NCBI GenBank assembly: GCA_001003475.1
Contig: LCPF01000002.1
Span: 2,190-64,175, forward strand
Source of the DNA: Candidatus Jorgensenbacteria bacterium GW2011_GWA1_48_11
GTDB taxonomy: Bacteria > Patescibacteriota > Minisyncoccia > UBA6257 > GWB1-50-10
Direction: 5' to 3'
Length of the DNA: 61,986 nucleotides
This document shows, one piece after another, positions 1-61,986 of the stretch. Position 1 is the stretch's first letter. Every line of letters starts with the position of its first letter. The position numbers were made by a program, and so were the translations under genes. Below the pieces are notes generated by a model, which worked only from the letters and a program-made list of their open reading frames with translations, was not told where the DNA came from and did not search any database.

Positions 1-7
1 GGCTAAT

Positions 8-2476
8 TTGGTGATCACTTCGAGCGCCAACAGTAAGGTTTTGACAACCGGCGCCGGCACTTGGACCGTTTCCGGAAATTATAACCTTTCGAATATTACG
101 ACTTTCACGGTTTCGACCGGGAATACTCTCGTCATGTCCGGTTCCGGCACCCTAACATCCAATTCTCAAACTCTCCAAAACCTCACTCTTTCAGGCACAG
201 TCACTTTGGCGGCCGCTTCCCACATCGTGAACGGCAACCTGAACATGGCGGGCGGCACCGTGACTGCCACCGGTTCCACGGTCACAATGACCAGTTCCAC
301 CGCCGCCATCACCGGCGGGGGACAGACTTTGAATAACCTGACAGCCTCCTCGACGGGCACGATCACTCTAGAGACCTCCGGTCTTACGGTCGGCGGCACA
401 TTATTTGTTGCGACTTCTACGACTTTTTCCATTTCCACCGGATTGAACTTAACCCACGCCAGCACCACCCTTACTTTATACGGTACTGTTTCCGGGAACG
501 GCCGGTTGATCTATCAGTCCGCCGCTGTTTTTCCCTTGAGCGGTACGATTTCTTCTGTTTTGAGATTTGACGCGACGAACACCGATCAATCGCTGGCGGC
601 ACGGACTTACGGCGGCCAGGTGGAAGCGGTCAATACCGGGGGCACGGCGCGAATTTTAACCCTGGCGGCCGGCACTTATACTTTTGGCTCCAATCTTTAC
701 CTTTACGCTTCTTCAACCGGCAATTTGACCATTGACGGTTCGACCAATAATGCGACCGGTACCATTTCCGGCGATCTGAAATATTTGGGCGGCGGTGGCG
801 GTTCGGAAATAATCACTTTTTCTTCGGCTCCCTGGACCGTCGTCGGGGCTTTGGATATTTCGAACGGCAGTTTCACGGCGCCGGCCGGCAATTTCAATTT
901 GGGCGGCAATTATACGAATACCGGCGGCACTTTCACCAGTAATTCCGGCACTTTGACCTTGGACGGCGCCACGCCGCAGACCCTCGCCGGCACGATGGAC
1001 GGCGGCTCGGCTTTCAATGACCTGACCATTACCAATAATTCCGGCACCAATCCCGATACCTCACCGTCAATCATCTTCACGGCCACTTCAACCGTCAGCA
1101 CTTTTACGGCCGTCACCGCTTCGACGACCGTTAGATTTCAGGCCTCTTCAACCTTCGCTTTCACTAACATCAATTGGAACGGCCAAGCCAGCACTTCCCG
1201 GGTGGCCCTGCGGTCGTCGGCTTCGCCAGCGACCTGGTTTTTAAACGCCAATCCAGGCGGCAGCCAGACCGTTTCTTACGTTGACGCCAAAGATTCTAAT
1301 GCTTCGGTCGGCGACACCATCGCCGCCGCGGACGGCACCAATTTGAATTCCGGCGGCAATTCGAACTGGGACTTCGTTATCTCCGCGCCAATGGTCAGTT
1401 CAACGGCCGATGATGTCTTTGATTTCGGGGGGGCGACTACGACCGTGGCCAATATCAATATCAGGAGCGGTACCGGCAGCCCCGGCGGCCGGATAACTTC
1501 CTCAACGGACATTCGCGTCGTGATTCCGATATCTTTCCCCGCTCTTTGGGACGAATCAATCACCTCGATTACCTGCGCTGGCGGCAACGCCTGCGATAAG
1601 ATCGCCACCACCGGCGTCACTTATGCTTCCTCGAGCCGTATCGCCGTCGTCAATGTTCTGAATAATTTTTTGGGCAGCGATTGGGTGCAAATCGCCGGCT
1701 TAAAAATGGGTTCTTTCTCAGCCGTGAATGCCTCGACGACTATTCTGGGAATAAGAGTGGACGGATCAAGCGATGCGGTTAGTGATGCGACCGACACGCG
1801 CTCCAAAACTATCCGCGGCACTCTAACGATCCAAAATCACGCCTTGGCGCAAACTTCTAATCAGTTCGCTAATTCACCATCGTCCTTGACCGGTGCCGTT
1901 CTTTACCAGTACAAGGTCGTTCCCGCCGGCGAAAATATGAGCCTGACGACAACCACGATTTCCATCACGCAAGTGAACGGGTTTACGAGCGGCAATATCA
2001 CGAATGCCAAACTTTACATGGATTTGAACGATAACGGTTCTTTTGATGCCGGTGAACCGCAGTTGGGGATCGACGGAGTTACGACCATCGCTAATTCTTC
2101 AGGGACGATAGTCTTGGGCGGCAGCTGGAGCGCGACCACGACGCGGGATATTATCCTGCAAGCGGATGTGGCCGGCATTAATGTCGGCTACAACATGACC
2201 CTGGCTTTGCCGTCGGCCAATTTAAATGCGACTGGCACGGTAACGGCGGTAACGGTGCCGGCCTCGGGAACGGTGACAAGCATCAATCATGCCCGGCCAA
2301 ATGTTAGTTTTGGCGGCGGCAGCGGTGCCGGCGGCGGCGCCCAAGGCGGCGCTCCGCCGGAGAGCGGCGGCGCCCAAGGCGGGACACCCGCAGGTGGCGA
2401 CGGTGAAGGCGGCACGCCCACGGGCGGCGGCGTCGGCGGCGGCGGCGCCGGCGGTGGTGGAGGCGAAGCGCCGTAA
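8..2476 (+). CDS. Large Thr/Ser/Gly-rich surface protein with beta-strand repeats and a Gly-rich C-terminal tail; probably 5'-truncated by the window edge
   Basis: 822-aa ORF starting at the window edge; repeated TLTLxG/GGTF/NLTI beta-helix-like motifs; GGGxG tail. Confidence 0.75.
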   Translation: MVITSSANSKVLTTGAGTWTVSGNYNLSNITTFTVSTGNTLVMSGSGTLTSNSQTLQNLTLSGTVTLAAASHIVNGNLNMAGGTVTATGSTVTMTSSTAAITGGGQTLNNLTASSTGTITLETSGLTVGGTLFVATSTTFSISTGLNLTHASTTLTLYGTVSGNGRLIYQSAAVFPLSGTISSVLRFDATNTDQSLAARTYGGQVEAVNTGGTARILTLAAGTYTFGSNLYLYASSTGNLTIDGSTNNATGTISGDLKYLGGGGGSEIITFSSAPWTVVGALDISNGSFTAPAGNFNLGGNYTNTGGTFTSNSGTLTLDGATPQTLAGTMDGGSAFNDLTITNNSGTNPDTSPSIIFTATSTVSTFTAVTASTTVRFQASSTFAFTNINWNGQASTSRVALRSSASPATWFLNANPGGSQTVSYVDAKDSNASVGDTIAAADGTNLNSGGNSNWDFVISAPMVSSTADDVFDFGGATTTVANINIRSGTGSPGGRITSSTDIRVVIPISFPALWDESITSITCAGGNACDKIATTGVTYASSSRIAVVNVLNNFLGSDWVQIAGLKMGSFSAVNASTTILGIRVDGSSDAVSDATDTRSKTIRGTLTIQNHALAQTSNQFANSPSSLTGAVLYQYKVVPAGENMSLTTTTISITQVNGFTSGNITNAKLYMDLNDNGSFDAGEPQLGIDGVTTIANSSGTIVLGGSWSATTTRDIILQADVAGINVGYNMTLALPSANLNATGTVTAVTVPASGTVTSINHARPNVSFGGGSGAGGGAQGGAPPESGGAQGGTPAGGDGEGGTPTGGGVGGGGAGGGGGEAP

Positions 2477-2553
2477 TAGATAATTTTCCAAGAATTGTTT
2501 ATAATTGTGAATAAAAAAACGGTCGAAGCAGAACTTGAGATTTAGAATTACAA

Positions 2554-2973
2554 ATGGATCTGAACATCATTAAAAAAATAATTTTAGGATTAGTCGTCAT
2601 CGTGGTATTGCTCGTGGTTTTGTACTGGTTGGGTTGGTTGCCGTCCAATGTCATTCCCGGCGCTAGATCCCGCTATCAGGCGGTCTTCTTGACCAATGGC
2701 CAGGTTTATTTTGGTCATTTGGCTAAAGAGAGCAGCCAGTATCCGGTTTTGACGGACATTTATTACTTGCAGGTGAATCAGCCATCGCAGTCGCTTCAGC
2801 CGAGCGAGAATTCTTCGGCCAACATCAATCTGGTGAAATTGGGCGGTGAATTGCATGGACCGACCGACGAGATGAGGATCAACCGCGATCAGATATTGTT
2901 CATTGAGACTTTAAGGACCGATTCGGGCGTAGTGAAGGCGATTGATCAACTCCAAACGACGGCTAAAAAATAA
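2554..2973 (+). CDS. Small membrane-anchored hypothetical protein (YQAVFLTNGQVYFG motif)
   Basis: N-terminal TM helix plus soluble domain; TAGAAT 5 nt upstream of the ATG. Confidence 0.75.
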   Translation: MDLNIIKKIILGLVVIVVLLVVLYWLGWLPSNVIPGARSRYQAVFLTNGQVYFGHLAKESSQYPVLTDIYYLQVNQPSQSLQPSENSSANINLVKLGGELHGPTDEMRINRDQILFIETLRTDSGVVKAIDQLQTTAKK

Positions 2974-3049
2974 GTTAGCGGCTGAAGCCAGCCACCGTTT
3001 GAACGGCGACTCAGTCTGGAGCGAATCTTTTAACAGGTAGTAATGCCGC

Positions 3050-3538
3050 ATGATCAGAAATTTTTTCATCATCATTTTATCCGGCAGCCTGCTGTTTGCC
3101 GGGCTTGGCGTCAAAGCCGCCGATTTTTCCTCCACTAATTTTACAGTTAAGGATCCGGTGATCGAATCCGGGGCGGGTTATGCCACTTCCGCGAGTTACC
3201 GGCTTTGGAGCGCCTTGGGCCAACCGGCAATCGGCATTTCTTCGGTCACTAGCTTCGGTCTTCGGGGCGGCTTCCTTTATTTTCCGGCGCCGACAGTGGC
3301 GACTTCTGCCGTGGTGCCGACAGAAACGCCGCCCAGTTCCGGCGGGGGCGGCGGCAATCCATTAGCTTCTTTCGATTTTAATGGAGATGGCGAGATCAAT
3401 ATCGTCGATCTGAGCATTTTTATGTATTTTTACGGCAAAACCGGGTCAGTTATTCAGCGTTACGATCTGAATCACGATGATAAGATTGATCTGGTGGACG
3501 TTTCAATAATTTTTTATTACTGGACCGAAATCGCATGA
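3050..3538 (+). CDS. Secreted protein with C-terminal dockerin type I-like (double Ca-binding loop) domain
   Basis: Signal peptide; DFNGDGEINIVDLS and DLNHDDKIDLVDVS repeats after a Gly/Pro linker. Confidence 0.8.
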   Translation: MIRNFFIIILSGSLLFAGLGVKAADFSSTNFTVKDPVIESGAGYATSASYRLWSALGQPAIGISSVTSFGLRGGFLYFPAPTVATSAVVPTETPPSSGGGGGNPLASFDFNGDGEINIVDLSIFMYFYGKTGSVIQRYDLNHDDKIDLVDVSIIFYYWTEIA

Positions 3539-4410
3539 ACAGGATTTTGAAAATCGGCATTGTTTTTGCTTCGATCGCGATCGGTCTCGGCTTTAGCGTT
3601 GGCATCAGGGCCGCTTCCGGGCCGATGGTTTATTTTAAAAGTGATGCTTTGAATGTTGCGCCGGATTCGGAATTCCGGGTGACTGTTTTGGCCGGTAGTC
3701 CGGAAACGATTAACGCCTTGAATCTTCAGATCGGCTATTCGGCCGATGTGGCCGAACTAAAGTACGTGGATACGAAAAATTCTTTGGTCAGTTTCTGGCA
3801 GGACAGTCCCAGGGTATTGTCGCCCGGCATTCTGAAATTAGAAGGCGCTGCATCGCCGCCATTTTTTGAAGGCGATAACGGCGAAGTGGCAAGCTTGGTC
3901 TTCCGTGCGATCAAAAGCGGCGTTTTGAATCTGCGCTTAGCAAGTGGAAATTTTTATCTGGCCGACGGCCAGGGCACGGCCGTGAAGCCGGTTGGCCGAT
4001 CATTTCAGGTGGAGATCAGTGCTGCTGGCGAATTGGTAACGGCGGCGATTCCTCGAGATGCAACGCCGCCGGAATTGCAGATTCAGACTACGAATTTGAC
4101 CGACGTCAAGACCCCCCTCATCGTTTTCAATGTCCAGGACAGGGAATCCGGCGTTAATTACGTCGCGATGAGGAGTATTGATTGGTTTCGTTGGAACGAT
4201 TGGCAAATCGTGATCAATCCGGTCTTGTCGCCGGTCGGCGCTTGGGCGATCCAGTTTCAGGCCGTAAACAGGCAGAACGAATCTGTCTTTCGAACAATCT
4301 ATCTTTGGCCGGAAATTTCCAAAAAAAGCATTCTTATTTTCGGTGGATTAGTCTTATTAATCATTCTGGTTTTTATGTTCTATAATAAACATAAGAGGCG
4401 CAGGCTATGA
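3535..4410 (+). CDS. Cohesin-like domain membrane protein
   Basis: Signal peptide, cohesin-like beta-sandwich (INALNLQIGYS...LADGQGT), C-terminal TM; overlaps both neighbours by 4 nt. Confidence 0.7.
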   Translation: MNRILKIGIVFASIAIGLGFSVGIRAASGPMVYFKSDALNVAPDSEFRVTVLAGSPETINALNLQIGYSADVAELKYVDTKNSLVSFWQDSPRVLSPGILKLEGAASPPFFEGDNGEVASLVFRAIKSGVLNLRLASGNFYLADGQGTAVKPVGRSFQVEISAAGELVTAAIPRDATPPELQIQTTNLTDVKTPLIVFNVQDRESGVNYVAMRSIDWFRWNDWQIVINPVLSPVGAWAIQFQAVNRQNESVFRTIYLWPEISKKSILIFGGLVLLIILVFMFYNKHKRRRL

Positions 4411-6452
4411 AACGTCTTATTTTCACGTCGTTATTCGTGTTTGGGGGGGTCTTAGCCGCCGCTACGACGGTTTCGGCCGCCACTTTCTCAATTAGTCCCT
4501 CGACCGGCACTTTTACGGTTGGGAGCACTTTTGACGTTTCGGTTCTTCTGGATACCAAAAACCAGTCGGTTAATGCCGTTCAAATGGTCTTGAATTTTCC
4601 GCCGGACAAGCTGCAATTGGTTTCGCCGGCGGCCAGCCGTTCCGTTATCGGAATCTGGACTGGTCCGCCTCAATTCAACAATCAGACCGGCGAAGTCAAT
4701 TTTCAAGGCGGTATCCCCAACGGGATCAATGTTTCGAGTGGTTTGATCACGAATTTAACGTTCCGCATCAAATCCGTCGGTCAGGCGGTCTTGAAATTTT
4801 CCGATTCCAGCAAGGTCCTTTTGAACGACGGTTTGGGTACGGATGTTTTAAGTCAAACCCAAAATGCGATCTATGACTTTGTCTTGCCGTCGCCGGCCGG
4901 GCCGATCGTCGTCTCGAAGACTAATCCCGACCAGACCAAGTGGTATAAAGGTCCTTTGGTGACTTTTGATTGGGCATCGAGTTTTACCGGCATCCAGGGT
5001 TTTAGCTACATTTTCAACGATAATCCGGTTGACGAGCCTGATAAAATTTCCGAAGGAATGCAAACCCGGGTGGCGTATCAAAGCGTGGCCGATGGCACGC
5101 ATTATTTTCACGTTCGGTCTTTGCGGGATGGAACTTGGGGCGGCACCACTGATTTCGCCGTGAATGTGGATGCGAGTCCGCCAGCCGATTTTAAAATACA
5201 AATAATTCCTTCGGAAACGACGGCCAGGAGACAGCCAATCATTCAATTTTTTACCACTGACGCCAATTCCGGCATTGACCACTATGAATTGAAGCTGATA
5301 CCGCTTTCTGTTCAGACTTCAAGCAGTTTCGGTCAAAACGGCAATCAGCAGTTTTTCGTCGAAACCCAAAATCCTTACGTGACGCCACCGCTTCAGGACG
5401 GCGATTACGACGTGATCGTGCGCGTTTATGATAAGGCCGGAAATTACCGCGACGTCACTCAAAGATTGCAAATTCGGCAGGCCATCTTCGAATTTCTGGG
5501 AATCGGGGGATTGCGTTTGCGGAGCTATTTGGTGATTCCCTGGTTTTGGTTTTTTCTAGTCGGGTTTATTCTTTTGGGGATTTTAATTTTGTTCACAATC
5601 CGTTTGAGAAAATGGCATCGAGAGCATGATCTAAAGGTGGCAACCAGTCAGTTGCCGGGTCATATTAAGGCTCAGCTTGAAGAATTGAAAAACTTTCGTA
5701 AAAAATACCGCAAAAGTTTGATGGTTTTGCTCCTCGTTGGTTTTGTCTGGTTTGGTTTCACTAGCCAGAGGGTAATGGCTCAGGACTTGGCTTTGTCGCC
5801 GCCTTTAGTGACGAATGTCTCGAAGAACATTACCGACCAGGACATATTCTACATCGGTGGCAAAACGGATATGGCTGGCGTTGACGTGATCATTTATATC
5901 CAGAATCTTCGGACCGGCGGTACGATGAGCGAAATGGCGAGATCGGACCAGAAGGGCGATTGGTTCTACCGCAATCCAACCTTCCTCATGCCGGGAAATT
6001 ATCTTCTGTGGGCTCAAGCCAGGCTTGGCGATGTCTCGAGTCCGCCCAGTCCGCAGATTCAAATATCCGTTGCCCAGACCGCGATTCAGTTCGGCGCTTC
6101 GCGTTTGAGCTATGAGGTGATTTATCTAATCTTGATCGTCGTTCTTTTCCTGGCGATATTGATCCTCATTATTTACCTGGCGATTCACAGTTACCGCGCC
6201 AGAATCAAAAATAAGCGTTTCTTAAAAGAGGTTAAGGAAGCGGAAGAATCAGTGCGCCGGGGCTTCGCTGTTTTGCGTCGGGACATCCACGCCGAGCTGG
6301 ATTTGGTCAAAAAGGCGAAATTCAACCGCGACCTTTCCGTTGAAGAAAAAAATCAGGAAGCGCAGATGCTGAAGGACTTGGAAGCGGTGGAAAAGTACAT
6401 CAGTAAGGAAATTTGGGAAGTTGAAAATTCCTCGTCCCAAACCGATTCCTGA
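4407..6452 (+). CDS. Cohesin-like domain protein with Ig-like domains, TM segments and C-terminal coiled coil
   Basis: VGSTFDVSVLLDT..VNAV..LNFPPDKL..LNDGLGT cohesin pattern; internal TM helices. Confidence 0.72.
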   Translation: MKRLIFTSLFVFGGVLAAATTVSAATFSISPSTGTFTVGSTFDVSVLLDTKNQSVNAVQMVLNFPPDKLQLVSPAASRSVIGIWTGPPQFNNQTGEVNFQGGIPNGINVSSGLITNLTFRIKSVGQAVLKFSDSSKVLLNDGLGTDVLSQTQNAIYDFVLPSPAGPIVVSKTNPDQTKWYKGPLVTFDWASSFTGIQGFSYIFNDNPVDEPDKISEGMQTRVAYQSVADGTHYFHVRSLRDGTWGGTTDFAVNVDASPPADFKIQIIPSETTARRQPIIQFFTTDANSGIDHYELKLIPLSVQTSSSFGQNGNQQFFVETQNPYVTPPLQDGDYDVIVRVYDKAGNYRDVTQRLQIRQAIFEFLGIGGLRLRSYLVIPWFWFFLVGFILLGILILFTIRLRKWHREHDLKVATSQLPGHIKAQLEELKNFRKKYRKSLMVLLLVGFVWFGFTSQRVMAQDLALSPPLVTNVSKNITDQDIFYIGGKTDMAGVDVIIYIQNLRTGGTMSEMARSDQKGDWFYRNPTFLMPGNYLLWAQARLGDVSSPPSPQIQISVAQTAIQFGASRLSYEVIYLILIVVLFLAILILIIYLAIHSYRARIKNKRFLKEVKEAEESVRRGFAVLRRDIHAELDLVKKAKFNRDLSVEEKNQEAQMLKDLEAVEKYISKEIWEVENSSSQTDS

Positions 6453-6528
6453 TTTAAGATGATTCCATAGGGTCAAGACTGATTTTTCCAGGTTTTGCGC
6501 AGAATAAAGTAGGGGTTTTAAACGATTA

Positions 6529-7134
6529 ATGACGGAAGCCATCCAATTGCCGGTTATCTTGTCTTACGCCCTGGGTTTGGCGGCCCAGTTGAAATACCCG
6601 TTGGTCGTCGTGGGGACTATTATAGAGGGGCCGGTCCTGATGGTTGCGGCCGGCTTTTTGTATCGTCTGGATTTTTTCGATTTGCTGCCGCTCTTCTTGT
6701 CATTGATGGTGGGCGATTTGATCGGCGATATGCTCTGGTACGGCGTCGGCTATTATTTTGCCGACCCCTTCATCGGGAAGTTCGGCCGTTTTTTGGGCAT
6801 CACTCCTGAGATGTTCGAAAGAGGCAAGACTTTCTTTCAGCGGCATGACGTGAAAATCCTGGTCATCTCCAAAATTACTTTGGGTTTTGGCATGGCTTTG
6901 GCGACCTTGCTCGCCGCCGGCGCGAGCCGGGTGCCGATGCGCACTTATTTGTCCTTGAATGCCGGCGGCGAGGTTTTCCTCGTGGGCGGTCTTCTAGCCG
7001 TCGGCTATTTCTTCGGCCATGTTTACACTTTCGTTTCGGCCGGTTTCCGGACGGTTTTCGTGCTGGCGATGGCGGTCTTGGTCGTTTTTTTGATCCATAA
7101 TTTTTCCAAGTACGTGCGGCGGGTAATATCATGA
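6529..7134 (+). CDS. DedA family membrane protein
   Basis: EGPVLMVAAG, GDLIGDMLWYGVG, AGASRVP motifs. Confidence 0.85.
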   Translation: MTEAIQLPVILSYALGLAAQLKYPLVVVGTIIEGPVLMVAAGFLYRLDFFDLLPLFLSLMVGDLIGDMLWYGVGYYFADPFIGKFGRFLGITPEMFERGKTFFQRHDVKILVISKITLGFGMALATLLAAGASRVPMRTYLSLNAGGEVFLVGGLLAVGYFFGHVYTFVSAGFRTVFVLAMAVLVVFLIHNFSKYVRRVIS

Positions 7135-7850
7135 TCTCTTTCATTATTCCGACGAAAAACGAGGGGAAAACGCTCGAGAAAACATTGCGGTGTCTTATTC
7201 GATATTCCGGTTCCCGTGAAATAATCGTTTCGGACGGCAGGAGCACTGATGAGACCGCGGCGATTGCCGAAAAATACGCCGATCAAGTAATCGAATATAA
7301 GGGCATAGGGAAACAGGGGATTGCCGCCGGCCGGAACGCAGGCGCGGCCGCGGCCAAAGGCGATCTGCTTCTGTTTTTGGACGCGGATATGTGTATCGAC
7401 AAGCCCGATGATTTCTTCGGGGCGGCGATCGCTTGCTTTGAAAAAGATTCAGGATTGGTCGGTTTGACCGTTAATTTGCGGGTTTTTCCGGAAATGGCCA
7501 CTTGGGCCGACCGCTTCATTTTCGGCGCCCTAAGCATCCAGTACCGGCTTGAAAATAATTTTTTGGGCATTGGCGCGGCTTCGGGCGAGTTCCAGATGGT
7601 AAGAGCGAACGCTTTCCGGCGGGTGGGCGGCTATAACGAGCGTCTGGCGGCGGCCGAAGACCATGATTTGTTCCGCCGGCTGAGGAAAATCGGCCGGACC
7701 AGATTCGAAAAAACGCTCACTGTTTTTCATACCGGCCGCCGGGCCCACGCCGTGGGCTGGCCGAAACTGCTTTTGACTTGGGCCATTAACGGCCTTTCCG
7801 TCCTCATTTTCAAGAGGTCCGCGAGCAAGGAGTGGGAAGAGGTTCGCTGA
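7131..7850 (+). CDS. Glycosyltransferase family 2
   Basis: ISFIIPTKNE, DGRSTDET, FLDAD, EDHDL. Confidence 0.9.
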   Translation: MISFIIPTKNEGKTLEKTLRCLIRYSGSREIIVSDGRSTDETAAIAEKYADQVIEYKGIGKQGIAAGRNAGAAAAKGDLLLFLDADMCIDKPDDFFGAAIACFEKDSGLVGLTVNLRVFPEMATWADRFIFGALSIQYRLENNFLGIGAASGEFQMVRANAFRRVGGYNERLAAAEDHDLFRRLRKIGRTRFEKTLTVFHTGRRAHAVGWPKLLLTWAINGLSVLIFKRSASKEWEEVR

Positions 7851-7871
7851 AAAATACAACAAAACAGGAAA

Positions 7872-8585
7872 ATGAAATTAAGCATCGTCATCCCGGCCTT
7901 TAACGAGGAAAAAAACATCGGGCAGAGCGTCCGGAGTCTCCTCCGGCAGGATTTCAAGCGAGAAGATTACGAGATCATCGTCGTGGACAACAATTCCACC
8001 GATAGAACTTCGGCGGCGGCGCGGGAGGCCGGCGCCGATAAAGTGGTTCTCGAAAAAATCAAAGGCATTAATGTAGCCCGGAACCGGGGCTATCTTGAGT
8101 CGCGAGGGGAGATCATCGCTTTTTTGGACGCCGATTCGGAGGTGTTGGGCGATTGGATGGCGAGGATCGTGGAGGATCTGGCTCCCGAGGAGATTGCGGC
8201 CGTTTCCGGCCCTTATGAATATTATTTTAAGGGTTGGCAGGGGTTCTTGGCTAAAATCTATCAGCATTTTCTCATACCGAAAACGCCGCTTGTTCTCGAA
8301 TTGCTTTTCCGCCGCAAGGCCGGCGTGATTATCGGCGGCAATTTTGCCGTCAAGCGCTGGGCTTTCGTGAAAACCCAAGGCATTCCGACGCATTCTTTTT
8401 GGGGCGACGACGCTTTTATTGCGATGCTCGTGAGTCGAAAAGCGGGCCGGGTTCTTTTCGATACCCGTTTGATGGTGAAGAGTTCATCCCGCCGGTTTAC
8501 GAAAGAGGGCTTTTTTCACCTGCCTTTTCTTTATGCCAAAGCTTATTTCAAGGCCTATTTCGAAGACTCAACCCCGCCGAAATAG
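7872..8585 (+). CDS. Glycosyltransferase family 2
   Basis: SIVIPAFNEE, VVDNNSTDRT, ARNRG, FLDAD, SSRRF. Confidence 0.9.
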   Translation: MKLSIVIPAFNEEKNIGQSVRSLLRQDFKREDYEIIVVDNNSTDRTSAAAREAGADKVVLEKIKGINVARNRGYLESRGEIIAFLDADSEVLGDWMARIVEDLAPEEIAAVSGPYEYYFKGWQGFLAKIYQHFLIPKTPLVLELLFRRKAGVIIGGNFAVKRWAFVKTQGIPTHSFWGDDAFIAMLVSRKAGRVLFDTRLMVKSSSRRFTKEGFFHLPFLYAKAYFKAYFEDSTPPK

Positions 8586-8594
8586 ATAAAGCGA

Positions 8595-8975
8595 TTACCC
8601 GTTGGTAACCGCTTTATGATGTTTCACTTCCGTGATCTTGTTTTTGTCGTCGACGAAAACGATGATCGGGTCGATTTGGTCCAGTTCCTTGGGGTCGATC
8701 AAGGCTTCGGCCAAAATGATGATCTTGTCGCCGGGCTGGAAATGGCGGGCCGGCGGTCCGTTCAGGCAGATCTGGCCGCTGCCGCTTTTCCCGGGCACGG
8801 CATAGGTTTGCCAAAAGATGCCGTTCGCCGTATTCGTGATGTTCACGTATTGGAAATGCTTGATGCCGCTTTGCGCCATGAGCTCGGCGTCAATGGTGAT
8901 CGAGCCGACGTAATTCAGGTCGGCTTCGGTCACGGTGGCCCTGTGGATTTTGGCGGTACAGACCCGGATAAGCAT
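8595..8975 (-). CDS. panD: Aspartate 1-decarboxylase-family pyruvoyl proenzyme (atypical active site)
   Basis: KIHRATVTEADLNYVG|SITID with G24-S25 cleavage site, K9, Y58, ICLNG. Confidence 0.85.
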   Translation of the reverse strand: MLIRVCTAKIHRATVTEADLNYVGSITIDAELMAQSGIKHFQYVNITNTANGIFWQTYAVPGKSGSGQICLNGPPARHFQPGDKIIILAEALIDPKELDQIDPIIVFVDDKNKITEVKHHKAVTNG

Positions 8976-9060
8976 ATGGATGTATTATAGAACATTTCGT
9001 TCCGGTTGTGTCCTCTGGTTCAATGCCGGTTTTTTTTAAACATGCTAAAATTATCCAATT

Positions 9061-9792
9061 ATGGGTTTAGGCAGGATATTCCTCTCGGCCTTGGCGATAA
9101 TTTTAGGCGTTGCGACAAGCGTCTACTTTTTCATTTCCTGGTGGCGGCACCGCGATAAAAAAAAGCCGCTGGCCCTTCTCTACTGGGCCATAGCGTTGTT
9201 TTTGATGTACTGGTTTCAGGCGCCGGCCATCTTCGTTAGTTTCGGCAAATCCATTACCGTCACGGATTTCAATTTCTTCTTTGCCCTAACTCTCCCCATA
9301 ACTTTTTTAGCGCTAATACTCGTTTACTCGGGGCTTATTCGGCTAGCCGGTATTAATTTGAACCAAAAATACAAAATATTGTTCGCCGTCTGGTTTCTTA
9401 TCGCGGTATTGTTCTTCGGCTACCACTTTTTTATTAAAGGCGGGATCATCAAAGATTATTTATTGCCTATCGCCGGCAACGTCGCTTTCTACGTTCCCAT
9501 CCGCATATTGATTATTGTTACGGTCCTGAAACTGTTTTGCCGGCCGGGATTAATGAATGTTTACGGGATTCTCGGCGTCGCGGGCATTGTTACGGAAGCC
9601 GTTTTGGGCCTGATGCGCAATTTTTTCATACTAAAAACCGTCATGGTTTATCCGCCCAGTTTTTGGTATTTGGCGATATTGGATTCGCCGTTTTTCCTGG
9701 TTGCGCAGACCGCAAGCGTCCTGCTTTTTGTCTTCGGATTTTTCTTCCTGCATCTTGCCCAGCACGGCTCGCGTCGGGAGTTGGGCCAATAG
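9061..9792 (+). CDS. Polytopic membrane protein, unknown function
   Basis: 243 aa with about 7 hydrophobic segments. Confidence 0.7.
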   Translation: MGLGRIFLSALAIILGVATSVYFFISWWRHRDKKKPLALLYWAIALFLMYWFQAPAIFVSFGKSITVTDFNFFFALTLPITFLALILVYSGLIRLAGINLNQKYKILFAVWFLIAVLFFGYHFFIKGGIIKDYLLPIAGNVAFYVPIRILIIVTVLKLFCRPGLMNVYGILGVAGIVTEAVLGLMRNFFILKTVMVYPPSFWYLAILDSPFFLVAQTASVLLFVFGFFFLHLAQHGSRRELGQ

Positions 9793-9814
9793 ACGGCGGA
9801 GCCATTTTATCTTT

Positions 9815-10054
9815 TTACTTTTTGAGTTTTCGCCCGCGGAGATAGGCGATTAGAAGCCATATAAAGAGCGAGATCAGGCATAGAATTCCGAAAACAACCA
9901 CGTAAATAAGAACGACTGCCGGCATGACGATTATGCCGCCCAAGCCCGCTTCGCTTGTCGGGGATGACAGGCGATAAAAAGCATAGACGGCAATGCCGGC
10001 CGAACCGATGATAAAAACCGCAGCGTGATAAATGAAAATTTTAAGTTTTTTCAT
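9815..10054 (-). CDS. Small 2-TM hypothetical protein
   Basis: 79 aa, two hydrophobic helices, basic termini. Confidence 0.6.
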   Translation of the reverse strand: MKKLKIFIYHAAVFIIGSAGIAVYAFYRLSSPTSEAGLGGIIVMPAVVLIYVVVFGILCLISLFIWLLIAYLRGRKLKK

Positions 10055-10082
10055 TTGTCCATTCTGGTTATTGGTCCGCCCT

Positions 10083-10511
10083 CTAGCTGGCGAAGAATAT
10101 TATAAGCGAGATGGCGGCTAAGGCGATGTAAGGGACGACAAGATGGAGCGTGGACATGTGGCGAAAAGCGTCTTTGAGGTCGTGGATCGGCAGTTTGGGA
10201 GCGATATCGTTTTCATTGAGCGCCTTATTGAGGAAGACTTTTTCGAGCATTTTTGAAACTTCTTCGCGCCTTTTCCGGTAGTTCATCCGGAAGGTTTTAT
10301 TAATGCCGTCGAAGAACCAGAAGACGACCATAATGACGGCGCTAAGGAGAAAAACCTCCTTGTTTTTTGACTGGAGCGCCCAGCCCGAACTGGCGACCCA
10401 AAGGGTAACGGCCCAGGTTTTTATCGTCGTCGACATCTGGTCGTACTTATCGACTTCTTGCTGGGTGAGTATGAGCTCGGTTTTGAGTATTTCGAATCGG
10501 TGCTGTTCCAT
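10083..10511 (-). CDS. Hypothetical membrane protein (IKTWAVTLW...FWFFD)
   Basis: 142 aa, 3 TM-like segments; TAGAAT 6 nt upstream of ATG. Confidence 0.65.
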   Translation of the reverse strand: MEQHRFEILKTELILTQQEVDKYDQMSTTIKTWAVTLWVASSGWALQSKNKEVFLLSAVIMVVFWFFDGINKTFRMNYRKRREEVSKMLEKVFLNKALNENDIAPKLPIHDLKDAFRHMSTLHLVVPYIALAAISLIIFFAS

Positions 10512-10531
10512 ACGTTTATTCTAGCACTTCG

Positions 10532-10559
10532 GTTCCCTGCCTGCCGGCCGGCAGGGAAT
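10532..10559. repeat. GC-rich palindrome (CCTGCCTGCCGGCCGGCAGG core) in a divergent intergenic region
   Basis: GTTCCCTGCC...GGCAGGGAAT arms. Confidence 0.6.
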
Positions 10560-10640
10560 CCCGGACAGATAAGGCGTTCCATTGACCTCCCCGGCCTTGG
10601 CACGTTGCTTTAGGCATTAATGCTTTGATAACATTAATCA

Positions 10641-12479
10641 ATGTGCGGCATAGTAGGTTATGCGGGTAAGGAAAAAACAGTCCCCACCTTGATTGATGGC
10701 TTGAAGCGGCTGGAATATCGCGGCTATGATTCCGCCGGTATTGCGGTTATTTCGGAAAACAACCTGGTGGTTAAAAAAGCCGCCGGGAAAGTGAGCGATT
10801 TGGAAGCCATGACCCGGAATTTGACCGGTATCAAGAGCGCCGTTGGGATCGCTCATACGCGCTGGGCAACGCACGGGGAGCCGAACGAGGTCAACGCCCA
10901 TCCTCACGTTGATTGTACGGGCCGGATCGGGATCGTGCACAACGGCATAATCGAGAATTATAAGGCCCTAAAAACTTATCTTGAAGACCGCGGGCATCGG
11001 TTTGTTTCAAAGACCGACACGGAAGTCATTGCCCATTTGATCGAGGAATTTATGAAGAAAGAAGGGGCGACGTTCATGGACGCTTTCATCGAGACCGCCC
11101 AGGCCATCAAGGGAAGTTACGCCATTGCGGCGGTTTCTCTTTCCGATCCCGGCACCATATACGCCACGCATCTCTCAAGCCCCCTCGTCATCGGGCAGGG
11201 CAACGGCGAGAATTTCATCGCTTCGGACGCCTCGCCTTTTTTGGGCAGGGCGAGCAAAATAATTTACCTTCCGGAAAACGAGATCGCGGTCGTGGCCGCG
11301 GCCGGAATAAAAACGTTCGATTTGGATAAGCGCAAGAAAGACCCGGTATTCGAAAAATTCGAAGGAACGCTCGAGAGCATTCAGAAAGGCAATTTTCCGC
11401 ATTTCATGCTGAAGGAAATATACGAACAGCCCGAAAGAATAGAAGATGCCTTTCGGGGGCGATTGCTTCTTCAGGAAGGCAACGCTTTTTTGGGCGGCCT
11501 TTCGCCGGTGTGGGATAAGCTCCTTAAAGCGAAGCGTTTCGTCATAAGCGCCTGCGGTACTTCCTGGCATGCGGCGCTCGTGGGGAAATATATGTTCGAA
11601 GAGATCGCGCGGGTGCCGACCGAGGTCGATTACGCTTCCGAGCTGCGCTATCGAAATCCCATCCTCGGCCCGGACGACGTCGTTTTCGTGATAAGTCAGA
11701 GCGGCGAGACGGCGGATACGCTCGCGACTCTCCGCGAGGCAAAAAAGAGGGGAGCGACAGTGCTCGGTATTGTGAACGTGGTGGGGAGCACGATCGCCCG
11801 CGAAGCCGGGGTCGGGGTCTATATTCATGCCGGGCCGGAGATCGGGGTAGCCTCCACCAAAACTTTCACTTCCCAGCTGGCGGTACTCACGCTCATCACC
11901 CTCGCCATTGGCCGCGGGAAGGGAATGTCCAAAGAAAAAGGTAAGTTCATTGCGTCCGAAATCAATTCGCTTCCCGAAAAAGCAAGGCGGGCGCTCGGCA
12001 CCGAGAATCTCGTGAGGGAAATCGCCCGCACGTTCAAAGACAGTAGAAATTTCCTGTATCTCGGCCGGGGAGCTAATTTTCCGACCGCCTTGGAGGGCGC
12101 TTTGAAACTGAAGGAAATTTCTTATATCCACGCGGAAGGGTATCCCGTCGCCGAAATGAAGCACGGTCCCATTGCGCTCATTGACGAAAACATGCCGGTT
12201 GTCTTCGTAGTTCCCAAGGACGGAATCTACGAGAAAGTTTTGAGCAATATGGAAGAGGTGAAGGCGCGGAAGGGGAGGATAATCGCTATTGCCAATGAAG
12301 ACGACGAGTACATTGATTCGCTCGCGGATTTCGTGATCCGGGTGCCGAGGACGCTGGGCTGGCTCGGCCCCATCGTGAACGTCATTCCTCTCCAGCTTCT
12401 GGCTTACCACATCGCCTTGGAGCTTGGCCGCCTGATTGACCAGCCCCGCAATTTGGCGAAATCGGTGACAGTAGAATAA
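10641..12479 (+). CDS. glmS: Glutamine-fructose-6-phosphate aminotransferase
   Basis: MCGIVGY, LEYRGYDSAG, HTRWATHG, SQSGETADT, PRNLAKSVTVE. Confidence 0.98.
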   Translation: MCGIVGYAGKEKTVPTLIDGLKRLEYRGYDSAGIAVISENNLVVKKAAGKVSDLEAMTRNLTGIKSAVGIAHTRWATHGEPNEVNAHPHVDCTGRIGIVHNGIIENYKALKTYLEDRGHRFVSKTDTEVIAHLIEEFMKKEGATFMDAFIETAQAIKGSYAIAAVSLSDPGTIYATHLSSPLVIGQGNGENFIASDASPFLGRASKIIYLPENEIAVVAAAGIKTFDLDKRKKDPVFEKFEGTLESIQKGNFPHFMLKEIYEQPERIEDAFRGRLLLQEGNAFLGGLSPVWDKLLKAKRFVISACGTSWHAALVGKYMFEEIARVPTEVDYASELRYRNPILGPDDVVFVISQSGETADTLATLREAKKRGATVLGIVNVVGSTIAREAGVGVYIHAGPEIGVASTKTFTSQLAVLTLITLAIGRGKGMSKEKGKFIASEINSLPEKARRALGTENLVREIARTFKDSRNFLYLGRGANFPTALEGALKLKEISYIHAEGYPVAEMKHGPIALIDENMPVVFVVPKDGIYEKVLSNMEEVKARKGRIIAIANEDDEYIDSLADFVIRVPRTLGWLGPIVNVIPLQLLAYHIALELGRLIDQPRNLAKSVTVE

Positions 12480-12509
12480 GGATCAAAAAATTGCGATGGC
12501 GGACGGCTT

Positions 12510-13328
12510 TTAAAAAAGCGTTGATGGTTCTGTCTTTGCGTATGTCGGCCGCTCGGCAACCTCGGCGGTTTTATCCAGAATAACGCCATACGGCCCGTGG
12601 TCCGACCCCAATGTCTCTCTTTGCGTGAAAGCGTCTTCAATGAGAGGTCCAAGCGATTTAGTCACGAATAAATAATCTATCCTCCAGCCGATATCCCGCT
12701 CGCGCAGATCTCTCATGTAGGGCCACCAGGTATACGTTTTCTTTTCGGGGTATTTATGTCTGAATGTGTCGATATATCCCAAGCTCAAAAGCGTCGAAAT
12801 CTGCTTTCTTTCCTCCGGCGTAAACATCGTATTATTTTCATTCTGCTTCGGGTAATAGAGATCGAGTTCTGTGTGGGCGATGTTGAAATCCCCGGCGAGG
12901 ATCGTGTTTTTATCCGCAAGTGATTTGAAAATCGGGAAAAGTTTTTTGTAAACTTCCAATTTATACTTCATGTCGGTTTTGTCCCTGCCGCCATTCGGAA
13001 TATAAAAGTTGAACAAAATAAAATCCTTGAAATTCAATTTAAGGCAGCGTCCTTCGTCATCGAATCGTTCGATCCCCAGTTTCGTTTCCACTGAGACGGG
13101 TTTTATTTTCGTATAGACCGCCACCCCCGAATGCCCTTTCTTCAAAGATGATGAGTTGAAATAGGCGTAGTAGCCGTCAATCCGGGAGAACTCCTCGGAT
13201 AATTCTTTGGCATCCGCTTTTATTTCCTGAATGCAGACTATGTCGGGGTCGTTCACGGCAAGCCAATCACGAAATGTGGTTCTAAAAACAGATCGGATTC
13301 CATTCACGTTCCACGTGAAAATTTTCAT
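12510..13328 (-). CDS. xth: Exodeoxyribonuclease III / AP endonuclease
   Basis: WNVNGIRS, QEIK, GDFNIAH, GWRIDY, SDH. Confidence 0.95.
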   Translation of the reverse strand: MKIFTWNVNGIRSVFRTTFRDWLAVNDPDIVCIQEIKADAKELSEEFSRIDGYYAYFNSSSLKKGHSGVAVYTKIKPVSVETKLGIERFDDEGRCLKLNFKDFILFNFYIPNGGRDKTDMKYKLEVYKKLFPIFKSLADKNTILAGDFNIAHTELDLYYPKQNENNTMFTPEERKQISTLLSLGYIDTFRHKYPEKKTYTWWPYMRDLRERDIGWRIDYLFVTKSLGPLIEDAFTQRETLGSDHGPYGVILDKTAEVAERPTYAKTEPSTLF

Positions 13329-13478
13329 AGAATGATTTTATTGGTCGGTTTGAATTCCAGGTTAGTCAGTTTCTTCTCTATTTCCTGGAAAGATTGCGTA
13401 TGGCCACCTTAAGCTTAAAAAGCATCTTTTGCCATAATAGCCGGAGTATATATCTGTATTTTTTAAAATCCCCGAGTC

Positions 13479-15224
13479 TCATAGATATTCTGCCTTATAG
13501 CAGTCTAGGCAGTAAATAATTTCCGGTTTCTTTGGAGAGAATGTCGTTTCAAACTCATTGGGGCAGGGCGTGTCTTTGTGGAAATGATTCTTTTGATTGC
13601 ACATACAGTTTCGATGCCATAACGTGAAGTTATTGCGCCATTTACGGCGCTCCGCGTTCCGGCAGTTCGGGCAGATGCGAGGTAATGCAATATTCATCCT
13701 TCGGTAGAAATTCAGTTCGTTCGGGGTGATGCGGAAAGCAGTCGTGCATTGTTCGTTGCAGGTGCCGCTATGCTCACAGCCGATTACTTCCTCCGTAATT
13801 GAATTTTTAGCGTCGCTTATGTGATCCGGCAGGTCTTTAGGCAGGATGGTTATTTGGTATTGCCGTTTTTGCGGTTCCCGCCACTGCCACCCCTCGGTCA
13901 ACACCTCTTCTTTTGTTTTCGGATACAAAGAGAATGCGAAAGACTCGTTATACGCGTATGCGGAAAGATCTGGCGGAAAAAACTCTCCGAAGTTATAAAT
14001 CCTTCCTCTCGTGTCGGTATAAGGCATCTCGTTCATGTGCCGCTTGATTTTGGAAATCAGCGTTTCGTATTCTTCCTTCGCATATTGTTTATTCAAAACG
14101 CAGTACTGCTTGTTTTTCAAGGAAATGCATCCAAACAAATATGAAGAATTGTTGGCCCAATCCGAATACCAGGTTTCGCGGCAATTATTGCCTCCCACAG
14201 AAAAGAAGCATCGGATAGCGTGGCCGATAACGCCGTAAATTTCATAAAGAAGTTCCGACGAATCTCCGCCAGCGCTTACGTCCCAGCTATCTTTGAGATT
14301 CAAACCGCCGGAATAAATATATTTGCAATGCTGTACTCCATCGAGGGTTGAAAAACAGACCTTACAATCTTTAGTATCCCGTATGATGTCCCCGGTCACG
14401 TTTTGGCTGTTAACCACATGGGCGAACCTATGCGGCAGCGAAAGATAGAGCGAGTGGAATTTTTCTTTCGCTTCCTGCAACTTTGCGTAGCTGCCCAAAT
14501 CCCAGTATTTTACCCGCTCAAAATATTTTTCTTTTGGAAGCTTCTCGTTCCAAAGACAATATTTTTGCTTTCTTAGGTTGATGCAACCAAAACAGTCCGA
14601 ACAACCCATGCAGTCGTAAATAAACGAGGAATCCAAACAATCATCGGAAAAATATCCCGACCGCACTTTATAAAGGCGGTCGCAATGAAGCGAATCGTAA
14701 ACTTGTTCGGAGTTATCTACTGTGTAGCAGTCATAAGAGTCTTTGGAAAAGAGCAGGCTATGGCAGTTTTCTGCGTTTTCGGAAAAATAGCTCCAAAATA
14801 CGTAGTAGCAGTTCTTGACGCTCTCGCAGGATTGGGTAAATTCGCTGTTCACGAGATTGTTTCCCGTGAGTGCTGGTCGCGGCACGGCTTCCATTAACTC
14901 GCGATATTGCAGGAAGAACGGCTTATTAAAGTCGTAGGCTCGTCCGTACGTGAGCGGATCCCACTTATCAGATTTGTAACATTCCCGGCAATAAACTATA
15001 AATGGTCCATCGGGAGCGTGAATGGTAATGATAGCTTTGCCGCACAGCTTGCATGTGTCCTTATAGAGCGCTCTTTCTTCTCTCCATAACATCCGCCGCA
15101 GGTTGCGGCAATCCGGGCACCAAGTCGGGGGAGGAACTTGTATTTTTGAGTAGAAATCAAAGTCCTCCGAATCGATTCCGAATTGATTTTTGCAATTCTG
15201 GCAGACTCTTGTTTCTGGACTCAT
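13479..15224 (-). CDS. Cys-rich ~580-aa hypothetical protein, paralog 1 (N- and C-terminal zinc-ribbon motifs)
   Basis: CQNC..PPPTWCPDCR, WDP..YGRxYDF, CFGCI.L..KQYC repeats, CPNC, YCLDCY. Confidence 0.85.
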   Translation of the reverse strand: MSPETRVCQNCKNQFGIDSEDFDFYSKIQVPPPTWCPDCRNLRRMLWREERALYKDTCKLCGKAIITIHAPDGPFIVYCRECYKSDKWDPLTYGRAYDFNKPFFLQYRELMEAVPRPALTGNNLVNSEFTQSCESVKNCYYVFWSYFSENAENCHSLLFSKDSYDCYTVDNSEQVYDSLHCDRLYKVRSGYFSDDCLDSSFIYDCMGCSDCFGCINLRKQKYCLWNEKLPKEKYFERVKYWDLGSYAKLQEAKEKFHSLYLSLPHRFAHVVNSQNVTGDIIRDTKDCKVCFSTLDGVQHCKYIYSGGLNLKDSWDVSAGGDSSELLYEIYGVIGHAIRCFFSVGGNNCRETWYSDWANNSSYLFGCISLKNKQYCVLNKQYAKEEYETLISKIKRHMNEMPYTDTRGRIYNFGEFFPPDLSAYAYNESFAFSLYPKTKEEVLTEGWQWREPQKRQYQITILPKDLPDHISDAKNSITEEVIGCEHSGTCNEQCTTAFRITPNELNFYRRMNIALPRICPNCRNAERRKWRNNFTLWHRNCMCNQKNHFHKDTPCPNEFETTFSPKKPEIIYCLDCYKAEYL

Positions 15225-15256
15225 TTCTTGATTTTACTACAAAACTTTAATGTTGG

Positions 15257-15988
15257 TTATGTTTCTATAATTGCAGTAATGGGTAGATGATCGGAAGCCT
15301 TCGAGTTGATGGCTTCAAATGACCGTGGTTTTAAATCTTTAGTTGTAAAAATATAATCGAATTTGTATTGTACGCTCGATGGCAAACAAATATCGCAACC
15401 ATCGGAATAGACGCCCCAGGTAGGCGTGGTAATGTCTTTTTCGGCGTCCTCGAGGACGTCTTTTATTTTTTCAACCGCATACGTTCCCGGAACGCCGTTG
15501 AAGTCGCCCATGACAATCGTTTTCTCGGAGGGCAGGACCTTTAAAAGGTTGTTTATTTGTTCTTTTTGGAGGATTTGGCTTTCGGGAGTGGCATTCCGAA
15601 CATGGCAATGCCTCAGATGAATGCTAAAGGCGTGTAAAACCGAATTTCCGATTTGTATATCTGCCTGGACGGCGGTACGTCGTGTAAGTTGGTGAATATC
15701 GCTTTTGATGATTTTATGCCTGGAAAGAATTGCGTTCCCGAACATGACGGTTTCTTCTTTTTCGCGTATAGGGCCAGTAAACTTCGAAGAAACCTTCATG
15801 CTTAGGTTGTAGATCGGCGGTTCGTATCCCAGCGTATGGGCGATGGTCAGCGCCGTATTGCCTTCAGTTCCGTCTTTGATGACTTCTTGTAAAGCAATGA
15901 TGTCCGCCTCCGCATTCTTCAAGAGAGCCAGTACGCTTTCCATGTGTCGGCCGCCCCACACGTTCCAAGAAAGAATTTTAAGTTTCAT
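15257..15988 (-). CDS. Endonuclease/exonuclease/phosphatase (EEP) family protein
   Basis: ILSWNV, ALQEV, GNAILS, MGDFN, DYIF, SDHLP; start taken at MKLKIL. Confidence 0.88.
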   Translation of the reverse strand: MKLKILSWNVWGGRHMESVLALLKNAEADIIALQEVIKDGTEGNTALTIAHTLGYEPPIYNLSMKVSSKFTGPIREKEETVMFGNAILSRHKIIKSDIHQLTRRTAVQADIQIGNSVLHAFSIHLRHCHVRNATPESQILQKEQINNLLKVLPSEKTIVMGDFNGVPGTYAVEKIKDVLEDAEKDITTPTWGVYSDGCDICLPSSVQYKFDYIFTTKDLKPRSFEAINSKASDHLPITAIIET

Positions 15989-15989
15989 G

Positions 15990-16379
15990 TTAGGGTTTAT
16001 TTTTCCAAAAGCGTATCCAGCCTGCATTTTTCCACAATTCCAGTTCCGGCGAGTAGGGGAGATTTTTTGGCAACTGGTTCAGGCAGTAGATTTTTATATT
16101 TTTTCGTAATGCCAGGTTGAGACCGATGGCGAAAGCTATTTCGGCAAAGACGCTGGGGCCGATGTAATTTTTTATCCCGCGCTTTTCGAGGTTGAGGACA
16201 AATACAATATCGCTTTCCGTTATCTTTTGGTAGTGACGCTTGTGGCCTTTCGCGTAATTCTTGAGAGTTTTAGGAAATTGGATCACGCGATAGCCTCGGC
16301 GTTCGAGTTTGGATTTCCAGGCGTTTATTTCCTCGGCCAAAGAAGCGCTGGCGCAAATCGTTATCTTTTTGCTAATCAT
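15990..16379 (-). CDS. Hypothetical protein, nucleoside 2-deoxyribosyltransferase-like fold
   Basis: ITICAS...SDIVFVLN...YIGPSVFAEIAFA pattern. Confidence 0.55.
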   Translation of the reverse strand: MISKKITICASASLAEEINAWKSKLERRGYRVIQFPKTLKNYAKGHKRHYQKITESDIVFVLNLEKRGIKNYIGPSVFAEIAFAIGLNLALRKNIKIYCLNQLPKNLPYSPELELWKNAGWIRFWKNKP

Positions 16380-16418
16380 CTTATATTTGTTTTATATCGA
16401 TTCGTCCCAGACCGCTAT

Positions 16419-16988
16419 TTATTTTAGGAGGGCGTTTAAAAGCTCCGGAAATCTGTCCGTTTTCATGTCATCGAAGGTAAAATGGCCGCGGTTCGCGAAT
16501 TCTTTTATTTTTAAGTGTCCCTTGAGCGTGTTTTTCAATTTCTTGGCGCTTTCCACTATATCGCGATAATCGTTTTTGGAGACGAAGATCGTTAAACCGC
16601 CGGTTCTTTTGATCAAATCGGGGTCTATTCTGAAATTGAAAAAGCTCATTTTTGAAGTGCGGTCGGGGTCGATCCAGGGCGCAACAAGGGCTACTTTTCC
16701 GACTTTCGTCTTGTGTTCGCTAAGCCACCTTACGAGAAATCCCGCGCCGCAGCTGTGGCCTATAAGCATGGTGTTTTTGTCTATTTTGAATTGCTCGAAA
16801 ACCGATTGCCATTTTTCATAGTTCGGCTTGTACGGTTCCGGCAATTCCGGCGCTTGGGCAAGAATTCCTTTTAGGATGAGTTGTTTTTGCAGCCAGGGAA
16901 GCCAATGCTTGTTCGATTCAGCCGGCACCCTGGAACTGAAGTAGTCTTTTTTGGAAGGCTTCCCGTGGAGGATAATGGCGGTTTTCAT
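16419..16988 (-). CDS. Alpha/beta hydrolase, RBBP9/YdeN family
   Basis: IILHG, HWLPWL, GHSCG nucleophile motif, LVAP, GHF. Confidence 0.88.
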   Translation of the reverse strand: MKTAIILHGKPSKKDYFSSRVPAESNKHWLPWLQKQLILKGILAQAPELPEPYKPNYEKWQSVFEQFKIDKNTMLIGHSCGAGFLVRWLSEHKTKVGKVALVAPWIDPDRTSKMSFFNFRIDPDLIKRTGGLTIFVSKNDYRDIVESAKKLKNTLKGHLKIKEFANRGHFTFDDMKTDRFPELLNALLK

Positions 16989-17045
16989 ATTTATTTTCAA
17001 TAAGTATAGCGGTTCTTTGGAGCGGTTTCTATCGAAGAAACGGCT

Positions 17046-17774
17046 CTATGGAATGCTGTCGATGTTCTTGCTGATGTTGGAAACCTTTCTTTTTTGGTGA
17101 AAATCGATGGCAAGAAGGATGATTATCCAGACGCCGATTATCACATAGAAAACGGCCCCGCCCGACGAGCCGGGACTGCCTGCGACCGCGAGCGCGTAAT
17201 CCTTGAAGAGATAGACGAGGATTCCGGCGATTGCGTCCCAGATTATCGTGGAAAAGAGAGCGGCGAAAAAGAAAGTTTTAAAAGCCATTCGCATGATTCC
17301 GGCGGCGGTGTCGGTAAGGGCGGCCGCGCTCGGGAGCCAGTAGCTAAGGAAAATAGCGAGAACACCCCGTTTCGTGACCTTTTCGCGCTCGTTCTCGATC
17401 GCTCCTTTGAGCCCGAACCGGACCAGCAACCGATACCAGCCGTATTTCCCAAGGGCATAGTTGATGAGATGTGCGATGAAGAGCCCGACAGTGGCGACAG
17501 ACACCACAATTGCCGCTTCAAACGGCGATTTTGTCAGGATGACGCTGAGGAAGATCACGAAGATGCCGGGGAAATATCCTCCCACGAGGAGCATGCCTTC
17601 GACGACAGCGCTTATGAGCAGGGCCGGGAGGCCGTAGCGCGCGAACCACTGCCTGGCGATTTCTTCAAGTTCATTTGTCGGCGGCAAATTGAAAACATCC
17701 CAAATTATCCAGAGGGACCACGAGAGCAATAAAAGCAGAAGCGGGACAGAGAGTAATTTAAGGTAATGTTTCAT
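17046..17774 (-). CDS. DedA/VTT-domain membrane protein
   Basis: VEG..YFPG, INYALGKYG, AAGIMRM motifs. Confidence 0.75.
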   Translation of the reverse strand: MKHYLKLLSVPLLLLLLSWSLWIIWDVFNLPPTNELEEIARQWFARYGLPALLISAVVEGMLLVGGYFPGIFVIFLSVILTKSPFEAAIVVSVATVGLFIAHLINYALGKYGWYRLLVRFGLKGAIENEREKVTKRGVLAIFLSYWLPSAAALTDTAAGIMRMAFKTFFFAALFSTIIWDAIAGILVYLFKDYALAVAGSPGSSGGAVFYVIIGVWIIILLAIDFHQKRKVSNISKNIDSIP

Positions 17775-17852
17775 GGGCGAAGCCGAACGATGTTGTAACT
17801 TGTTGGGAGGGAAGGAATCGAACTTTCATTCACAGCTTCAAAGGCTGGTGTC

Positions 17853-17910
17853 TCCCTAGGCATCGTTTTACGATGCCGGGACCCCGGTCATCTCAGTGAT
17901 GACTTAGGGG
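17853..17910 (-). mobile_element. 58-bp non-autonomous double-hairpin element in tRNA D-loop
   Basis: CCCC-TA-AGTCATC-ACTGA-GATGACC-GGGG-TCCC-GGCATCGT-AAA-ACGATGCC-TA-GGGA. Confidence 0.7.
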
Positions 17911-17916
17911 CTATCC

Positions 17917-18264
17917 CTAGGTATTTTTATGCTTTTTGCCATCCAAAGCTGCGGGACTTGGATTCGAACCAAGATACCCAGCTCCAAAGGCTGGTGTCCT
18001 ACCATTAGACGATCCCGCAGCTTTGGATACCAATTTCTTTTTAAGTTTACCACCCCACGGGGTGTATTTTAAAGTCCATTCTTTCTTCCTAGCTTCCGAT
18101 AAGGATTTGAATGATTCGTTGTAGACTAAAGTCAACGGTCTGCGATTTTTTGTGCTTTGCATTTTGCCTGCGTTGTGCGTTTCAACCCTCTTGTTTAAAT
18201 CATCGCAGGTGCCAACATATAACTTGCCGTCCTTATCGCTTTTTAATATATACAAATACGGCAT
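17917..18264 (-). CDS. Small GIY-YIG nuclease (115 aa) whose C-terminus is translated through the tRNA
   Basis: YLYILKS..LYVG..NKR..HN..ST..RRPLTLVY.E...ARKKE; start taken at MPYLY. Confidence 0.9.
   Translation of the reverse strand: MPYLYILKSDKDGKLYVGTCDDLNKRVETHNAGKMQSTKNRRPLTLVYNESFKSLSEARKKEWTLKYTPWGGKLKKKLVSKAAGSSNGRTPAFGAGYLGSNPSPAALDGKKHKNT
17949..18019 (-). tRNA. tRNA-Gln(UUG), intact cloverleaf, CCA not encoded
   Basis: TGCGGGA acceptor, GTCTAATGGTAGGAC D-arm, CCAGC-CTTTGGA-GCTGG anticodon arm, CTTGG-TTCGAAT-CCAAG T-arm. Confidence 0.93.
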
Positions 18265-18378
18265 AAAAATACCGGGACCCCGGTCGCTTTGCGACCTAGG
18301 GGCCGTTAGACGACCCGGCAAAACGTTTTTTAACGTCAAATCTTAATCGAATCGCACAATATAGTATATAATTAGAAC

Positions 18379-19605
18379 GTGCGCAATATCAAATCTCTTA
18401 AAACCACCCTTGACGAGCAATTGGCCAGGGCGGCTAATCAAATTTCCATTATCGAGCTCGTTGATCTGATTGTGGAATTCGCCTACGTTTCCCGGGCTTC
18501 GGACATCCATTTGGAACCGGCCGACGACAAGGTGATGGCCCGTTTGCGGATCGACGGCATTTTGCACGACGCTTTTTTCTTCGCCAAAGAACTGCAGGAC
18601 GAGGTCGTGAGCCGCATCAAAGTCCTCTCCGGCCTCAAAACCGATATTCACCATTCGCCCCAGGACGGCCGTTTCAAGGCCAAAATGGAAGGCGGCCGGG
18701 AAATCGATATCCGGGTTTCGATCGCGCCGACCTATTACGGCGAAAACGTGGTGATGAGGATTCTGGCCGAAGCGGCCCAGATTTTCACGCTGGACGACCT
18801 GGGTTTCTCGAAAGACCAGCTCGCGGCCGTCCACAAGGCCATTTTAAAGCCCTACGGCATGATCCTTGCGAACGGCCCGACCGGCTCCGGCAAGTCAACG
18901 ACGCTTTACGCCATGATCAAGAAACTCAATACCAAGGAAGTCTCGATCATTACGGTCGAAGACCCGATCGAGTATTCCATTCCGGGTATCACCCAGATGC
19001 AGGTGAATGTCCAGGCTGGCCTGACCTTTGCCTCGGGCTTGCGCTCGATCCTGCGGCAGGATCCGAACATTATCATGGTCGGCGAGATCCGCGATTCGGA
19101 AACCGCCAACATCGCCGTGAACGCCGCCCTGACCGGCCACTTGATGCTTTCCACTTTGCACACGAACGACGCCGCCACCACTTTTCCGCGCTTGATCGAT
19201 ATGGGCGTGCCGCCCTTCCTCGTCGCCTCGACCGTGAACGTCGTCATTGCCCAAAGATTGGTGCGGGTGGTGTGCCCCTCCTGCCGCAAGGCGCGGACCC
19301 TTAGCATCGCCGAGCTGAAGAGCCTGTCCTCGATCGCCAAGGAGCTTCTGGTGGACAAGGTTTACACCGTGGGGCCGGGCTGCAATGACTGCGACCATAC
19401 CGGTTACAAGAGCCGGATCGGCATCCACGAAGTTCTCGAGATCAACGACGATATCCGCTCATTGATCGTGGGCCGGGCCGACGCCAACCAGATCAAACAG
19501 CAGGCCGTCAAGAACGGGATGAAAACAATGATCGAAGACGGCGTCCTGAAGGCCCATGCGGGCGTGACGACGATCGAAGAGATCCTCCGGATCATTTATG
19601 AATGA
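18379..19605 (+). CDS. pilB: Type IV pilus assembly ATPase (PilB/GspE)
   Basis: ASDIHLEP, PQDGRF, GPTGSGKSTTLY, EDPIE, LRQDPN, GHLMLSTLHTN, CxxC pairs. Confidence 0.93.
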   Translation: MRNIKSLKTTLDEQLARAANQISIIELVDLIVEFAYVSRASDIHLEPADDKVMARLRIDGILHDAFFFAKELQDEVVSRIKVLSGLKTDIHHSPQDGRFKAKMEGGREIDIRVSIAPTYYGENVVMRILAEAAQIFTLDDLGFSKDQLAAVHKAILKPYGMILANGPTGSGKSTTLYAMIKKLNTKEVSIITVEDPIEYSIPGITQMQVNVQAGLTFASGLRSILRQDPNIIMVGEIRDSETANIAVNAALTGHLMLSTLHTNDAATTFPRLIDMGVPPFLVASTVNVVIAQRLVRVVCPSCRKARTLSIAELKSLSSIAKELLVDKVYTVGPGCNDCDHTGYKSRIGIHEVLEINDDIRSLIVGRADANQIKQQAVKNGMKTMIEDGVLKAHAGVTTIEEILRIIYE

Positions 19606-19672
19606 AGCCCCGTCGCCGGATCAAACACTGCAGCGCCCGGGCGCTTTTCTTGAAAACAAGCATTAAGTAATC

Positions 19673-20836
19673 ATGTCTTTATTCTCTTTTGGTAAGAGGG
19701 GTCAAATCCAAAACGTTCCAAAAAGCGAAGCGCTTGGCTCGGTGCGGGGCAAGAAGAATTCTTTCTGGGAATTTATGCGCCGCTTTTTGGGTTCTGTTCC
19801 GCTTCAGGAAAAGATCAATTTCGCCCGCCATCTTTCCGTTTCCATCAAAAGCGGCATGTCCTTGATTGACGCCTTGAAATTGATCCAGGGGCAGTCCAAT
19901 TCCAAAAAATTCAGCCGCTTGATCGGAATAATCATCGAAGACGTAGAGAACGGCCAGTTTTTGGCCCAAAGCCTGGCGAAATTCCAGTATGTTTTCGGCG
20001 ATCTGTTCGTGAATATGGTCAAAGTCGGGGAGACGAGCGGCAATCTTTCCCAAAGCCTGCTTTATCTGGCGGGCGAGATCAAGAAGCAGCGGGAGATCAA
20101 CCGGCGTATCAAGGGCGCCCTGATTTACCCTCTGATTATTTTGATCGCGACGATCGGCGTCACCTTGTTTCTGACGCTTTTCATTTTCCCGAAAATCCTG
20201 CCGATTTTCGTCAGCCTCAAGATCCAGCTGCCTTTTACGACCCGGCTCGTGATCCAATTTTTGAGCTTTCTCCAATTTTACGGCCTTTATCTTTTGGGCG
20301 TTTTGGTCCTGCTCTTTATTTTGGGCAAGGGCTTGCTCGCCCTCCGGCGGGTCCATTTCTTTTTTGACCAGCTGATGGTGAGCTTGCCCTTTCTTTCGCA
20401 GGTCATCGTGAACATCACCATGACGAGTTTTACCCGATCTTTGAGCGTGCTTTTGAAGAGCGGCATGACCCTGGTCGACGCCTTGGACATAGCGAGAGGC
20501 ACCTTCCACAATCTTTATTACCAGCGGGAAATAGAGCGGATGGCCGAGGGCGTGAAAAAAGGGGAATCGATGGCCCGCTATCTGGCCCAGAACCACCGGA
20601 TTTTCCCGCCGATGCTCACGGGCATGATCCAGGTCGGCGAATCGACCGGCAACCTGGAAGAAAACCTGTCTTACTTGTCCGATTACTACGAAAGCGAAGT
20701 GGACGAAACCTTGAAAAACCTGACGACGGTTTTGGAGCCGGTCTTGCTCCTCACGATGGGGCTTTTGGTCGGCTTCATCGCTCTTTCCATCATTACGCCG
20801 ATCTACCAGGTTACCCAGGGTTTGCAGATTAAGTAA
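19673..20836 (+). CDS. pilC: Type IV pilus platform protein (PilC/GspF)
   Basis: Two T2SSF repeats, VGETSGNL, ALIYP, VLEP..PIY. Confidence 0.92.
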   Translation: MSLFSFGKRGQIQNVPKSEALGSVRGKKNSFWEFMRRFLGSVPLQEKINFARHLSVSIKSGMSLIDALKLIQGQSNSKKFSRLIGIIIEDVENGQFLAQSLAKFQYVFGDLFVNMVKVGETSGNLSQSLLYLAGEIKKQREINRRIKGALIYPLIILIATIGVTLFLTLFIFPKILPIFVSLKIQLPFTTRLVIQFLSFLQFYGLYLLGVLVLLFILGKGLLALRRVHFFFDQLMVSLPFLSQVIVNITMTSFTRSLSVLLKSGMTLVDALDIARGTFHNLYYQREIERMAEGVKKGESMARYLAQNHRIFPPMLTGMIQVGESTGNLEENLSYLSDYYESEVDETLKNLTTVLEPVLLLTMGLLVGFIALSIITPIYQVTQGLQIK

Positions 20837-21292
20837 ATGAAAGCAGGCGTCTTGAAACATAAAAGTGGTGCTGGGTTTACGATCATGGAATTGGTGATCG
20901 TGATAGGCATTTTTGCCGTCGTCCTGGCTTTCGGTTTGCCGATCGGCCTGGACAGCTACCGCAATTATCTTTTGACTTCCGAACAAAGGAATCTGGTGAG
21001 TATTTTGCGCCGGGCCGAAAACCTTTCTCTGGCCAATAACGGCGGCTTGCCGCACGGCGTGGCCCTTGGGGAAGGTCAATACGTCCTTTACCAGGGCTCT
21101 TCTTACGCTGTCCGCAACCAGGCTTTCGATGAGAATTATCCGCGGGTTTCCTCGGTGGCGGTTTCAAGCACGCCGGAGATAAATTTCCTGAACCTTTCGG
21201 CCATGCCGAGCGTGACCGGCACCATTGTCCTTTCGAACGGTCTCCGTTCCCTCACGATCACGGTCAATGATCAGGGTGCAATTTTATGGTAA
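20837..21292 (+). CDS. Type IV minor pilin
   Basis: G|FTIMELVIVIGIFAVV class III signal. Confidence 0.88.
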   Translation: MKAGVLKHKSGAGFTIMELVIVIGIFAVVLAFGLPIGLDSYRNYLLTSEQRNLVSILRRAENLSLANNGGLPHGVALGEGQYVLYQGSSYAVRNQAFDENYPRVSSVAVSSTPEINFLNLSAMPSVTGTIVLSNGLRSLTITVNDQGAILW

Positions 21293-21978
21293 TCCGTCCG
21301 CTCGCTGATTTCATTTTCGGCCCGTTCCTGACCTGGTCGCCGCTCGTGTTTTTCTGGCTGGTTTTCGTCCTGGCTCTTTTGGCTTATTTCCGGCCCGCCA
21401 AGATCGCGGGCCGCATCCCCTCGGTTTTTTTGGACCTGAAAAATCTCATTCTGGGGCTCGTGATCTTCCGCCTGCTTTACGCTTTTCTCGAAACAGCCGG
21501 CCAATACCGGCTTTGGCTCGGAAGCGGCCTTACGAAGCTCCTATTGAACTCGCCCTTGAGCCGGGAATTTTCCTTGCCTTTCCTTTTGGACAAATTCCCG
21601 GGTGTTTTTCAAAGCCGTTTGGGTTATTTTCTTTTTTATTCTTACGGCCGTTTTTGGCTGGGCCTTGTCGTCGCTTTCGGAATGGCGCTGGCTTTTTATT
21701 TCATTCTGAAGGCCCTTAAAAAATACCAGGAAAGGTTTTTTGAAGAAAATGAGTTAGCCTTGGGTTTTTTGCTCGCTTTTTTGGTCGGCTGGCCGGGCGT
21801 TTTGGTTTTCATCGTCCTGCTTTTCATTTTCATCCTGATAATCTCCGTTTTCCGCCGCTTGTTTTTGTCCGAAACTTACACAACCTTCAGCGGGCCGATG
21901 TTTTTGGCCGGTTTCGTGACTCTGGGCTGGGAGAGCGAGCTCGTCGGGCTGCTTAATTTGACTGTTTTTAAAATATGA
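21286..21978 (+). CDS. Polytopic membrane protein resembling the prepilin peptidase (A24) C-terminal region
   Basis: FLLAFLVGWPG and FSGPMFLAG segments; lies within the pilin cluster; canonical GxGD absent. Confidence 0.5.
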   Translation: MVIRPLADFIFGPFLTWSPLVFFWLVFVLALLAYFRPAKIAGRIPSVFLDLKNLILGLVIFRLLYAFLETAGQYRLWLGSGLTKLLLNSPLSREFSLPFLLDKFPGVFQSRLGYFLFYSYGRFWLGLVVAFGMALAFYFILKALKKYQERFFEENELALGFLLAFLVGWPGVLVFIVLLFIFILIISVFRRLFLSETYTTFSGPMFLAGFVTLGWESELVGLLNLTVFKI

Positions 21979-23420
21979 AAGCAACGAGAAAAATCCTTGA
22001 AAACAGGTCCGGTCAAAGCTTGGTGGACATTCTCATCGGCTTGGCCATTATTTCTTTGGGCATCAGCATGGCGACCATCCTGGTTTTGGGCGGCCAAAGC
22101 GTTTTGGTGGACCGCGGCAATGCCACCGAAGCCCGGGCTTTGGCCAGGGCCGGCGTCGAGGGTGCGGTCCTGTACGTCAAAAACAATTGGAACGGCGTCT
22201 CGGACGGCAATTACGGTTTAGGTTTTGCGAACGGCATTTGGCAGTTGGCGAATTCTTCGGACACGCAATCCATCTTTAACCGCGTGATCAATGTTTCGAC
22301 GACGGCCGCCGACCAGAAGCAGATCAAAAGTATCGTCAGTTGGCTGGCCAGTCCGACGAGGCAATTGAGCGTCGAACAGGATACGCTGGTTACGAATTGG
22401 AACGTGATCGAAACGAGCGGCGGGGATGCCGGCGGCGGCGGCCTTTCCGGCGATTGGCAGAACCCCCGGACTTTGGGCACGATCGATTTGGGTCCCGGTA
22501 ATTCCGCTACCGGCCTGGACGTCAAAAATAAGATCGTTTATCTTTCGGCCCAGGCTTCGGATCCCAAAAAGCCGGATTTTTATGTTGTCGATGCCACGGA
22601 CGGCGGAAATCCTTTCGTTGCCTCCAGCTCGAATACCGGCCCCGGCCTTTTATCGGTTGACGCGGCGGGCGATTATGCCTATGCCGGCAATTCGGACGAT
22701 GACGGCCAATTGCAGGTGATCGACGTATCGAATATCAATAGCCCCGTGCTCGTTGCGTCTTATGAATTGCCGGGTGTCTCGGGCAGCGGCGCCGTCGGCA
22801 ATACGGTTTTTTACGATAACCAGAAGATTTATCTCGGCACTAAGCGGGCAACGGGTCCGGAGTTCCACGTCATCGACGTTTCAAATCCCTTAAGCCCGAT
22901 CGAGATGGGCAGTTACGAAGTCGGTGCCGACATTAATGACATTTATGTCTTGGACAATACTGCTTATTTGGCCACTGCCAATGACGGTGAGGAAGTTCTG
23001 GTTTTGGACGTGGCTAATCCGGCGAGCATCAGCGAGGTCGGCGGTTTCAATGCCGTCTCCGGCGAAGACGGCAAGAGCGTTTACCTCGTTGGCAATAAGC
23101 TTTATCTGGGCCGCACTTCGGGCAGTAATGATTTCGTGATCGCGGACGCTTCCGTTCTCCAATCCATTCAGCAGTTGAGTTCCAATAATTTGGGAGGCGT
23201 GAGCGTGAACGGCATCGTTACCCGGGATTATCTGGCTTTTTTGGCCACCTCCGATTCCAACAGCGAGTTTCAGATTTGGAATATCGCCAGTTCGACGGCG
23301 CCCGCTCTTTGGAGCGAATTCAATTTTCCCCAGGTCGCCACGAGCATTGACTACGAAGATAACGTCGTTTATGTTTCCGTCCGTTCGAACGACGCCCTGC
23401 GCATAATCACTTCTCAATAA
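21975..23420 (+). CDS. Pilin-like protein with C-terminal LVIVD-repeat beta-propeller (putative tip adhesin)
   Basis: G|QSLVDILIG leader; repeats LQVIDVSN, FHVIDVSNP, VLVLDVANP. Confidence 0.8.
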   Translation: MKATRKILENRSGQSLVDILIGLAIISLGISMATILVLGGQSVLVDRGNATEARALARAGVEGAVLYVKNNWNGVSDGNYGLGFANGIWQLANSSDTQSIFNRVINVSTTAADQKQIKSIVSWLASPTRQLSVEQDTLVTNWNVIETSGGDAGGGGLSGDWQNPRTLGTIDLGPGNSATGLDVKNKIVYLSAQASDPKKPDFYVVDATDGGNPFVASSSNTGPGLLSVDAAGDYAYAGNSDDDGQLQVIDVSNINSPVLVASYELPGVSGSGAVGNTVFYDNQKIYLGTKRATGPEFHVIDVSNPLSPIEMGSYEVGADINDIYVLDNTAYLATANDGEEVLVLDVANPASISEVGGFNAVSGEDGKSVYLVGNKLYLGRTSGSNDFVIADASVLQSIQQLSSNNLGGVSVNGIVTRDYLAFLATSDSNSEFQIWNIASSTAPALWSEFNFPQVATSIDYEDNVVYVSVRSNDALRIITSQ

Positions 23421-23421
23421 A

Positions 23422-23940
23422 ATGTTTGTAAATTGTAAATTGAAAATTGTAAATTCCCGTTCGGGTTTCACCTTGATCGAGATCCTGATTTATTCCGTCA
23501 TTCTCGCCATCTTCATCGGCGCCGCCTTTTCTTTTATCGCGAGCGTTTTGGGCACGACGGACACGCTTTTGGAGCGCAACGAAGTTTTGGCCAATCAGGA
23601 TTTTGCGGAAAGGAAGATTTACTGGATTTTGGGGCAGGCCACCGGCATTCTCGCGCCCGGCCCGAACAGCTCTGGCACGGTTTTGACGGTCGGGGGCAAT
23701 GACCCGGCGATATATCCCGTGAATCTGACTTTGGTCAGCGGCCAGATCACCCTGGCTTTGCCGGGCAAGGAAGCGGCGGCCTTGACCAATAACCGGGTTC
23801 GGGCCGATCAGTTTCTGGTTCAGACTTTCAGCAATAGCCAAACTTCCTCGACCCTGGCCGTTACTCTGGGTTTTAGCGACACTCTTTTTACCCACATCCG
23901 GTCGTCAACCACTATTTTTTATGTTTTCCCGCAAAATTAA
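23422..23940 (+). CDS. Type IV minor pilin
   Basis: G|FTLIEILIYSVIL. Confidence 0.88.
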   Translation: MFVNCKLKIVNSRSGFTLIEILIYSVILAIFIGAAFSFIASVLGTTDTLLERNEVLANQDFAERKIYWILGQATGILAPGPNSSGTVLTVGGNDPAIYPVNLTLVSGQITLALPGKEAAALTNNRVRADQFLVQTFSNSQTSSTLAVTLGFSDTLFTHIRSSTTIFYVFPQN

Positions 23941-24349
23941 CATTCAAAAAAAAGAGGGCTTGGCCGCGGGCAGGGCGGGTTACATTGCCGTGGTTTCAGC
24001 CGTGATCATCACGGCTATCGTGATGGTGATCGCGCTGGTTTTCTCGGGTAGCAATTTTTTGGGTCGTTTCGACAGCCAAGCCCTGGAAATGAAAGATATG
24101 GCCCGCAGTCTCGCCCAAGGCTGTCTCGAATACGCCCGCTTGCAATTGGCAACGAATCCGAACTATGCCGGCAATGAGACTCGGCCCATCGGCGGCTACT
24201 TTTGTTCGCTTTTGCCGATCAGTCTTCAAAACAATCAATATTTGATCCAGGCCAGTTCGACCGTGGGCAGAGGAAGCGTCAAATTGAAGCTTTGGGCCGA
24301 CCAAAATACCCTGAAAACGGTTTCTCTGCAGGAGGTCGGCGGTTTTTAA
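23921..24349 (+). CDS. PilX-like minor pilin
   Basis: G|YIAVVSAVII lacking E5; ARSLAQGCLEYA. Confidence 0.75.
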   Translation: MFSRKINIQKKEGLAAGRAGYIAVVSAVIITAIVMVIALVFSGSNFLGRFDSQALEMKDMARSLAQGCLEYARLQLATNPNYAGNETRPIGGYFCSLLPISLQNNQYLIQASSTVGRGSVKLKLWADQNTLKTVSLQEVGGF

Positions 24350-24439
24350 TTGGGGATGACAATAAATCCGTTTGTGTTAAAATATCAACATTGAATTTCA
24401 AGGTCGAAAAATAAATTTATAAATTACCGAAAGAAATAT

Positions 24440-24910
24440 ATGACAGGAGATAAAAGCAGGAGCAGAAGCGGTTTCACCTTAATCGAACTCTTGGTCGTGA
24501 TCGGTATCATCGCGATTTTGGCGGGCATTGTGATCGTCGCCCTGAATCCGGCCAGGCAGTTTGCCCAGGCGCGGAACACCCAGCGGACGGCCAACGTGAC
24601 GACCATTTTGGACGCGATCAGCCAGAATCTGGCCGACAACAAAGGCGTCTTCACTTGCGCGGCCGGAGTGATTCCGACCACCTCCACTTTGATGGCCGTC
24701 GGTGCCGGCAATTACGATATTGCCCCTTGCGTCGTGCCGACCTATGTTTCGTCAATGCCTTTTGATCCGAGTGCGACCGGCGCCCATTACGCCTCGAACA
24801 CCGATTATAACAGCGGTTATAACGTTCAGAGGGATTCTATGACCGGCCGGGTGACGGTTTCGGCGCCATCGACCGAACTCACGACCACGACCATTTCCGT
24901 GACAAGATAG
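24440..24910 (+). CDS. Type IV pilin (probable major pilin)
   Basis: G|FTLIELLVVIGIIAILAGIVIVALNP..ARNTQR, PFDP. Confidence 0.9.
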   Translation: MTGDKSRSRSGFTLIELLVVIGIIAILAGIVIVALNPARQFAQARNTQRTANVTTILDAISQNLADNKGVFTCAAGVIPTTSTLMAVGAGNYDIAPCVVPTYVSSMPFDPSATGAHYASNTDYNSGYNVQRDSMTGRVTVSAPSTELTTTTISVTR

Positions 24911-24973
24911 GGGAATCTGCTATAATAGTTCCACAAAGGAATAGGCTCGATGTGAGGTCGAGCTTATTTCTTT

Positions 24974-26086
24974 TTATTTCTGCTTTGGCAGACTTTCCAA
25001 AATGGCGATTTCGAGAGGGATGATCGGAAATTGGCTGTAGCGCATCTGGCTGAAGGCGTTCAAGAGGGCCTTGATGAGGCTGAGGTCGTTTTCGCCGAAA
25101 ACGCCGGCGTGAGCTTTCATTTTGGCCAGGTGTTCGGCCATCAGCTCTTTTTTGAAGGCTTGTTCTATCTCCGGGTTGAACTTTAAAACCGCGACGCGGC
25201 GCAGGTATTTTATCAAATCTTTGGTGAATTGGGCGATGTTGTAGCCGCCTTCCTCGATTTCCGAGAGGGCGTTCAGGGCCTTTTCCGGGTTTTTGCCGAG
25301 AAGATAGCCGCCGAATTCCGAAACCTTATCGAAGCCGATCTTGCCGAGGGTCTTTTCCACCTCCGCAAGAGCGATTTCTTTTTCGCCGAAAGAAGCCAGC
25401 TGATCCAAAAGCGATTCGGCATCCCGGAAACTGCCTTCAGCCGAAGAAGAGATGAGGTCCAGGGCTTCTTCGGAAATTTTTATATTCTCCTCCTTGACGA
25501 TTTTTTTCAATTTGGCGACGACGAGCTCCAAGGGAACCCGCTTGAAGTAGAATTGCTGGGCCCGGGAGCTTACGGTGACCGGGATTTTTTCGGCTTCGGT
25601 CGTGGCCAAGACGAAAATGACGTAGGGCGGCGGCTCTTCCAAGGTTTTCAAAAGAGCGTTGAAGGCTTCTTTGGTGAGCATGTGAGCCTCGTCAATGATG
25701 AAAACCTTGTAGCGGAGAAAAGAAGGGGATAAACGGACGCTCTCTTTCAAATCCCTGATCTCGTCGATGCCGCGATTGGAGGCGGCGTCGATCTCGACGA
25801 CGTCCAGGCTGCGGCCCTCGTCAATGCTTTGGCAGGCGATGCAGCGGTTGCAGGGCTCGCCTTTAGCTTTGAAAGCGGCGTCTTTGGCCCTGGTTTCGCA
25901 GTTGGCGATCTTGGCAATGAGGCGGGCGGTCGTGGTTTTGCCGGTGCCGCGCGGACCGGAAAAAAGATAGGCGTGGGAGAGCAGGTCTTTCCTGGCCGCC
26001 TCTTTCAAAACTTGGACGATGAAATCCTGGCCGATCAGAGTATCGAACGTAGCCGGTCGGTATTTTCTGTAAATCGCTAACGCCAT
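24974..26086 (-). CDS. dnaX: DNA polymerase III subunit gamma/tau
   Basis: YRKYRP, GPRGTGKTT, EIDAASNRGIDEIR, DEAHML, NALLKTLEEPP. Confidence 0.96.
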   Translation of the reverse strand: MALAIYRKYRPATFDTLIGQDFIVQVLKEAARKDLLSHAYLFSGPRGTGKTTTARLIAKIANCETRAKDAAFKAKGEPCNRCIACQSIDEGRSLDVVEIDAASNRGIDEIRDLKESVRLSPSFLRYKVFIIDEAHMLTKEAFNALLKTLEEPPPYVIFVLATTEAEKIPVTVSSRAQQFYFKRVPLELVVAKLKKIVKEENIKISEEALDLISSSAEGSFRDAESLLDQLASFGEKEIALAEVEKTLGKIGFDKVSEFGGYLLGKNPEKALNALSEIEEGGYNIAQFTKDLIKYLRRVAVLKFNPEIEQAFKKELMAEHLAKMKAHAGVFGENDLSLIKALLNAFSQMRYSQFPIIPLEIAILESLPKQK

Positions 26087-26131
26087 GATAAGCTTATTAT
26101 AATAGCTCTATTCTAAAACAAAAATTAAAGC

Positions 26132-26671
26132 ATGCAAAAGGCGGTTTTTAGTCTGTTCGTATTTGCCCTGATCGCGGTTTTGGCGTATGTTTTAATAAAC
26201 GAGCAAATTCCAATGGGCAATCTGATTTTAAAAAGTTCGGCTTTCAAGGAAGGCGATTTGATACCGCCGAGATTCACCTGCGACGGCGACAACATCAATC
26301 CGCTTTTGGAAATCCGGAACATTCCGGAAAATACGAAAAGTCTTGTTTTGATCGTGGATGATCCGGATGCGACCGGCGGCCGGACCTTTGACCACTGGCT
26401 GGTTTTCAATATGCCGGCCAAGACCCAATATATTTCCGAGGACAGCTTGCCGTTGGGCGCCAAGGAGGGGATAAACGGCGCCGGGAGCGTCAAATACGTC
26501 GGGCCTTGCCCGCCGCGGGGCAATGCGCCGCACCGCTACATGTTCAAGCTTTACGCTTTGGATGCCGTTCTGGATCTGGTCTCGGGCGTCACGAAAGCCG
26601 AGTTGGAAAAAACCATGGCTGGCCACATTTTGGACCAGACCGTGCTTATTGGCCGTTATGGCCGCCATTAA
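26132..26671 (+). CDS. YbhB/YbcL (PEBP) family protein
   Basis: DDPDA, FDHW, YVGPCPP, HRYMFKLYALD. Confidence 0.92.
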   Translation: MQKAVFSLFVFALIAVLAYVLINEQIPMGNLILKSSAFKEGDLIPPRFTCDGDNINPLLEIRNIPENTKSLVLIVDDPDATGGRTFDHWLVFNMPAKTQYISEDSLPLGAKEGINGAGSVKYVGPCPPRGNAPHRYMFKLYALDAVLDLVSGVTKAELEKTMAGHILDQTVLIGRYGRH

Positions 26672-26673
26672 AT

Positions 26674-27249
26674 ATGGCCAAGGATACGGAAATCGAACTG
26701 CAAACCAAGGTTGAGCGCCTCGCTCCGCTTTTGGCGTTCCTGGAAAAAGAAGGGAAATTCGAATCGGATAACCATCAGCGGGACGAATATTTTACGCCCG
26801 TCCATCGCGATTTCCTGGCGCCGCGGCCGATCGAAGAGTGGTTCCGCCTCCGCGATTCGAACGGCAAGTACTCCATTAATTACAAGAAGTGGCATTTTGA
26901 CGGCGAGGGCCGCGGTCTTTATGCCGATGAACACGAAACAAAGATAGAAAATCCGGAGGCCATGAGAAAAATCCTCGCTACTTTGGACTTCAAGCCGGTT
27001 ATAGTCGTTGATAAGGAAAGGAAGATCTGGCGGTATAAAGATTACGAAATATCGGTGGATTCGGTGAAGAACCTCGGCGATTTCGTCGAGATCGAGTATT
27101 ACGGCGACAGCCACCACTCCAATCACAAGGAAATCATGGACGGGATGATAAGCTTTCTTAAGGGTTTGGGCTGCGGCACGCTGGAGATAAATCACAGCGG
27201 CTACCCGGCCTTATTGCTCGGCCGCGCTGAAAGGATTGATAAAATATGA
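26674..27249 (+). CDS. CYTH domain protein (class IV adenylate cyclase-like)
   Basis: EIELQ, QRDEYF, RLR, EHET, KER, LGDFVEIE, GY; start taken at MAKDT. Confidence 0.85.
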   Translation: MAKDTEIELQTKVERLAPLLAFLEKEGKFESDNHQRDEYFTPVHRDFLAPRPIEEWFRLRDSNGKYSINYKKWHFDGEGRGLYADEHETKIENPEAMRKILATLDFKPVIVVDKERKIWRYKDYEISVDSVKNLGDFVEIEYYGDSHHSNHKEIMDGMISFLKGLGCGTLEINHSGYPALLLGRAERIDKI

Positions 27250-28235
27250 TCCAGGAAAAATTAGAGAGTAAAGAAAAGAGTTACGAGCCGGGAGATTATC
27301 GCCTTGGGGTTAGCCTAGAATTGGCGAGAAAAAGCATATCAGAAAACTTTCCTAATATTTCGCTTAAAAGCATAGATTATTTCAGTGAAGGGCTTGGCAA
27401 TGTTGTTTTTCTCGTAAATGGCGAATACATATTTAAATTTGCCAGGCACGAAAAGGCCAGTAAGCGCCTTGAGCAGGAATTGAATTTGCTTCCCAAGCTT
27501 GTCGAGCGGATCAGCTTGCCGATTCCCAATCCCGAATACGCCGGCCGGCAGGCCGATAACGGTTTGAGATTCTTCGGTTATAAAAAAATCGAAGGCATCG
27601 GCTTAACAAAAGAAAGCATTAACGGCTTAGATGAAGAGACGCAAATGAAGTTAGCGAAACAACTGGCAGAACTTTTGAAGCAAATCAGTTCAATTGATTT
27701 AGACGAAGCCAGGCAATGGGGGATAGAAGAAGTTGATCCCAGAACTTTCTATGCTCGTCAATTAAAGGAAGCCCGAGAGATAGTCTACCCGATTTTGGAA
27801 GCTCAATATCCCGAGGAAGCCGAAGAATTAAAGACCTACATCGAAGGTTTTTTTCGAGATTATTTTAATAACGCAGACAATTTCGATTTTAAACCGGCTG
27901 TAGTGCACGGCGATTTAGAAGGCCGTTTGGCTATTATTTTCGATCCCGAAAAGCGGGAAATTTCCGGTATCGTTGATGCCGGTAATCCCGAGATTAATGA
28001 CCCTGATTTTGATTTGTGGCGGCTTTACGCCCACTATGGCTGGGATTTCATGGTAAAGCTTCTTAAATTTTTGCCCCATGACAGTCTTGAAAGATTGCGT
28101 GGGAAGCTGGATTTTTTCTGGCGCGCCCAAACCGTTCATCGCGCCGTGAGAGCAATCCTTCTCAAAGACGAAGAAAGCATCGAAATTTCATTAAAACAAA
28201 TGAAGGATAAAGCAAAAGATTATGAACCAGCCTGA
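27246..28235 (+). CDS. Aminoglycoside phosphotransferase (APH)-family kinase
   Basis: IFKF, PIPNP, VHGDL, GIVD, DPDFD. Confidence 0.85.
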   Translation: MIQEKLESKEKSYEPGDYRLGVSLELARKSISENFPNISLKSIDYFSEGLGNVVFLVNGEYIFKFARHEKASKRLEQELNLLPKLVERISLPIPNPEYAGRQADNGLRFFGYKKIEGIGLTKESINGLDEETQMKLAKQLAELLKQISSIDLDEARQWGIEEVDPRTFYARQLKEAREIVYPILEAQYPEEAEELKTYIEGFFRDYFNNADNFDFKPAVVHGDLEGRLAIIFDPEKREISGIVDAGNPEINDPDFDLWRLYAHYGWDFMVKLLKFLPHDSLERLRGKLDFFWRAQTVHRAVRAILLKDEESIEISLKQMKDKAKDYEPA

Positions 28236-28247
28236 AACAAAAATCTC

Positions 28248-28301
28248 GCTGTGCGGCCGCATAGCACTATGACATGTCATAGTGTTGTGACGCGTCATAA
28301 C
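28248..28301. repeat. Three tandem 18-bp palindromes (RCTATG-N6-CATAGY consensus)
   Basis: GCTGTGCGGCCGCATAGC / ACTATGACATGTCATAGT / GTTGTGACGCGTCATAAC. Confidence 0.75.
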
Positions 28302-28324
28302 ACCAATTAAATTAAATTCAAAGC

Positions 28325-30106
28325 ATGACAACTGAAATCAGAAATTGTCAGAATTGTAAGCAATCATTCGTTATTGATTCGGAGGATTTCGCTTTCTATG
28401 AAAAAATGGAAGTTCCGCCGCCGACTTTTTGTTGGATTTGCAGGGTGGAACGGCGTTTGGTTTATCGTAACGAGAGAACTCTTTACAGGAGAAAGAGCGG
28501 TTATACTGGCAAGGAGATATTTTCAACTTTCCCGCCCGATATGCCATACGTCACTTACGAATCGGATATCTGGTATTCGGATGCATGGGATCCTTTGTCG
28601 TACGGCCGAGATTACGATTTTAACCGTCCGTTTTTTTCTCAGTTCGATGAGCTCATGAAGATCGTGCCGTTGCAAGCGCGGAGCGTAATTTCACCGGTGA
28701 ACAGCGATTATGGCAATAATTCGTCGGGATCAAAGAATTGCTATCTTGTTTTCAATACAACCAATGCGGAAGATTGCTTGTACGGTAACGGCGTGAGTTT
28801 TTCGAAGGATTGTGTCGACAATTCGCATATCTCGAAATCGGAACTTTGTTACGGGAATTTCTGGCTGACTCGTTGCAGTCGAGCATTCTTTTCGGAACGC
28901 TGTGAGGATTGCTCGGATATATGGTTTTCGAAAGATCTTCGCGGTTGTTCGAATTGTTTCGGGTGCTTTAACTTACGAAACAAGAGTTATTACATCTGGA
29001 ATAGACCGCACTCAAAAGAAGAATACGCCGCATGGCTGGCGAAATTGAATACCGGCTCGTTTTGCGAGTTTTCGAAATGGAAAGGAGAGTTTGCCCAGCG
29101 TACGATCGCTTACCCTTCAAAGTTTATCGAGGGAACGCATAATTCCGACGTAAGCGGGAACTACATTTTCAATTCAAAAAACGTAAAAAAATCTTTTCTG
29201 GTGCGCGATGGGGAAAACCTGAAATATTGCCAGTATCTGCAAGAGCCGCCAAACAAGGATTGTTATGATCATACGACTTGGGGAGTGGGGAACGCATTTA
29301 CTTATGAATGCGGTCAGGTTGGCGACGGAGCGAATAACGTAAAATTCGTCGCTACTTCTTGGACGAACATTAGAAACATCGAATATTGCTACATGTGTCA
29401 CTCCTCATCGGATCTTTTCGGATGTGTGAGTCTCAGGAATAAGCAATATTGTGTTTTGAACAAGCAGTATACGAAAGAAAAATACGAAGAACTGGTGAGG
29501 CGGATAAAAGAACAGATGATGCAAATTCCTTACATTGATAAAAAGGGAAGGGAGTACCGATATGGCGAGTTTTTTCCTATCGAATTTTCTCCTTTTCCGT
29601 ACAATGAAACGGCAACCCAGGATTATTTCCGGCGCACAAAATCGGAAGTTGAGGCGTTGGGGTATACTTGGCGTGACCAGCCTACGCGGAATTATTCCGT
29701 AACCATGCGAACGGAGGATATTCCAGATTCCATAGATGAGGTAGGGGATAAAATCATTGAAGACATTATCAGGTGTGCGCACCGAGGCGAATGCAATGAT
29801 AATTGCACTACGGCGTTCCGTATCACGCCCACAGAATTATCATTTTATAGGAGGATGAAGCTGCCGTTACCGCGCCTATGCCCAAATTGCCGAACCTGTG
29901 AGCGTCTGGAGCATCGAGGTACGTTCAAGCTCTGGCCCCGCCAATGCACCTGCGCCGGGGAGAAGTCGGAAAACGACGTCTATTCAAACACCGCCTCACA
30001 TTTTCACGGAGCCGGGCGGTGTCCCAACGAATTCGAAACCTCCTATTCCCCGGAGAGGAAAGAAATCGTCTATTGTGAAAGCTGTTACAATAGTGAAGTT
30101 GTCTGA
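28325..30106 (+). CDS. Cys-rich hypothetical protein, paralog 2
   Basis: CQNC..PPPTFCWICR, WDPLSYGRDYDF, CFGC, CPNC, YCESCY. Confidence 0.85.
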   Translation: MTTEIRNCQNCKQSFVIDSEDFAFYEKMEVPPPTFCWICRVERRLVYRNERTLYRRKSGYTGKEIFSTFPPDMPYVTYESDIWYSDAWDPLSYGRDYDFNRPFFSQFDELMKIVPLQARSVISPVNSDYGNNSSGSKNCYLVFNTTNAEDCLYGNGVSFSKDCVDNSHISKSELCYGNFWLTRCSRAFFSERCEDCSDIWFSKDLRGCSNCFGCFNLRNKSYYIWNRPHSKEEYAAWLAKLNTGSFCEFSKWKGEFAQRTIAYPSKFIEGTHNSDVSGNYIFNSKNVKKSFLVRDGENLKYCQYLQEPPNKDCYDHTTWGVGNAFTYECGQVGDGANNVKFVATSWTNIRNIEYCYMCHSSSDLFGCVSLRNKQYCVLNKQYTKEKYEELVRRIKEQMMQIPYIDKKGREYRYGEFFPIEFSPFPYNETATQDYFRRTKSEVEALGYTWRDQPTRNYSVTMRTEDIPDSIDEVGDKIIEDIIRCAHRGECNDNCTTAFRITPTELSFYRRMKLPLPRLCPNCRTCERLEHRGTFKLWPRQCTCAGEKSENDVYSNTASHFHGAGRCPNEFETSYSPERKEIVYCESCYNSEVV

Positions 30107-30160
30107 ACTCCATTTATTTCATTTGGTTATCTAAATTGAATCCATAATTTTATTCCGACA

Positions 30161-30201
30161 ATGGGAAGAGCAACGCCATATTGAGCAATAGCTCTTCCAA
30201 T
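30161..30201. repeat. 41-bp hairpin repeat, copy 1
   Basis: 40/41 identical to the reverse complement of 51272-51312. Confidence 0.85.
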
Positions 30202-30273
30202 TGTTGAAAAAAAGAATTATCGAAGAAAATCTGTTGTTATTATATTTATATTAATGTCAGATCCGATAAAATC

Positions 30274-30639
30274 ATGCTGAAACCGCCGAAAAACGATCAA
30301 AAATATTCCTGGACTTACCACGCGGCGGACAAAATGCGGCAGTACGGCATTGGCGAAGGCCGAGTCAAAAGGATCATCCGTTTTCCCAAAAGAGTGGAAG
30401 AGGGGATCGCGCCTAAAACCGTGGCCGTGATGCAGCCGGCCGGGAGCAAGCGCTACAGCGAGATTTGGGTGATGTACAAGCTTACGAAGCAAGCAACAAA
30501 AGACTCTAAACAAAAAACAAATGACTTTAAACAGGTAGGGAAAATTAAAATAATTACAGCCTGGAGATATCCAGGTAAATCTCCAGAGAGAGATCCGGTA
30601 CCTCAAGAAGTTATCGAAGAGGTGAGGCGTCTTTTATAA
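30274..30639 (+). CDS. Hypothetical protein (possibly DUF4258/RelE-like fold)
   Basis: WTYHAADKM...EIWVMY...IITAWRYPG. Confidence 0.6.
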   Translation: MLKPPKNDQKYSWTYHAADKMRQYGIGEGRVKRIIRFPKRVEEGIAPKTVAVMQPAGSKRYSEIWVMYKLTKQATKDSKQKTNDFKQVGKIKIITAWRYPGKSPERDPVPQEVIEEVRRLL

Positions 30640-30648
30640 TATAAGATA

Positions 30649-31629
30649 ATGAGACACATTAATTTCTTTTCTAAAATTGAATATCAGGAGATAGCTGACG
30701 TTTTCGGGTTGGGCAATATTAAAAAAATTGAACATTTTAAGCAGGGGTTGGCAGCGCCGAAGGCATTAGTTAAAACAACGAATGGCAGTTATGTTATCGC
30801 TAAATACAAAATAGGCAAAGGCGAGAATTTCAAAAATAAGCCTCGAAAATCCATTCTGCATGAGATAAACCTTTTAACATCATTGAAAGATTTGCCAGTG
30901 CCCAAATATCTGGCATATAAGGACGGAAAACGCCTTTTAGATTTTAAAGGCTTTGGTGTCACCGTTTATAAATATCTAGATGGTCATATCACTAATACAA
31001 TCAATGAAAAAAAAGCTTTTGCGCTTGGTAATTTTCTTGGAGGCTTCCAGAGACAAAAGAAAAGATTCAGAGGAAAATTTGCGGATAGATACAAATTTTA
31101 TGATTTTTCAATCTCCAGAATGAAATTTATGAAACCTTATGCCTATAATCAAACCCACAAAGAACTTAAAGCAGTAGTAAAAGAAGTGGAAAGGGGGGTT
31201 ATTCTCAATCGGCTCGGCAAGAATCTTCCTCGGGGTCCTATCCATGTCGATATAAAATCAGATAATGAGTTATTTAGGGGAGATAAGCTTACGGGCATTA
31301 TAGATTTTGGAAATTTTTATATAGGCCCATTGATTTTGGATGTAGGGAAAGCCATCGTATTTAATTGCGTTAAGAGAGGAAAATTGGATGGGAAATTAGT
31401 GAGGAGTTTTTTGCGCGGCTACGAAAAGCAAAGACTTCTTAAAAGGCAGGAAATAAATTATCTAAAAAAATCTATTCTTTATTCAATATACAGTCATATT
31501 TGGCTTGATTTGTATCACGTGCCTTTAAAATTAGTTCCTGAGACGCACACGCTTTATTTTGTAAGGGCTTTTCTGCCCGCCATACGCGATTTGGACAAAA
31601 ATGAAAATTTTATCGCAGAAATTCTTTGA
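30649..31629 (+). CDS. Homoserine kinase type II / APH-family phosphotransferase
   Basis: LPVP, PRGPIHVD...N, GIIDFG; AT-rich. Confidence 0.75.
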   Translation: MRHINFFSKIEYQEIADVFGLGNIKKIEHFKQGLAAPKALVKTTNGSYVIAKYKIGKGENFKNKPRKSILHEINLLTSLKDLPVPKYLAYKDGKRLLDFKGFGVTVYKYLDGHITNTINEKKAFALGNFLGGFQRQKKRFRGKFADRYKFYDFSISRMKFMKPYAYNQTHKELKAVVKEVERGVILNRLGKNLPRGPIHVDIKSDNELFRGDKLTGIIDFGNFYIGPLILDVGKAIVFNCVKRGKLDGKLVRSFLRGYEKQRLLKRQEINYLKKSILYSIYSHIWLDLYHVPLKLVPETHTLYFVRAFLPAIRDLDKNENFIAEIL

Positions 31630-32248
31630 GCAGCCGGCTTTGAAAATAGCTAAAGTCCTTCTGGGCAAATATTTGGTGCGGCGGATCGGCCGCAAAACCA
31701 TAAAAGTGATGATTACCGAAGTCGAAGCCTATGACGGCTTTAAAGACAAGGCTTCGCATGCGGCGCGGGGCCTTACTGAACGCAATAAGATAATGTTCGG
31801 GCCGGCCGGTTATTGGTATGTCTATTTCACTTATGGCATGCATTGGATGCTGAACATCGTGACTGGGAGGGAGGGCTATCCGGCCGCCGTCTTAATTCGC
31901 GGCGTACGGTTAATCCTTCCGCGTACTTCCTCGGGAGGCAGTCTCAGGGGCGACGCCCAAGTCTTAGCCTCCCTACGGGATACGCGGAAGGGCACGTCGG
32001 AAAAGTATATTAACGGGCCGGCTCGGCTGACCAAATTTTTAAAAATAGATAAGAGGTTCAATAATAAAGCTGCTAGTTGCCGAACTGGCCTATGGATAGA
32101 AGACAATCCGAGGTTTAGAAATTTGTCCGCCCGAGGCAGATCCGCCTCTGGCGGAAAATTCGAAATTAGAAATTCTCCGAGAATCGGGGTCGGTTACGCC
32201 GGTCCTATTTGGTCAAAAAAGCCCTATCGGTTTAAGATAGAAGCATGA
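31601..32248 (+). CDS. mpg: DNA-3-methyladenine glycosylase (MPG/AAG) with two in-frame palindromic insertions
   Basis: ITEVEAY, ASHA, YVYFTYGMHWMLNIV, AVLIR, NGPARLT, PRIGV, PYRF. Confidence 0.92.
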   Translation: MKILSQKFFEQPALKIAKVLLGKYLVRRIGRKTIKVMITEVEAYDGFKDKASHAARGLTERNKIMFGPAGYWYVYFTYGMHWMLNIVTGREGYPAAVLIRGVRLILPRTSSGGSLRGDAQVLASLRDTRKGTSEKYINGPARLTKFLKIDKRFNNKAASCRTGLWIEDNPRFRNLSARGRSASGGKFEIRNSPRIGVGYAGPIWSKKPYRFKIEA

Positions 32249-32356
32249 ATCCCGTTAGAAGCGGCCTCGATAACCATAAGGGAACAATATTATTAATTGG
32301 TTATAATATAACCGGTCTAAACCAAACGCGGAGATTTGTTCCGCTTCTAACGGGAT
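32249..32356. mobile_element. 108-bp MITE-like element with perfect 16-bp TIR (ATCCCGTTAGAAGCGG)
   Basis: TIRs at 32249-32264 and 32341-32356; right TIR supplies the AT of the ychF ATG. Confidence 0.7.
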
Positions 32357-33365
32357 GAAACTTTCCATTGGCATCGTCGGTTTGCCCAACGTCGGCAAAT
32401 CCACCTTGTTCAAAATTTTAACGAAACAAGAGGTGCATATTGCCAATTATCCTTTTGCGACGATTGATCCGAACGTGGGCATTGTGCCCGTGCCGGACGA
32501 AAGACTGGAAAAATTGGCAAAATTAAGCCAGTCGAAGAAAATCGTGCCGGCAGTCGTGGAATTTTACGACATTGCCGGTTTGGTCAAAGGCGCCAATAAA
32601 GGCGAGGGCTTGGGCAATCAGTTCTTGTCTCACATCCGTGAAGTGAATGCGGTCCTGCAAGTCGTCCGCTGTTTTTCGGCGAGCGACATCATTCACGTCG
32701 AAAGCACGACCGATCCGGTGCGCGATCTGGAAATAGTGAACATGGAGCTGGTTCTTAAGGATTTGGAAACCGTAGCCAAGAGACACGAGAATGCCGAAGC
32801 CGATGCCCGGAGCGGCAAGAAAGAGGCGGTCCTGTTAAGAGATAATTTGCTGGACATCAAGAAAGCGCTGGAGATGGGCGAGCTCATCGTGACCGATCCG
32901 GACTTGGTCAGACGCCACGAAGCCATGTTCAAGGATTTGAATCTTTTGACGGCCAAGCCGCAGCTTATTTTATTGAACGGCAAGCCGGAAGAGGTGAGTG
33001 ACGAATTGAAAAATAAGATTAGGGCTATGAAGGCCGATTATCTGATCCACGATCTGGCGAGCGAAAATTTCGTTCCAGAATTGATTCAGAAAGCCTACCA
33101 GATTCTTAATCTGATCAGTTTTTTGACTACCGGCGAGGATGAAACCCGGGCCTGGACCATTCAAAAGGGGACGAAAGCGCCGCAGGCCGCCGGCGTCATT
33201 CACACGGATTTTGAAAGCAAATTCATCAGGGCCGAAGTCATCAATTGGCAAAAACTAATGGAAGCCGGCAGCTGGAATAGCGCCAAACAAAAAGGCTGGC
33301 TGCGGCTCGAAGGCAAGGACTACGTGATGGCTGACGGTGACGTTGTCGTCATTCGGCACGGTTAA
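32355..33365 (+). CDS. ychF: Redox-regulated ribosome-binding ATPase YchF
   Basis: GIVGLPNVGKSTLF, NYPFATIDPN, DIAGLV, GEGLGNQFL, AGVIHTDF. Confidence 0.97.
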   Translation: MKLSIGIVGLPNVGKSTLFKILTKQEVHIANYPFATIDPNVGIVPVPDERLEKLAKLSQSKKIVPAVVEFYDIAGLVKGANKGEGLGNQFLSHIREVNAVLQVVRCFSASDIIHVESTTDPVRDLEIVNMELVLKDLETVAKRHENAEADARSGKKEAVLLRDNLLDIKKALEMGELIVTDPDLVRRHEAMFKDLNLLTAKPQLILLNGKPEEVSDELKNKIRAMKADYLIHDLASENFVPELIQKAYQILNLISFLTTGEDETRAWTIQKGTKAPQAAGVIHTDFESKFIRAEVINWQKLMEAGSWNSAKQKGWLRLEGKDYVMADGDVVVIRHG

Positions 33366-33391
33366 AAAAAGCGCCGGTCAGGCGCTTTTTT
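33366..33391. terminator. Bidirectional intrinsic terminator
   Basis: AAAAAGCGCC-GGTCA-GGCGCTTTTT between convergent genes. Confidence 0.7.
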
Positions 33392-33749
33392 CTTCCAGCA
33401 GGAGGAAAAGCAGGGCCAGGGCAGAAAGCATCAGGCCGACATCCCGGAAAGTGACAAGATCAACGCCATAGAAGACGATGATTGAGAGAAAATCGAGAAA
33501 GGCCAGGAAAGCCGCCAGCTTCACCCATTTGTTAAAGAGTAGAAGGGCGGCGACAAAAAGCTCGAAAACGGCGTAAATCGAAAGGAGAGTATGGCGTTCG
33601 ATTATCTTGCCGAGCCAAGCCGGCACGAAATCGAGCCAGCTCGCCGGCTCGACCCACATGAGGAGGCCAGCGTAAAGGAAGACCAACCCCAACCCGAAGC
33701 GAATAATTGCGGTCGGCCTTATTTTAGATTCCAGGGTTTTTATAAACAT
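33378..33749 (-). CDS. DoxX family membrane protein
   Basis: RFGLGLVFLYAG, FEL, RDVGL. Confidence 0.8.
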   Translation of the reverse strand: MFIKTLESKIRPTAIIRFGLGLVFLYAGLLMWVEPASWLDFVPAWLGKIIERHTLLSIYAVFELFVAALLLFNKWVKLAAFLAFLDFLSIIVFYGVDLVTFRDVGLMLSALALLFLLLEEKSA

Positions 33750-33794
33750 CAATTTTGGCTTATGATTATATTATAGCAAAATTTATTTCCAATC

Positions 33795-34505
33795 ATGACC
33801 TATGAATTGGCGCTAGACGCTTACCGCGGCCCCCTAGACAAGCTTTTGGAATTGGTTGAGGAGAAGAAGCTGGCCATTACCGAAATCAGCCTCGCCGCCG
33901 TGACCGCGGACTTCCTAGCCTATTTAAAGAAGCTGGAAGCGGAGAAAATCGATCAAATTCTTTTGGCTGATTTTCTGGCGGTGGCCTCCAAATTGATTCT
34001 GATCAAGTCCAAATTCCTTTTGCCTTCGCTCGTGACCGAGGAAGACGAACTCGAAATCAGGGATTTGGAAATCCGGCTCCGGCTTTACCAGGAAATCAAG
34101 CAGGCCATGATTTTGGTCAAGCGGAGTTGGCAGCCGTTGCCTCAGATTTTCAGCCGCGAATATTTGGCCCAAATCGGCCCGGTTTTTTACCCGCCGCGCG
34201 AGGTTACGGCCGAGACGCTCCATTCGGTTCTGGTCGGCCTTTTCGCCGACTTTGAAAAGATTTTCCGGCCGGTGGCCGTCATCAAAACGGAAATAATCAA
34301 TTTGAAGGCGAAAATCGAGGAAGTTTTCAAAAAATTGACCGATCGGCCCCTGGAATTCCAAAAACTTTCCAATAGGCATTCCAAAAACGAATTGATCGTC
34401 CTTTTTTTGGCCATTCTCCACCTGATCAAGGAGCAGCTGATCCTGGTCAATCAGCCGACTCATTTCCGGGAAATGACCATTGTGAGAAAAGCAAAAACCG
34501 ATTAA
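33795..34505 (+). CDS. scpA: Segregation and condensation protein A
   Basis: GPLDKLLELV, FLAVASKLILIKSKFLLP, FLAILHL. Confidence 0.93.
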   Translation: MTYELALDAYRGPLDKLLELVEEKKLAITEISLAAVTADFLAYLKKLEAEKIDQILLADFLAVASKLILIKSKFLLPSLVTEEDELEIRDLEIRLRLYQEIKQAMILVKRSWQPLPQIFSREYLAQIGPVFYPPREVTAETLHSVLVGLFADFEKIFRPVAVIKTEIINLKAKIEEVFKKLTDRPLEFQKLSNRHSKNELIVLFLAILHLIKEQLILVNQPTHFREMTIVRKAKTD

Positions 34506-34518
34506 AATCATCGTTGCC

Positions 34519-35085
34519 ATGCCCGAAATAGATTTGAAAAAAGCCGCCGCCCTCGAAGCCCTCCTTTTCTATTACGGCGAGAGTTTGAGCTTGAAGAAAA
34601 TAGCGAAGTTCCTCGAGATCAAGGAAACGGAAGTGCCGAGTCTGGTCCAGTACCTCAAAGAAAAGATGGACAGCGATGAAGCGTGTGGCCTTACTCTTTT
34701 ATCCCAAGACAATAACGTTCAAATGGCGACGAAACCCGATTTTCAATCGATCGGCAAGAGACTCGTGACCGACGAGTTCCGCGAAGAGCTTTCGCCGGCA
34801 TCGCTCGAGACCCTTTCGATCGTCGCTTACCTGGGGCCGATCCCAAGAAGCAAGATCGATTATTTGCGCGGCGTGAATTCTTCCTTTACCCTGCGCGGTC
34901 TCCTGATGCGGGGCTTGATTGACCGCAATCCGGAAGCCGAGCACGGCAACCAGTATTATTATCGGGCCAGTTTTGATTTTTTGAAGCATATGGGCCTTGA
35001 AAACACGGAAAAATTGCCGGAATACGAAAAATATCGGGCATTACTCCAGAATTTCGAAGGTCAGGAAGAAAATAAACCCGCATGA
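34519..35085 (+). CDS. scpB: Segregation and condensation protein B
   Basis: LEALLF, LSPASLETLSIVAY, IDYLRGVNS. Confidence 0.93.
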   Translation: MPEIDLKKAAALEALLFYYGESLSLKKIAKFLEIKETEVPSLVQYLKEKMDSDEACGLTLLSQDNNVQMATKPDFQSIGKRLVTDEFREELSPASLETLSIVAYLGPIPRSKIDYLRGVNSSFTLRGLLMRGLIDRNPEAEHGNQYYYRASFDFLKHMGLENTEKLPEYEKYRALLQNFEGQEENKPA

Positions 35086-36029
35086 GCATCCGTTCCCAGG
35101 CCTTGATTTTGGTTTTTTTGATCCTGGTTTCTTTGACATTGACCAGGATTAGCATCGGGCCGTCATCATTGGCCGGCAATCAGGTTTCGAGAGCCGCGAA
35201 AACCACCGTGACACCGGCGGCAAACGATCTGTCTTACGAGCGGGCAAGCCTTCTGCAGAACGCTCAAGTGCCGCCGGGTCCGGTCCGAAACTGGGACGTT
35301 TTGGATCCGAAAGTAACGGCGAAGGCGGTCCTGATCCAATCTCTGGACGACTATTATCCCTTTTTCAATTACAACACCTATGTTTCCTGGCCGGCGGCTT
35401 CACTGACCAAGCTTCTTACGGCCGTCGTCGTTTTGGAGGATATCGGCCAGAACAAGAAGATTTCGGTGAGCGCCGCAGCGGCGGCAGCCGACGGTTCTTC
35501 GGCCGGCCTGCGGAGCGGCGAAGTTTACACGGCCCAGGACCTTTTGAAAATAATGCTCTTGGCTTCGGCCAACGACGCGGCGGCGGCTTTTGAGGAATAT
35601 TTGGGCGCGGAGAATTTTCTGAGCCTGACGAACGAAAAGATGCGCGATTTAGGCATGAACCAGACCGTTATTCTCGACTCGAGCGGCTTGAACGACGCGA
35701 ACGTTTCTTCGGCTAGCGATTTGATGCGCCTTACCCGCTATATCGTTGAGAACCATCCGGAAATTTTCACCTGGACTCGGCTGACGAGCTTTTTGGCCCA
35801 GCCCATTAACGACGTTCGGACGCAAAGCCTGCAGAATATCGATCGGCTGGTCGAAGAACCGGATTTTCTGGGCGGCAAGACCGGCACTTCGGAAGCCGCC
35901 GGTCAAAATCTTTTGGCGATTTTCAACCACAATAATCTTCGGATCGCGATCATCATCCTGGGCAGCACCGATCGTTATGCCGACATGAGCCATCTTTTAA
36001 ATTGGCTGGACAAGGCTTACACTTATTAG
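35082..36029 (+). CDS. D-alanyl-D-alanine carboxypeptidase (S11)
   Basis: ASLTK (SxxK), SAN, GGKTG. Confidence 0.9.
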   Translation: MSIRSQALILVFLILVSLTLTRISIGPSSLAGNQVSRAAKTTVTPAANDLSYERASLLQNAQVPPGPVRNWDVLDPKVTAKAVLIQSLDDYYPFFNYNTYVSWPAASLTKLLTAVVVLEDIGQNKKISVSAAAAAADGSSAGLRSGEVYTAQDLLKIMLLASANDAAAAFEEYLGAENFLSLTNEKMRDLGMNQTVILDSSGLNDANVSSASDLMRLTRYIVENHPEIFTWTRLTSFLAQPINDVRTQSLQNIDRLVEEPDFLGGKTGTSEAAGQNLLAIFNHNNLRIAIIILGSTDRYADMSHLLNWLDKAYTY

Positions 36030-36031
36030 TA

Positions 36032-36168
36032 ATCCCTCACCCTTCAAAGATAGGGAGCTTAATTAGGGCAATGAAGCAATGTTTTCAAAAAGCAATATAT
36101 TCAAGGAAAGGTACGTTAATTTTCAAAGTGCGCTTCCCGAGAAGCGTAATCTTTGAAGGGTGAGGGAT
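36032..36168. mobile_element. 137-bp MITE-like element with perfect 20-bp TIR (ATCCCTCACCCTTCAAAGAT)
   Basis: TIRs at 36032-36051 and 36149-36168; supplies the AT of the mraY ATG; related copy at 61552-61621. Confidence 0.75.
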
Positions 36169-37213
36169 GGTTATCTTTGAGGCGGTCAGGGTTTTGGTCA
36201 TTTTCGCGATCGCTTTCGTGGTCGCGATTCTCATTACGCCGTTCGTTTATCATTGGCTGGTCAAATTGAACTTGCGTAAGAAGAACATTCGGGACGCGGT
36301 GAGCGCTCCGATCTTCCATCAATTTCACGAAAAAAAGGGCAATACGCCGACCATGGGCGGCGTCATAATTTGGCTCACCGTCATCGGCCTCGCCATGGTT
36401 TTTCTCGTCGGCCGCACTTTCTTCGACGGCTTCGGCGAATATTTCAATTTCGTAAGCCGTTCAGAAACTTATTTGCCGCTCGCCGCCCTGCTTTTGGCGG
36501 CGATCGTCGGTTTGATCGACGACATGTTCGGCATTTTAGGCAAGGGGCCGCACGGCGGGGGATTGAACATGAAGCAAAAACTTCTTCTTTACACCTTTGT
36601 GGCCGCATTGGGCGCCTGGTGGTTTTATTTCAAGCTGGGTTTCGACATTCTTTACATTCCTTTTATCGGCTATATTCCCTTGGGTCTATGGTATCTTCCG
36701 TTCTTCGTTTTCGTCCTGGTCGCAACCGCTTTTTCGGCTAACGAGACCGATGGCTTGGACGGTTTGGCCGGCGGCGTTTTGTTCTTCGCTTTCGGCGCCA
36801 TGGCGGTCGTTGCCTTCGTCCTGGGCCGTTACGATCTCGCCGCGATGACCACTGCGATTTTGGGTTCGCTTTTGGCCTTTTTGTGGTTCAATATCTACCC
36901 CGCCCGGTTTTTCATGGGTGATACCGGCTCCATGTCTTTAGGCATCACTTTGGGCGTGATGGCAATGATGACCAATACCGCTCTTTTGATGCCGATTTTC
37001 GGCCTGGTTTTGGTCTTCGAATCCGTGACCGTGATCATTCAGATATTGAGCAAGAAAATCCGGCACAAAAAAGTTTTCCTTTCGACGCCGATCCACCACC
37101 ACTTCGAAGCCTTGGGTTGGCACGAGAGCCAGATTACGATGCGTTTTTGGATCGTTTCGGCGGTGGCTTCGATTTTCGGCCTGGTTTTGTTCTTCTTGGC
37201 CCGCTTCGCCTGA
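36167..37213 (+). CDS. mraY: Phospho-N-acetylmuramoyl-pentapeptide transferase
   Basis: KGNTPTMGG, GLIDD, NETDGLDGLA, FMGDTGS, PIHHHFE. Confidence 0.96.
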   Translation: MVIFEAVRVLVIFAIAFVVAILITPFVYHWLVKLNLRKKNIRDAVSAPIFHQFHEKKGNTPTMGGVIIWLTVIGLAMVFLVGRTFFDGFGEYFNFVSRSETYLPLAALLLAAIVGLIDDMFGILGKGPHGGGLNMKQKLLLYTFVAALGAWWFYFKLGFDILYIPFIGYIPLGLWYLPFFVFVLVATAFSANETDGLDGLAGGVLFFAFGAMAVVAFVLGRYDLAAMTTAILGSLLAFLWFNIYPARFFMGDTGSMSLGITLGVMAMMTNTALLMPIFGLVLVFESVTVIIQILSKKIRHKKVFLSTPIHHHFEALGWHESQITMRFWIVSAVASIFGLVLFFLARFA

Positions 37214-37270
37214 AAGGCTTTGTTCAAAATTTAAAGCCGAAAGGCGAATAAATTTTGATTACAAAACTTT

Positions 37271-37377
37271 CACTCCGCCCCACTTTTTATAACAGCAATG
37301 AGCAATATAGAATTAATCAAGACAATAACTGATCATCTATTTCCGAAGGTTGTTTTCATAAAAAGTGAGGCGGGATG
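37271..37377. repeat. Degenerate MITE-like element with imperfect TIR (AAAAGTGAGGCGGGAT type)
   Basis: CACTCCGCCCCACTTTTTAT vs ATAAAAAGTGAGGCGGGATG, 17/20 complementary. Confidence 0.55.
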
Positions 37378-37427
37378 CTCAATTTTCTAACCTCGCTTCG
37401 CTCGGATAAAATTGGCATAATTAACTC

Positions 37428-38888
37428 GTGACCCTTCTCATTAAAAACGGGCTGGTTTACGACGGTAGTGAAAAAGCGCCGGAAAAGAGCGACATTTTCA
37501 TTTCCGGCAAAAAGATCGTGCGGATCGGCCAATTCCCGGCCCTCAAGGCCGACGTCGTCATTGACGCTTCGGGTGCTTTGGTTTTGCCTGGCTTCATCGA
37601 TATCGGCAGCACGATCGACCATTATTTCGAGGTTTTTTCCGAACCGGTCCAGGAGCGGCTTATCGCGAACGGCATCACGACCGTGATCGGCGGCAACGAC
37701 GGATTTTCTTTGGCGCCCTTCACCAGAAAATCCTATTTTTTGATGAATGAAATGGGCGACAATCATTACCGGAACGCGGATTGGCATTCGGTCGGGAGTT
37801 TCCTCAACGTTTTGGGTCGGAAACGGCTGCGGGTGAATTTCGGCACTTTGGCCGGCCATACGACCATCCGGGAATCATTGACCAAGGGCGAACCGCGGGA
37901 TTTGACCGATCATGAGCTCCTGGCCATCCGGAGAATATTGGCCCAGAGTTTTAAGGACGGCGCTTTCGGTTTTTCGATAAATTTAAACTCCATTTATTCC
38001 CGCCGCGTGCCGCTTTACGAAATTGAAAGCCTGGCCGAGGCGACGGCTAGCGGTAAAAAGATATTTGCTTTGGGTTTGCGTCAGACCGGAGAAAAATTAT
38101 CGGCGGCCATCGAAGAAATGATAACGATCGCTAAAAAGACTTCGGTTAACGTTCAGCTGCGGCGTTTCGCGCCGGTCAGAAATTTCGTTGGCGCGTACCT
38201 TGAAGCGAAAGAAATTTTCGAAAAAAGTTCGGCCGAGACCCACGTCAATTTCGATTTGAACCTGTCGGGCTTGACGGTCATGCCGATTCACGATTTACTG
38301 CCCGATTGGTTCCGGAACAGCAATTTGGAGGACATGGTTAGAAACATCGAGAGCGCGGCCATGCGAGAGGTGGTTTTCGGCCATTTGGCGAAATTCGATC
38401 TCGCGAAAATAAGGATCATTCGGGCGCCGCGACCCTTGAAATTTCTGGAAACGAAGACGCTGCGCGATTTTGCCGCGAGCCGCAACCTCCACGACGCACC
38501 GGCGATTTTGAAATTCATGCAGCTTACGCACCTCCAGTCCTTGGTTGGTTTGGAAAACGTCGATTTGAAAACAGCGGCCGGATTTTTGGATTCGCCGAAA
38601 GCGATCGCGAGTGCCGATGTTTTGACGGACGCTTTCACGGTTTTGATCAATTCGGTTTTGAAGGACGGCCTCATGCCGCTCGAAAAAGCAGTGACCAAAA
38701 TGACTTTGAAGCCGGCCGAAAAATATCGCATTCCACTGCGGGGCCTTTTGAAAGAGGGTTATTTTGCCGACGTCGTCGTCGTGGCCGACGGCCGGGTGCG
38801 GGATGTGGTTTTGAACGGGGAATTGGCTTTCAACCAAGGTCGGAGCAAAAACAAGACCGCCGGCATGGTTTTGAGGCCGGCCCGCTAA
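37428..38888 (+). CDS. N-acyl-D-amino-acid deacylase-like amidohydrolase, metal ligands apparently lost
   Basis: LIKNGLVYDG, PGFID, GITTV.GN.GFS, AVTKMT..PA, RGLLKEGYFADVVV. Confidence 0.8.
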   Translation: MTLLIKNGLVYDGSEKAPEKSDIFISGKKIVRIGQFPALKADVVIDASGALVLPGFIDIGSTIDHYFEVFSEPVQERLIANGITTVIGGNDGFSLAPFTRKSYFLMNEMGDNHYRNADWHSVGSFLNVLGRKRLRVNFGTLAGHTTIRESLTKGEPRDLTDHELLAIRRILAQSFKDGAFGFSINLNSIYSRRVPLYEIESLAEATASGKKIFALGLRQTGEKLSAAIEEMITIAKKTSVNVQLRRFAPVRNFVGAYLEAKEIFEKSSAETHVNFDLNLSGLTVMPIHDLLPDWFRNSNLEDMVRNIESAAMREVVFGHLAKFDLAKIRIIRAPRPLKFLETKTLRDFAASRNLHDAPAILKFMQLTHLQSLVGLENVDLKTAAGFLDSPKAIASADVLTDAFTVLINSVLKDGLMPLEKAVTKMTLKPAEKYRIPLRGLLKEGYFADVVVVADGRVRDVVLNGELAFNQGRSKNKTAGMVLRPAR

Positions 38889-38892
38889 AGGA

Positions 38893-39993
38893 ATGACGGG
38901 AAGATTCGGAAAGGGGCCGGACTATGTTTTTTTGGGAGTTTTGATGATTCTCCTGATTTTCGGGCTTGTCATGCTCGCGAGCGCCTCGGGCGACCTGGCC
39001 AAGGCCCAGTTCGGCGACAGCTATTATTATTTGCGCCATCAGATCTTGACCGGTCTGCTTCTGGGCCTGGTCGGTTTTCTCGTCGGTTACATCGTCAACT
39101 ATCGCCATTGGGAAAAACTTGCCATCTGGTTTTTGGCCGCAAGCATATTGATTTTGCTTTTGGTTTTCACGCCTTTGGGCGTGAAACTTTACGGCTCCGA
39201 ACGCTGGCTGGATTTTAACGGCATTTCTTTCCAGCCCGGCGAGCTCGTGAAACTGACTTTTTTGATCTATCTTGCCTCCTGGCTCAGCCGCAAAAGCCAG
39301 CGGAGCAAAAGCTGGTCCGAGGGTTTTCTGCCGTTTCTTTTCGTTTTTGGGCTTGTGGCAGTGCTTCTTATACTCCAACCCTCGACCTCGACGGCCGTGA
39401 TTTTGGGCGCGGCTTCATTCGTCACTTATTTTACGGCCGGCGGCCGGATAAAATTCCTGGCCGCCGGCGGCATTTTATTCCTCATAGCCCTTATTCTCTT
39501 GATCGCGGTTACGCCTTACCGTCTGCAGCGGGTTTTGAGTTTCTTGAACCCGCAGACGAACCAATTGGGGGCGTCCTATCACATCAATCAGGCCCTGATT
39601 GCGATCGGTTCGGGCGGTCTTACCGGCGTGGGCTACGGCCCATCCACGACCAAACTTCATTACTTGCCCGAGCCGTTGAGCGATTCCATTTTTGCCGTGA
39701 TCGGCGAAGAGTTGGGCTTTTTGGGCGCGCTTTTCGTGATCCTTATTTTTCTTGCTTTCATCTGGCGCGGTTTGAAGATCGCGAAAAGGGCGCCGGATGA
39801 TTTCGGCCGATTTATGGCGGCGGGCTTCACGGCCCTGATCGGTGTGCAAGCTTTCGTTAACATCGGCGCCATTTCCGGCCTAATTCCCTTGACCGGCGTG
39901 CCGCTGCCGTTTGTGAGCTACGGCGGCACGGCCCTGGCTGTATTTCTGACAATGGGTGGTATTATTTTAAATATATCGAGGCAGAGAAGGTAG
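38893..39993 (+). CDS. ftsW: SEDS peptidoglycan polymerase FtsW
   Basis: GLVMLASAS, RW, FQPGELVK, LPE..SDSIFAVIGEELG, TGVPLPFVSYGG. Confidence 0.92.
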   Translation: MTGRFGKGPDYVFLGVLMILLIFGLVMLASASGDLAKAQFGDSYYYLRHQILTGLLLGLVGFLVGYIVNYRHWEKLAIWFLAASILILLLVFTPLGVKLYGSERWLDFNGISFQPGELVKLTFLIYLASWLSRKSQRSKSWSEGFLPFLFVFGLVAVLLILQPSTSTAVILGAASFVTYFTAGGRIKFLAAGGILFLIALILLIAVTPYRLQRVLSFLNPQTNQLGASYHINQALIAIGSGGLTGVGYGPSTTKLHYLPEPLSDSIFAVIGEELGFLGALFVILIFLAFIWRGLKIAKRAPDDFGRFMAAGFTALIGVQAFVNIGAISGLIPLTGVPLPFVSYGGTALAVFLTMGGIILNISRQRR

Positions 39994-40076
39994 AAAGATC
40001 AGGGCTATGACCAAAAAATCAAGAGAGTGTCAAAACTGCCAGCTCAAGTCTAGTCCGCCCCGGGCGGACAAACATC

Positions 40077-41837
40077 ATGACTGAATCACAAACTAAAGTT
40101 TGTCAGAATTGTCATGGTTCATTCGTCATCGAACCTGAAGATTTCGGGTTCTACAAAAAGATAGATGTCCCGCCGCCGACATTTTGTCCGGAATGCCGTT
40201 ATCGCCGACGTCTCTTGGATAGGAACGAATGGAGCTTGTACAGGCGGAACTGCAATTTCAGCGGCGAAACCGTTGTTTCTATTTATCGGAACGATGCGCC
40301 ATTCCCGGTCTACAAGCAGGAAGTCTGGCGGGGTGACAAATGGGATCCCTTGTCCTATGGGCGGAACTTCGATTTTAACCGGTCTTTCTTCGAGCAGTAT
40401 GAAAAATTGCGCCGCGTCGTGCCCCACCTGGCCTTAGCGAATTCGAATAGCGTTAATTCCGAATACAGCAATCAATCGCAAGACAATAAGGATTGCTATA
40501 TGGTTTCGGCAACCGGCGGCAGCGAAAAATGTATGTACGGCAATTGGTTTCAGCCGGGTTCTTATTTTTCGGCCGACTGCTATATGATCGAGAAAAGCGA
40601 ATTTTGCTATGAATGTATTAATTGCGGGCGATGCTCGCGGTGTGTTTGGTGCCAGGACTGTTTTGACTGCGTTGCTTTGAATTTTTCCATTGATTGCCGC
40701 GGTTGTTCGAATTGTTTCGGCTGTGTCGGCTTTCGCAATAAGCAATGTGCGTGGTTCAATAAGCAGCTATCGCAGGGTGAATACGAGCAGCGGCTCAAAG
40801 CTTTCGATTGGAGCAGAGGCGAAATTTTGAAAGCGATTGAAGAAACGAAGAGATTGTCTTTGGTTCTGCCTCGGAAAAATTATCATGGCGCTAAGGTCCA
40901 GAATTCTTCAGGCGATTATCTGGAAAATGCGACCAATGCCCGCTTTAGCTTTAATTGCCGGGAAAATAAAGATACGGCCTATCTTCAGGATGCTTGGCAA
41001 ATGGTTGATGCTTTGGACGAAACAGAAATCTTGAAAGACGAGCGTTCTTATGAACTTCAGGGTTGCGCTTTTACCAATCGTTGCATCGTTCTGCGGAGTT
41101 GCTGGACAATGACCGATTGTTACTATTGCGACATGTGCTTTTCCTGCAGTGATTGTTTGGGTTGTTTCGGTTTGAAGCAGAAACAGTACTGTATTTTGAA
41201 CAAACAATATTCCAGGGAAGATTATTTGGAATTGAAGAAAAGAATCATCGAGCATATGAAGAAAACAAGTGAGTGGGGGGAATATTTTCCGGCGGAGTTA
41301 TCACCCTTCGCCTACAATGAATCGGTAGCGCAAGATTATTTTCCGCTGACTAAGAAAGAGGCGATTGCACGAAGCTATGAATGGTATGATCACCAGGAGT
41401 CGAAGGATTATAAACCGACAATGCGTCCGAGCGATGTTCCAAAATTCATTTCCGAGACAACCGATTCGATTTTGAACGAAGTGATCGGCTGTAGTTCGCA
41501 GGAATCGGAAAAAGAACGAGATTTGCATCCTGAATGCGCCACCGCCTTTCGAGTTATACCGCTTGAACTCTCGCTTTATCGCAAGTTGGGCATTTCTTTG
41601 CCTTCTAAATGTTTTCCTTGCCGCCGGAACGATCGGTTTGCCTTGCGTAATCCCCGGAAGCTCTGGCACCGCCAATGCACCTGCGCCGGGGAGAAGTCGG
41701 AAAACGGCGTCTATCAAAACACCGCCTCACATTTCCACGGAGCCGGGCAGTGCCCCAATGAATTCGAGACCTCCTATTCTCCGGAGAGGAAGGAGATCGT
41801 CTATTGCGAGCAGTGCTATAACGCCGAAGTGGTTTAG
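40077..41837 (+). CDS. Cys-rich hypothetical protein, paralog 3
   Basis: CQNC..PPPTFCPECR, WDPLSYGRNFDF, CFGC, CFPC, YCEQCY. Confidence 0.85.
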   Translation: MTESQTKVCQNCHGSFVIEPEDFGFYKKIDVPPPTFCPECRYRRRLLDRNEWSLYRRNCNFSGETVVSIYRNDAPFPVYKQEVWRGDKWDPLSYGRNFDFNRSFFEQYEKLRRVVPHLALANSNSVNSEYSNQSQDNKDCYMVSATGGSEKCMYGNWFQPGSYFSADCYMIEKSEFCYECINCGRCSRCVWCQDCFDCVALNFSIDCRGCSNCFGCVGFRNKQCAWFNKQLSQGEYEQRLKAFDWSRGEILKAIEETKRLSLVLPRKNYHGAKVQNSSGDYLENATNARFSFNCRENKDTAYLQDAWQMVDALDETEILKDERSYELQGCAFTNRCIVLRSCWTMTDCYYCDMCFSCSDCLGCFGLKQKQYCILNKQYSREDYLELKKRIIEHMKKTSEWGEYFPAELSPFAYNESVAQDYFPLTKKEAIARSYEWYDHQESKDYKPTMRPSDVPKFISETTDSILNEVIGCSSQESEKERDLHPECATAFRVIPLELSLYRKLGISLPSKCFPCRRNDRFALRNPRKLWHRQCTCAGEKSENGVYQNTASHFHGAGQCPNEFETSYSPERKEIVYCEQCYNAEVV

Positions 41838-41843
41838 AGAAGC

Positions 41844-41879
41844 GTTATGCTACAACATAGCGCTATGACATGTTATAGC
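41844..41879. repeat. Two tandem 18-bp palindromes, same family as 28248-28301
   Basis: GTTATGCTACAACATAGC / GCTATGACATGTTATAGC. Confidence 0.7.
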
Positions 41880-41902
41880 GCTAGAAAAATAAAAATCCAG
41901 AC

Positions 41903-43633
41903 ATGATCTCAAAAACTCCCAAATTTGATAATGCTATAGACGAAGTTTTAAGCAAGCTTCAACCGCACGAAAGAAAATGTGCTTCTTGCGGCGAGAATTT
42001 CTTGGTGGAAAAAGAAGATATAGATTTCTATAAAATGCTTCGTGTGCCGCCGCCGACGCTATGTCCGCTCTGCCGGAAGAAGCGCCGATTCGGACAATTT
42101 ATGAGGGTCCCTAAATTCTTTAAGAAGAAATGCGGTGTTCCGGGCCATACAGAAGAGGCTATAACGGTTTTTCCTCCTTCTTCGCCTCACAAGATATATG
42201 ATTTCTCCTTTTACCATTCCGATGGATGGGATGCCGCTACGTATGGGCGGGAATACGACGCGTCAAAATCTTTTTTTACGCAGTTCAAAGAATTATTCTT
42301 TGATGTACCCCATATTTCCCTTGAACGCGATCCGTTGGGCGTTGGCGTCGAGTACACCCTTGGCGGGCGCGGCGGGAAGAATAATTACTATTGCTCCATG
42401 GGGTTTGAAAGTCAGGATTGTCGCTATTGTTTTGACGTACGTTTTTCTAATAATGTAGCGGATTCGCACCTCATTACCAACTCGGAATTTCTCTATCAAT
42501 GCGTGGCATCGGCTTTTTGCAATCACTGTATTTCGGTGGTCGGATGTTCTCACTGCATTGATTGCGCGTTTCTTTATGACTGCAAAAACTGCTCTAATTG
42601 TTTTTTGTCCTCTAATCTGCGGAACAAATCCTACGTCTTCGAGAATGAACAATTTACGAAAGAAGAATACGAAAAGAAAATCGCCGGGATCAATCTTGGA
42701 AAAAGAGAGCAATTCAATGCTTGTCTTCGAAACTTCAATAAATTGATGGAAAAAGCCCTCCATCGTTCCATACAGACCGTGAATACAAACGGTTCTGTCG
42801 GCGACAGCCTTATGGAATGCAATCAGTGTTACTTCGTTTTTCAGACCATGAAATCGGATCACGTCCGCTTTGCGGACAACTTACTTGGAACGAAGGATTC
42901 GATGGATGCAGTAAACGTTCTTGGGGAAAAATTCTACGAAACAGTGGTTGGAGTACCGGGGAACGCCCGCTTTTCCCTTTACGTGAGAAACTCAATCGAT
43001 ATGGAATATTGCGTTGAGTGTTATGATTGCCATGATTGCTTCGGCTGCGTCGGTCTGAAGAACAAAAAATTTCACATTTTTAATAAACCTTACTCCGAAA
43101 ATGAATATTGGCCGAAAATCGACGACGTAAAATCATCGATGCTGAAGAACGGAGAATATGGTGAATTTTTCCCGCTTGAATTTGGACTCTTTCCGTACCA
43201 GTCAAGTAACGGGCAGAAGAATTTTCCCATTAACGGAGTTCGAGCGAAAGAAATAGGCATTCCCTGGTATGACGAACCCGATACGAATGTGCCGGAAAAC
43301 GCGCGAATTAGGCGGGCCCCCGAAGACATTCCCGACGATATACGTAACGTGACGGACGAGATATTGGATGATGTCATTCTCTGCGAAGCGACAAAGAAAC
43401 CTTTTCTGATCACGCGTGCCGAGCTGGGTTTTTATAGGCGAATGAACGTGCCGATTCCTATGAAAAATCCGTGGCGACGCATGGAAGAACGGTCGGAATT
43501 GGAGCGTGGTGTTTGGTTATATCCATTTATTTGCCCGAAATGCGGGGAACGTTCATTTTCCACGTATAATCCTTTGCAACAAGAACGGCTGTCCATTTAC
43601 TGCGAGGAGTGTTATTTAAAGGAAGTGGTATGA
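41903..43633 (+). CDS. Cys-rich hypothetical protein, paralog 4
   Basis: CASC..PPPTLCPLCR, WD..YGREYD, CFGCVGL, CPKC, YCEECY. Confidence 0.85.
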   Translation: MISKTPKFDNAIDEVLSKLQPHERKCASCGENFLVEKEDIDFYKMLRVPPPTLCPLCRKKRRFGQFMRVPKFFKKKCGVPGHTEEAITVFPPSSPHKIYDFSFYHSDGWDAATYGREYDASKSFFTQFKELFFDVPHISLERDPLGVGVEYTLGGRGGKNNYYCSMGFESQDCRYCFDVRFSNNVADSHLITNSEFLYQCVASAFCNHCISVVGCSHCIDCAFLYDCKNCSNCFLSSNLRNKSYVFENEQFTKEEYEKKIAGINLGKREQFNACLRNFNKLMEKALHRSIQTVNTNGSVGDSLMECNQCYFVFQTMKSDHVRFADNLLGTKDSMDAVNVLGEKFYETVVGVPGNARFSLYVRNSIDMEYCVECYDCHDCFGCVGLKNKKFHIFNKPYSENEYWPKIDDVKSSMLKNGEYGEFFPLEFGLFPYQSSNGQKNFPINGVRAKEIGIPWYDEPDTNVPENARIRRAPEDIPDDIRNVTDEILDDVILCEATKKPFLITRAELGFYRRMNVPIPMKNPWRRMEERSELERGVWLYPFICPKCGERSFSTYNPLQQERLSIYCEECYLKEVV

Positions 43634-43688
43634 ATAAATTACTTTTTTGGAAAAACAAATTAATTAGATTACAAGATATAATAAGTAG

Positions 43689-44828
43689 ATGGTTGAATCC
43701 GTGAGAATTTTACTGACTGGCGGCGGGAGCGGGGGACACGTCTACCCCTTAGTCGCCGTGGCCGAGGAGTTGAAAAAGCAGGCGCCCCAGGCCCAAATTT
43801 ATTATTTCGGCCCAAAGAGCGCTTTGAACGCCGAGTTCGTAAATCTGGGCATTGGCGTTTACAATATCGCCTCGAGCAAACTCCGGCGTTATTTTTCCCT
43901 GGCGAATTTCATTGACGTGCCGAAATTCTTTTGGAGCCTTGTTCAGGCATTTTTCAAGCTCTATTTTCTGATGCCAGACGTGGTTTTCTCCAAGGGCGGT
44001 CCGGGCGCCCTCTCCGTTATTCTGGCCGCTAAGTTCTATCTGATTCCGGTCATTATCCACGAATCCGACGCCGTGCCGGGACTTACGAACCGGCTTTCCG
44101 CCAAGCTTGCGAAAAGAATCGGCATTTCTTTCGCGGAAGCTGCCAAGTATTTTCCCAAAAACAAGACCGCTCTCGTCGGCAATCCCTTGCGATCGGGTTT
44201 GCTCGCATCGGTGAATCTCACCCAGGCCCAAGCAAAAAAAGATTTGCGTTTCGAAACCAATAAGCCGCTCATTCTCGTTTTGGGCGGTTCCCAGGGCGCC
44301 CAAGTGATAAATAGCCTGATCTGGGATAATTTTCTTTCGATTTTGGAAATCAGCCAAGTCTATCATCAGGTCGGCGACCTAAATTTGAGCGAGATTAAAG
44401 ACTTCATTGCCGGCGCGCCTCAAGAAATCCGGCTTGCCGGCGATCAGTACAAATTTACCGGCTTTTTCGATTTGCCGAGCCTGCGGGAAGCGCTATTCGC
44501 CGCCGACCTCGTTATTTCCCGGGCCGGCGCCGGCGCGATCTTCGAAATTGCCGCTTTCGGCAAGCCCTCGATTTTGGTACCGCTCGAGGGAGCCGCCAAC
44601 GGCCACCAGCGGGTCAACGCTTACGCTTACGCCGAAACAGGCGCCGCCGAAGTGATCGAGGAAGAAAATTTCACGATCAATATCTTAAAAACTCAAATTA
44701 AGGACATTTTGGGCAACGCCGCGAAAATGGGGGAAATGGCGACGGCCGCAAAGGCTTTTGCTAAGCCTGACACCGCCCAGGTTTTAGCCAAGGAAATTTT
44801 GTTTTTGAGTGGCGCGAGGTTTATTTGA
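43689..44828 (+). CDS. murG: UDP-GlcNAc:lipid I N-acetylglucosamine transferase
   Basis: GGGSGGHVYP, HESD..PG, GNP, GGSQGA, SRAGAG, HQRVNA. Confidence 0.95.
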   Translation: MVESVRILLTGGGSGGHVYPLVAVAEELKKQAPQAQIYYFGPKSALNAEFVNLGIGVYNIASSKLRRYFSLANFIDVPKFFWSLVQAFFKLYFLMPDVVFSKGGPGALSVILAAKFYLIPVIIHESDAVPGLTNRLSAKLAKRIGISFAEAAKYFPKNKTALVGNPLRSGLLASVNLTQAQAKKDLRFETNKPLILVLGGSQGAQVINSLIWDNFLSILEISQVYHQVGDLNLSEIKDFIAGAPQEIRLAGDQYKFTGFFDLPSLREALFAADLVISRAGAGAIFEIAAFGKPSILVPLEGAANGHQRVNAYAYAETGAAEVIEEENFTINILKTQIKDILGNAAKMGEMATAAKAFAKPDTAQVLAKEILFLSGARFI

Positions 44829-45140
44829 TTTTAGCTTAGCTCCTTTGACTTTTTGAGAGTTTAACTTTTTAATCTCTTTCAAAACTAGCGCTATAATTAA
44901 TTATAACGGTGTAAGGAAATTATAAAGAGAGTTGGAAGAGATTTTAAAATCGTTTTTAGGTTTAGTTTCAACTGAAATCGTGAAAATCCCAGTGGTATAT
45001 CGTAGTATACCACCTCAAAAATTAACTATTGAATCATTAAAATTGTTGGATTAAACAAAAAGAGCCGCACCCGTAGGTTTGGCTCTCGGTCCAAAAAAGG
45101 ACTCTTGGGATTTTTTCGGAACCCCTTAACCGGTTGAAGA

Positions 45141-45245
45141 TTACACCGTTACGGCGATGACGATCAACGCGCCGCACATGAACGAGAGAAGCCACTTGAT
45201 ACCCTTGAGATGATCGATCATCTCTTCTGCCTGCTGACTCGTCAT
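45141..45245 (-). CDS. Unannotated 34-aa membrane peptide MTSQQAEEMIDHLKGIKWLLSFMCGALIVIAVTV
   Basis: GAGG SD, promoter TTGACT-17-TAGAAT at 45291-45319, downstream hairpin plus T-tract near 45057-45086. Confidence 0.6.
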   Translation of the reverse strand: MTSQQAEEMIDHLKGIKWLLSFMCGALIVIAVTV

Positions 45246-45290
45246 TTTGCGCCTCACAGAGCGGGTTCGTTGCTTGATGCTGCTATTTAT

Positions 45291-45319
45291 ATTCTAGCAC
45301 AAATCTACTAGGAAGTCAA
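45291..45319 (-). promoter_or_regulatory. Sigma70-type promoter
   Basis: TTGACT-N17-TAGAAT with TG extension. Confidence 0.7.
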
Positions 45320-45369
45320 GCAAGAAAAGGTTTAAATAGGCGAAAAACAAGGCTATAATTAAAAAACTT

Positions 45370-46773
45370 ATGATTAGGGTTAGATTTGCGCCATCGCCAA
45401 CCGGCCATTTGCATATGGGTGGTGTCAGAACCGCTCTTTTTAACTGGCTTTTTGCCCGCCATGAAGGCGGCAAGTTCCTTTTGCGCATTGAAGACACCGA
45501 CAAGAACCGTTCCAAGAAAGAATACGAGGATGAGATAATCAATGTTTTGAAATGGCTTGGTCTTGACTGGGATGAGGAAGTGAACCGGCAAAGCGAAAGG
45601 TTGTCCCTTTACGAAGGGTATCTCAAAAAACTCTTCGAATCGGGTTTGGCTTATTACTGTTTTTGCACGCTCGAAGAGCTTGAAGCGGAAAGCCAGGCCC
45701 AGCTTACTCAAGGATTGCCGCCCAAATACAGCGGCAAATGCCGTCATTTGAAGCGGGAAGAAGTCGAAGAGCGTCTCAAAAAAGAACCAGCCGTGATCCG
45801 CTTTAAGGTTCCAAATAGGGTAGTGGCTTTTCACGATATGATCAGGGGCAATGTGGAATTCAATGCCGAGCTTATCGGGGATATTGTCATTGCGAAAAGC
45901 TTGCAAGAACCTTTGTATAATTTTGCGGCGGCCGTTGACGATTTTGAAATGAAGATCACTCACGTCATCCGTGGCGAGGAACACATCTCAAACACGCCTA
46001 AGCAGATTCTGATCCAGGAAGCTTTGGGTTTCGATCGGCTTGAATACGCCCATTTACCCCTGATCCTCGGGCCGGATCGGAAAAAACTTTCCAAGCGTTT
46101 TTTGGATAAGTCCATGGACGATTACATCAAGGACGGTTATTTAGCCGAAGCGATCATTAATTTTTTGGTACTTTTAGGTTGGCACCCCAAAGAAGACCGG
46201 GAAGTGATAAGTCTGGCCGATATGGTAAAAGAGTTCAGTTTGAACCGAGTCCAAAAAGCCGGCGCTATTTTCAATCCGGAAAAACTGGATTGGCTGAACG
46301 GTTATTATTTGCGGTCCTTGCCGCTGAAAATCATTGTCGAAAAGTTGAAAAAATTCATTCCGACGGCCTGGCTCAAGAAAGAAAAACTTTTGGAGAAGGT
46401 GATCGAGATCGAAAAAGAACGGATGCGGCGCTTGAATGAATTTCCCGATTTGGCCGGTTTTTTCTTCGATTTGCCGGATTATCCGGTTTTGATTTTGAAC
46501 TGGCAGAAAACAAATGCGGCAACAACCCTGGATAATCTGAAGGCCGTGGCCGAAGCTTTAAGGGCGGTTCCCAAGGAAGATTTCTCCAAAAAAACATTCG
46601 AATCCAGCCTGATGCTTTTGGCCGATGCCAGGGGCCGGGGTGAGATATTCTGGCCTTTGCGGGTGGCTTTATCGGGTAGGGAAGCCTCGCCCGGCCCCTT
46701 GGATATCTTGGAAATTTTGGGCAAAGAAGAATCTTTGCAGAGGATCCAGGCGGCCATCAAGAAACTTTCCTGA
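45370..46773 (+). CDS. gltX: Glutamate--tRNA ligase
   Basis: RFAPSPTGHLHMG, LRIEDTD, HVIRGEEH, KLSKR. Confidence 0.97.
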   Translation: MIRVRFAPSPTGHLHMGGVRTALFNWLFARHEGGKFLLRIEDTDKNRSKKEYEDEIINVLKWLGLDWDEEVNRQSERLSLYEGYLKKLFESGLAYYCFCTLEELEAESQAQLTQGLPPKYSGKCRHLKREEVEERLKKEPAVIRFKVPNRVVAFHDMIRGNVEFNAELIGDIVIAKSLQEPLYNFAAAVDDFEMKITHVIRGEEHISNTPKQILIQEALGFDRLEYAHLPLILGPDRKKLSKRFLDKSMDDYIKDGYLAEAIINFLVLLGWHPKEDREVISLADMVKEFSLNRVQKAGAIFNPEKLDWLNGYYLRSLPLKIIVEKLKKFIPTAWLKKEKLLEKVIEIEKERMRRLNEFPDLAGFFFDLPDYPVLILNWQKTNAATTLDNLKAVAEALRAVPKEDFSKKTFESSLMLLADARGRGEIFWPLRVALSGREASPGPLDILEILGKEESLQRIQAAIKKLS

Positions 46774-46780
46774 TATTTCT

Positions 46781-48052
46781 ATGACTAGAAAGAGCTTAAA
46801 AATCTTTATTGCTTTTGCACTTTGTTTGATTTTTTTCGGTCTCAAAGGGGATCGCGTTTTTGCCCAGGTTGCCACCACCACGTCTAATCTGCAGGATTTG
46901 ATTACCCAAAAAAGCGTTCAGCTTCAGATACTGCAGGATCAGCGGGATCAGCTCGAGAGAACCATCCAGGCGACAAGCCAAACCGGTTCATCCCTTAAGA
47001 ACGAACTTAAACAAATGGATTACAACATCAGCCAGCTGAATTTATCCATTCAGGCCAATAAGATCACGCTCGATAAATTGAACCTGCAGATCGCGGCGGC
47101 CTCAAGCGATGTCCAAAACATCAATGGCGCGGTTCAGAACTCCAAGGATACGATCCGCCAGCTTTTTACCGAGTTGCAGCAGGCCGATCACGATAATCTT
47201 TTCACGATTTTTTTGAAGAATAAAAGCTTGAGCCAGAGTGTGGACGAAGCCCAATCTTTGGCGACTTTGAACAAGGCCTTGATCGATAATATTCAAAACC
47301 TCAAAAACTATCAGCTTCAGCTCTCCAAAAAAATTCAGGAACAGAAACAAATCCAGGTGCAAAAGCAGGTTGAGAACGTAAATTTGGCCAATCGCCAGAC
47401 TATTGTCCAGGAACAAAAAACGGAAAAACAGCAGATCCTTGCCCAAACTAAAGACCAGGAACAGCTTTATCGCGAACAGCTTCAGCAGGTAATCCAGCTG
47501 CAATTGTCCATTTCGAGCGAAGTGGAAAAGATCGAAGCCGAATTAAGAAAACACATTGACCCCAATCTGTTGCCCATTCCGCGGCCGGGCGTGCTGGCAA
47601 TCCCGGTCGAAGGCAATCTGACTCAAGGCTACGGCTACACTAAGTTCGCTAAAAACGGCTACCGCGGCCAATTCCATAACGGCGTTGATATCGGTGCGCC
47701 CATCGGTACGCCGATCGTGGCGCCTGAAGACGGCACCGTGATTGTGACCGGCAATCAGGATAATTATTGCCGCAAGGCCGCTTACGGCCGCTTTGTTGTA
47801 CTGAAACATCCCGATAATTTAACGACGCTTTACGGCCACCTTTCCCAAATAATCGTTAAAAAGGGGGACACCGTGAAGAAAGGCGACATAATCGGCTATG
47901 TCGGCCGGACCGGCTATGCCACAGGCCCGCATCTGCATTTTACGGTTTACGCCGGGCCGACTTTTTACATGGGCTTTTCGAGGGGCTGCGGGTCAATGCC
48001 TTACGGCGGCGATTTGGACCCCACGGATTATCTGGATATGACGCAATTGTGA
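46781..48052 (+). CDS. Coiled-coil M23 family peptidase (murein hydrolase or activator)
   Basis: Signal peptide, long coiled coil, HNGVD, YGHL, TGPHLHF; start taken at MTRKS. Confidence 0.9.
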   Translation: MTRKSLKIFIAFALCLIFFGLKGDRVFAQVATTTSNLQDLITQKSVQLQILQDQRDQLERTIQATSQTGSSLKNELKQMDYNISQLNLSIQANKITLDKLNLQIAAASSDVQNINGAVQNSKDTIRQLFTELQQADHDNLFTIFLKNKSLSQSVDEAQSLATLNKALIDNIQNLKNYQLQLSKKIQEQKQIQVQKQVENVNLANRQTIVQEQKTEKQQILAQTKDQEQLYREQLQQVIQLQLSISSEVEKIEAELRKHIDPNLLPIPRPGVLAIPVEGNLTQGYGYTKFAKNGYRGQFHNGVDIGAPIGTPIVAPEDGTVIVTGNQDNYCRKAAYGRFVVLKHPDNLTTLYGHLSQIIVKKGDTVKKGDIIGYVGRTGYATGPHLHFTVYAGPTFYMGFSRGCGSMPYGGDLDPTDYLDMTQL

Positions 48053-48118
48053 TAAAATATTATCTCATTTATGTCAATGTATAAGCTGGGCGGTTTTAAA
48101 AGTGTTATAATCAGTTCA

Positions 48119-48505
48119 ATGAAATATTGGCTTGCAGCGGTTTTGATTCTTGCTCCGGCAACTGGTTTTGCGGCGGTAAGCGATATTAATCTCAATCAAG
48201 TCCAAATTCCCGGTCCGGTTCAGGATTTATTCCAAACCTTCGGCCAGATCCACATTGACGTGGGCCAAAACCAAGCTGTCCAAAGTATCGGCCAAGGCAT
48301 CCAAGAAACCGTATCCCAGATAGGCCAAGACCCCCAAAATTGGCTTTCCCAACTCCAGAATTGGTGGGGGAGGCTTAACAGCTGGCTCCAGATCAATATC
48401 GGCGTCAGTTTCAGCCAGATCCTGACGGTCATCGCAAATCTCTTTATTTGGGTTTTCGAACTAATGATCAAGCTGATCAAATTGGCTTTGCCGAGTATCC
48501 AATAA
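48119..48505 (+). CDS. Hypothetical Gln-rich membrane or secreted protein
   Basis: Signal-like N-terminus, amphipathic C-terminus. Confidence 0.6.
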   Translation: MKYWLAAVLILAPATGFAAVSDINLNQVQIPGPVQDLFQTFGQIHIDVGQNQAVQSIGQGIQETVSQIGQDPQNWLSQLQNWWGRLNSWLQINIGVSFSQILTVIANLFIWVFELMIKLIKLALPSIQ

Positions 48506-48676
48506 TTTTCTTAGAAGTTCATTTTGCGATAGTTTACTGTTGCAAAATGAACGTTATGTTTTACGACTGAAATAAAAGCCTGTCAGGCATATATCTGTCG
48601 CAAAACATATATTGTGCGTCAGTAGAGATATCTGAAAAGCCCTCTTCCCCCTAGTTAATCTACTATATTGAATTCA

Positions 48677-50050
48677 ATGGTTCTTGGTAAAAGGATAGTC
48701 CATTTTATTGGCATTGGCGGCATTGGTATGAGCGCTCTGGCCCGCTATTTTTTAGCGAAAAATTGGCTTGTCAAGGGGTCGGACGTCTCCTCCAGTAGTT
48801 TGACTCAAAAGCTCATAAAAGAGGGCGTAAAGGTCAAAATAGGCCATAAAAAGGGTAATTTAAGGCCGAAAACGGCTCTAGTTATATACAATCAGGCTAT
48901 TCCCCCTTCAAACCCGGAAATCGTGGAAGCCCGTCGCCGGCATCTGAAAATTTTGTCTTATCCCGAGGCTTTGGGCGAGCTCACGAGAAAGTATGAAACC
49001 ATTGCCATTGCCGGTGCCCACGGTAAAAGCACGACAACATCCCTTATCTCGGTCGTGCTTCTCAAAGTCGGTTTTGATCCGACTGTCGTCGTGGGTACTT
49101 TGCTTAAGGAATTCGGCGACAGAAATTTCCGTTTCGGCCGAAGCCGCTGGCTTGTGATCGAAGCCGATGAATTCCATGCTTCGTTTTTGAATTACTCCCC
49201 CACTTACGCTCTCATCACCAATATTGACCGGGAGCATCTGGACTATTACAAGAATTTCGGGAATGTCAAAAAATCTTTTCTTAGATTTATCGCCAACGTC
49301 AAACGGAACGGCGTTTTGGTCTTGAACCGCGACAATAAGGAACTTTTCGGTTTGAAAAATAGGATCAAAAAAACAGCGAAGTGCAATTTCCTGAAAATTA
49401 TCTGGTATTCGCTCCGCGATTCCAAAAAATTGAATTCCAAGATCAAAGCGGTTTTAAAAATCCCGGGCGAACATAATTTATCCAATGCTTTGGGCGCTTA
49501 TACTCTGGCCCGGCATTTGGGGATTGAGGAAAAGGAAATTTTGAAAGCCCTGGGCAGCTATCGCGGCACCTGGAGGCGAATGGAATACAAGGGTTTGCTC
49601 AAGATCAGAAACTCAAAATTTAGGATTCCCGTTTACGACGATTACGCCCACCATCCCACGGAAATTAAAGCGACTCTTCAGGGTCTTCGGGAAAAATATC
49701 CCAGATCCAAGCTTGTTTGCGTGTTTCAACCGCATCAGGCTGAAAGACTGCGCTTGCTTTTCCGGGATTTTGTCCGGGCCTTTGATGAGGCCGATATTTT
49801 GGTGCTTTGTCCCGCCTACCGGGTGGCCGGCCGGGATAAAATTCATAAGGCCTATTCTTCGGAAATGCTGGCGAAGGCCATTGCTATTAGAAATTCGAAA
49901 TTAGGCCTTGAAAATTCCGTTGTCTATCTCTCCTCCCCCAAGCGTCTCAGGCAAATTCTAAATTCTAAATTCGAAACTCTAAATTCTGCCGTCATCGTCA
50001 TGATGGGCGCCGGCGATATTGTGAATTACACGAAACTTCTGTTATCCTAG
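48677..50050 (+). CDS. murC: UDP-N-acetylmuramate--L-alanine ligase
   Basis: HFIGIGGIGMSALA, GAHGKSTTT, EADE, EHLD, DDYAHHPTEI, FQPH, MGAG. Confidence 0.95.
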   Translation: MVLGKRIVHFIGIGGIGMSALARYFLAKNWLVKGSDVSSSSLTQKLIKEGVKVKIGHKKGNLRPKTALVIYNQAIPPSNPEIVEARRRHLKILSYPEALGELTRKYETIAIAGAHGKSTTTSLISVVLLKVGFDPTVVVGTLLKEFGDRNFRFGRSRWLVIEADEFHASFLNYSPTYALITNIDREHLDYYKNFGNVKKSFLRFIANVKRNGVLVLNRDNKELFGLKNRIKKTAKCNFLKIIWYSLRDSKKLNSKIKAVLKIPGEHNLSNALGAYTLARHLGIEEKEILKALGSYRGTWRRMEYKGLLKIRNSKFRIPVYDDYAHHPTEIKATLQGLREKYPRSKLVCVFQPHQAERLRLLFRDFVRAFDEADILVLCPAYRVAGRDKIHKAYSSEMLAKAIAIRNSKLGLENSVVYLSSPKRLRQILNSKFETLNSAVIVMMGAGDIVNYTKLLLS

Positions 50051-50061
50051 GTTTATTAAGA

Positions 50062-50826
50062 ATGAATAATTTCTCTTCGATCGAGCAATTTAAAGAACAA
50101 TGCGGCTATGAAATCGACGGTTTTTGGTATCCCCGGGTGACGAAGATAGTGGAGATCAAATCCAAGCCGGCACTGTACCGTTTTTACGCCAAAATGGAGA
50201 ATTATGCCGCGGCCCAGGCCATGACCAAGAAGTCCGCTTCCGAAGGCACCTTGATCCACGAAACCGTGGAAGGCATTTTGACCGGCGCAAAGCCGGAGAT
50301 TCCCCCCTCGATTGCGCCCTCGATCAAGGCGTTTATGGAATATATTTTAAGTAAGAATATCCACGTTGATCCGAATTTCGTCGAGAAGCGGCTCGTGAAT
50401 TACGAGCACCGCTATGCCGGCACCCTGGACGCCGTTGCCCTGATCGACGGCAAGATCGGTATTTTGGATATTAAGACTTCTCAGGAAATTTACCGCGATT
50501 ACAATCTGCAAACCTCGGCCTATATGGCGGCAATGAAGGATTTGGTGAAGGGGCTTGAAACGCGCTGGATTTTGCGGATCGATCAAAGCAAGTCCTGCAT
50601 CCACTGCGGTGCGCTTTTGCGGAGCAAGGGCGGCAAGGATCAGGTGAAAATCCAATGGGACAATCCTTTCATGCGGGCCTGCTCCCATGAGTGGGGACCT
50701 TTGGAAGGCCGGATAGAGCTCCAGGAATTCCCCTACTGGGAAGACGACTTTGCGGCATTTCTCGGCGCCAAAAAATTGTGGGAATGGGAGAACGTTGATT
50801 GGCTGAAAAAAATCGGCTATCTTTAA
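50062..50826 (+). CDS. PD-(D/E)XK nuclease family protein
   Basis: GTLIH, E, AGTLD, DIKTS, LQ.SAY motifs; CxxC insertion. Confidence 0.8.
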   Translation: MNNFSSIEQFKEQCGYEIDGFWYPRVTKIVEIKSKPALYRFYAKMENYAAAQAMTKKSASEGTLIHETVEGILTGAKPEIPPSIAPSIKAFMEYILSKNIHVDPNFVEKRLVNYEHRYAGTLDAVALIDGKIGILDIKTSQEIYRDYNLQTSAYMAAMKDLVKGLETRWILRIDQSKSCIHCGALLRSKGGKDQVKIQWDNPFMRACSHEWGPLEGRIELQEFPYWEDDFAAFLGAKKLWEWENVDWLKKIGYL

Positions 50827-50842
50827 TGAAAATAATGATTTT

Positions 50843-51238
50843 ATGGCCAAAGAAGATCTTCCAAATCCAGGGGAATTGAGTCCGGGTGAAAAGCAGATCA
50901 TTGATGCCAATTTTGAAACCCATCTTCTCGATGCCGATGTGGGCAATAGCTTGATGCCGGCATTAACTTTCGCTCGCGTGGGAATGCCCGAGAATATCAA
51001 TCCCCTTGAAACCTACGAAGAGTATCTCCGGGCAAAGGCGGCGGAATCCAAAAATCCCGATGCTTATTACGGTTACGTGATGGGCAAAAGCGATCCGGCC
51101 GTGGTGCAGGAATACAATGCCATGGTTCGGGTTTTTAACGAAGAACTTGAGGAAACCAAGCGAAAAAAAGACAGCCAAAGACTGCAAGAGGCCATTAAAA
51201 AGATGTTGGAGTTTCTAAGGACGGAAAGAAAACGATAA
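50843..51238 (+). CDS. Hypothetical helical protein
   Basis: 131-aa ORF co-oriented with the upstream gene. Confidence 0.6.
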   Translation: MAKEDLPNPGELSPGEKQIIDANFETHLLDADVGNSLMPALTFARVGMPENINPLETYEEYLRAKAAESKNPDAYYGYVMGKSDPAVVQEYNAMVRVFNEELEETKRKKDSQRLQEAIKKMLEFLRTERKR

Positions 51239-51271
51239 TTCACTCCCCTGCCGCTTCACCGTATTAAGGCC

Positions 51272-51312
51272 ATTGGAAGAGCTATTGCTCAATATGGCGT
51301 TGCTCTTCCAAT
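51272..51312. repeat. 41-bp hairpin repeat, copy 2
   Basis: ATTGGAAGAGC...GCTCTTCCAAT; inverted copy of 30161-30201. Confidence 0.85.
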
Positions 51313-51411
51313 GCTTTATTTATTTTTATGTTGACAAATATTGCAATTTAGTGCTATTTTATAGTCAGCATTCGGGCTTGACTCTCATTTGCAACCCCGA
51401 ACGGAGGCGTT

Positions 51412-51615
51412 ATGGGAAAGATGTTCCTGGTGGCGCTCGCGGTTCAGGAGGTCAGTGGTCAGGCTACGCCCTGGTGGGTTTACCCCGTCATCGCGGTGGT
51501 CTTCCTGCTCCTCGTCGGGTACGGGGTCTATCGGTCCTTGAACTGGCTGTTCTTCTTCCCCCGGCTCAGCAATGAGCCGGAAGAGGAATACGAGGAACCG
51601 CCCAGGGCCGCCTGA
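51412..51615 (+). CDS. Small membrane protein in a stand-alone cassette
   Basis: TTGACA at 51331, GGAGG SD, TM helix, downstream hairpin plus T-tract. Confidence 0.65.
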   Translation: MGKMFLVALAVQEVSGQATPWWVYPVIAVVFLLLVGYGVYRSLNWLFFFPRLSNEPEEEYEEPPRAA

Positions 51616-51709
51616 CCCTGCCGGCACGGTTTAATGCCCCGTCTCACGTGAGTGAGCGGGGCCGTTGTTTTTTACAATCCCTTATTTGGGAGGAACCGCA
51701 TACTCTAAA

Positions 51710-52674
51710 TCAGGCGTTTATAAACCAAACGCCGACGAATATTAATGCAATAGCCGAAAGCTTGAGGAGAAAAGTTGATTTCCGGATATCCTCCTTCACT
51801 ATGTAGGGAAACCACACGGAAAGGATCAGGCCATAAATAAGGGAGAAGAACGGCATAAAGCCGTTAAGGGCCGAGGCTAAAGCTACGGCCGGGGCGATGG
51901 CAATAGCGTAAAAACCCACGAGCCGGGCAAAAAGATATAGCGCCTCATTGGAAACCAATATGCTCCAGACGAAATTTTTGGCGGTTTTCGCTTCTTCAAC
52001 AAAATGTTTTCTGAATGTTGGAAAAAGAAGCAGGCCAAAAGCTCCGACCGTAGCCCCCAAGAATTCGTAGGCCATCGTATCCCAAAAACCCTGCTCCACG
52101 GAAACGAATTTGAAAATAACGGCCGGAATGGCCCAGAGAATGCTGGCCAGGATTATCCAGCCGAAAGACCGGCGGAAATTGAACATCCCCCTGCCTAATT
52201 TTTTGACCGAAATAAGATAAGCGCCGGCTACGACAAAACAAAAACCTATGAATTGCGAAGAATTCAATTTTTCGCCCAGCAGGAAAAACGATATTATGAA
52301 TACCAGGATATGAATTGCGAAGAATTCAATTTTTCGCCCAGCAGGAAAAACGATATTATGAATACCAGGATCGGGATCAGCTGGAAGACCGGCACGACCG
52401 TAGAAACGTCATCTAAGGAAATTGCCTTGAAATAAGGCAAGAGGGCCAGCTCCATGAATATTCCGGCAAGAATTATGAGAACGGTTTGGTTTATTTGATA
52501 GGTGGGAAAATGCCGCAATACGAGTATTACTAGGGCGAAAGGCAAGGCCACGAATCCGCCGATAATAGTCAAAGTAACGAAATTCTTAATATGCTTTTCG
52601 ATGATGAATTTATCGATGAAATTCGAAATCGCATATAAGGCCGATGCGGCGATGGCAACAAAAATCCAGGACAT
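51710..52674 (-). pseudogene. EamA/DMT transporter frameshifted by a 62-bp tandem duplication
   Basis: ORFs 52294-52674 and 51710-52267 together make one EamA protein; duplicated segment encodes ILVFIISFFLLGEKLNSSQFI. Confidence 0.8.
52248..52371. repeat. Perfect 62-bp tandem duplication
   Basis: ATGAATTGCGAAG...TACCAGGAT at 52248-52309 and 52310-52371. Confidence 0.9.
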
Positions 52675-52773
52675 AAGCCAATTTTATCACAAAAAATTTA
52701 ATTTCCCCGGCCGGCGCCGCTGGTATAAAAAGATGCGCCCCCAACCGGAGTTGGGGGCACGCGTGCGGATAGG

Positions 52774-53352
52774 TTAGGCGGGTTGGCTCTCCGGCTTGAT
52801 CTTCAGCCAGAACCTGCGAACCATGAAAAGAACGATCACGACGGTGAGAAGGGTCATGGATGCCGGGTAGAACCGTTCCTTGATCGACCAGTCCTTGGCG
52901 CCAGCCGTTGCGAGACTGTTGGTGACAAGGAAACTGATGTAGACGAGGAGGGGCTGTTCGCGGGGCCTTTTGTAGGCCTCGACTGCCTGCGGCATTCCGG
53001 CTATCACAACCGCAATAGTGCTCACGACTGTGGCCACTTTCGCCCCGAAAACAAGCCAAACGACTACACATACGGCCACCAGACAGACGATTGTCGTCTC
53101 GAACCAAGTCCACCTGAAATTCTTGGACTTGAGTATCGAGAGAGCTGTAATCCCGCTCCCCAGTGAATACGCCGCCGGGAGCAGGAAATTGCCGTCTTGA
53201 AAAACAATCGTTGCGGCAGCGATCCCGTCAAGAATGGCCCAGAGCGCCCAGGTGGCGAAGCTTTGCTTGACCTTGCCGGAAAGCACCTGGATGCACAGCG
53301 GCACGTATGCCGAGGTACCGATGATGCCCGCCGTCAGCGATAAAGCATTCAC
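52774..53352 (-). CDS. Multi-TM membrane protein (PQ-loop-like) in a stand-alone cassette
   Basis: Hydrophobic helices, ATWALW, MPQ..AYKRP.E; TTGACA-17-TATTAT at 53411-53439; GGAGG SD. Confidence 0.7.
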   Translation of the reverse strand: MNALSLTAGIIGTSAYVPLCIQVLSGKVKQSFATWALWAILDGIAAATIVFQDGNFLLPAAYSLGSGITALSILKSKNFRWTWFETTIVCLVAVCVVVWLVFGAKVATVVSTIAVVIAGMPQAVEAYKRPREQPLLVYISFLVTNSLATAGAKDWSIKERFYPASMTLLTVVIVLFMVRRFWLKIKPESQPA

Positions 53353-53527
53353 TTCCCACCTCCTTCCGTTTTCCGGTTGTTATCGGTTTTTCGAGCTTGG
53401 AACTATATTAATAATAGCATTCTTTATTCATTTTGTCAATAATCAATTGTTTCAATGCTGTCTTATAAAAATTCCGGCCTCGCCACTGGTGTGTGGCGAG
53501 GCCTCTTGATTCAGGAGTTGAAACTCC

Positions 53528-54304
53528 CTACCAGTCTTCTAATGCCTGTACGATGGCTCGAGCGTAGGCTTCGCGGACCCTCCAGTCGCGGATGCGCCAA
53601 AGGTCCGTTTGGTTATTGAAGTTGCCGAGCTCGATCAGCGCCTTTTCCCTGATTCGGTTTCCGGGGCCGAGAACGAACAGGCGCCGGATGCCGTGGTTTT
53701 GATCTCCGTTGTAGACGACGGGGTTGTCGTCTCGCAGACGTCTGGCATTCCCGAAAGAATTATCCAGAGCTCTGGCCAGGCGAAGCGCGGTGTCGGGAAC
53801 GATGATCCGCACGCCGCCGATCTCGCCATCCCGAAGCATGTCGAAATGGATCGAAATCCAGGCTTGCCGATGGTTGGGATACCGCCGGCCCACCCTGTTG
53901 CCGTAGCTGAGCCGCTTGCTGAGACCCGCGGTACCGGCCCGCACGACGCTCTGGTCGAGGGCGAATCTTTCGGTCCTGGCGTCCGGAAATACCCGCGAGG
54001 CGTTCCAGTTCCGCTCGCCCACGCCGCTCGTGAGCGTCATGAAGACGACCGCCTGCCTCGCCGTAGCGAGCCGACGGACGCGAAGCGCAACGTCGTAGAC
54101 GTAGTCGGATTCGGCTACTCTTTGTCCATTGTGAATGCGGGACGAGCCGGGATCTGTGCCGCCGTGGCCGGGATCCAAAACAACCACCCAACCATAGAGC
54201 GATCCCCTGTTGGGCGTGGATCGGGCACGCGTTTGAGCCTGTACAAGGGAGGTGGCAACTGCAAGCGCCACCAGAACGGAAACCGATCTGATAGGAACTT
54301 TCAT
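53528..54304 (-). CDS. Secreted N-acetylmuramoyl-L-alanine amidase (Amidase_3)
   Basis: Signal peptide, LDPGHGG, E, SIH, LIELG; own promoter at 54362-54390 and SD. Confidence 0.85.
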   Translation of the reverse strand: MKVPIRSVSVLVALAVATSLVQAQTRARSTPNRGSLYGWVVVLDPGHGGTDPGSSRIHNGQRVAESDYVYDVALRVRRLATARQAVVFMTLTSGVGERNWNASRVFPDARTERFALDQSVVRAGTAGLSKRLSYGNRVGRRYPNHRQAWISIHFDMLRDGEIGGVRIIVPDTALRLARALDNSFGNARRLRDDNPVVYNGDQNHGIRRLFVLGPGNRIREKALIELGNFNNQTDLWRIRDWRVREAYARAIVQALEDW

Positions 54305-54392
54305 CGCCGCCTCCGGCTATAGGTTGTGACTTCCAGGAGGATTTCCCGGAACGCTGTCAAGATATTGCATTAAAAATTATAATTTGTCAATA

Positions 54393-54423
54393 CAAAAGCA
54401 CCGCCTTTGAAGCGGTGCTTTTG
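54393..54423. terminator. Intrinsic terminator of the cold-shock gene
   Basis: CAAAAGCACCGC-CTTTGAA-GCGGTGCTTTTG. Confidence 0.75.
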
Positions 54424-54433
54424 CGAATCGATC

Positions 54434-54631
54434 TTAGGCGCGCGAGACGTTCGTGGCGCTCGGACCCTTTTCGGTCTGAACGACTTCGAAGGTCACGGCA
54501 TCTCCGACTTTAAGCTCGTCGTAGGTGACGCCTTTCAATTCTTTGGAATGAAAGAAGAGGTCCTTTGCTTCGCCTTCGCGGGCAATGAAACCATATCCTT
54601 TTTCCGTAAGAGTCTTGATAGTACCTGTCAT
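54434..54631 (-). CDS. csp: Cold-shock protein
   Basis: KGYGFI (RNP1), LFFH (RNP2), KGPSATNV; promoter TTGACT-17-TATGCT at 54676-54704. Confidence 0.95.
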   Translation of the reverse strand: MTGTIKTLTEKGYGFIAREGEAKDLFFHSKELKGVTYDELKVGDAVTFEVVQTEKGPSATNVSRA

Positions 54632-54820
54632 TGTTTTGCTTGTTTACGAGAAATACGACCACATTTCTTGATACCAGCATAGCACGTAATCGAAAATAAG
54701 TCAAAAGACGGATATTTTAAACCTATAGATATTGACAAATCCACATTTATGTATTAGAAATATATAAGTTCCGTCTTAACCTGGTTTTGTCGCGTCCCCA
54801 CTGTCTAGAGGAGGTGTCCT

Positions 54821-55255
54821 GTGTTTCAGTCGTTGAGGTTCCTGGGTTGGACGCTGATCACGGTTTTCCTCGCTCTCACTGGCTTGATCGCCGGGGAGCG
54901 GATCAGCACTCGCTTCGCCATCGTGGCGACCATGCTCTGCTTCGTGTTCGCCTTCATCACCGCGGTCCGGTCAAGCGAGCTCTACCGCTCGTTCGACGAG
55001 GCGCAGAAGGAGAACCTGAAACAGATCATCGCGGTCCCGCTCTGGCTCGGCCTGGGCGTCATCGCGAACCTGGTGGTCCGCGATGCCAGCCTCCTCATCA
55101 TGGGCGCCACCATCATGGCGGCCCTGATCTACGGGGTCGTCGGCGGGCTGACCACGGGCATCTGCGTCGTGGCGGCCATCCGGGGATTCAAGGGGGCCAT
55201 CGCGGGAACGCGCGAGACCCGCAGTAGTGAGACCAGGTTCGTGCCGGCCGCTTGA
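54821..55255 (+). CDS. GC-rich membrane protein in a stand-alone cassette
   Basis: TTGACA at 54732, GAGGAGG SD, 4 TM segments, downstream hairpin. Confidence 0.65.
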   Translation: MFQSLRFLGWTLITVFLALTGLIAGERISTRFAIVATMLCFVFAFITAVRSSELYRSFDEAQKENLKQIIAVPLWLGLGVIANLVVRDASLLIMGATIMAALIYGVVGGLTTGICVVAAIRGFKGAIAGTRETRSSETRFVPAA

Positions 55256-55393
55256 AGCTTCCGGCACCAGCGCAACGCCTCGCTCGGCTTAAAAACCCAG
55301 CGAGGCGTTCCCACATTAGAGCACAATTTTTTAACTATGATATCGTACGATCGTCGAATATAATAGCTGATGTTTTCTGACGTCGAAAATCTT

Positions 55394-56005
55394 TTATTTT
55401 TTCCACCGGGTAGTTTTGGTCGCTTGGATCTCGATCTTGTCCGCCGGTCTCAAGCCGCGGATCATTCCCCTGTCCAAAATTTTGTGATGCTTGCTTTTGG
55501 CCAAAGCGTTATCAATGTATTTAATGCTCTTTTTGGAAGTCAGCCAGTCTTCGCCGAATTTTCTCAAATCAATCGGTTCGGAGTAGCCGCGCATGGTTTT
55601 TTCGCCGTCGTTCAGGAAATATTCATGGAAATAGGACAGGGCCAATTCGCGGACACTCTTGTAGATCGGCTCGCGGTAGCGCAAAACCGGGTGGTTGGTC
55701 TTCGAGATGGCGCCCCAGCGGCCATTTTTCCTGAATAAGGCCAGAACGTGGTCATAATCGTGGGCCACGGTCTCAAGGACGAAAACCAGGGGTTTTTGGT
55801 CGTGATACCAAAGGATAGCTGCGGCCAAGACCGCTCCCTCGATGCAATAAGATTTATTGCGTTTCAGGACCATCAGGGGCGAACGGTAGGTTATTTTGAA
55901 ATTCATCGGCATTACGCCTATGAAGTCCTGAATTTTGGCCGGCGAATTTAATTTCGAAAACCTTTTAAATTCCGGCCAGGAAAAAACCTTCGGTCTTTTA
56001 AGCAT
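55394..56005 (-). CDS. Transglutaminase-like hypothetical protein
   Basis: YCIEGA (Cys), DHVLALF (His), GAISKTNH; TATAAT 6 nt upstream of ATG. Confidence 0.7.
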   Translation of the reverse strand: MLKRPKVFSWPEFKRFSKLNSPAKIQDFIGVMPMNFKITYRSPLMVLKRNKSYCIEGAVLAAAILWYHDQKPLVFVLETVAHDYDHVLALFRKNGRWGAISKTNHPVLRYREPIYKSVRELALSYFHEYFLNDGEKTMRGYSEPIDLRKFGEDWLTSKKSIKYIDNALAKSKHHKILDRGMIRGLRPADKIEIQATKTTRWKK

Positions 56006-56089
56006 AGTCAAATTATAGCCAAAAAGACTGGTTTTGACCCTAAGTCTTCTGGTTTTAAAACCCTGAAATTTGTTCTAAACTGGGAAATA

Positions 56090-57088
56090 ATGGCCAGCCA
56101 AACCGTCATCAAGCGCAGTCCGATAATCCTCATCCGCAATTTCGTGGGCGTAGAATTTTTGGCCTTCGTGGCTTATTGGCTTTCGACCGGTCACGGCTCT
56201 TACAAATCCGAAATTTATTCCCAAATTTTCCTGGCTGATCTGGTTTCTTACGAGACGGCGAAACTTTTATTCCTTTCGAGCGTCCAGCTTTTGATCACTA
56301 TCTATGTTTTTTTCAATTGGTATTACGAATCCTACCTATTAAAGCCGGGTTGGTTTACTCACAACTGGGGCGTCTTCCTTAGGAAGAAAAAAGATTTTCC
56401 TTTGGAAAAACCGATATCAATAAATATTTCCAGCGGTTTCTTATTGGGAAAATTACTGCATTACGGCTCGATTAAGCTGGAAAACCGCCATAAAAGCGTT
56501 TTTGTCTTGAAAACGATTTCCCGACCGCAGAATTATTTGCGAACCATTGAAAAAAGCATCGATCCCAATGCGCAGAGATTTGCCCAAAAACCCGACCTGG
56601 ATCAGTTGATCAGCCGCGAAGAAAACGAAAATCTGGAGTTTAAGTCGTCGCTTCGCTTTGACCAAAAAATGAACCAGCTGAACCGCGATCTCGAAAAATC
56701 AGTCATGAAAACCGTAGCCGCTTTCCTCAACTCCAAAGGCGGCTACATCGTGATCGGTCTTGACGACAAGCGCCGGCCGCTGGGCCTTGAGAACGACTAT
56801 AATACTTTGCAGCGCAAGGACAGCGACGGTTTTGAAAACCATTTTACCCAGGTTTTTAACGCCATGATCGGGCCGGAATTCAGGCAAATGGTGAAAATCT
56901 GGTTTCAGAACATGAATGATCGGGATGTTTGCATCATTCAGGTGGCGCCAAGCACGCGTCCGGTTTATATGAAGATCAACGATAACGAGCACTTTTTCAT
57001 CCGGACCGGCAATATCACGACCAATCTCAAATTCAGCGAAGTGGAGTCTTATTCCCGGACGCGCTGGCCCCGTCGGATTCCTGGCTGA
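56090..57088 (+). CDS. Membrane-anchored Schlafen/AlbA_2 domain protein
   Basis: 2 TM plus bPH-like N-terminus; EENENLEFKSS, AAFLNSKGG.IVIGLDD, FFIRTGN. Confidence 0.85.
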   Translation: MASQTVIKRSPIILIRNFVGVEFLAFVAYWLSTGHGSYKSEIYSQIFLADLVSYETAKLLFLSSVQLLITIYVFFNWYYESYLLKPGWFTHNWGVFLRKKKDFPLEKPISINISSGFLLGKLLHYGSIKLENRHKSVFVLKTISRPQNYLRTIEKSIDPNAQRFAQKPDLDQLISREENENLEFKSSLRFDQKMNQLNRDLEKSVMKTVAAFLNSKGGYIVIGLDDKRRPLGLENDYNTLQRKDSDGFENHFTQVFNAMIGPEFRQMVKIWFQNMNDRDVCIIQVAPSTRPVYMKINDNEHFFIRTGNITTNLKFSEVESYSRTRWPRRIPG

Positions 57089-57101
57089 AAACCATCCAAT
57101 T

Positions 57102-57130
57102 CAAAAACCCGCTTCGGGGGCGGGTTTTTG
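57102..57130. terminator. Bidirectional intrinsic terminator
   Basis: CAAAAACCCGC-TTCGGGG-GCGGGTTTTTG. Confidence 0.75.
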
Positions 57131-57142
57131 TCTTCGCGAATC

Positions 57143-57454
57143 CTACCTTCTCCTTCTTCGATTCCTTGCGCGGCGGGCTTTCCTTTGGACATCGTATTTG
57201 CGCCAAGCCTTGGCGGCTTTCGGTTCCATCTTGCCCAACTGACTTAGGGAAATTTTCCGCAAATCAGAAGTTCTGACCGCTACCTTACGCTTCGCGGCGA
57301 ATCTCAATACCGCCCGGGAAACGACATTCACCACGGTTTTCATTCGCTTCGCCGGCAAATGCACGTCTTTGCAGGCACTTTTGATGGCGCCTTTGACTTT
57401 CGCAGCCTGGAACGGCGCTCGCTTGCCCCCTCTTTTAATAACCCACTTAGCCAT
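57143..57454 (-). CDS. Stand-alone ATP-cone domain protein, very basic
   Basis: VIKRGGKRAPF...KV..AI..A, poly-Arg tail. Confidence 0.75.
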   Translation of the reverse strand: MAKWVIKRGGKRAPFQAAKVKGAIKSACKDVHLPAKRMKTVVNVVSRAVLRFAAKRKVAVRTSDLRKISLSQLGKMEPKAAKAWRKYDVQRKARRARNRRRRR

Positions 57455-57528
57455 AATTTTAATTTTTATAAACGGCCTTTATTTAATATTATTATACCAC
57501 TTTTGGACCTTTCTCTTTAAGTTTTTAA

Positions 57529-57566
57529 ATACTATTATACCGGACGATCGTCCGGTATAATAGTAT
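57529..57566. repeat. Perfect 38-bp palindrome; degenerate copies at 55334-55367 and 60713-60746
   Basis: ATACTATTATACCGGACGA|TCGTCCGGTATAATAGTAT. Confidence 0.85.
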
Positions 57567-57620
57567 CCAGCAAACGAATAAAAAACTAAAAGAAAATCCC
57601 GCTTTAGGCGGGATTTTCTA

Positions 57621-57962
57621 GTAAGTCATAAGCCGGATTCTGTTTAAACGATAATTTATCTGGGCCATTGATTACTCGCAGGCTCAAGCGGCACTCCCTT
57701 GCGGGCACGACCTTGCACTCAGTAAGGATTTAGCCGTTTCATCTCTGCTTTTTTATCCTTATGGCAGAGCTAGACCGACTAGCTTAGGATTGGGTCTTCC
57801 CGGTCTTTTCAAACCGGAACGTTTCTGATCGCACCTCTCGTCTTACGACGGCAGGCTGTTAGCCTGTACTTTTTTATCCGCCTCATCGGCGGAAAGTGTC
57901 CGGACTTTCCTCCCTGTTAGATAGCGCTCACGCGCATCTAATGGGGCTATCGTTTGACTTAC
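57621..57962 (-). ncRNA. rnpB: RNase P RNA
   Basis: GAGGAAAGTCCGG near the 5' end, AACAGAATCCGGCTTA near the 3' end, GTAAGTC/GACTTAC P1 helix, promoter upstream, terminator near 57593-57618. Confidence 0.95.
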
Positions 57963-58003
57963 TTTTGATAGTATAACTTATCATTGATTTTTGTCAAAAG
58001 TTG

Positions 58004-58477
58004 TTATAAAAGCTTGTTTTTTTCTTGTTCGGCTTCATTCAGGGCGTCGTTCAAGAGCATGTCCGCGATCTTGTTCTCTTCGCGCGGAATGAGCTTGAAC
58101 TCCACGGATTTGAAATCCTGCCTCAAGTTCCAAACATCAATGAAAAGAGGTTTTAATTCGTCGTCCTTGATCTTATATTCCCCTTTTAGTTGACTGACTA
58201 TCAATTCGCTGTCGGAGCGGATTTCTATCTCTGTTTCCAAAGCCTTGTCGCCGCCGACCAAATGTTTGGCCTTTTTCAAGGCAAAAATGACGGCTTTGTA
58301 TTCGGCCACGTTATTGGTCGTCTCGCCGATTGTTTCAGCATAGCGTTTGCCTTGCACTGAGCTGGTCGAAGTGCCGCCAGTCAACGGGCCGATCAAAACC
58401 CCGATTGCCGCCGGCCCTGGATTACCTCTCGATCCCCCGTCTGTATAAATAATGAGTTTTTGTTGTTCTTGTTTCAT
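58004..58477 (-). CDS. rnhA: Ribonuclease HI (RNase H-like)
   Basis: YTDGGSRGNPGPAA, TNNVAEY, SDSELIV, PREENKIAD. Confidence 0.92.
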   Translation of the reverse strand: MKQEQQKLIIYTDGGSRGNPGPAAIGVLIGPLTGGTSTSSVQGKRYAETIGETTNNVAEYKAVIFALKKAKHLVGGDKALETEIEIRSDSELIVSQLKGEYKIKDDELKPLFIDVWNLRQDFKSVEFKLIPREENKIADMLLNDALNEAEQEKNKLL

Positions 58478-58624
58478 AAGAAAATTAAAGAGTAATCCGG
58501 GGCCCGAAAGAGGGGTCGGGAGGAAAGTTTGGGGTTCCTCCCGTGTTGGAAAACAGTGAGCGGAGCGAACGCCAGAAACCGAGGGTGTCTGGGGAACAAT
58601 CCGCCCAGAGCGGATTGTGACGGT

Positions 58625-58676
58625 CCTGGATTCCCCGTGATCCCCCGTCTGTATAAATAATGAGTTTATCGGCCAT
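58625..58676 (-). pseudogene. 5' stub of a second rnhA allele (MADKLIIYTDGGSRG, then -1 frameshifted NPGP)
   Basis: AAACTCATTATTTATACAGACGGGGGATC is identical to the start region of the intact rnhA. Confidence 0.75.
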
Positions 58677-59550
58677 GTCTTTTTTGAATCAACCGCCAGG
58701 GCAATTTAGCATCGGCCGGCAATGTGAAGCCGGAGGATCCTTTATGCCCGCCGCCGCCGTACTTCACGGCTATTTTTGAAACATCGGCTTTTTCATTTGA
58801 TCGCAGGGAAACTTTTATGACCCCGTTCGCTCTCCACCAAACAATGGCCATCGGCGGCATCTTTTTATACAAGTGGTGGCCCAATTCCGATTCCAGAACC
58901 GGTGAATTTACGGCCAAAACTCGGTGGCCGTGAAATTTCACTATTTCCGCGTTTTGGGACACCTGTTCCATTAATTTATTTTGATATTTCAAAACGAATC
59001 TGCCCTTTTCTACGAAAGATTTTCTTTGCCGCGGGTTTTCTATTTCCCCGGCCAGACGATTCCAAACCTTGAAATTAAAATCGGAAAGATCCAGGCCGGC
59101 AATGATCTCCCGGGTATTCTTCATTTTGAATCGCCAGATATCCATATCTTCGACGTGCTTCAGCATCCGCGGCACTGCTTTCTTGGGACGAAAAAAACGC
59201 CAGGCCAAAACCGCACCGGAGTGCTTAACGTTAAAAACGTATTCGGAAGCCGCCTTAACATTTTCTTCGGAACTCGAATGATGGTCGATGATCGTCACCG
59301 CGTTTTTGTTTTCACGAAGCTTTTTCAATACTGATGGGCGGCAAGCATTGTCCAAAATATAAATTTGTTTGCCTTTGAGATCCTCTGGAATGGCGTAAGG
59401 CGAGACCGCCGCATATTCGGCCCTATTGCCGAATTTTTTCCAGGCGGACCAGGCGGCGCCGAAACCATCCAGGCAGTCCTTGTGGTAGAAAACGATTATT
59501 TTCTTGGAAAAAGACCTGTCGTTTTTCCGCTTATGAATCAATCTGGGCAT
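58666..59550 (-). CDS. DHH/DHHA1 phosphoesterase
   Basis: YHKDCLDG, IIDHH, SGA, SLRS, GGGGH. Confidence 0.9.
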   Translation of the reverse strand: MPRLIHKRKNDRSFSKKIIVFYHKDCLDGFGAAWSAWKKFGNRAEYAAVSPYAIPEDLKGKQIYILDNACRPSVLKKLRENKNAVTIIDHHSSSEENVKAASEYVFNVKHSGAVLAWRFFRPKKAVPRMLKHVEDMDIWRFKMKNTREIIAGLDLSDFNFKVWNRLAGEIENPRQRKSFVEKGRFVLKYQNKLMEQVSQNAEIVKFHGHRVLAVNSPVLESELGHHLYKKMPPMAIVWWRANGVIKVSLRSNEKADVSKIAVKYGGGGHKGSSGFTLPADAKLPWRLIQKRHGR

Positions 59551-59557
59551 GAATTAT

Positions 59558-60661
59558 TCATCTTTTCAATATTTCTATCCCCGGCAATTTCTTACCGGAC
59601 AAGTAATCGAGCATTGCTCCCCCACCGGTTGAAACGAATTTGATCTTATTTTCCAAGCCCAATTTCAGAATTATGGTCGTGGTTTCGCCGCCGCCGACCA
59701 GCGTAAATCCCCTGTTTCTGGCAACGGCTTTGGCTAACTGATAAGATCCTCTTTCAAAGCCTTTTTTCTCGAACAGTCCGACTGGACCGTTCCAGATAAT
59801 GGTTTTCGACTTTTTTACGAGGCTGATGAATTCAACTGTTGTTCTCGGACCAATATCCAGAATTTTGTCTTTATTAGCTCTGAAATCGCTCGGCAAGATA
59901 ATCTTTTGATTATGCAAGTATTTTTTTATGGGAGGAATGGCGTCGGGGTCAAAAAGCGAATTTCTAATATCCAGGCCCAGAGCCTTGAAAAAAGTATTGG
60001 CCGGCCCGCCGCCTAATAAGACCCGGTCAGCTTTATTCAGAAAATATTTGATGACACCGAGTTTATCAATCGCCTTGGCGCCGCCGATGATTAAGGTCAG
60101 GGGGTGCTTGTATTTGCGCATGGCCAAATCCAGATTCTTCATTTCCGACGCCAGGCTCAACCCGGCGTAATGCGGCAAAAATCTCGGCAAAACGCTTATG
60201 GAGGCGTTTTTTCTATGGGAGGCGGCAAAGGCCTCGTTCACGTAAAAGTCGCCCAAAATAGCCAGTTTTTTGGCAAAAACAGGGCTATTTTTAGCCTCCC
60301 CCGGCCAGAACCTGAGATTTTCCAGCAAAAATATTTTATTTTTTGAAAGATCAATGTCCCTCCTAAGACCGCGGAAATTATTGCCAAACGGCAGAAATTT
60401 GATCTTTTGGCCGAGCCTTTTTTCCAGGATTTTTGCCAAAGGGCTTAGTGAATATTTGCTGTCTTTCCACTTGGGCCGGCCGCGGTGGCTTAAAATGACG
60501 ATTTTGTTCTTATTCTTTAAGAGGAGTTTTATGGCCGGCAAAATCGCCTTGAGGCGGTAAGCGCTTTCTTCCTGGCTCGGTTCGATGTTCAAATCAACGC
60601 GCAAAAGACCGATTTGGCCGCGCCATTTCTTCAAATTCTTAGCGCTCATGTATCTAAGCAT
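59558..60661 (-). CDS. pgk: Phosphoglycerate kinase
   Basis: LRVDLN, SHRGRP, LENLRF, NEAF.SHR, GGAK, WNGPVG.FE, STGGGA. Confidence 0.95.
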   Translation of the reverse strand: MLRYMSAKNLKKWRGQIGLLRVDLNIEPSQEESAYRLKAILPAIKLLLKNKNKIVILSHRGRPKWKDSKYSLSPLAKILEKRLGQKIKFLPFGNNFRGLRRDIDLSKNKIFLLENLRFWPGEAKNSPVFAKKLAILGDFYVNEAFAASHRKNASISVLPRFLPHYAGLSLASEMKNLDLAMRKYKHPLTLIIGGAKAIDKLGVIKYFLNKADRVLLGGGPANTFFKALGLDIRNSLFDPDAIPPIKKYLHNQKIILPSDFRANKDKILDIGPRTTVEFISLVKKSKTIIWNGPVGLFEKKGFERGSYQLAKAVARNRGFTLVGGGETTTIILKLGLENKIKFVSTGGGAMLDYLSGKKLPGIEILKR

Positions 60662-60810
60662 CCATTCAATTATAACATTTAAAAATCAAAATCAGATTTA
60701 ATGTTTTCATCAACTATGATATCCGACGATCGTTAGATACAATAATTGGGTCTAATAAAAACTCCGGCCCGAGGGTCGGAGTCCCCGCAGAACGCGGGCA
60801 TTCGTCTCGC

Positions 60811-61254
60811 CTACCCCATGGCGATGGCGAACTCGATCTTCGCGGCACGCAGTAGGCGTCCCCAGAAGCCGAGCCGCTTGAGGCAGGTGTTGCAGATGAC
60901 GTCAGCGAGAAGCGGAACCGGGTTATCGGTGCAGGTGGCCTTGCCGCCGATGATACCGATTTCGCCGTTTCGCCGCTTCAGGATGAGAACGAATTCCCCG
61001 AAGCACTGACAGCAAATCTCAAAGCCCGCGCCCGTGATTTCTTCCAAGGGCGCGAAATCAGTGAGGCAGGTTCTGCAGACGGCGACGTATTTCACGCCGT
61101 CCTCGAACTCCCGACTGTTGTGAATCAGCCGGTCGCCGGAATCGAAGCAGGACACGCTTCCGTCTTCGAGAACCGCGAGACGAACCCGTTTGCCGCACCG
61201 GCGCCAGCAAGGAATACTCACGATTGCCGGCGCCTTCTCCTGAAGACCTAGCAT
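60811..61254 (-). CDS. Cys-rich (multiple CxxC) hypothetical protein in a stand-alone cassette
   Basis: CWRRC, CRTC, CCQC, CNTC; TTGACT at 61312-61317, GAGG SD, hairpin downstream. Confidence 0.6.
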   Translation of the reverse strand: MLGLQEKAPAIVSIPCWRRCGKRVRLAVLEDGSVSCFDSGDRLIHNSREFEDGVKYVAVCRTCLTDFAPLEEITGAGFEICCQCFGEFVLILKRRNGEIGIIGGKATCTDNPVPLLADVICNTCLKRLGFWGRLLRAAKIEFAIAMG

Positions 61255-61416
61255 CGTTCCCTCGCTCTGGCTGTGGTTGCTATTGATAGATTTACAACTT
61301 TTTTAGAAATAAGTCAAACCCGGTAGTAGAAATTGGGCTTATCCTTCGGATTTTCTCCGCCTTGAGCAAAGCAGTCCAATTTTCATTACCGGGAAATAAA
61401 AAACAGGACTTTTGGT

Positions 61417-61533
61417 TGCCGGCGTACCCTACTTTCCCGGCCGCCGAAGCAGCAAGTATCATCAGGCTTAAGCGATTTCACTTCCGTGTTCGGAATGGGA
61501 ACGGGTGGGACACGCTTAAGTTAAACACCAGCA
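61417..61533 (-). rRNA. rrf: 5S rRNA
   Basis: CCCACCCGTTCCCATTCCGAACACGGAAGTGAA and GATGATAC..GGGAAAGTAGG; ends approximate. Confidence 0.93.
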
Positions 61534-61551
61534 GACAAAAATCCTGTTTTT

Positions 61552-61621
61552 ATCCCTCACCCTTCGGAGATCGCTTCGCGTTTTTATTCACGAAGTGAAA
61601 AATCTCTGAAGGGTGAGGGAT
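61552..61621. mobile_element. 70-bp MITE-like element in the 23S-5S spacer
   Basis: ATCCCTCACCCTTCGGAGAT / ATCTCTGAAGGGTGAGGGAT, same TIR family as 36032-36168. Confidence 0.7.
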
Positions 61622-61634
61622 CAGTTCTTAGAGG

Positions 61635-61986
<352 letters not shown>

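What the first reader, a model, noticed from the sequence alone, without database searches (positions are those of the whole stretch)
17803..18320. tRNA-targeting double-hairpin element encoding a GIY-YIG nuclease and carrying its own replacement tRNA
Seen (minus strand): tRNA-Gln 5' part TGCCGGGTCGTCTAACGG, a 389-bp insert, TAG, a 58-bp insert, then GACACCAGCC-TTTGAA and the rest of a 3' part. Deleting both inserts restores the D-loop AACGG|TAG|GAC exactly, matching the intact tRNA's AATGGTAGGAC, with no target-site duplication. Both inserts share one architecture, CCCC-TA-stem-loop-GGGG-TCCC-stem...stem-TA-GGGA, although their stem sequences differ and still pair, so structure is conserved rather than sequence. 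The large copy's second loop holds a GIY-YIG ORF whose ATG lies in the left arm and whose TAG stop is the TA bulge of the right arm, plus a complete tRNA-Gln(UUG). Established: GIY-YIG nucleases act as homing endonucleases, and integrative elements normally restore only part of a target tRNA using an integrase. There is no integrase, transposase or group I/II intron core here. Inference: an autonomous/non-autonomous pair of an apparently undescribed minimal mobile element or non-canonical tRNA intron that offsets target disruption with a whole new tRNA.
Basis: partly seen in the sequence, partly recalled or inferred. Interest (0 to 1): 0.95.

Follow-up and report, generated by a model that had tools for sequence, protein, structure and literature searches.

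The report
Nuclease mobile element carrying spare tRNA
A small selfish DNA element found in many ultra-small (CPR) bacteria sits inside a glutamine tRNA gene, has broken it, and carries its own working copy of that tRNA plus a tiny DNA-cutting enzyme; cargo-less copies of it also sit in frame inside essential protein genes.

Summary

**What is in the window (minus strand):**
- A resident tRNA-Gln(UUG) gene is split after nt 19 by a 389-nt insert and after nt 22 by a 58-nt insert.
- Both inserts have the same core: CCCC-TAR-hairpin-C-GGGG|TCCC-G-hairpin-YTA-GGGA.
- The large copy holds an intact UPF0213/SLX1-like GIY-YIG ORF and a perfect tRNA-Gln(UUG).

**Comparative evidence:**
- The same composite, at the same tRNA-Gln position and in the same orientation, occurs in 4 other CPR genomes. 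It also occurs in 11 of the 12 metagenome loci whose nuclease is at least 68% identical.
- The closest relative has an uninterrupted tRNA-Gln at the orthologous locus.
- Inner tRNAs keep 21/21 stem pairs. Outer genes have lost 0-7 pairs, so they are decaying pseudogenes rather than spliced genes.
- Cargo-less copies occur in tmRNA and, always in frame (8 of 8), in protein genes such as trmD, dnaG, dnaE, ligA and cca. This resembles Rickettsia palindromic elements.
- The own genome has no Y1 transposase, tRNA splicing endonuclease or RtcB.

**Open points:**
- It is not shown that the nuclease moves the hairpins. Seven genomes with only small copies lack a close nuclease.
- The closest precedents are mitochondrial mobile endonuclease ORFs that bring replacement gene ends, and Allomyces double-hairpin elements.
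- My literature searches found no description of this element in CPR.

The parts
18303..18320 (-). Outer (resident) tRNA-Gln(UUG) gene, 5' part (nt 1-19, up to G18G19 of the D-loop)
   Evidence: Read directly. The stretch GGGTCGTCTAACGG is identical to the uninterrupted tRNA-Gln at the orthologous locus of G008. After virtual excision it forms part of an ARAGORN tRNA-Gln call.
17914..18302 (-). Large (cargo-bearing) double-hairpin element, 389 nt
   Evidence: Descriptor search. The same architecture, 386-397 nt long, is found in 13 other loci.
18278..18302 (-). Helix P1 (CCCC/GGGG) enclosing the TAG bulge and hairpin 1 (GTCGC-AAA-GCGAC)
   Evidence: Pairs covary across 19 small copies.
18261..18277 (-). 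TCCC (5' strand of helix P2) plus the left arm of stem 2, GGTATTTTTATGC, which contains the ATG start (18264-18262)
   Evidence: Perfect 13-bp inverted repeat with 17920-17932. In the other large copies the ATG also lies in this arm, and the arm covaries.
17917..18264 (-). GIY-YIG ORF, 115 codons. The nuclease domain is residues 1-81 (18022-18264). The tail is read from the inner tRNA gene and the right arm.
   Evidence: Pfam PF01541 at 1.3e-12. Y3, Y16, G18, R26, N31 and E62 are invariant in 14 relatives. The nearest solved structures are UPF0213 proteins and SLX1. The ORF runs to the end-TAG in 8 of 11 copies.
17948..18019 (-). Inner, intact tRNA-Gln(UUG). It is the only UUG tRNA-Gln found in the genome.
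   Evidence: ARAGORN; Rfam tRNA at 64.2 bits; 21 of 21 stem pairs.
17941..18028 (-). Extended helix ATCCAAAGC...GCTTTGGAT, which prolongs the acceptor stem of the inner tRNA by 9 bp
   Evidence: Read. Equivalent flanks that covary are seen in L071, L072, L080, L081, L007 and L011.
17914..17932 (-). Right arm of stem 2 (GCATAAAAATACC), the TA bulge and GGGA (3' strand of P2). The TAG at 17919-17917 is the ORF's stop.
17911..17913 (-). TAG, which is nt 20-22 of the outer tRNA between the two inserts
   Evidence: The same arrangement (large copy, TAG, small copy) is seen in L072 and L093.
17853..17910 (-). Small (cargo-less) double-hairpin element, 58 nt
   Evidence: Fold at -31.1 kcal/mol, z = -6.3. 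Descriptor search. Covariance model hit at 55 bits.
17802..17852 (-). Outer tRNA-Gln 3' part (nt 23-72), decayed
   Evidence: Weak Rfam tRNA hit, 19.6 bits. Counting both parts of the outer gene together, 14 of 21 stem pairs survive.
18363..18392 (-). Sigma-70-like promoter candidate (TTGATA-18-TATACT) upstream of the outer tRNA gene. It could drive the nuclease and the inner tRNA.
   Evidence: 10 of 12 matches. The number of sites found is not above the shuffles, so this is weak.

Best explanation
This is a DNA-level selfish element, not an intron.

**The large copy.** A conserved composite unit of about 390 bp inserted precisely, without duplication, between nt 19 and 20 (D-loop) of a resident tRNA-Gln gene and inactivated it. 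The unit has three parts:
- Double-hairpin ends, whose 8-nt centre GGGGTCCC pairs with both termini.
- A small UPF0213/SLX1-type GIY-YIG nuclease ORF.
- A complete tRNA-Gln set in an extended helix.

**Consequences for the host.** The cargo tRNA now does the job of the broken gene, and the broken gene is decaying.

**The small copy.** The 58-bp insert is a cargo-less member of the same family. Elsewhere such copies sit in tmRNA and, in frame, in protein genes, where they are translated like Rickettsia palindromic elements.

**Shown:** the anatomy, its recurrence as a unit across CPR lineages, an empty site in a relative, decay of the outer genes, in-frame insertion in coding sequences, and absence of other transposase or splicing genes.

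**Inferred:**
- The nuclease mobilises the unit. This could be by breaking tRNA-Gln genes so that repair copies the unit in through the short tRNA homology, or by structure-specific cutting of the folded single strand.
- The native tRNA promoter drives both the nuclease and the cargo tRNA.
- Pairing of the ATG-bearing arm, and RNase P cutting of the stop-less ORF, keep nuclease levels low.
For: **Recurrence of the composite.**
- It is at the same site and in the same orientation in L071, L072, L080 and L081.
- It is also there in 11 of the 12 metagenome loci whose nuclease is at least 68% identical. The right junction, inner tRNA-Gln then TAGGGA|TAG, is present in 11 of 11.
- Element length is 386-397 nt.

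**Clean insertion and empty site.**
- Virtual excision restores an ARAGORN tRNA-Gln in 12 of 14 loci.
- G008 has an empty site.

**Outer genes decay, inner genes do not.**
- The inner tRNA has 21 of 21 pairs in 10 of 10 loci with valid numbering.
- The outer gene has 14-21 of 21, with at least one broken pair in 9 of 10 loci (7 of 8 if the near-identical loci L087, L088 and L090 are counted once).

**Small copies behave as translated DNA insertions.**
- 8 of 8 copies in protein genes have lengths that are multiples of 3 and an open frame.
- Only 1 of 11 tRNA-embedded copies has such a length.
- 9 of 9 aligned TrmD orthologues lack the 16-aa insert.

**Structure and protein are conserved.**
- Stems covary, and helix P2 covaries in copies found by the model (TGCC/GGCA, TGGC/GCCA).
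- The nuclease is intact and conserved and SLX1/UPF0213-like.

**No competing machinery.** No Y1_Tnp, EndA or RtcB was found in a genome that is 96% complete.

**Flank bias.** A purine precedes the element in 27 of 27 copies.
Against: - **No close nuclease with lone small copies.** 0 of 7 genomes that hold only small copies encode a nuclease more than 50% identical to this one. Small copies may therefore not depend on it, or they may be fossils.
- **The cargo carries the target.** The inner tRNA has the same D-loop sequence as the target, so a simple sequence-specific homing model would cut its own cargo.
- **No DNA-binding domain.** The protein is a bare 81-aa catalytic domain.
- **No polymorphism seen.** No occupied/empty polymorphism or excision product appeared in the laid contigs.
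- **Assembly gap.** No contig bridges the inner tRNA.
- **Hairpin-loop targeting is not significant outside tRNAs.** 3 of 14 copies lie in such a context against 7% of controls, P = 0.08.
- **Co-travel of the cargo tRNA is not clearly shown.** The window's inner tRNA is 62-64/72 identical to the other UUG cargo tRNAs and 55-62/72 to the CUG ones, against 57/72 to the native G008 tRNA.
Confidence: 0.72

Rival explanations
1. Two unrelated selfish elements are nested here.
- The double hairpins are RPE/MITE-like elements moved by an unknown host or foreign factor.
- A GIY-YIG-plus-tRNA mobile ORF landed in one hairpin loop, or next to one.
- It now spreads only by recombination through the flanking tRNA-Gln sequence. 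The nuclease never acts on the hairpins.
For: - 0 of 7 genomes with only small copies have a close nuclease.
- In L068 and L082 a complete small copy lies beside the nuclease gene rather than around it.
- Other GIY-YIG ORFs of these genomes have quite different bracketing repeats.
- The composite always occupies one site, whereas small copies are scattered.
Against: - The hairpin core stays invariant around nucleases that have diverged to 68-77% identity, in at least 12 distinct loci from several CPR classes. This implies selection on the ends as part of the unit.
- The ATG lies inside stem 2 in every large copy read in full (window, L071, L072, L080, L081) and in the left junctions printed.
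- A second nuclease family (G027, G037, L098-L100) shows the same logic with different ends, and has a mini copy in the same gene.
Confidence: 0.18
2. The inserts are non-canonical tRNA introns. The structured RNA is cut out of the pre-tRNA and the outer tRNA-Gln is functional.
For: - Excision in silico restores a tRNA call in 12 of 14 loci.
- Inserts sit in the D, anticodon and T loops, all in the sense orientation within tRNA-Gln.
- The fold is strong as RNA.
Against: - Outer genes carry broken stem pairs in 9 of 10 loci, while inner genes have none.
- A complete spare tRNA would be needless if the outer gene worked.
- Copies in protein genes are in frame in 8 of 8 cases, which is expected only if they stay in the mRNA.
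- The tmRNA copy is antisense.
- There is no group I/II core, and no tRNA_int_endo or RtcB.
Confidence: 0.05
3. Assembly artefact: two contigs were wrongly joined through a shared tRNA-Gln sequence.
For: Logan contigs stop inside the inner tRNA, and none bridges 17977-17995.
Against: - The identical order of parts is assembled independently in 4 genomes and 11 metagenome contigs.
- Both halves carry complementary arms of the same 13-bp stem and matching P2 strands.
- Exact contigs from several studies cover each outer junction.
Confidence: 0.01

Closest known systems
Mitochondrial mobile endonuclease ORFs (mORFs) that bring a replacement gene end: Allomyces atp6, and Glomus atp6, atp9, cox2 and nad3
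   Same: - A free-standing LAGLIDADG or GIY-YIG endonuclease ORF sits inside a conserved gene.
- It brings a foreign copy of the displaced part.
- The native part is left behind as an unexpressed remnant, and relatives have the intact gene.

Source: passages of PMC3630166 read.
   Different: - This case is in bacteria, not organelles.
- The target is a tRNA gene, and the cargo is the whole gene rather than one end.
- The unit is bounded by a conserved double hairpin.
- The nuclease is an 81-aa SLX1/UPF0213-type domain.
Double-hairpin elements of Allomyces mitochondrial DNA and other repetitive hairpin-forming elements
   Same: - Two adjacent hairpins.
- Evidence of mobility.
- No flanking duplication.
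- Not removed from transcripts.
- Found in rRNA genes and in protein genes.

Source: passages of PMC2800124, which cites Paquin et al. 2000, read. I did not read the primary paper.
   Different: - As far as those passages say, the Allomyces elements have no linked nuclease.
- The sequence families are presumably unrelated. I had no sequence with which to test this.
Rickettsia palindromic elements (RPE)
   Same: Short palindromic selfish DNA inserted in frame into protein genes, and also into RNA genes such as tmRNA. This is recalled. PMC1779305 and PMC1458961 were seen only in a search listing.
   Different: RPEs have no known autonomous partner. They belong to a different host lineage, and are longer by my recall. 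Here, one family member carries a nuclease and a tRNA.
IS200/IS605 and REP/REPIN-RAYT systems
   Same: - Hairpin-ended elements.
- No target duplication.
- Short internal sequences pair with the ends to define cleavage sites.
- Cargo-less hairpin doublets coexist with an enzyme-bearing copy.

All of these points are recalled.
   Different: - There is no HUH/Y1 transposase (PF01797 not found).
- There is no conserved target tetranucleotide, only a purine at position -1.
- The candidate enzyme is a hydrolytic GIY-YIG nuclease.
GIY-YIG-encoding, non-intron insertion sequences in CPR rRNA genes (PMC11270868)
   Same: - The host group is CPR.
- The GIY-YIG ORFs lie in insertions that are neither group I nor group II introns.
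- The insertions lie mostly at tops or bases of stem-loops.
- The authors judged them to be outside classical homing.

Source: passages read.
   Different: That paper's main text has no occurrence of 'tRNA', 'hairpin' or 'palindrom', and describes no cargo gene. I could not see its supplementary tables.
Phage T4 SegB, a free-standing GIY-YIG homing endonuclease in a tRNA gene cluster
   Same: A GIY-YIG nuclease that promotes inheritance of a tRNA gene region. Source: abstract of PMC2330249 in the listing.
   Different: SegB is in a phage. By my recall it is a longer protein with DNA-binding parts. It lies between tRNA genes, not inside one, and has no hairpin ends.

Membership tests
GIY-YIG nuclease superfamily (Pfam PF01541), UPF0213/SLX1-like branch | Profile match above the curated cut-off | tested here: met
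   48.3 bits against a cut-off of 22.6, E = 1.3e-12
GIY-YIG nuclease superfamily (Pfam PF01541), UPF0213/SLX1-like branch | Conserved motif residues: the Tyr of 'GIY', the Tyr-x-Gly of 'YIG', and Arg, His/Asn and Glu | tested here: met
   Y3, Y16, G18, R26, N31 and E62 are invariant, and Y5 and H30 nearly so, in 14 relatives. The assignment of catalytic roles is recalled.
GIY-YIG nuclease superfamily (Pfam PF01541), UPF0213/SLX1-like branch | Nearest solved relatives are UPF0213 and SLX1, not I-TevI or UvrC | tested here: met
   1zg2 at 4.6e-11, 1ywl at 4.3e-10, and SLX1 chains from 1.7e-5 to 8e-3
Homing endonuclease gene / mobile endonuclease ORF | Same insertion site in a conserved gene across hosts | tested here: met
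   The left junction ...TAA(N)GG|CCCC and the right junction GGGA|TAGGA are seen in the window, in L071, L072, L080 and L081, and in 11 metagenome loci.
Homing endonuclease gene / mobile endonuclease ORF | Intron-less or ORF-less (empty) allele in relatives | tested here: met
   G008 has an uninterrupted tRNA-Gln at the orthologous locus.
Homing endonuclease gene / mobile endonuclease ORF | Insertion removes the recognition site from the carrier | tested here: not met
   The inner tRNA keeps an intact GTCTAATGGTAGGAC D-arm.
Homing endonuclease gene / mobile endonuclease ORF | Site-specific cleavage of the empty allele | not testable with these tools
   This needs biochemistry.
RPE-like / MITE-like non-autonomous palindromic element (the 58-nt copy) | Short, no ORF, several copies with conserved ends and a folded structure | tested here: met
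   Copies are 42-58 nt. There are 4 cargo-less copies in the own genome, 16 in other species genomes and 7 more found by the model. Stems covary.
RPE-like / MITE-like non-autonomous palindromic element (the 58-nt copy) | Tolerated in-frame insertion in protein genes | tested here: met
   8 of 8
RPE-like / MITE-like non-autonomous palindromic element (the 58-nt copy) | Target-site duplication (a defining feature of classical MITEs) | tested here: not met
   There is none at the tRNA, trmD or tmRNA junctions.
IS200/IS605 or REP-RAYT | HUH Y1 transposase | tested here: not met
   PF01797 was not found in the own genome, which is 96% complete. Controls rang in 6 of 14 genomes.
IS200/IS605 or REP-RAYT | Insertion next to a fixed tetra- or pentanucleotide | tested here: not met
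   The flanks share only a purine at position -1, in 27 of 27 copies.
Group I/II intron | Ribozyme core | tested here: not met
   A permissive Rfam scan of 17600-18500 found only tRNA and chance-level hits.
Archaeal-type (BHB) tRNA intron | Splicing endonuclease and RtcB ligase in the genome | tested here: not met
   PF01974 and PF01139 were not found.
Archaeal-type (BHB) tRNA intron | Exons kept functional by selection | tested here: not met
   The outer gene has broken stem pairs in 9 of 10 loci.
Integrase-mediated tRNA-targeting integrative element | Tyrosine or serine recombinase, and a partial tRNA repeat at one end | tested here: not met
   The element's only ORF with a family match is GIY-YIG. 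Its neighbours are a VTT-domain protein and a PilB-like ATPase.

The most novel reading that the evidence does not exclude
This would be the first bacterial DNA transposon family driven by a structure-specific (SLX1-like) GIY-YIG nuclease.
- The element folds on one strand, so that its 8-nt centre lines up both termini like a guide.
- It is then cut and re-ligated without any duplication.
- It pays for landing in an essential tRNA gene by carrying a spare copy of that gene.
- The RPE-like in-frame peptide-coding inserts in dnaG, dnaE, ligA, trmD, cca and tmRNA would be its non-autonomous offspring.

If true, this would supply the long-missing kind of 'autonomous partner' for in-frame palindromic elements.
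Probability: 0.3. Interest if true: 0.92.

Novelty: new variant of a known kind. Interest (0 to 1): 0.8.

Why it matters
- **A new combination in bacteria.** The element targets an essential single-copy tRNA gene and neutralises the damage by carrying the whole gene. Until now this strategy was documented mainly for gene ends in fungal mitochondria.
- **A testable candidate enzyme.** The finding links a bare 81-aa SLX1-like GIY-YIG nuclease, one of the commonest uncharacterised small proteins of CPR genomes, to a defined DNA structure.
- **A possible explanation for unannotated features.** It may account for short unannotated peptide inserts in core CPR proteins, and for tRNA genes that gene finders miss or double-count.
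- **Horizontal spread.** It shows a unit exchanged between CPR classes.
- **A tractable experiment.** If the nuclease does move the hairpins, this offers a very small system for studying structure-guided DNA insertion.

Tried and rejected
- **Rfam.** A scan of the region found no intron, ribozyme or other family. Loci L001 and L002 showed only tmRNA.
- **Pattern search in the 40 nearest relatives.** 0 of 40 had the element. At first this suggested a private repeat, but wider scans overturned that reading.
- **Missing tRNAs.** tRNA-Asn and others are not detected in the own genome. I looked for interrupted versions. Only two weak partial tRNA hits appeared, and no further element copies explain the gaps. 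I dropped this line.
- **Cargo tRNA travelling with the element.**
  - Identity to the other UUG cargo tRNAs is 62-64/72, and to the CUG ones 55-62/72.
  - Identity to the native G008 tRNA is 57/72.
  - This is too weak to decide.
  - Anticodon type (CUG or UUG) matches between inner and outer genes in 10 of 11 loci, but it switches among closely related nucleases. Gene conversion with the host copy is therefore equally possible.
- **Hairpin-loop targeting outside tRNAs.** 3 of 14 copies against 7% of controls, P = 0.08. I do not claim it.
- **Promoter scan.** One good-looking site lies upstream of the outer gene, but the number of sites is no higher than in shuffles.
- **Sequencing runs.** No RNA holder is listed, so expression and splicing could not be examined.
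- **Laid contigs.**
  - They showed no empty-site allele.
  - The 'skips 326' joint has only 21 letters on its shorter side, and 25 other letters stand between its two sides. I read it as other organisms' intact tRNA-Gln genes, not as excision.
- **Literature.**
  - Seven searches found no description of a tRNA-targeting GIY-YIG element with a cargo tRNA or double hairpins in CPR.
  - Subscription journals are not covered.
- **Closed or unused tools.** I did not use structure prediction, complex prediction, the protein atlas or the search for homologous proteins, because they were not needed for the verdict.
Full report
**1. The observation**

All coordinates refer to the minus strand of the window.
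- A tRNA-Gln 5' part (18320-18303) is followed by a 389-nt insert (18302-17914).
- Then come TAG (17913-17911), a 58-nt insert (17910-17853) and a tRNA 3' part (17852-17802).
- Both inserts read CCCC-TA(R)-hairpin-(C)GGGG-TCCC-(G)hairpin-(Y)TA-GGGA, with different stems that still pair.
- The 58-nt copy folds exactly this way: -31.1 kcal/mol, z = -6.3, 0 of 200 shuffles as good.

The large copy contains two genes.
- An ORF with a GIY-YIG domain matches Pfam at 48.3 bits against a cut-off of 22.6.
- A complete tRNA-Gln(UUG) is confirmed by ARAGORN and by Rfam at 64 bits.
- The ATG lies in the left arm of a perfect 13-bp stem.
- The stop, TAG, is the TA bulge plus the first G of the terminal GGGA.

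Removing both inserts in a script gives a sequence that ARAGORN calls tRNA-Gln(UUG). There is no duplication at either junction.

One correction is needed. The outer gene keeps only 14 of 21 stem pairs and is a pseudogene.

**2. Is it real DNA?**
- Exact contigs from public groundwater runs of several studies cover every outer junction: X1 records 1 and 5, X6 record 21, X7 record 32.
- No contig bridges 17977-17995, inside the inner tRNA, where many organisms share words.
- Even so, the same order of parts has been assembled independently many times (section 4), and the two halves carry complementary arms of one stem.
- I put a misjoin at about 1%.

**3. More copies in this genome**

The genome is 691 kb in 8 contigs with 49% G+C. 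A descriptor search and a covariance model find five family members.
- The two tRNA copies described above.
- A 51-nt copy in the tmRNA gene. It appears as a 55-nt insertion in a hairpin loop of the Rfam model and is antisense to the tmRNA.
- A 48-nt copy inside trmD.
- A degenerate 48-nt copy inside the CCA-adding enzyme gene.

The trmD copy is translated in frame as PKPKAGAPAAKSGLGA. 9 of 9 aligned orthologues lack this insert.

**4. The composite is a conserved unit**

A strict pattern for the small form found 16 copies in 15 loci among 185,579 species genomes.
- Nearly all are CPR: Saccharibacteria, Wolfe-, Staskawicz-, Moran-, Buchanan-, Nomura- and Paceibacteria.
- Three contigs are from bins labelled Armatimonadota or Pirellulales.

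In four of these loci (L071, L072, L080, L081) the neighbourhood repeats the window's anatomy.
- The outer tRNA-Gln 5' part ends ...TAA(N)GG.
- Hairpin 1 follows, then GGGGTCCCGG and a stem arm holding the ATG.
- Next comes a close GIY-YIG homologue.
- Next comes a complete tRNA-Gln flanked by an extra covarying helix.
- Last come the other stem arm, YTAGGGA, and TAGGAC... of the outer gene.
- Further small copies often sit in the outer anticodon loop (after nt 36) and T loop (between nt 53 and 54).

A protein-based scan of metagenome contigs gave 22 loci.
- Of the 12 whose nuclease is at least 68% identical, 11 show the same left junction. L084 has a one-base variant and L089 is truncated.
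- 11 of 11 loci that extend far enough show the inner tRNA-Gln and the same right junction.
- Four of these loci (L087, L088, L090, L091) are near-identical and are not independent.

Other measurements on the unit:
- Element length is 386-397 nt.
- The ORF runs through the tRNA to the terminal TAG in 8 of 11 copies.
- Within the window's own order the family is patchy. It is in 5 of 151 genomes including this one, and in 0 of 40 nearest relatives by pattern.
- This distribution, together with 68-77% nuclease identity across CPR classes, points to horizontal spread.

**5. Empty site**
- The closest relative by PilB (G008, 78% identity) has an uninterrupted tRNA-Gln(UUG) at the orthologous place. 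Its D-arm sequence is identical to the window's outer gene.
- The next relative (G002, 76%) has, at the same locus, an outer 5' part with a different short hairpin at the same D-loop point, then a truncated GIY-YIG remnant and a complete tRNA-Gln.
- This gene therefore appears to have been invaded more than once.

**6. DNA element or RNA intron?**

Four results argue for DNA.
- **Inner and outer genes differ in integrity.**
  - Inner tRNAs have 21 of 21 stem pairs in all 10 loci where numbering is valid.
  - Outer genes have 14-21, with at least one broken pair in 9 of 10 loci, or 7 of 8 independent ones.
  - Selection acts on the cargo and not on the host gene.
- **Copies in protein genes are in frame.**
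  - The genes are trmD, dnaG, dnaE, an SBP_bac_5 protein, cca, a CHASE2 cyclase, ligA and a TrwB-like ATPase.
  - These copies are 42-54 nt, all multiples of three, with an open frame: 8 of 8.
  - Among the 11 tRNA-embedded copies only 1 is a multiple of three.
  - This pattern is expected if the inserts stay in the mRNA.
- **No splicing machinery or intron core.** The 96%-complete genome has no tRNA splicing endonuclease and no RtcB, and there is no group I/II core.
- **The tmRNA copy is antisense**.

**7. What the structure looks like**

Across 19 small copies, 98.4% of cells pair, and 35 cells show changes on both sides. No shuffle of 500 reaches this, and slid registers drop to 57-62% paired. 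Those copies were chosen with a pattern that fixed the core. However, copies found later by the model also show covariation in helix P2 (TGCC/GGCA, TGGC/GCCA).

The consensus is two bulged hairpins.
- Their 4-bp basal helices use the two halves of one central octamer, GGGGYCCC.
- On a single strand, the two termini therefore abut each other on a continuous 8-nt splint.
- A purine precedes the element in 27 of 27 copies.

**8. The protein**
- It is an 81-aa catalytic domain with all family motifs conserved.
- Its nearest solved relatives are UPF0213 proteins, followed by SLX1, a structure-specific endonuclease.
- No DNA-binding domain was found.
- No Y1 transposase is present in the genome.

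**9. Wider context**
- Small GIY-YIG ORFs are multi-copy in 38 of 40 relatives.
- 13 of the 28 fetched GIY-YIG loci have a tRNA directly downstream on the same strand.
- In at least 10 of those 13, a 5' fragment of the same tRNA lies upstream of the nuclease gene. The tRNAs are Gln, Tyr, Lys, Glu, Pro and Val.
- Many such ORFs are bracketed by perfect 13-20-bp inverted repeats that begin (A/T)CCC, with different sequences in each copy.
- A second tRNA-Gln-targeting family (G027, G037, L098-L100) has the ends CTTGCCCCGCC...GGCGGGGTGAAG, and its own mini copy in the same gene.
- The window's element is therefore one well-defined member of a broad, apparently unnamed CPR phenomenon.

**10. Mechanism**

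Shown:
- precise DNA insertion;
- conservation of the ends, the nuclease and the cargo as one unit;
- compensation by the cargo tRNA;
- decay of the target gene.

Inferred:
- The nuclease provides the break that spreads the unit.
- Simple sequence-specific homing is awkward, because the cargo tRNA carries the same D-loop sequence as the target.
- Pure transposition is awkward too, because the composite always sits at one site.
- I favour nuclease-stimulated copying through the short, universally conserved tRNA flanks for the composite. I regard structure-specific cutting at the splinted termini as a possible route for the small copies.
- Against a strict autonomous/non-autonomous pairing, 0 of 7 genomes with only small copies have a close nuclease.
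- Expression from the native tRNA promoter rests on a single weak promoter match and on the constant orientation of the element.

**11. Comparison with what is known**
- **Mitochondrial mobile endonuclease ORFs.** They bring a replacement gene end and leave the native end as a remnant. This is the closest functional precedent (PMC3630166, passages).
- **Allomyces double-hairpin elements.** They are mobile, have no flanking duplication and are not removed from transcripts (as cited in PMC2800124, passages).
- **Rickettsia palindromic elements.** They match the in-frame behaviour. This is recalled; only search listings were seen.
- **GIY-YIG ORFs in CPR rRNA genes.** They have been reported in non-intron insertions at stem-loops and were judged to be outside classical homing. 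The main text of that paper does not mention tRNA, hairpins or palindromes (PMC11270868, passages).
- **Literature coverage.** Seven literature searches found no description of this element. Subscription journals and supplements were not covered.

**12. Verdict**
- The intron alternative is unlikely, at about 5%.
- I class it as a new variant of known kinds: a mobile endonuclease ORF with replacement cargo, combined with an RPE-like double-hairpin element.
- There is a fair chance, about 30%, that it represents a new transposition mechanism.

Noticed in passing
G000:C1:41821-42099 and G000:C1:59703-59998 (outside the window): Two stand-alone GIY-YIG ORFs are each bracketed by a perfect 15-bp inverted repeat (ATCCCGTTAGAGGCA and ACCCCGCACCTTTTC). 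Their flanks suggest a 2-4-nt duplication (TGAA, TTGA). A near-identical repeat end (CCCGTTAGAGG) brackets GIY-YIG ORFs in other genera (L015, L020).
   Followed up: partly
G000:C1:253929-254258: Another GIY-YIG ORF lies directly upstream of tRNA-Glu(UUC), just after tRNA-Ser. I saw no clear outer tRNA fragment.
   Followed up: no
L007 (G027), L011 (G037), L098-L100: A second family of GIY-YIG plus tRNA-Gln elements lies in the D-loop after TCTAA. Its ends are CTTGCCCCGCC...GGCGGGGTGAAG. A 25-nt cargo-less mini copy sits in the outer anticodon loop of L007. In G027 and G037 the outer 3' half is identical to the inner tRNA.
   Followed up: partly
L039:1501-2241 (G005 trmD): TrmD of another genus carries its own 30-aa insert, made of two 15-aa repeats (VALRQAQDNREPRRT-like), five residues from the site of the window genome's insert. 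This looks like a different palindromic element in the same protein loop.
   Followed up: no
L013:1301-1500 (G009): Three tandem copies of a 38-nt hairpin sit in the D-loop of an outer tRNA-Gln fragment, upstream of a GIY-YIG ORF and an intact tRNA-Gln.
   Followed up: no
L093:1100-1200: A second double-hairpin copy is nested inside the left end of a large element, between hairpin 1 and stem 2.
   Followed up: no
G000:C1:362050-362110 and L024:1440-1470: A different double hairpin (TCCGCCCGAGGCGGA + CAGCCTTGGGCTG) occurs in the own genome. It also occurs inside an outer tRNA-Tyr fragment of another genus, so it is probably another mobile hairpin family.
   Followed up: no
G000:C6:8906-9229 and the whole genome: ARAGORN gives odd calls in a four-tRNA cluster: anticodon positions 36-37 and one tRNA-???. 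No tRNA-Asn, no tRNA-Thr(GGU) and only one CAU tRNA were found in a genome that is 96% complete.
   Followed up: partly
L073:22-73 and L075:1036-1087: Two well-formed copies lie in 63% G+C contigs binned as Armatimonadota, with identical left flanks, so they are part of a larger repeat. One copy lies in a 43% G+C contig binned as Pirellulales (L079), next to tRNA-Gln. This is either spread beyond CPR or a binning error.
   Followed up: no
L068:1-345 and L082:190-572: In two genomes a complete small double hairpin lies immediately upstream of a family-1 GIY-YIG ORF plus tRNA-Gln, rather than enclosing them. In L068 the ORF starts right after TAGGAC of the outer gene.
   Followed up: partly
window 17046-17774 (-) and 18379-20836 (+): The neighbours of the locus are a VTT/DedA-like membrane protein and a PilB-like ATPase followed by a PilC-like gene. 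pilB is divergent from the tRNA, as it is in relatives G008 and G002.
   Followed up: partly

Follow-up and report, generated by a model that had tools for sequence, protein, structure and literature searches.

A GIY-YIG nuclease reading frame running through a tRNA-Gln(UUG) gene in a putative selfish cassette of a Candidatus Jorgensenbacteria genome

I-TevI and the Seg enzymes join a DNA-binding domain to their catalytic domain. SegB of phage T4 is a free-standing GIY-YIG homing endonuclease encoded in a tRNA gene cluster, which cuts inside tRNA genes, recognises a T-loop motif and drives the inheritance of itself and of the neighbouring tRNA genes (PMC2330249). Among group I introns with homing genes in bacterial tRNA genes and other genes, a selfish nuclease gene likewise interrupts an essential RNA gene whose function survives (PMC3984707), and the disruption of archaeal tRNA genes by integrating elements has left split tRNA genes with partial duplicates at the element ends (PMC3293823). 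Of these systems, SegB is the nearest to the locus described here; the nearest regulatory analogue is arfA.

In the mitochondrial tRNA punctuation model, an RNase P cut at a tRNA forms the 3' end of the upstream RNA, and polyadenylation completes stop codons. For MALAT1, an extended acceptor stem made of leader and trailer promotes 3'-end formation by RNase P and is needed for efficient cleavage (PMC8457004). The catalytic step of the E. coli RNase P is inhibited when the leader pairs so as to lengthen the acceptor stem (PMC9433436). The arfA transcript becomes a non-stop mRNA when RNase III cuts a stem formed towards the 3' end of its ORF, and is repressed by tmRNA (PMC3989581).

In this study, we analysed 61,986 nt (the window) of contig LCPF01000002.1 from Candidatus Jorgensenbacteria bacterium GW2011_GWA1_48_11 (GCA_001003475.1), whose genome comprises 691 kb in 8 contigs and is 96% complete. 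A GIY-YIG ORF in this window runs through an intact tRNA-Gln(UUG) gene, and the two appear, on the sequence evidence given below, to be one selfish cassette lodged in a wrecked native tRNA-Gln gene, a relation that was absent from the original prediction made for this DNA. No published description of such a cassette was found in titles and abstract openings, most subscription journals being outside the scope of that search.

As with SegB, a GIY-YIG gene without an intron lies among tRNA genes (PMC2330249). SegB is larger (cloned fragment 687 bp), has proven cleavage and is encoded between intact phage tRNA genes (PMC2330249), whereas the cassette nuclease, a putative homing enzyme, is only a catalytic domain of about 81 residues in a cellular genome. 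Moreover, the cassette gene lies inside a broken tRNA gene, brings a replacement tRNA and has an ORF that runs through that tRNA. The likeness to group I introns is in the interruption of an essential RNA gene; in the cassette, however, no ribozyme was found, and function would be kept by a spare gene copy instead of by splicing. The archaeal elements, although they too leave split genes, are of another kind (PMC3293823) and are not known to have a nuclease ORF reading through a tRNA.

As in arfA, the 3' end of the ORF is covered by a conserved stem, at which a cut would give a non-stop message with a product of functional length, in a genome that also encodes tmRNA and SmpB (PMC3989581). The stem of arfA, whose regulation is demonstrated, is a simple hairpin, whereas the loop of the cassette stem is a whole essential tRNA, whose cleavage and tagging are predicted from the layout (PMC3989581). 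With MALAT1 and its mascRNA the locus would share an upstream RNA whose 3' end is set by excising a downstream tRNA or tRNA-like structure (PMC8457004), but MALAT1 and mitochondria are eukaryotic or organellar systems. Where polyadenylation completes the stop codons of mitochondria, the message cut in the cassette would end in ...AAA GC and could not acquire a stop.

The nuclease reading frame and the tRNA inside it

In the six-frame ORF list, the minus-strand frame 17917-18339 stays open across the tRNA, and the original prediction of a GIY-YIG ORF lacking a stop before a tRNA on its own strand is borne out. The likely start is the ATG at 18264, from which the frame extends for 115 codons followed by TAG (17917-18264, minus strand); codons 82-115 come from the tRNA and its trailer, with the tRNA translated as AAGSSNGRTPAFGAGYLGSNPSPAA (residues 82-106). 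No obvious Shine-Dalgarno sequence was seen ahead of the nuclease ATG. A consensus scan gave a single promoter-like site, upstream of the tRNA stub described below (TTGATA, 18 nt, TATACT; 18363-18392, minus strand; 10/12 matches, a match to the consensus only), and none inside the ORF.

Codons 1-81 (18022-18264, minus strand) make up the predicted nuclease domain. The Pfam GIY-YIG profile PF01541 matched residues 1-66 with 48.3 bits against a cut-off of 22.6, and among 18 aligned homologues Y5, Y16, G18 and E62 were invariant and R26, H30 and N31 conserved in at least 90%. The two tyrosine-containing motifs, the arginine and the glutamate are the conserved motif residues of GIY-YIG nucleases. 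By profile and motif residues, the predicted product belongs to the GIY-YIG nuclease superfamily. No DNA-binding domain was matched in the protein, which consists of the catalytic domain and, for the rest of the frame, tRNA-encoded residues; in this the cassette protein differs from SegB-like homing enzymes. Purifying selection on the nuclease is indicated by dN/dS values of 0.06-0.08 against the homologues of loci L101 and L102, with dS saturated.

The tRNA-Gln(UUG) was called by ARAGORN at 17948-18019 on the minus strand, as the sole tRNA in the window, and the Rfam tRNA model matched 17949-18019, the extent used here, with 64.2 bits against a gathering score of 29. It has the cloverleaf, the anticodon UUG, the U1-A72 pair and the discriminator G73 of a tRNA-Gln, and across 17 cassette tRNAs pairing is 100% in each of the four helices of the cloverleaf. 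The intact tRNA that had been proposed to lie within a protein-coding ORF is thus real. CCA is not encoded, as had also been noted, but this is the norm in the genome, where just 9 of the 46 ARAGORN tRNA calls end in CCA. The question raised earlier, whether this is the only tRNA-Gln(UUG) of the genome, can be answered with yes for the 46 tRNA calls on the 8 contigs of this 96% complete assembly.

Cassette ends and flanking tRNA remnants

The ORF and the tRNA are enclosed in a cassette of about 388 bp (17915-18302, minus strand; roughly 390 bp), bounded by the inverted repeats CCCCTAGGT ... ACCTAGGG as read from the sequence. Its left end module (18272-18302, minus strand) consists of CCCCTAGG, a 4-bp hairpin and then CCGGGGTCCCGG; together with the T-run that follows, this module also scores as a terminator-like site just ahead of the ATG. 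The right repeat ACCTAGGG (17915-17922, minus strand), an inverted copy of the left end, holds the TAG stop codon of the ORF (17917-17919). Adjacent to the cassette is a miniature copy of the element of 57 nt (17854-17910, minus strand), which has the ends only: CCCCTAAG, a hairpin, CCGGGGTCCCGG, another hairpin and CCTAGGG. Similar miniature copies break up the 3' tRNA fragment in locus L101, and another lies in the tmRNA gene of the window genome. The terminal repeats CCCCTAGGT and ACCTAGGG, with shortened copies elsewhere in the genome, are the features of an inverted-repeat element. No target-site duplication was seen at the ends, which overlap the D-loop TAGG and are ambiguous in their boundaries. 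The closest homologue without a tRNA (L074) carries the same hairpin module after its stop codon.

Both flanks of the cassette are pieces of tRNA-Gln genes. Upstream is a 5' stub of 18 nt reaching from the acceptor strand to the D-loop (18303-18320, minus strand), which matches the start of the tRNA-Gln(CUG) gene of this genome at C1:44314 over its full length without a difference; corresponding stubs stand ahead of the nuclease gene in L007, L018, L021, L088, L096, L101 and L102. Downstream lies a 3' remnant of the native tRNA-Gln(UUG) gene that spans the anticodon arm through the acceptor 3' strand CCTCCCA (17804-17857, minus strand). It gave a partial Rfam tRNA match of 19.6 bits, below the gathering score, and is identical at 39/42 nt to the intact tRNA-Gln(UUG) gene of a relative of the same family (G016), beside which no GIY-YIG gene was detected within the roughly 1.2 kb fetched. 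As the cassette sits between a tRNA-Gln stub and the dead native tRNA-Gln(UUG), the cassette copy is the only tRNA-Gln(UUG) gene found. To judge from these remains, the native gene is dead and the copy within the nuclease frame has taken over its role.

The stub matches the CUG type, the 3' fragment the native UUG type, and only 5/7 of their acceptor positions would pair. Because the two do not fit, the history of the locus must have included more than one simple insertion. The layout is plainer in two relatives: the cassette ends of L101 and L102 are the same as those in the window and split an otherwise complete tRNA-Gln in the D-loop. In L102 the gene split is a perfect tRNA-Gln(CUG), and the element within it carries both the nuclease gene and a full tRNA-Gln.

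Occurrence of the read-through among relatives

The DNA of the locus was searched against 40 relatives, one per genus, and the 19 tRNA-Gln loci fetched were scanned with the nuclease domain. A GIY-YIG gene adjoins the tRNA-Gln in 6/19 of these loci and was not found in the other 13, and the G016 gene is intact without one; such presence and absence is the polymorphism of a free-standing homing gene. The ORF reads into the tRNA in the same frame in L007 and L009, and stops 4-7 nt ahead of it in L015, L018 and L021. The own GIY-YIG paralogue of the window genome stops 1 nt before a tRNA-Glu.

A wider search was performed on a sample of 401 genomes of the order, and gave a GIY-YIG match in 330; the query included the tRNA-encoded tail, which biases the match list to in-frame neighbours of tRNA-Gln. 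Among the 150 matches listed, 15, including the window genome, reach at least query residue 100 free of stops, and another 15 do so with stops. Read-through of a complete tRNA-Gln was found at 12 genome loci (L101, L102, L104-L108, L110, L111, L113, L115 and L116) and at two metagenome loci (L088 and L096); L103 is cut off by a contig end, and G037 contains a stretch of N. The same ATPase gene neighbours the cassette in L102, L103 and L113.

A tally was made of 97 loci with a near-complete domain, taking the best-scoring GIY copy of each locus and excluding partial domains. The ORF reads through the whole tRNA in 15 loci, stops inside it in 13 and stops at most 60 nt before it in a further 13; in 54 loci no tRNA lies within 160 nt downstream of the ORF, and the remaining two meet a contig end and a run of N, respectively. 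Every case of read-through involves a tRNA-Gln. In L110 and L112 the tally and the tree described below used the second GIY copy, the central copies being examined separately. At 48 loci from other phyla, a same-strand tRNA lies within about 150 nt in 22 (upstream in 13, downstream or overlapping in 9), and 26 have none.

Homologous GIY-YIG genes, which the original prediction had wished to see checked, thus do read through tRNAs, and they do so in 12 other genomes of the same order and in the same frame. Its proviso that homologues might stop before the tRNA, with read-through a chance mutation or sequencing error, holds in part: some homologues have their stop inside the tRNA or 1-14 nt before its start, but chance and error are rejected, given that independent assemblies share the same junction. 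Since such related cassettes carry a stop, the non-stop state is not required and must be dispensable.

The openness of the frame calls for little explanation from the tRNA. Among 22 tRNA-Gln genes outside read-through cassettes, 20 are free of stops in the cassette frame, and one of the two exceptions is due to a 1-nt offset in the gene call. An ordinary tRNA-Gln therefore needs no adaptation to be read through, and what sets these loci apart is only that the junction lacks a stop: the frame runs on because the gene is packed against the tRNA without such a stop and the tRNA-Gln has none of its own. Overlap of the ORF with the 5' end of a tRNA is common across the nuclease family. Most likely, the read-through is a tolerated by-product of tight packing against a stop-free tRNA.

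Past the tRNA, the tails of the read-through ORFs are 5-14 residues long, vary in length and sequence and often end in basic residues. The TAG that closes the frame of L007, L088 and L063/L115 belongs to the junction between the element and the 3' fragment, in the D-loop of the fragment (...KFGGVK*). Stop-bearing homologues end at the junction position, equal to codon 81/82 of the window ORF, and many homologues end at about residue 81-90. In a tree of 92 nuclease domains (79 columns; the duplicates L063 and L009 and the internally stopped L036, L090 and L058 omitted), the read-through rows fall into 3-4 groups, which is compatible with a single origin and lends no support to repeated gain or to an exchange of modules.

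The leader-trailer helix, processing and meaning

The sequences flanking the tRNA pair with one another. The original prediction of 9 perfect pairs added to the acceptor stem was confirmed: the two 9-nt arms are present, abut the acceptor stem without a gap, and C(-1) pairs with G73. Taken further, the helix has 13/14 pairs, one of them G-U, and one mismatch (18033-18020 with 17949-17936). Its 5' arm (18020-18033, minus strand) doubles as the final codons of the nuclease domain (L-V-S-K-A), and its 3' arm (17936-17949, minus strand) begins at G73; both are defined by pairing, covariation and fold. A 121-nt RNA folds as the cloverleaf plus the helix with -51 kcal/mol (z = -6.97; 0/200 shuffles as good). 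The 9 perfect pairs beyond the acceptor stem compare with 0-3 in the other 45 tRNAs of the genome, and the acceptor stem with its helix of about 14 bp amounts to some 21 bp.

Conservation of the helix was assessed in 14 cassettes chosen for their read-through, not for the helix. Over 196 cells 91.8% are paired, a share that falls to 37-55% with the partner shifted by 1-3 columns; 8 of the 14 pairs change on both sides, and 0/500 shuffles reach the covariation score. A 17-row set, three rows of which were added after their helix had been seen, agrees with this result. G-U pairs occur in the helix, at one position in 7/14 rows. These compensatory changes argue strongly that the helix is a real, selected element. 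Among 13 tRNA-Gln genes of relatives that have no adjoining GIY-YIG gene, 12 have no such helix; in the exception, L017, a helix flanks the tRNA-Gln although no nuclease gene was detected. The helix also flanks cassette tRNAs whose ORF has a stop, just before the helix in L112 and L084 and inside a helix arm in L015, so it tracks the element-borne tRNA and not the read-through as such. As a probe of a possible clamp against decoy fragments, the trailer arm was shuffled in silico, which lowered the pairing probability of the acceptor stem from 0.98 to 0.82 in the window and from 0.99 to 0.53 in L101 but barely in L102 and L106, a modest effect that is uneven across loci.

The machinery for processing such a transcript is encoded in the genome. 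The RNase P RNA lies in the window at 57614-57965, and RnpA (C1:172118-172357), RNase III (C6:17572-17967), tmRNA, SmpB and the CCA-adding enzyme are all encoded; RNase Z was not found with TIGR02651, the best match reaching 21.8 bits where the cut-off is 292.95. The nuclease gene and the tRNA may be transcribed as one RNA from the old tRNA promoter, with the helix, as an RNA structure, serving as a stalk or clamp in the processing by which the tRNA would be excised from the nuclease message. At about 21 bp, the combined helix has the size of a candidate RNase III site. RNase III may cut it, RNase P may cut at 18020|18019, or both may act.

It is plausible from this layout that release of the tRNA would leave a non-stop nuclease message. 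The cut at the tRNA 5' end would terminate that message after codon 81/82, where the stop-bearing homologues end, so the stop-less message would stop exactly at the natural end of the domain; tmRNA and SmpB would rescue the stalled ribosomes and tag the product. A low output of nuclease would then be a constitutive side effect of tRNA maturation and not a regulated switch. The helix may equally work in the other direction and hinder tRNA release, since its effect on RNase P, by analogy with the two systems introduced above, could go either way. With moderate confidence, we favour the reading that the cassette replaced the native tRNA and that the helix aids excision of the tRNA, leaving a non-stop nuclease message whose output is kept low constitutively.

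The switch envisaged in the original prediction would resemble ArfA in that the helix delays RNase P or RNase III, which lets intact messages be translated, and the cut message yields active nuclease of the correct size only when trans-translation is saturated or tRNA processing slow, tying nuclease activity to the state of the cell. Ribosomes must melt the helix, whose 5' arm is coding, the cut would end the protein exactly at the natural C-terminus of the domain, and tmRNA and SmpB are present. The junction without a stop has also been kept in nuclease lineages sharing only 40-77% identity, and there are precedents for both steps, in arfA (PMC3989581) and in the slowing of a bacterial RNase P by leader pairing (PMC9433436). 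The sister cassettes L015, L084 and L112, however, have the same helix and a stop, and the tree fits repeated retention and single inheritance alike. We regard such a switch as improbable.

The helix might instead matter for DNA only, as the inverted ends of a nested, hairpin-bounded tRNA mini-element or as a snap-back repair scar on the acceptor-stem palindrome, with the read-through a neutral by-product. This would suit the palindromic mini-elements and hairpins scattered in tRNA fragments, in the tmRNA gene and possibly in the gene for the CCA-adding enzyme, as well as the helix-flanked tRNA-Gln of L017 that has no detectable nuclease gene. It is nevertheless rather unlikely, as the helix invariably begins at precisely -1/73, coaxial with the acceptor stem, tolerates G-U pairs that form in RNA but not in DNA (7/14 rows at one position), and has been preserved through compensatory changes against a background of saturated synonymous sites. 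Because of the G-U pairs and the saturated synonymous sites, maintenance at the RNA level is favoured.

Could the 115-residue fusion itself be a functional protein, to which the Gly/Ser- and Lys-rich tail from tRNA and trailer adds something such as DNA binding? In its favour, 15 distinct loci have the frame open, basic residues are frequent at the trailer-encoded ends, and the domain alone has no DNA-binding module. The tail is nevertheless dictated by the tRNA, ordinary tRNA-Gln genes encode the same peptide, the part after the tRNA varies (5-14 residues) in length and sequence, and many homologues end at about residue 81-90; a functional fusion is thus very improbable. That the insert is an intron removed from a pre-tRNA of stub and fragment, or an assembly or sequencing artefact or chance mutation, is scarcely credible: the L102 stub and fragment would form a perfect tRNA-Gln, but those in the window do not fit and its fragment has degenerated, no intron family was matched at E-values up to 10, and the same junction is found in independent assemblies. 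A search for a group I intron or other known RNA in 17700-18400 gave just the tRNA, a partial tRNA and chance-level snoRNA and miRNA matches (E up to 10), and the NCBIfam model for group I intron endonucleases scored 22.7 bits against a cut-off of 56.05.

Beyond the favoured reading, in which a low constitutive output accompanies tRNA excision, a more far-reaching proposal is tentative and rather doubtful. Addictive homing cassettes, widespread in ultra-small bacteria, would break the essential tRNA-Gln and supply the replacement inside a processing helix of about 21 bp at the coding end of the nuclease message; each maturation would destroy one message and produce a non-stop mRNA, and an ArfA-like gate would have its dose set by RNase P and RNase III processing, translation through the helix and the capacity of tmRNA.

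The locus has consequences for annotation, as 'GIY-YIG proteins' of 110-120 residues in these genomes have a tRNA-encoded tail and the tRNA-like fragments that flank the cassette are remnants of dead genes. The covarying helix poses the testable question of how bacterial RNase P or RNase III handles an acceptor helix of about 21 bp. A selfish nuclease gene can, on this evidence, occupy an essential RNA gene without an intron by bringing a spare copy, and since the element carries the spare tRNA, the host would be dependent on it. If the proposed processing is right, an essential tRNA and a potentially harmful nuclease share one transcript, and making the one would destroy the other.

Possible exchange and replacement within the cassette

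The cassette closest to that of the window (17915..18302, minus strand), which joins a GIY-YIG nuclease gene to tRNA-Gln(UUG), was found at locus L101 of another genome, the two nucleases sharing 76% identity over the columns kept for the tree. When window positions 17934-18035 were compared with L101 1512-1613, the helix arms extending the acceptor stem were almost identical, but the tRNA bodies were clearly unlike, with anticodon CUG in L101 and UUG in the window. Because the arms are nearly identical and the bodies differ, the comparison suggests that the interior of the cassette tRNA has been swapped with resident genes while the flanks were retained.

A pilB-like ATPase gene (18379-19605) adjoins the cassette in the window and also in L102, L103 and L113, which belong to genomes of other families and whose ATPases are 58-64% identical to that of the window. 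The nuclease beside the ATPase in L113 is only 48% identical, and this low identity at a locus with the same neighbour hints that a different nuclease lineage replaced an earlier one at the same site.

Directly 5' of the nuclease start codon in the window lies a terminator-like site (18271-18284, minus strand) composed of the CCGGGGTCCCGG module and a T-run; a Shine-Dalgarno-like sequence was not apparent before this start codon. A second GIY-YIG gene of the source genome, G000, is located at C1:254025-254260 (minus strand; L003), within a tRNA row of the order Ser, nuclease, Glu, Arg and Gly. Its stop codon, TAA, lies 1 nt upstream of tRNA-Glu(UUC), which is without an extended helix.

tRNA genes and processing enzymes of the genome

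Encoded CCA is absent from 37 of the 46 tRNA genes of G000. A search of the whole genome with TIGR02651 did not find RNase Z (top score 21.8 bits; cut-off 292.95). The RNase P RNA of the window (57614-57965, minus strand) scored 102.5 bits, barely above the gathering score of 100, and departs from the class A model by several insertions and deletions. ARAGORN also called five odd tRNA-like genes, arranged head to tail, at C6:8906-9229, the anticodon of one being left undetermined; the five may form a repeat array or may have been called falsely.

Insertions in tRNA-Gln remnants and in tmRNA, and a possible one in the CCA-adding enzyme gene

The dead tRNA-Gln copies of L007, L015 and L018 carry a perfect 18-nt GC palindrome, CCTGCCTGCGCAGGCAGG, of which a variant has TG in the middle, inserted at one common D-stem position in three genomes, each of a different genus. 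Nested, Russian-doll layouts were seen at L088 410-640, where two 3' tRNA-Gln fragments follow in succession, the trailer and repeat ahead of the first recurring ahead of the second, and at L101 1850-2000, where two 45-nt miniature elements break up a 3' tRNA-Gln fragment.

The tmRNA gene of G000 contains, in opposite orientation, a miniature copy of the double-hairpin element seen at the cassette locus (C1:139100-139165; L130, about 600-665), its parts running CCCCTAAG, hairpin, CCGGGGTCCCGG, hairpin and CTTAGGG. In the Rfam tmRNA alignment, 55 nt precede the tag reading frame immediately on its 5' side, compared with 5 in the consensus, and the tmRNA still scores 101.6 bits with the element inside.

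The CCA-adding enzyme gene of G000 encodes, in frame, about 18 residues (SGSLQATGTPAEGPGADP) additional to those of a solved homologue (C1:290300-290350; L131, about 400-450). The DNA encoding this stretch is palindromic and includes CCGGGGTCCCGG, with its parts in a different order from the canonical miniature copy. The stretch may represent an in-frame insertion of a related miniature element.
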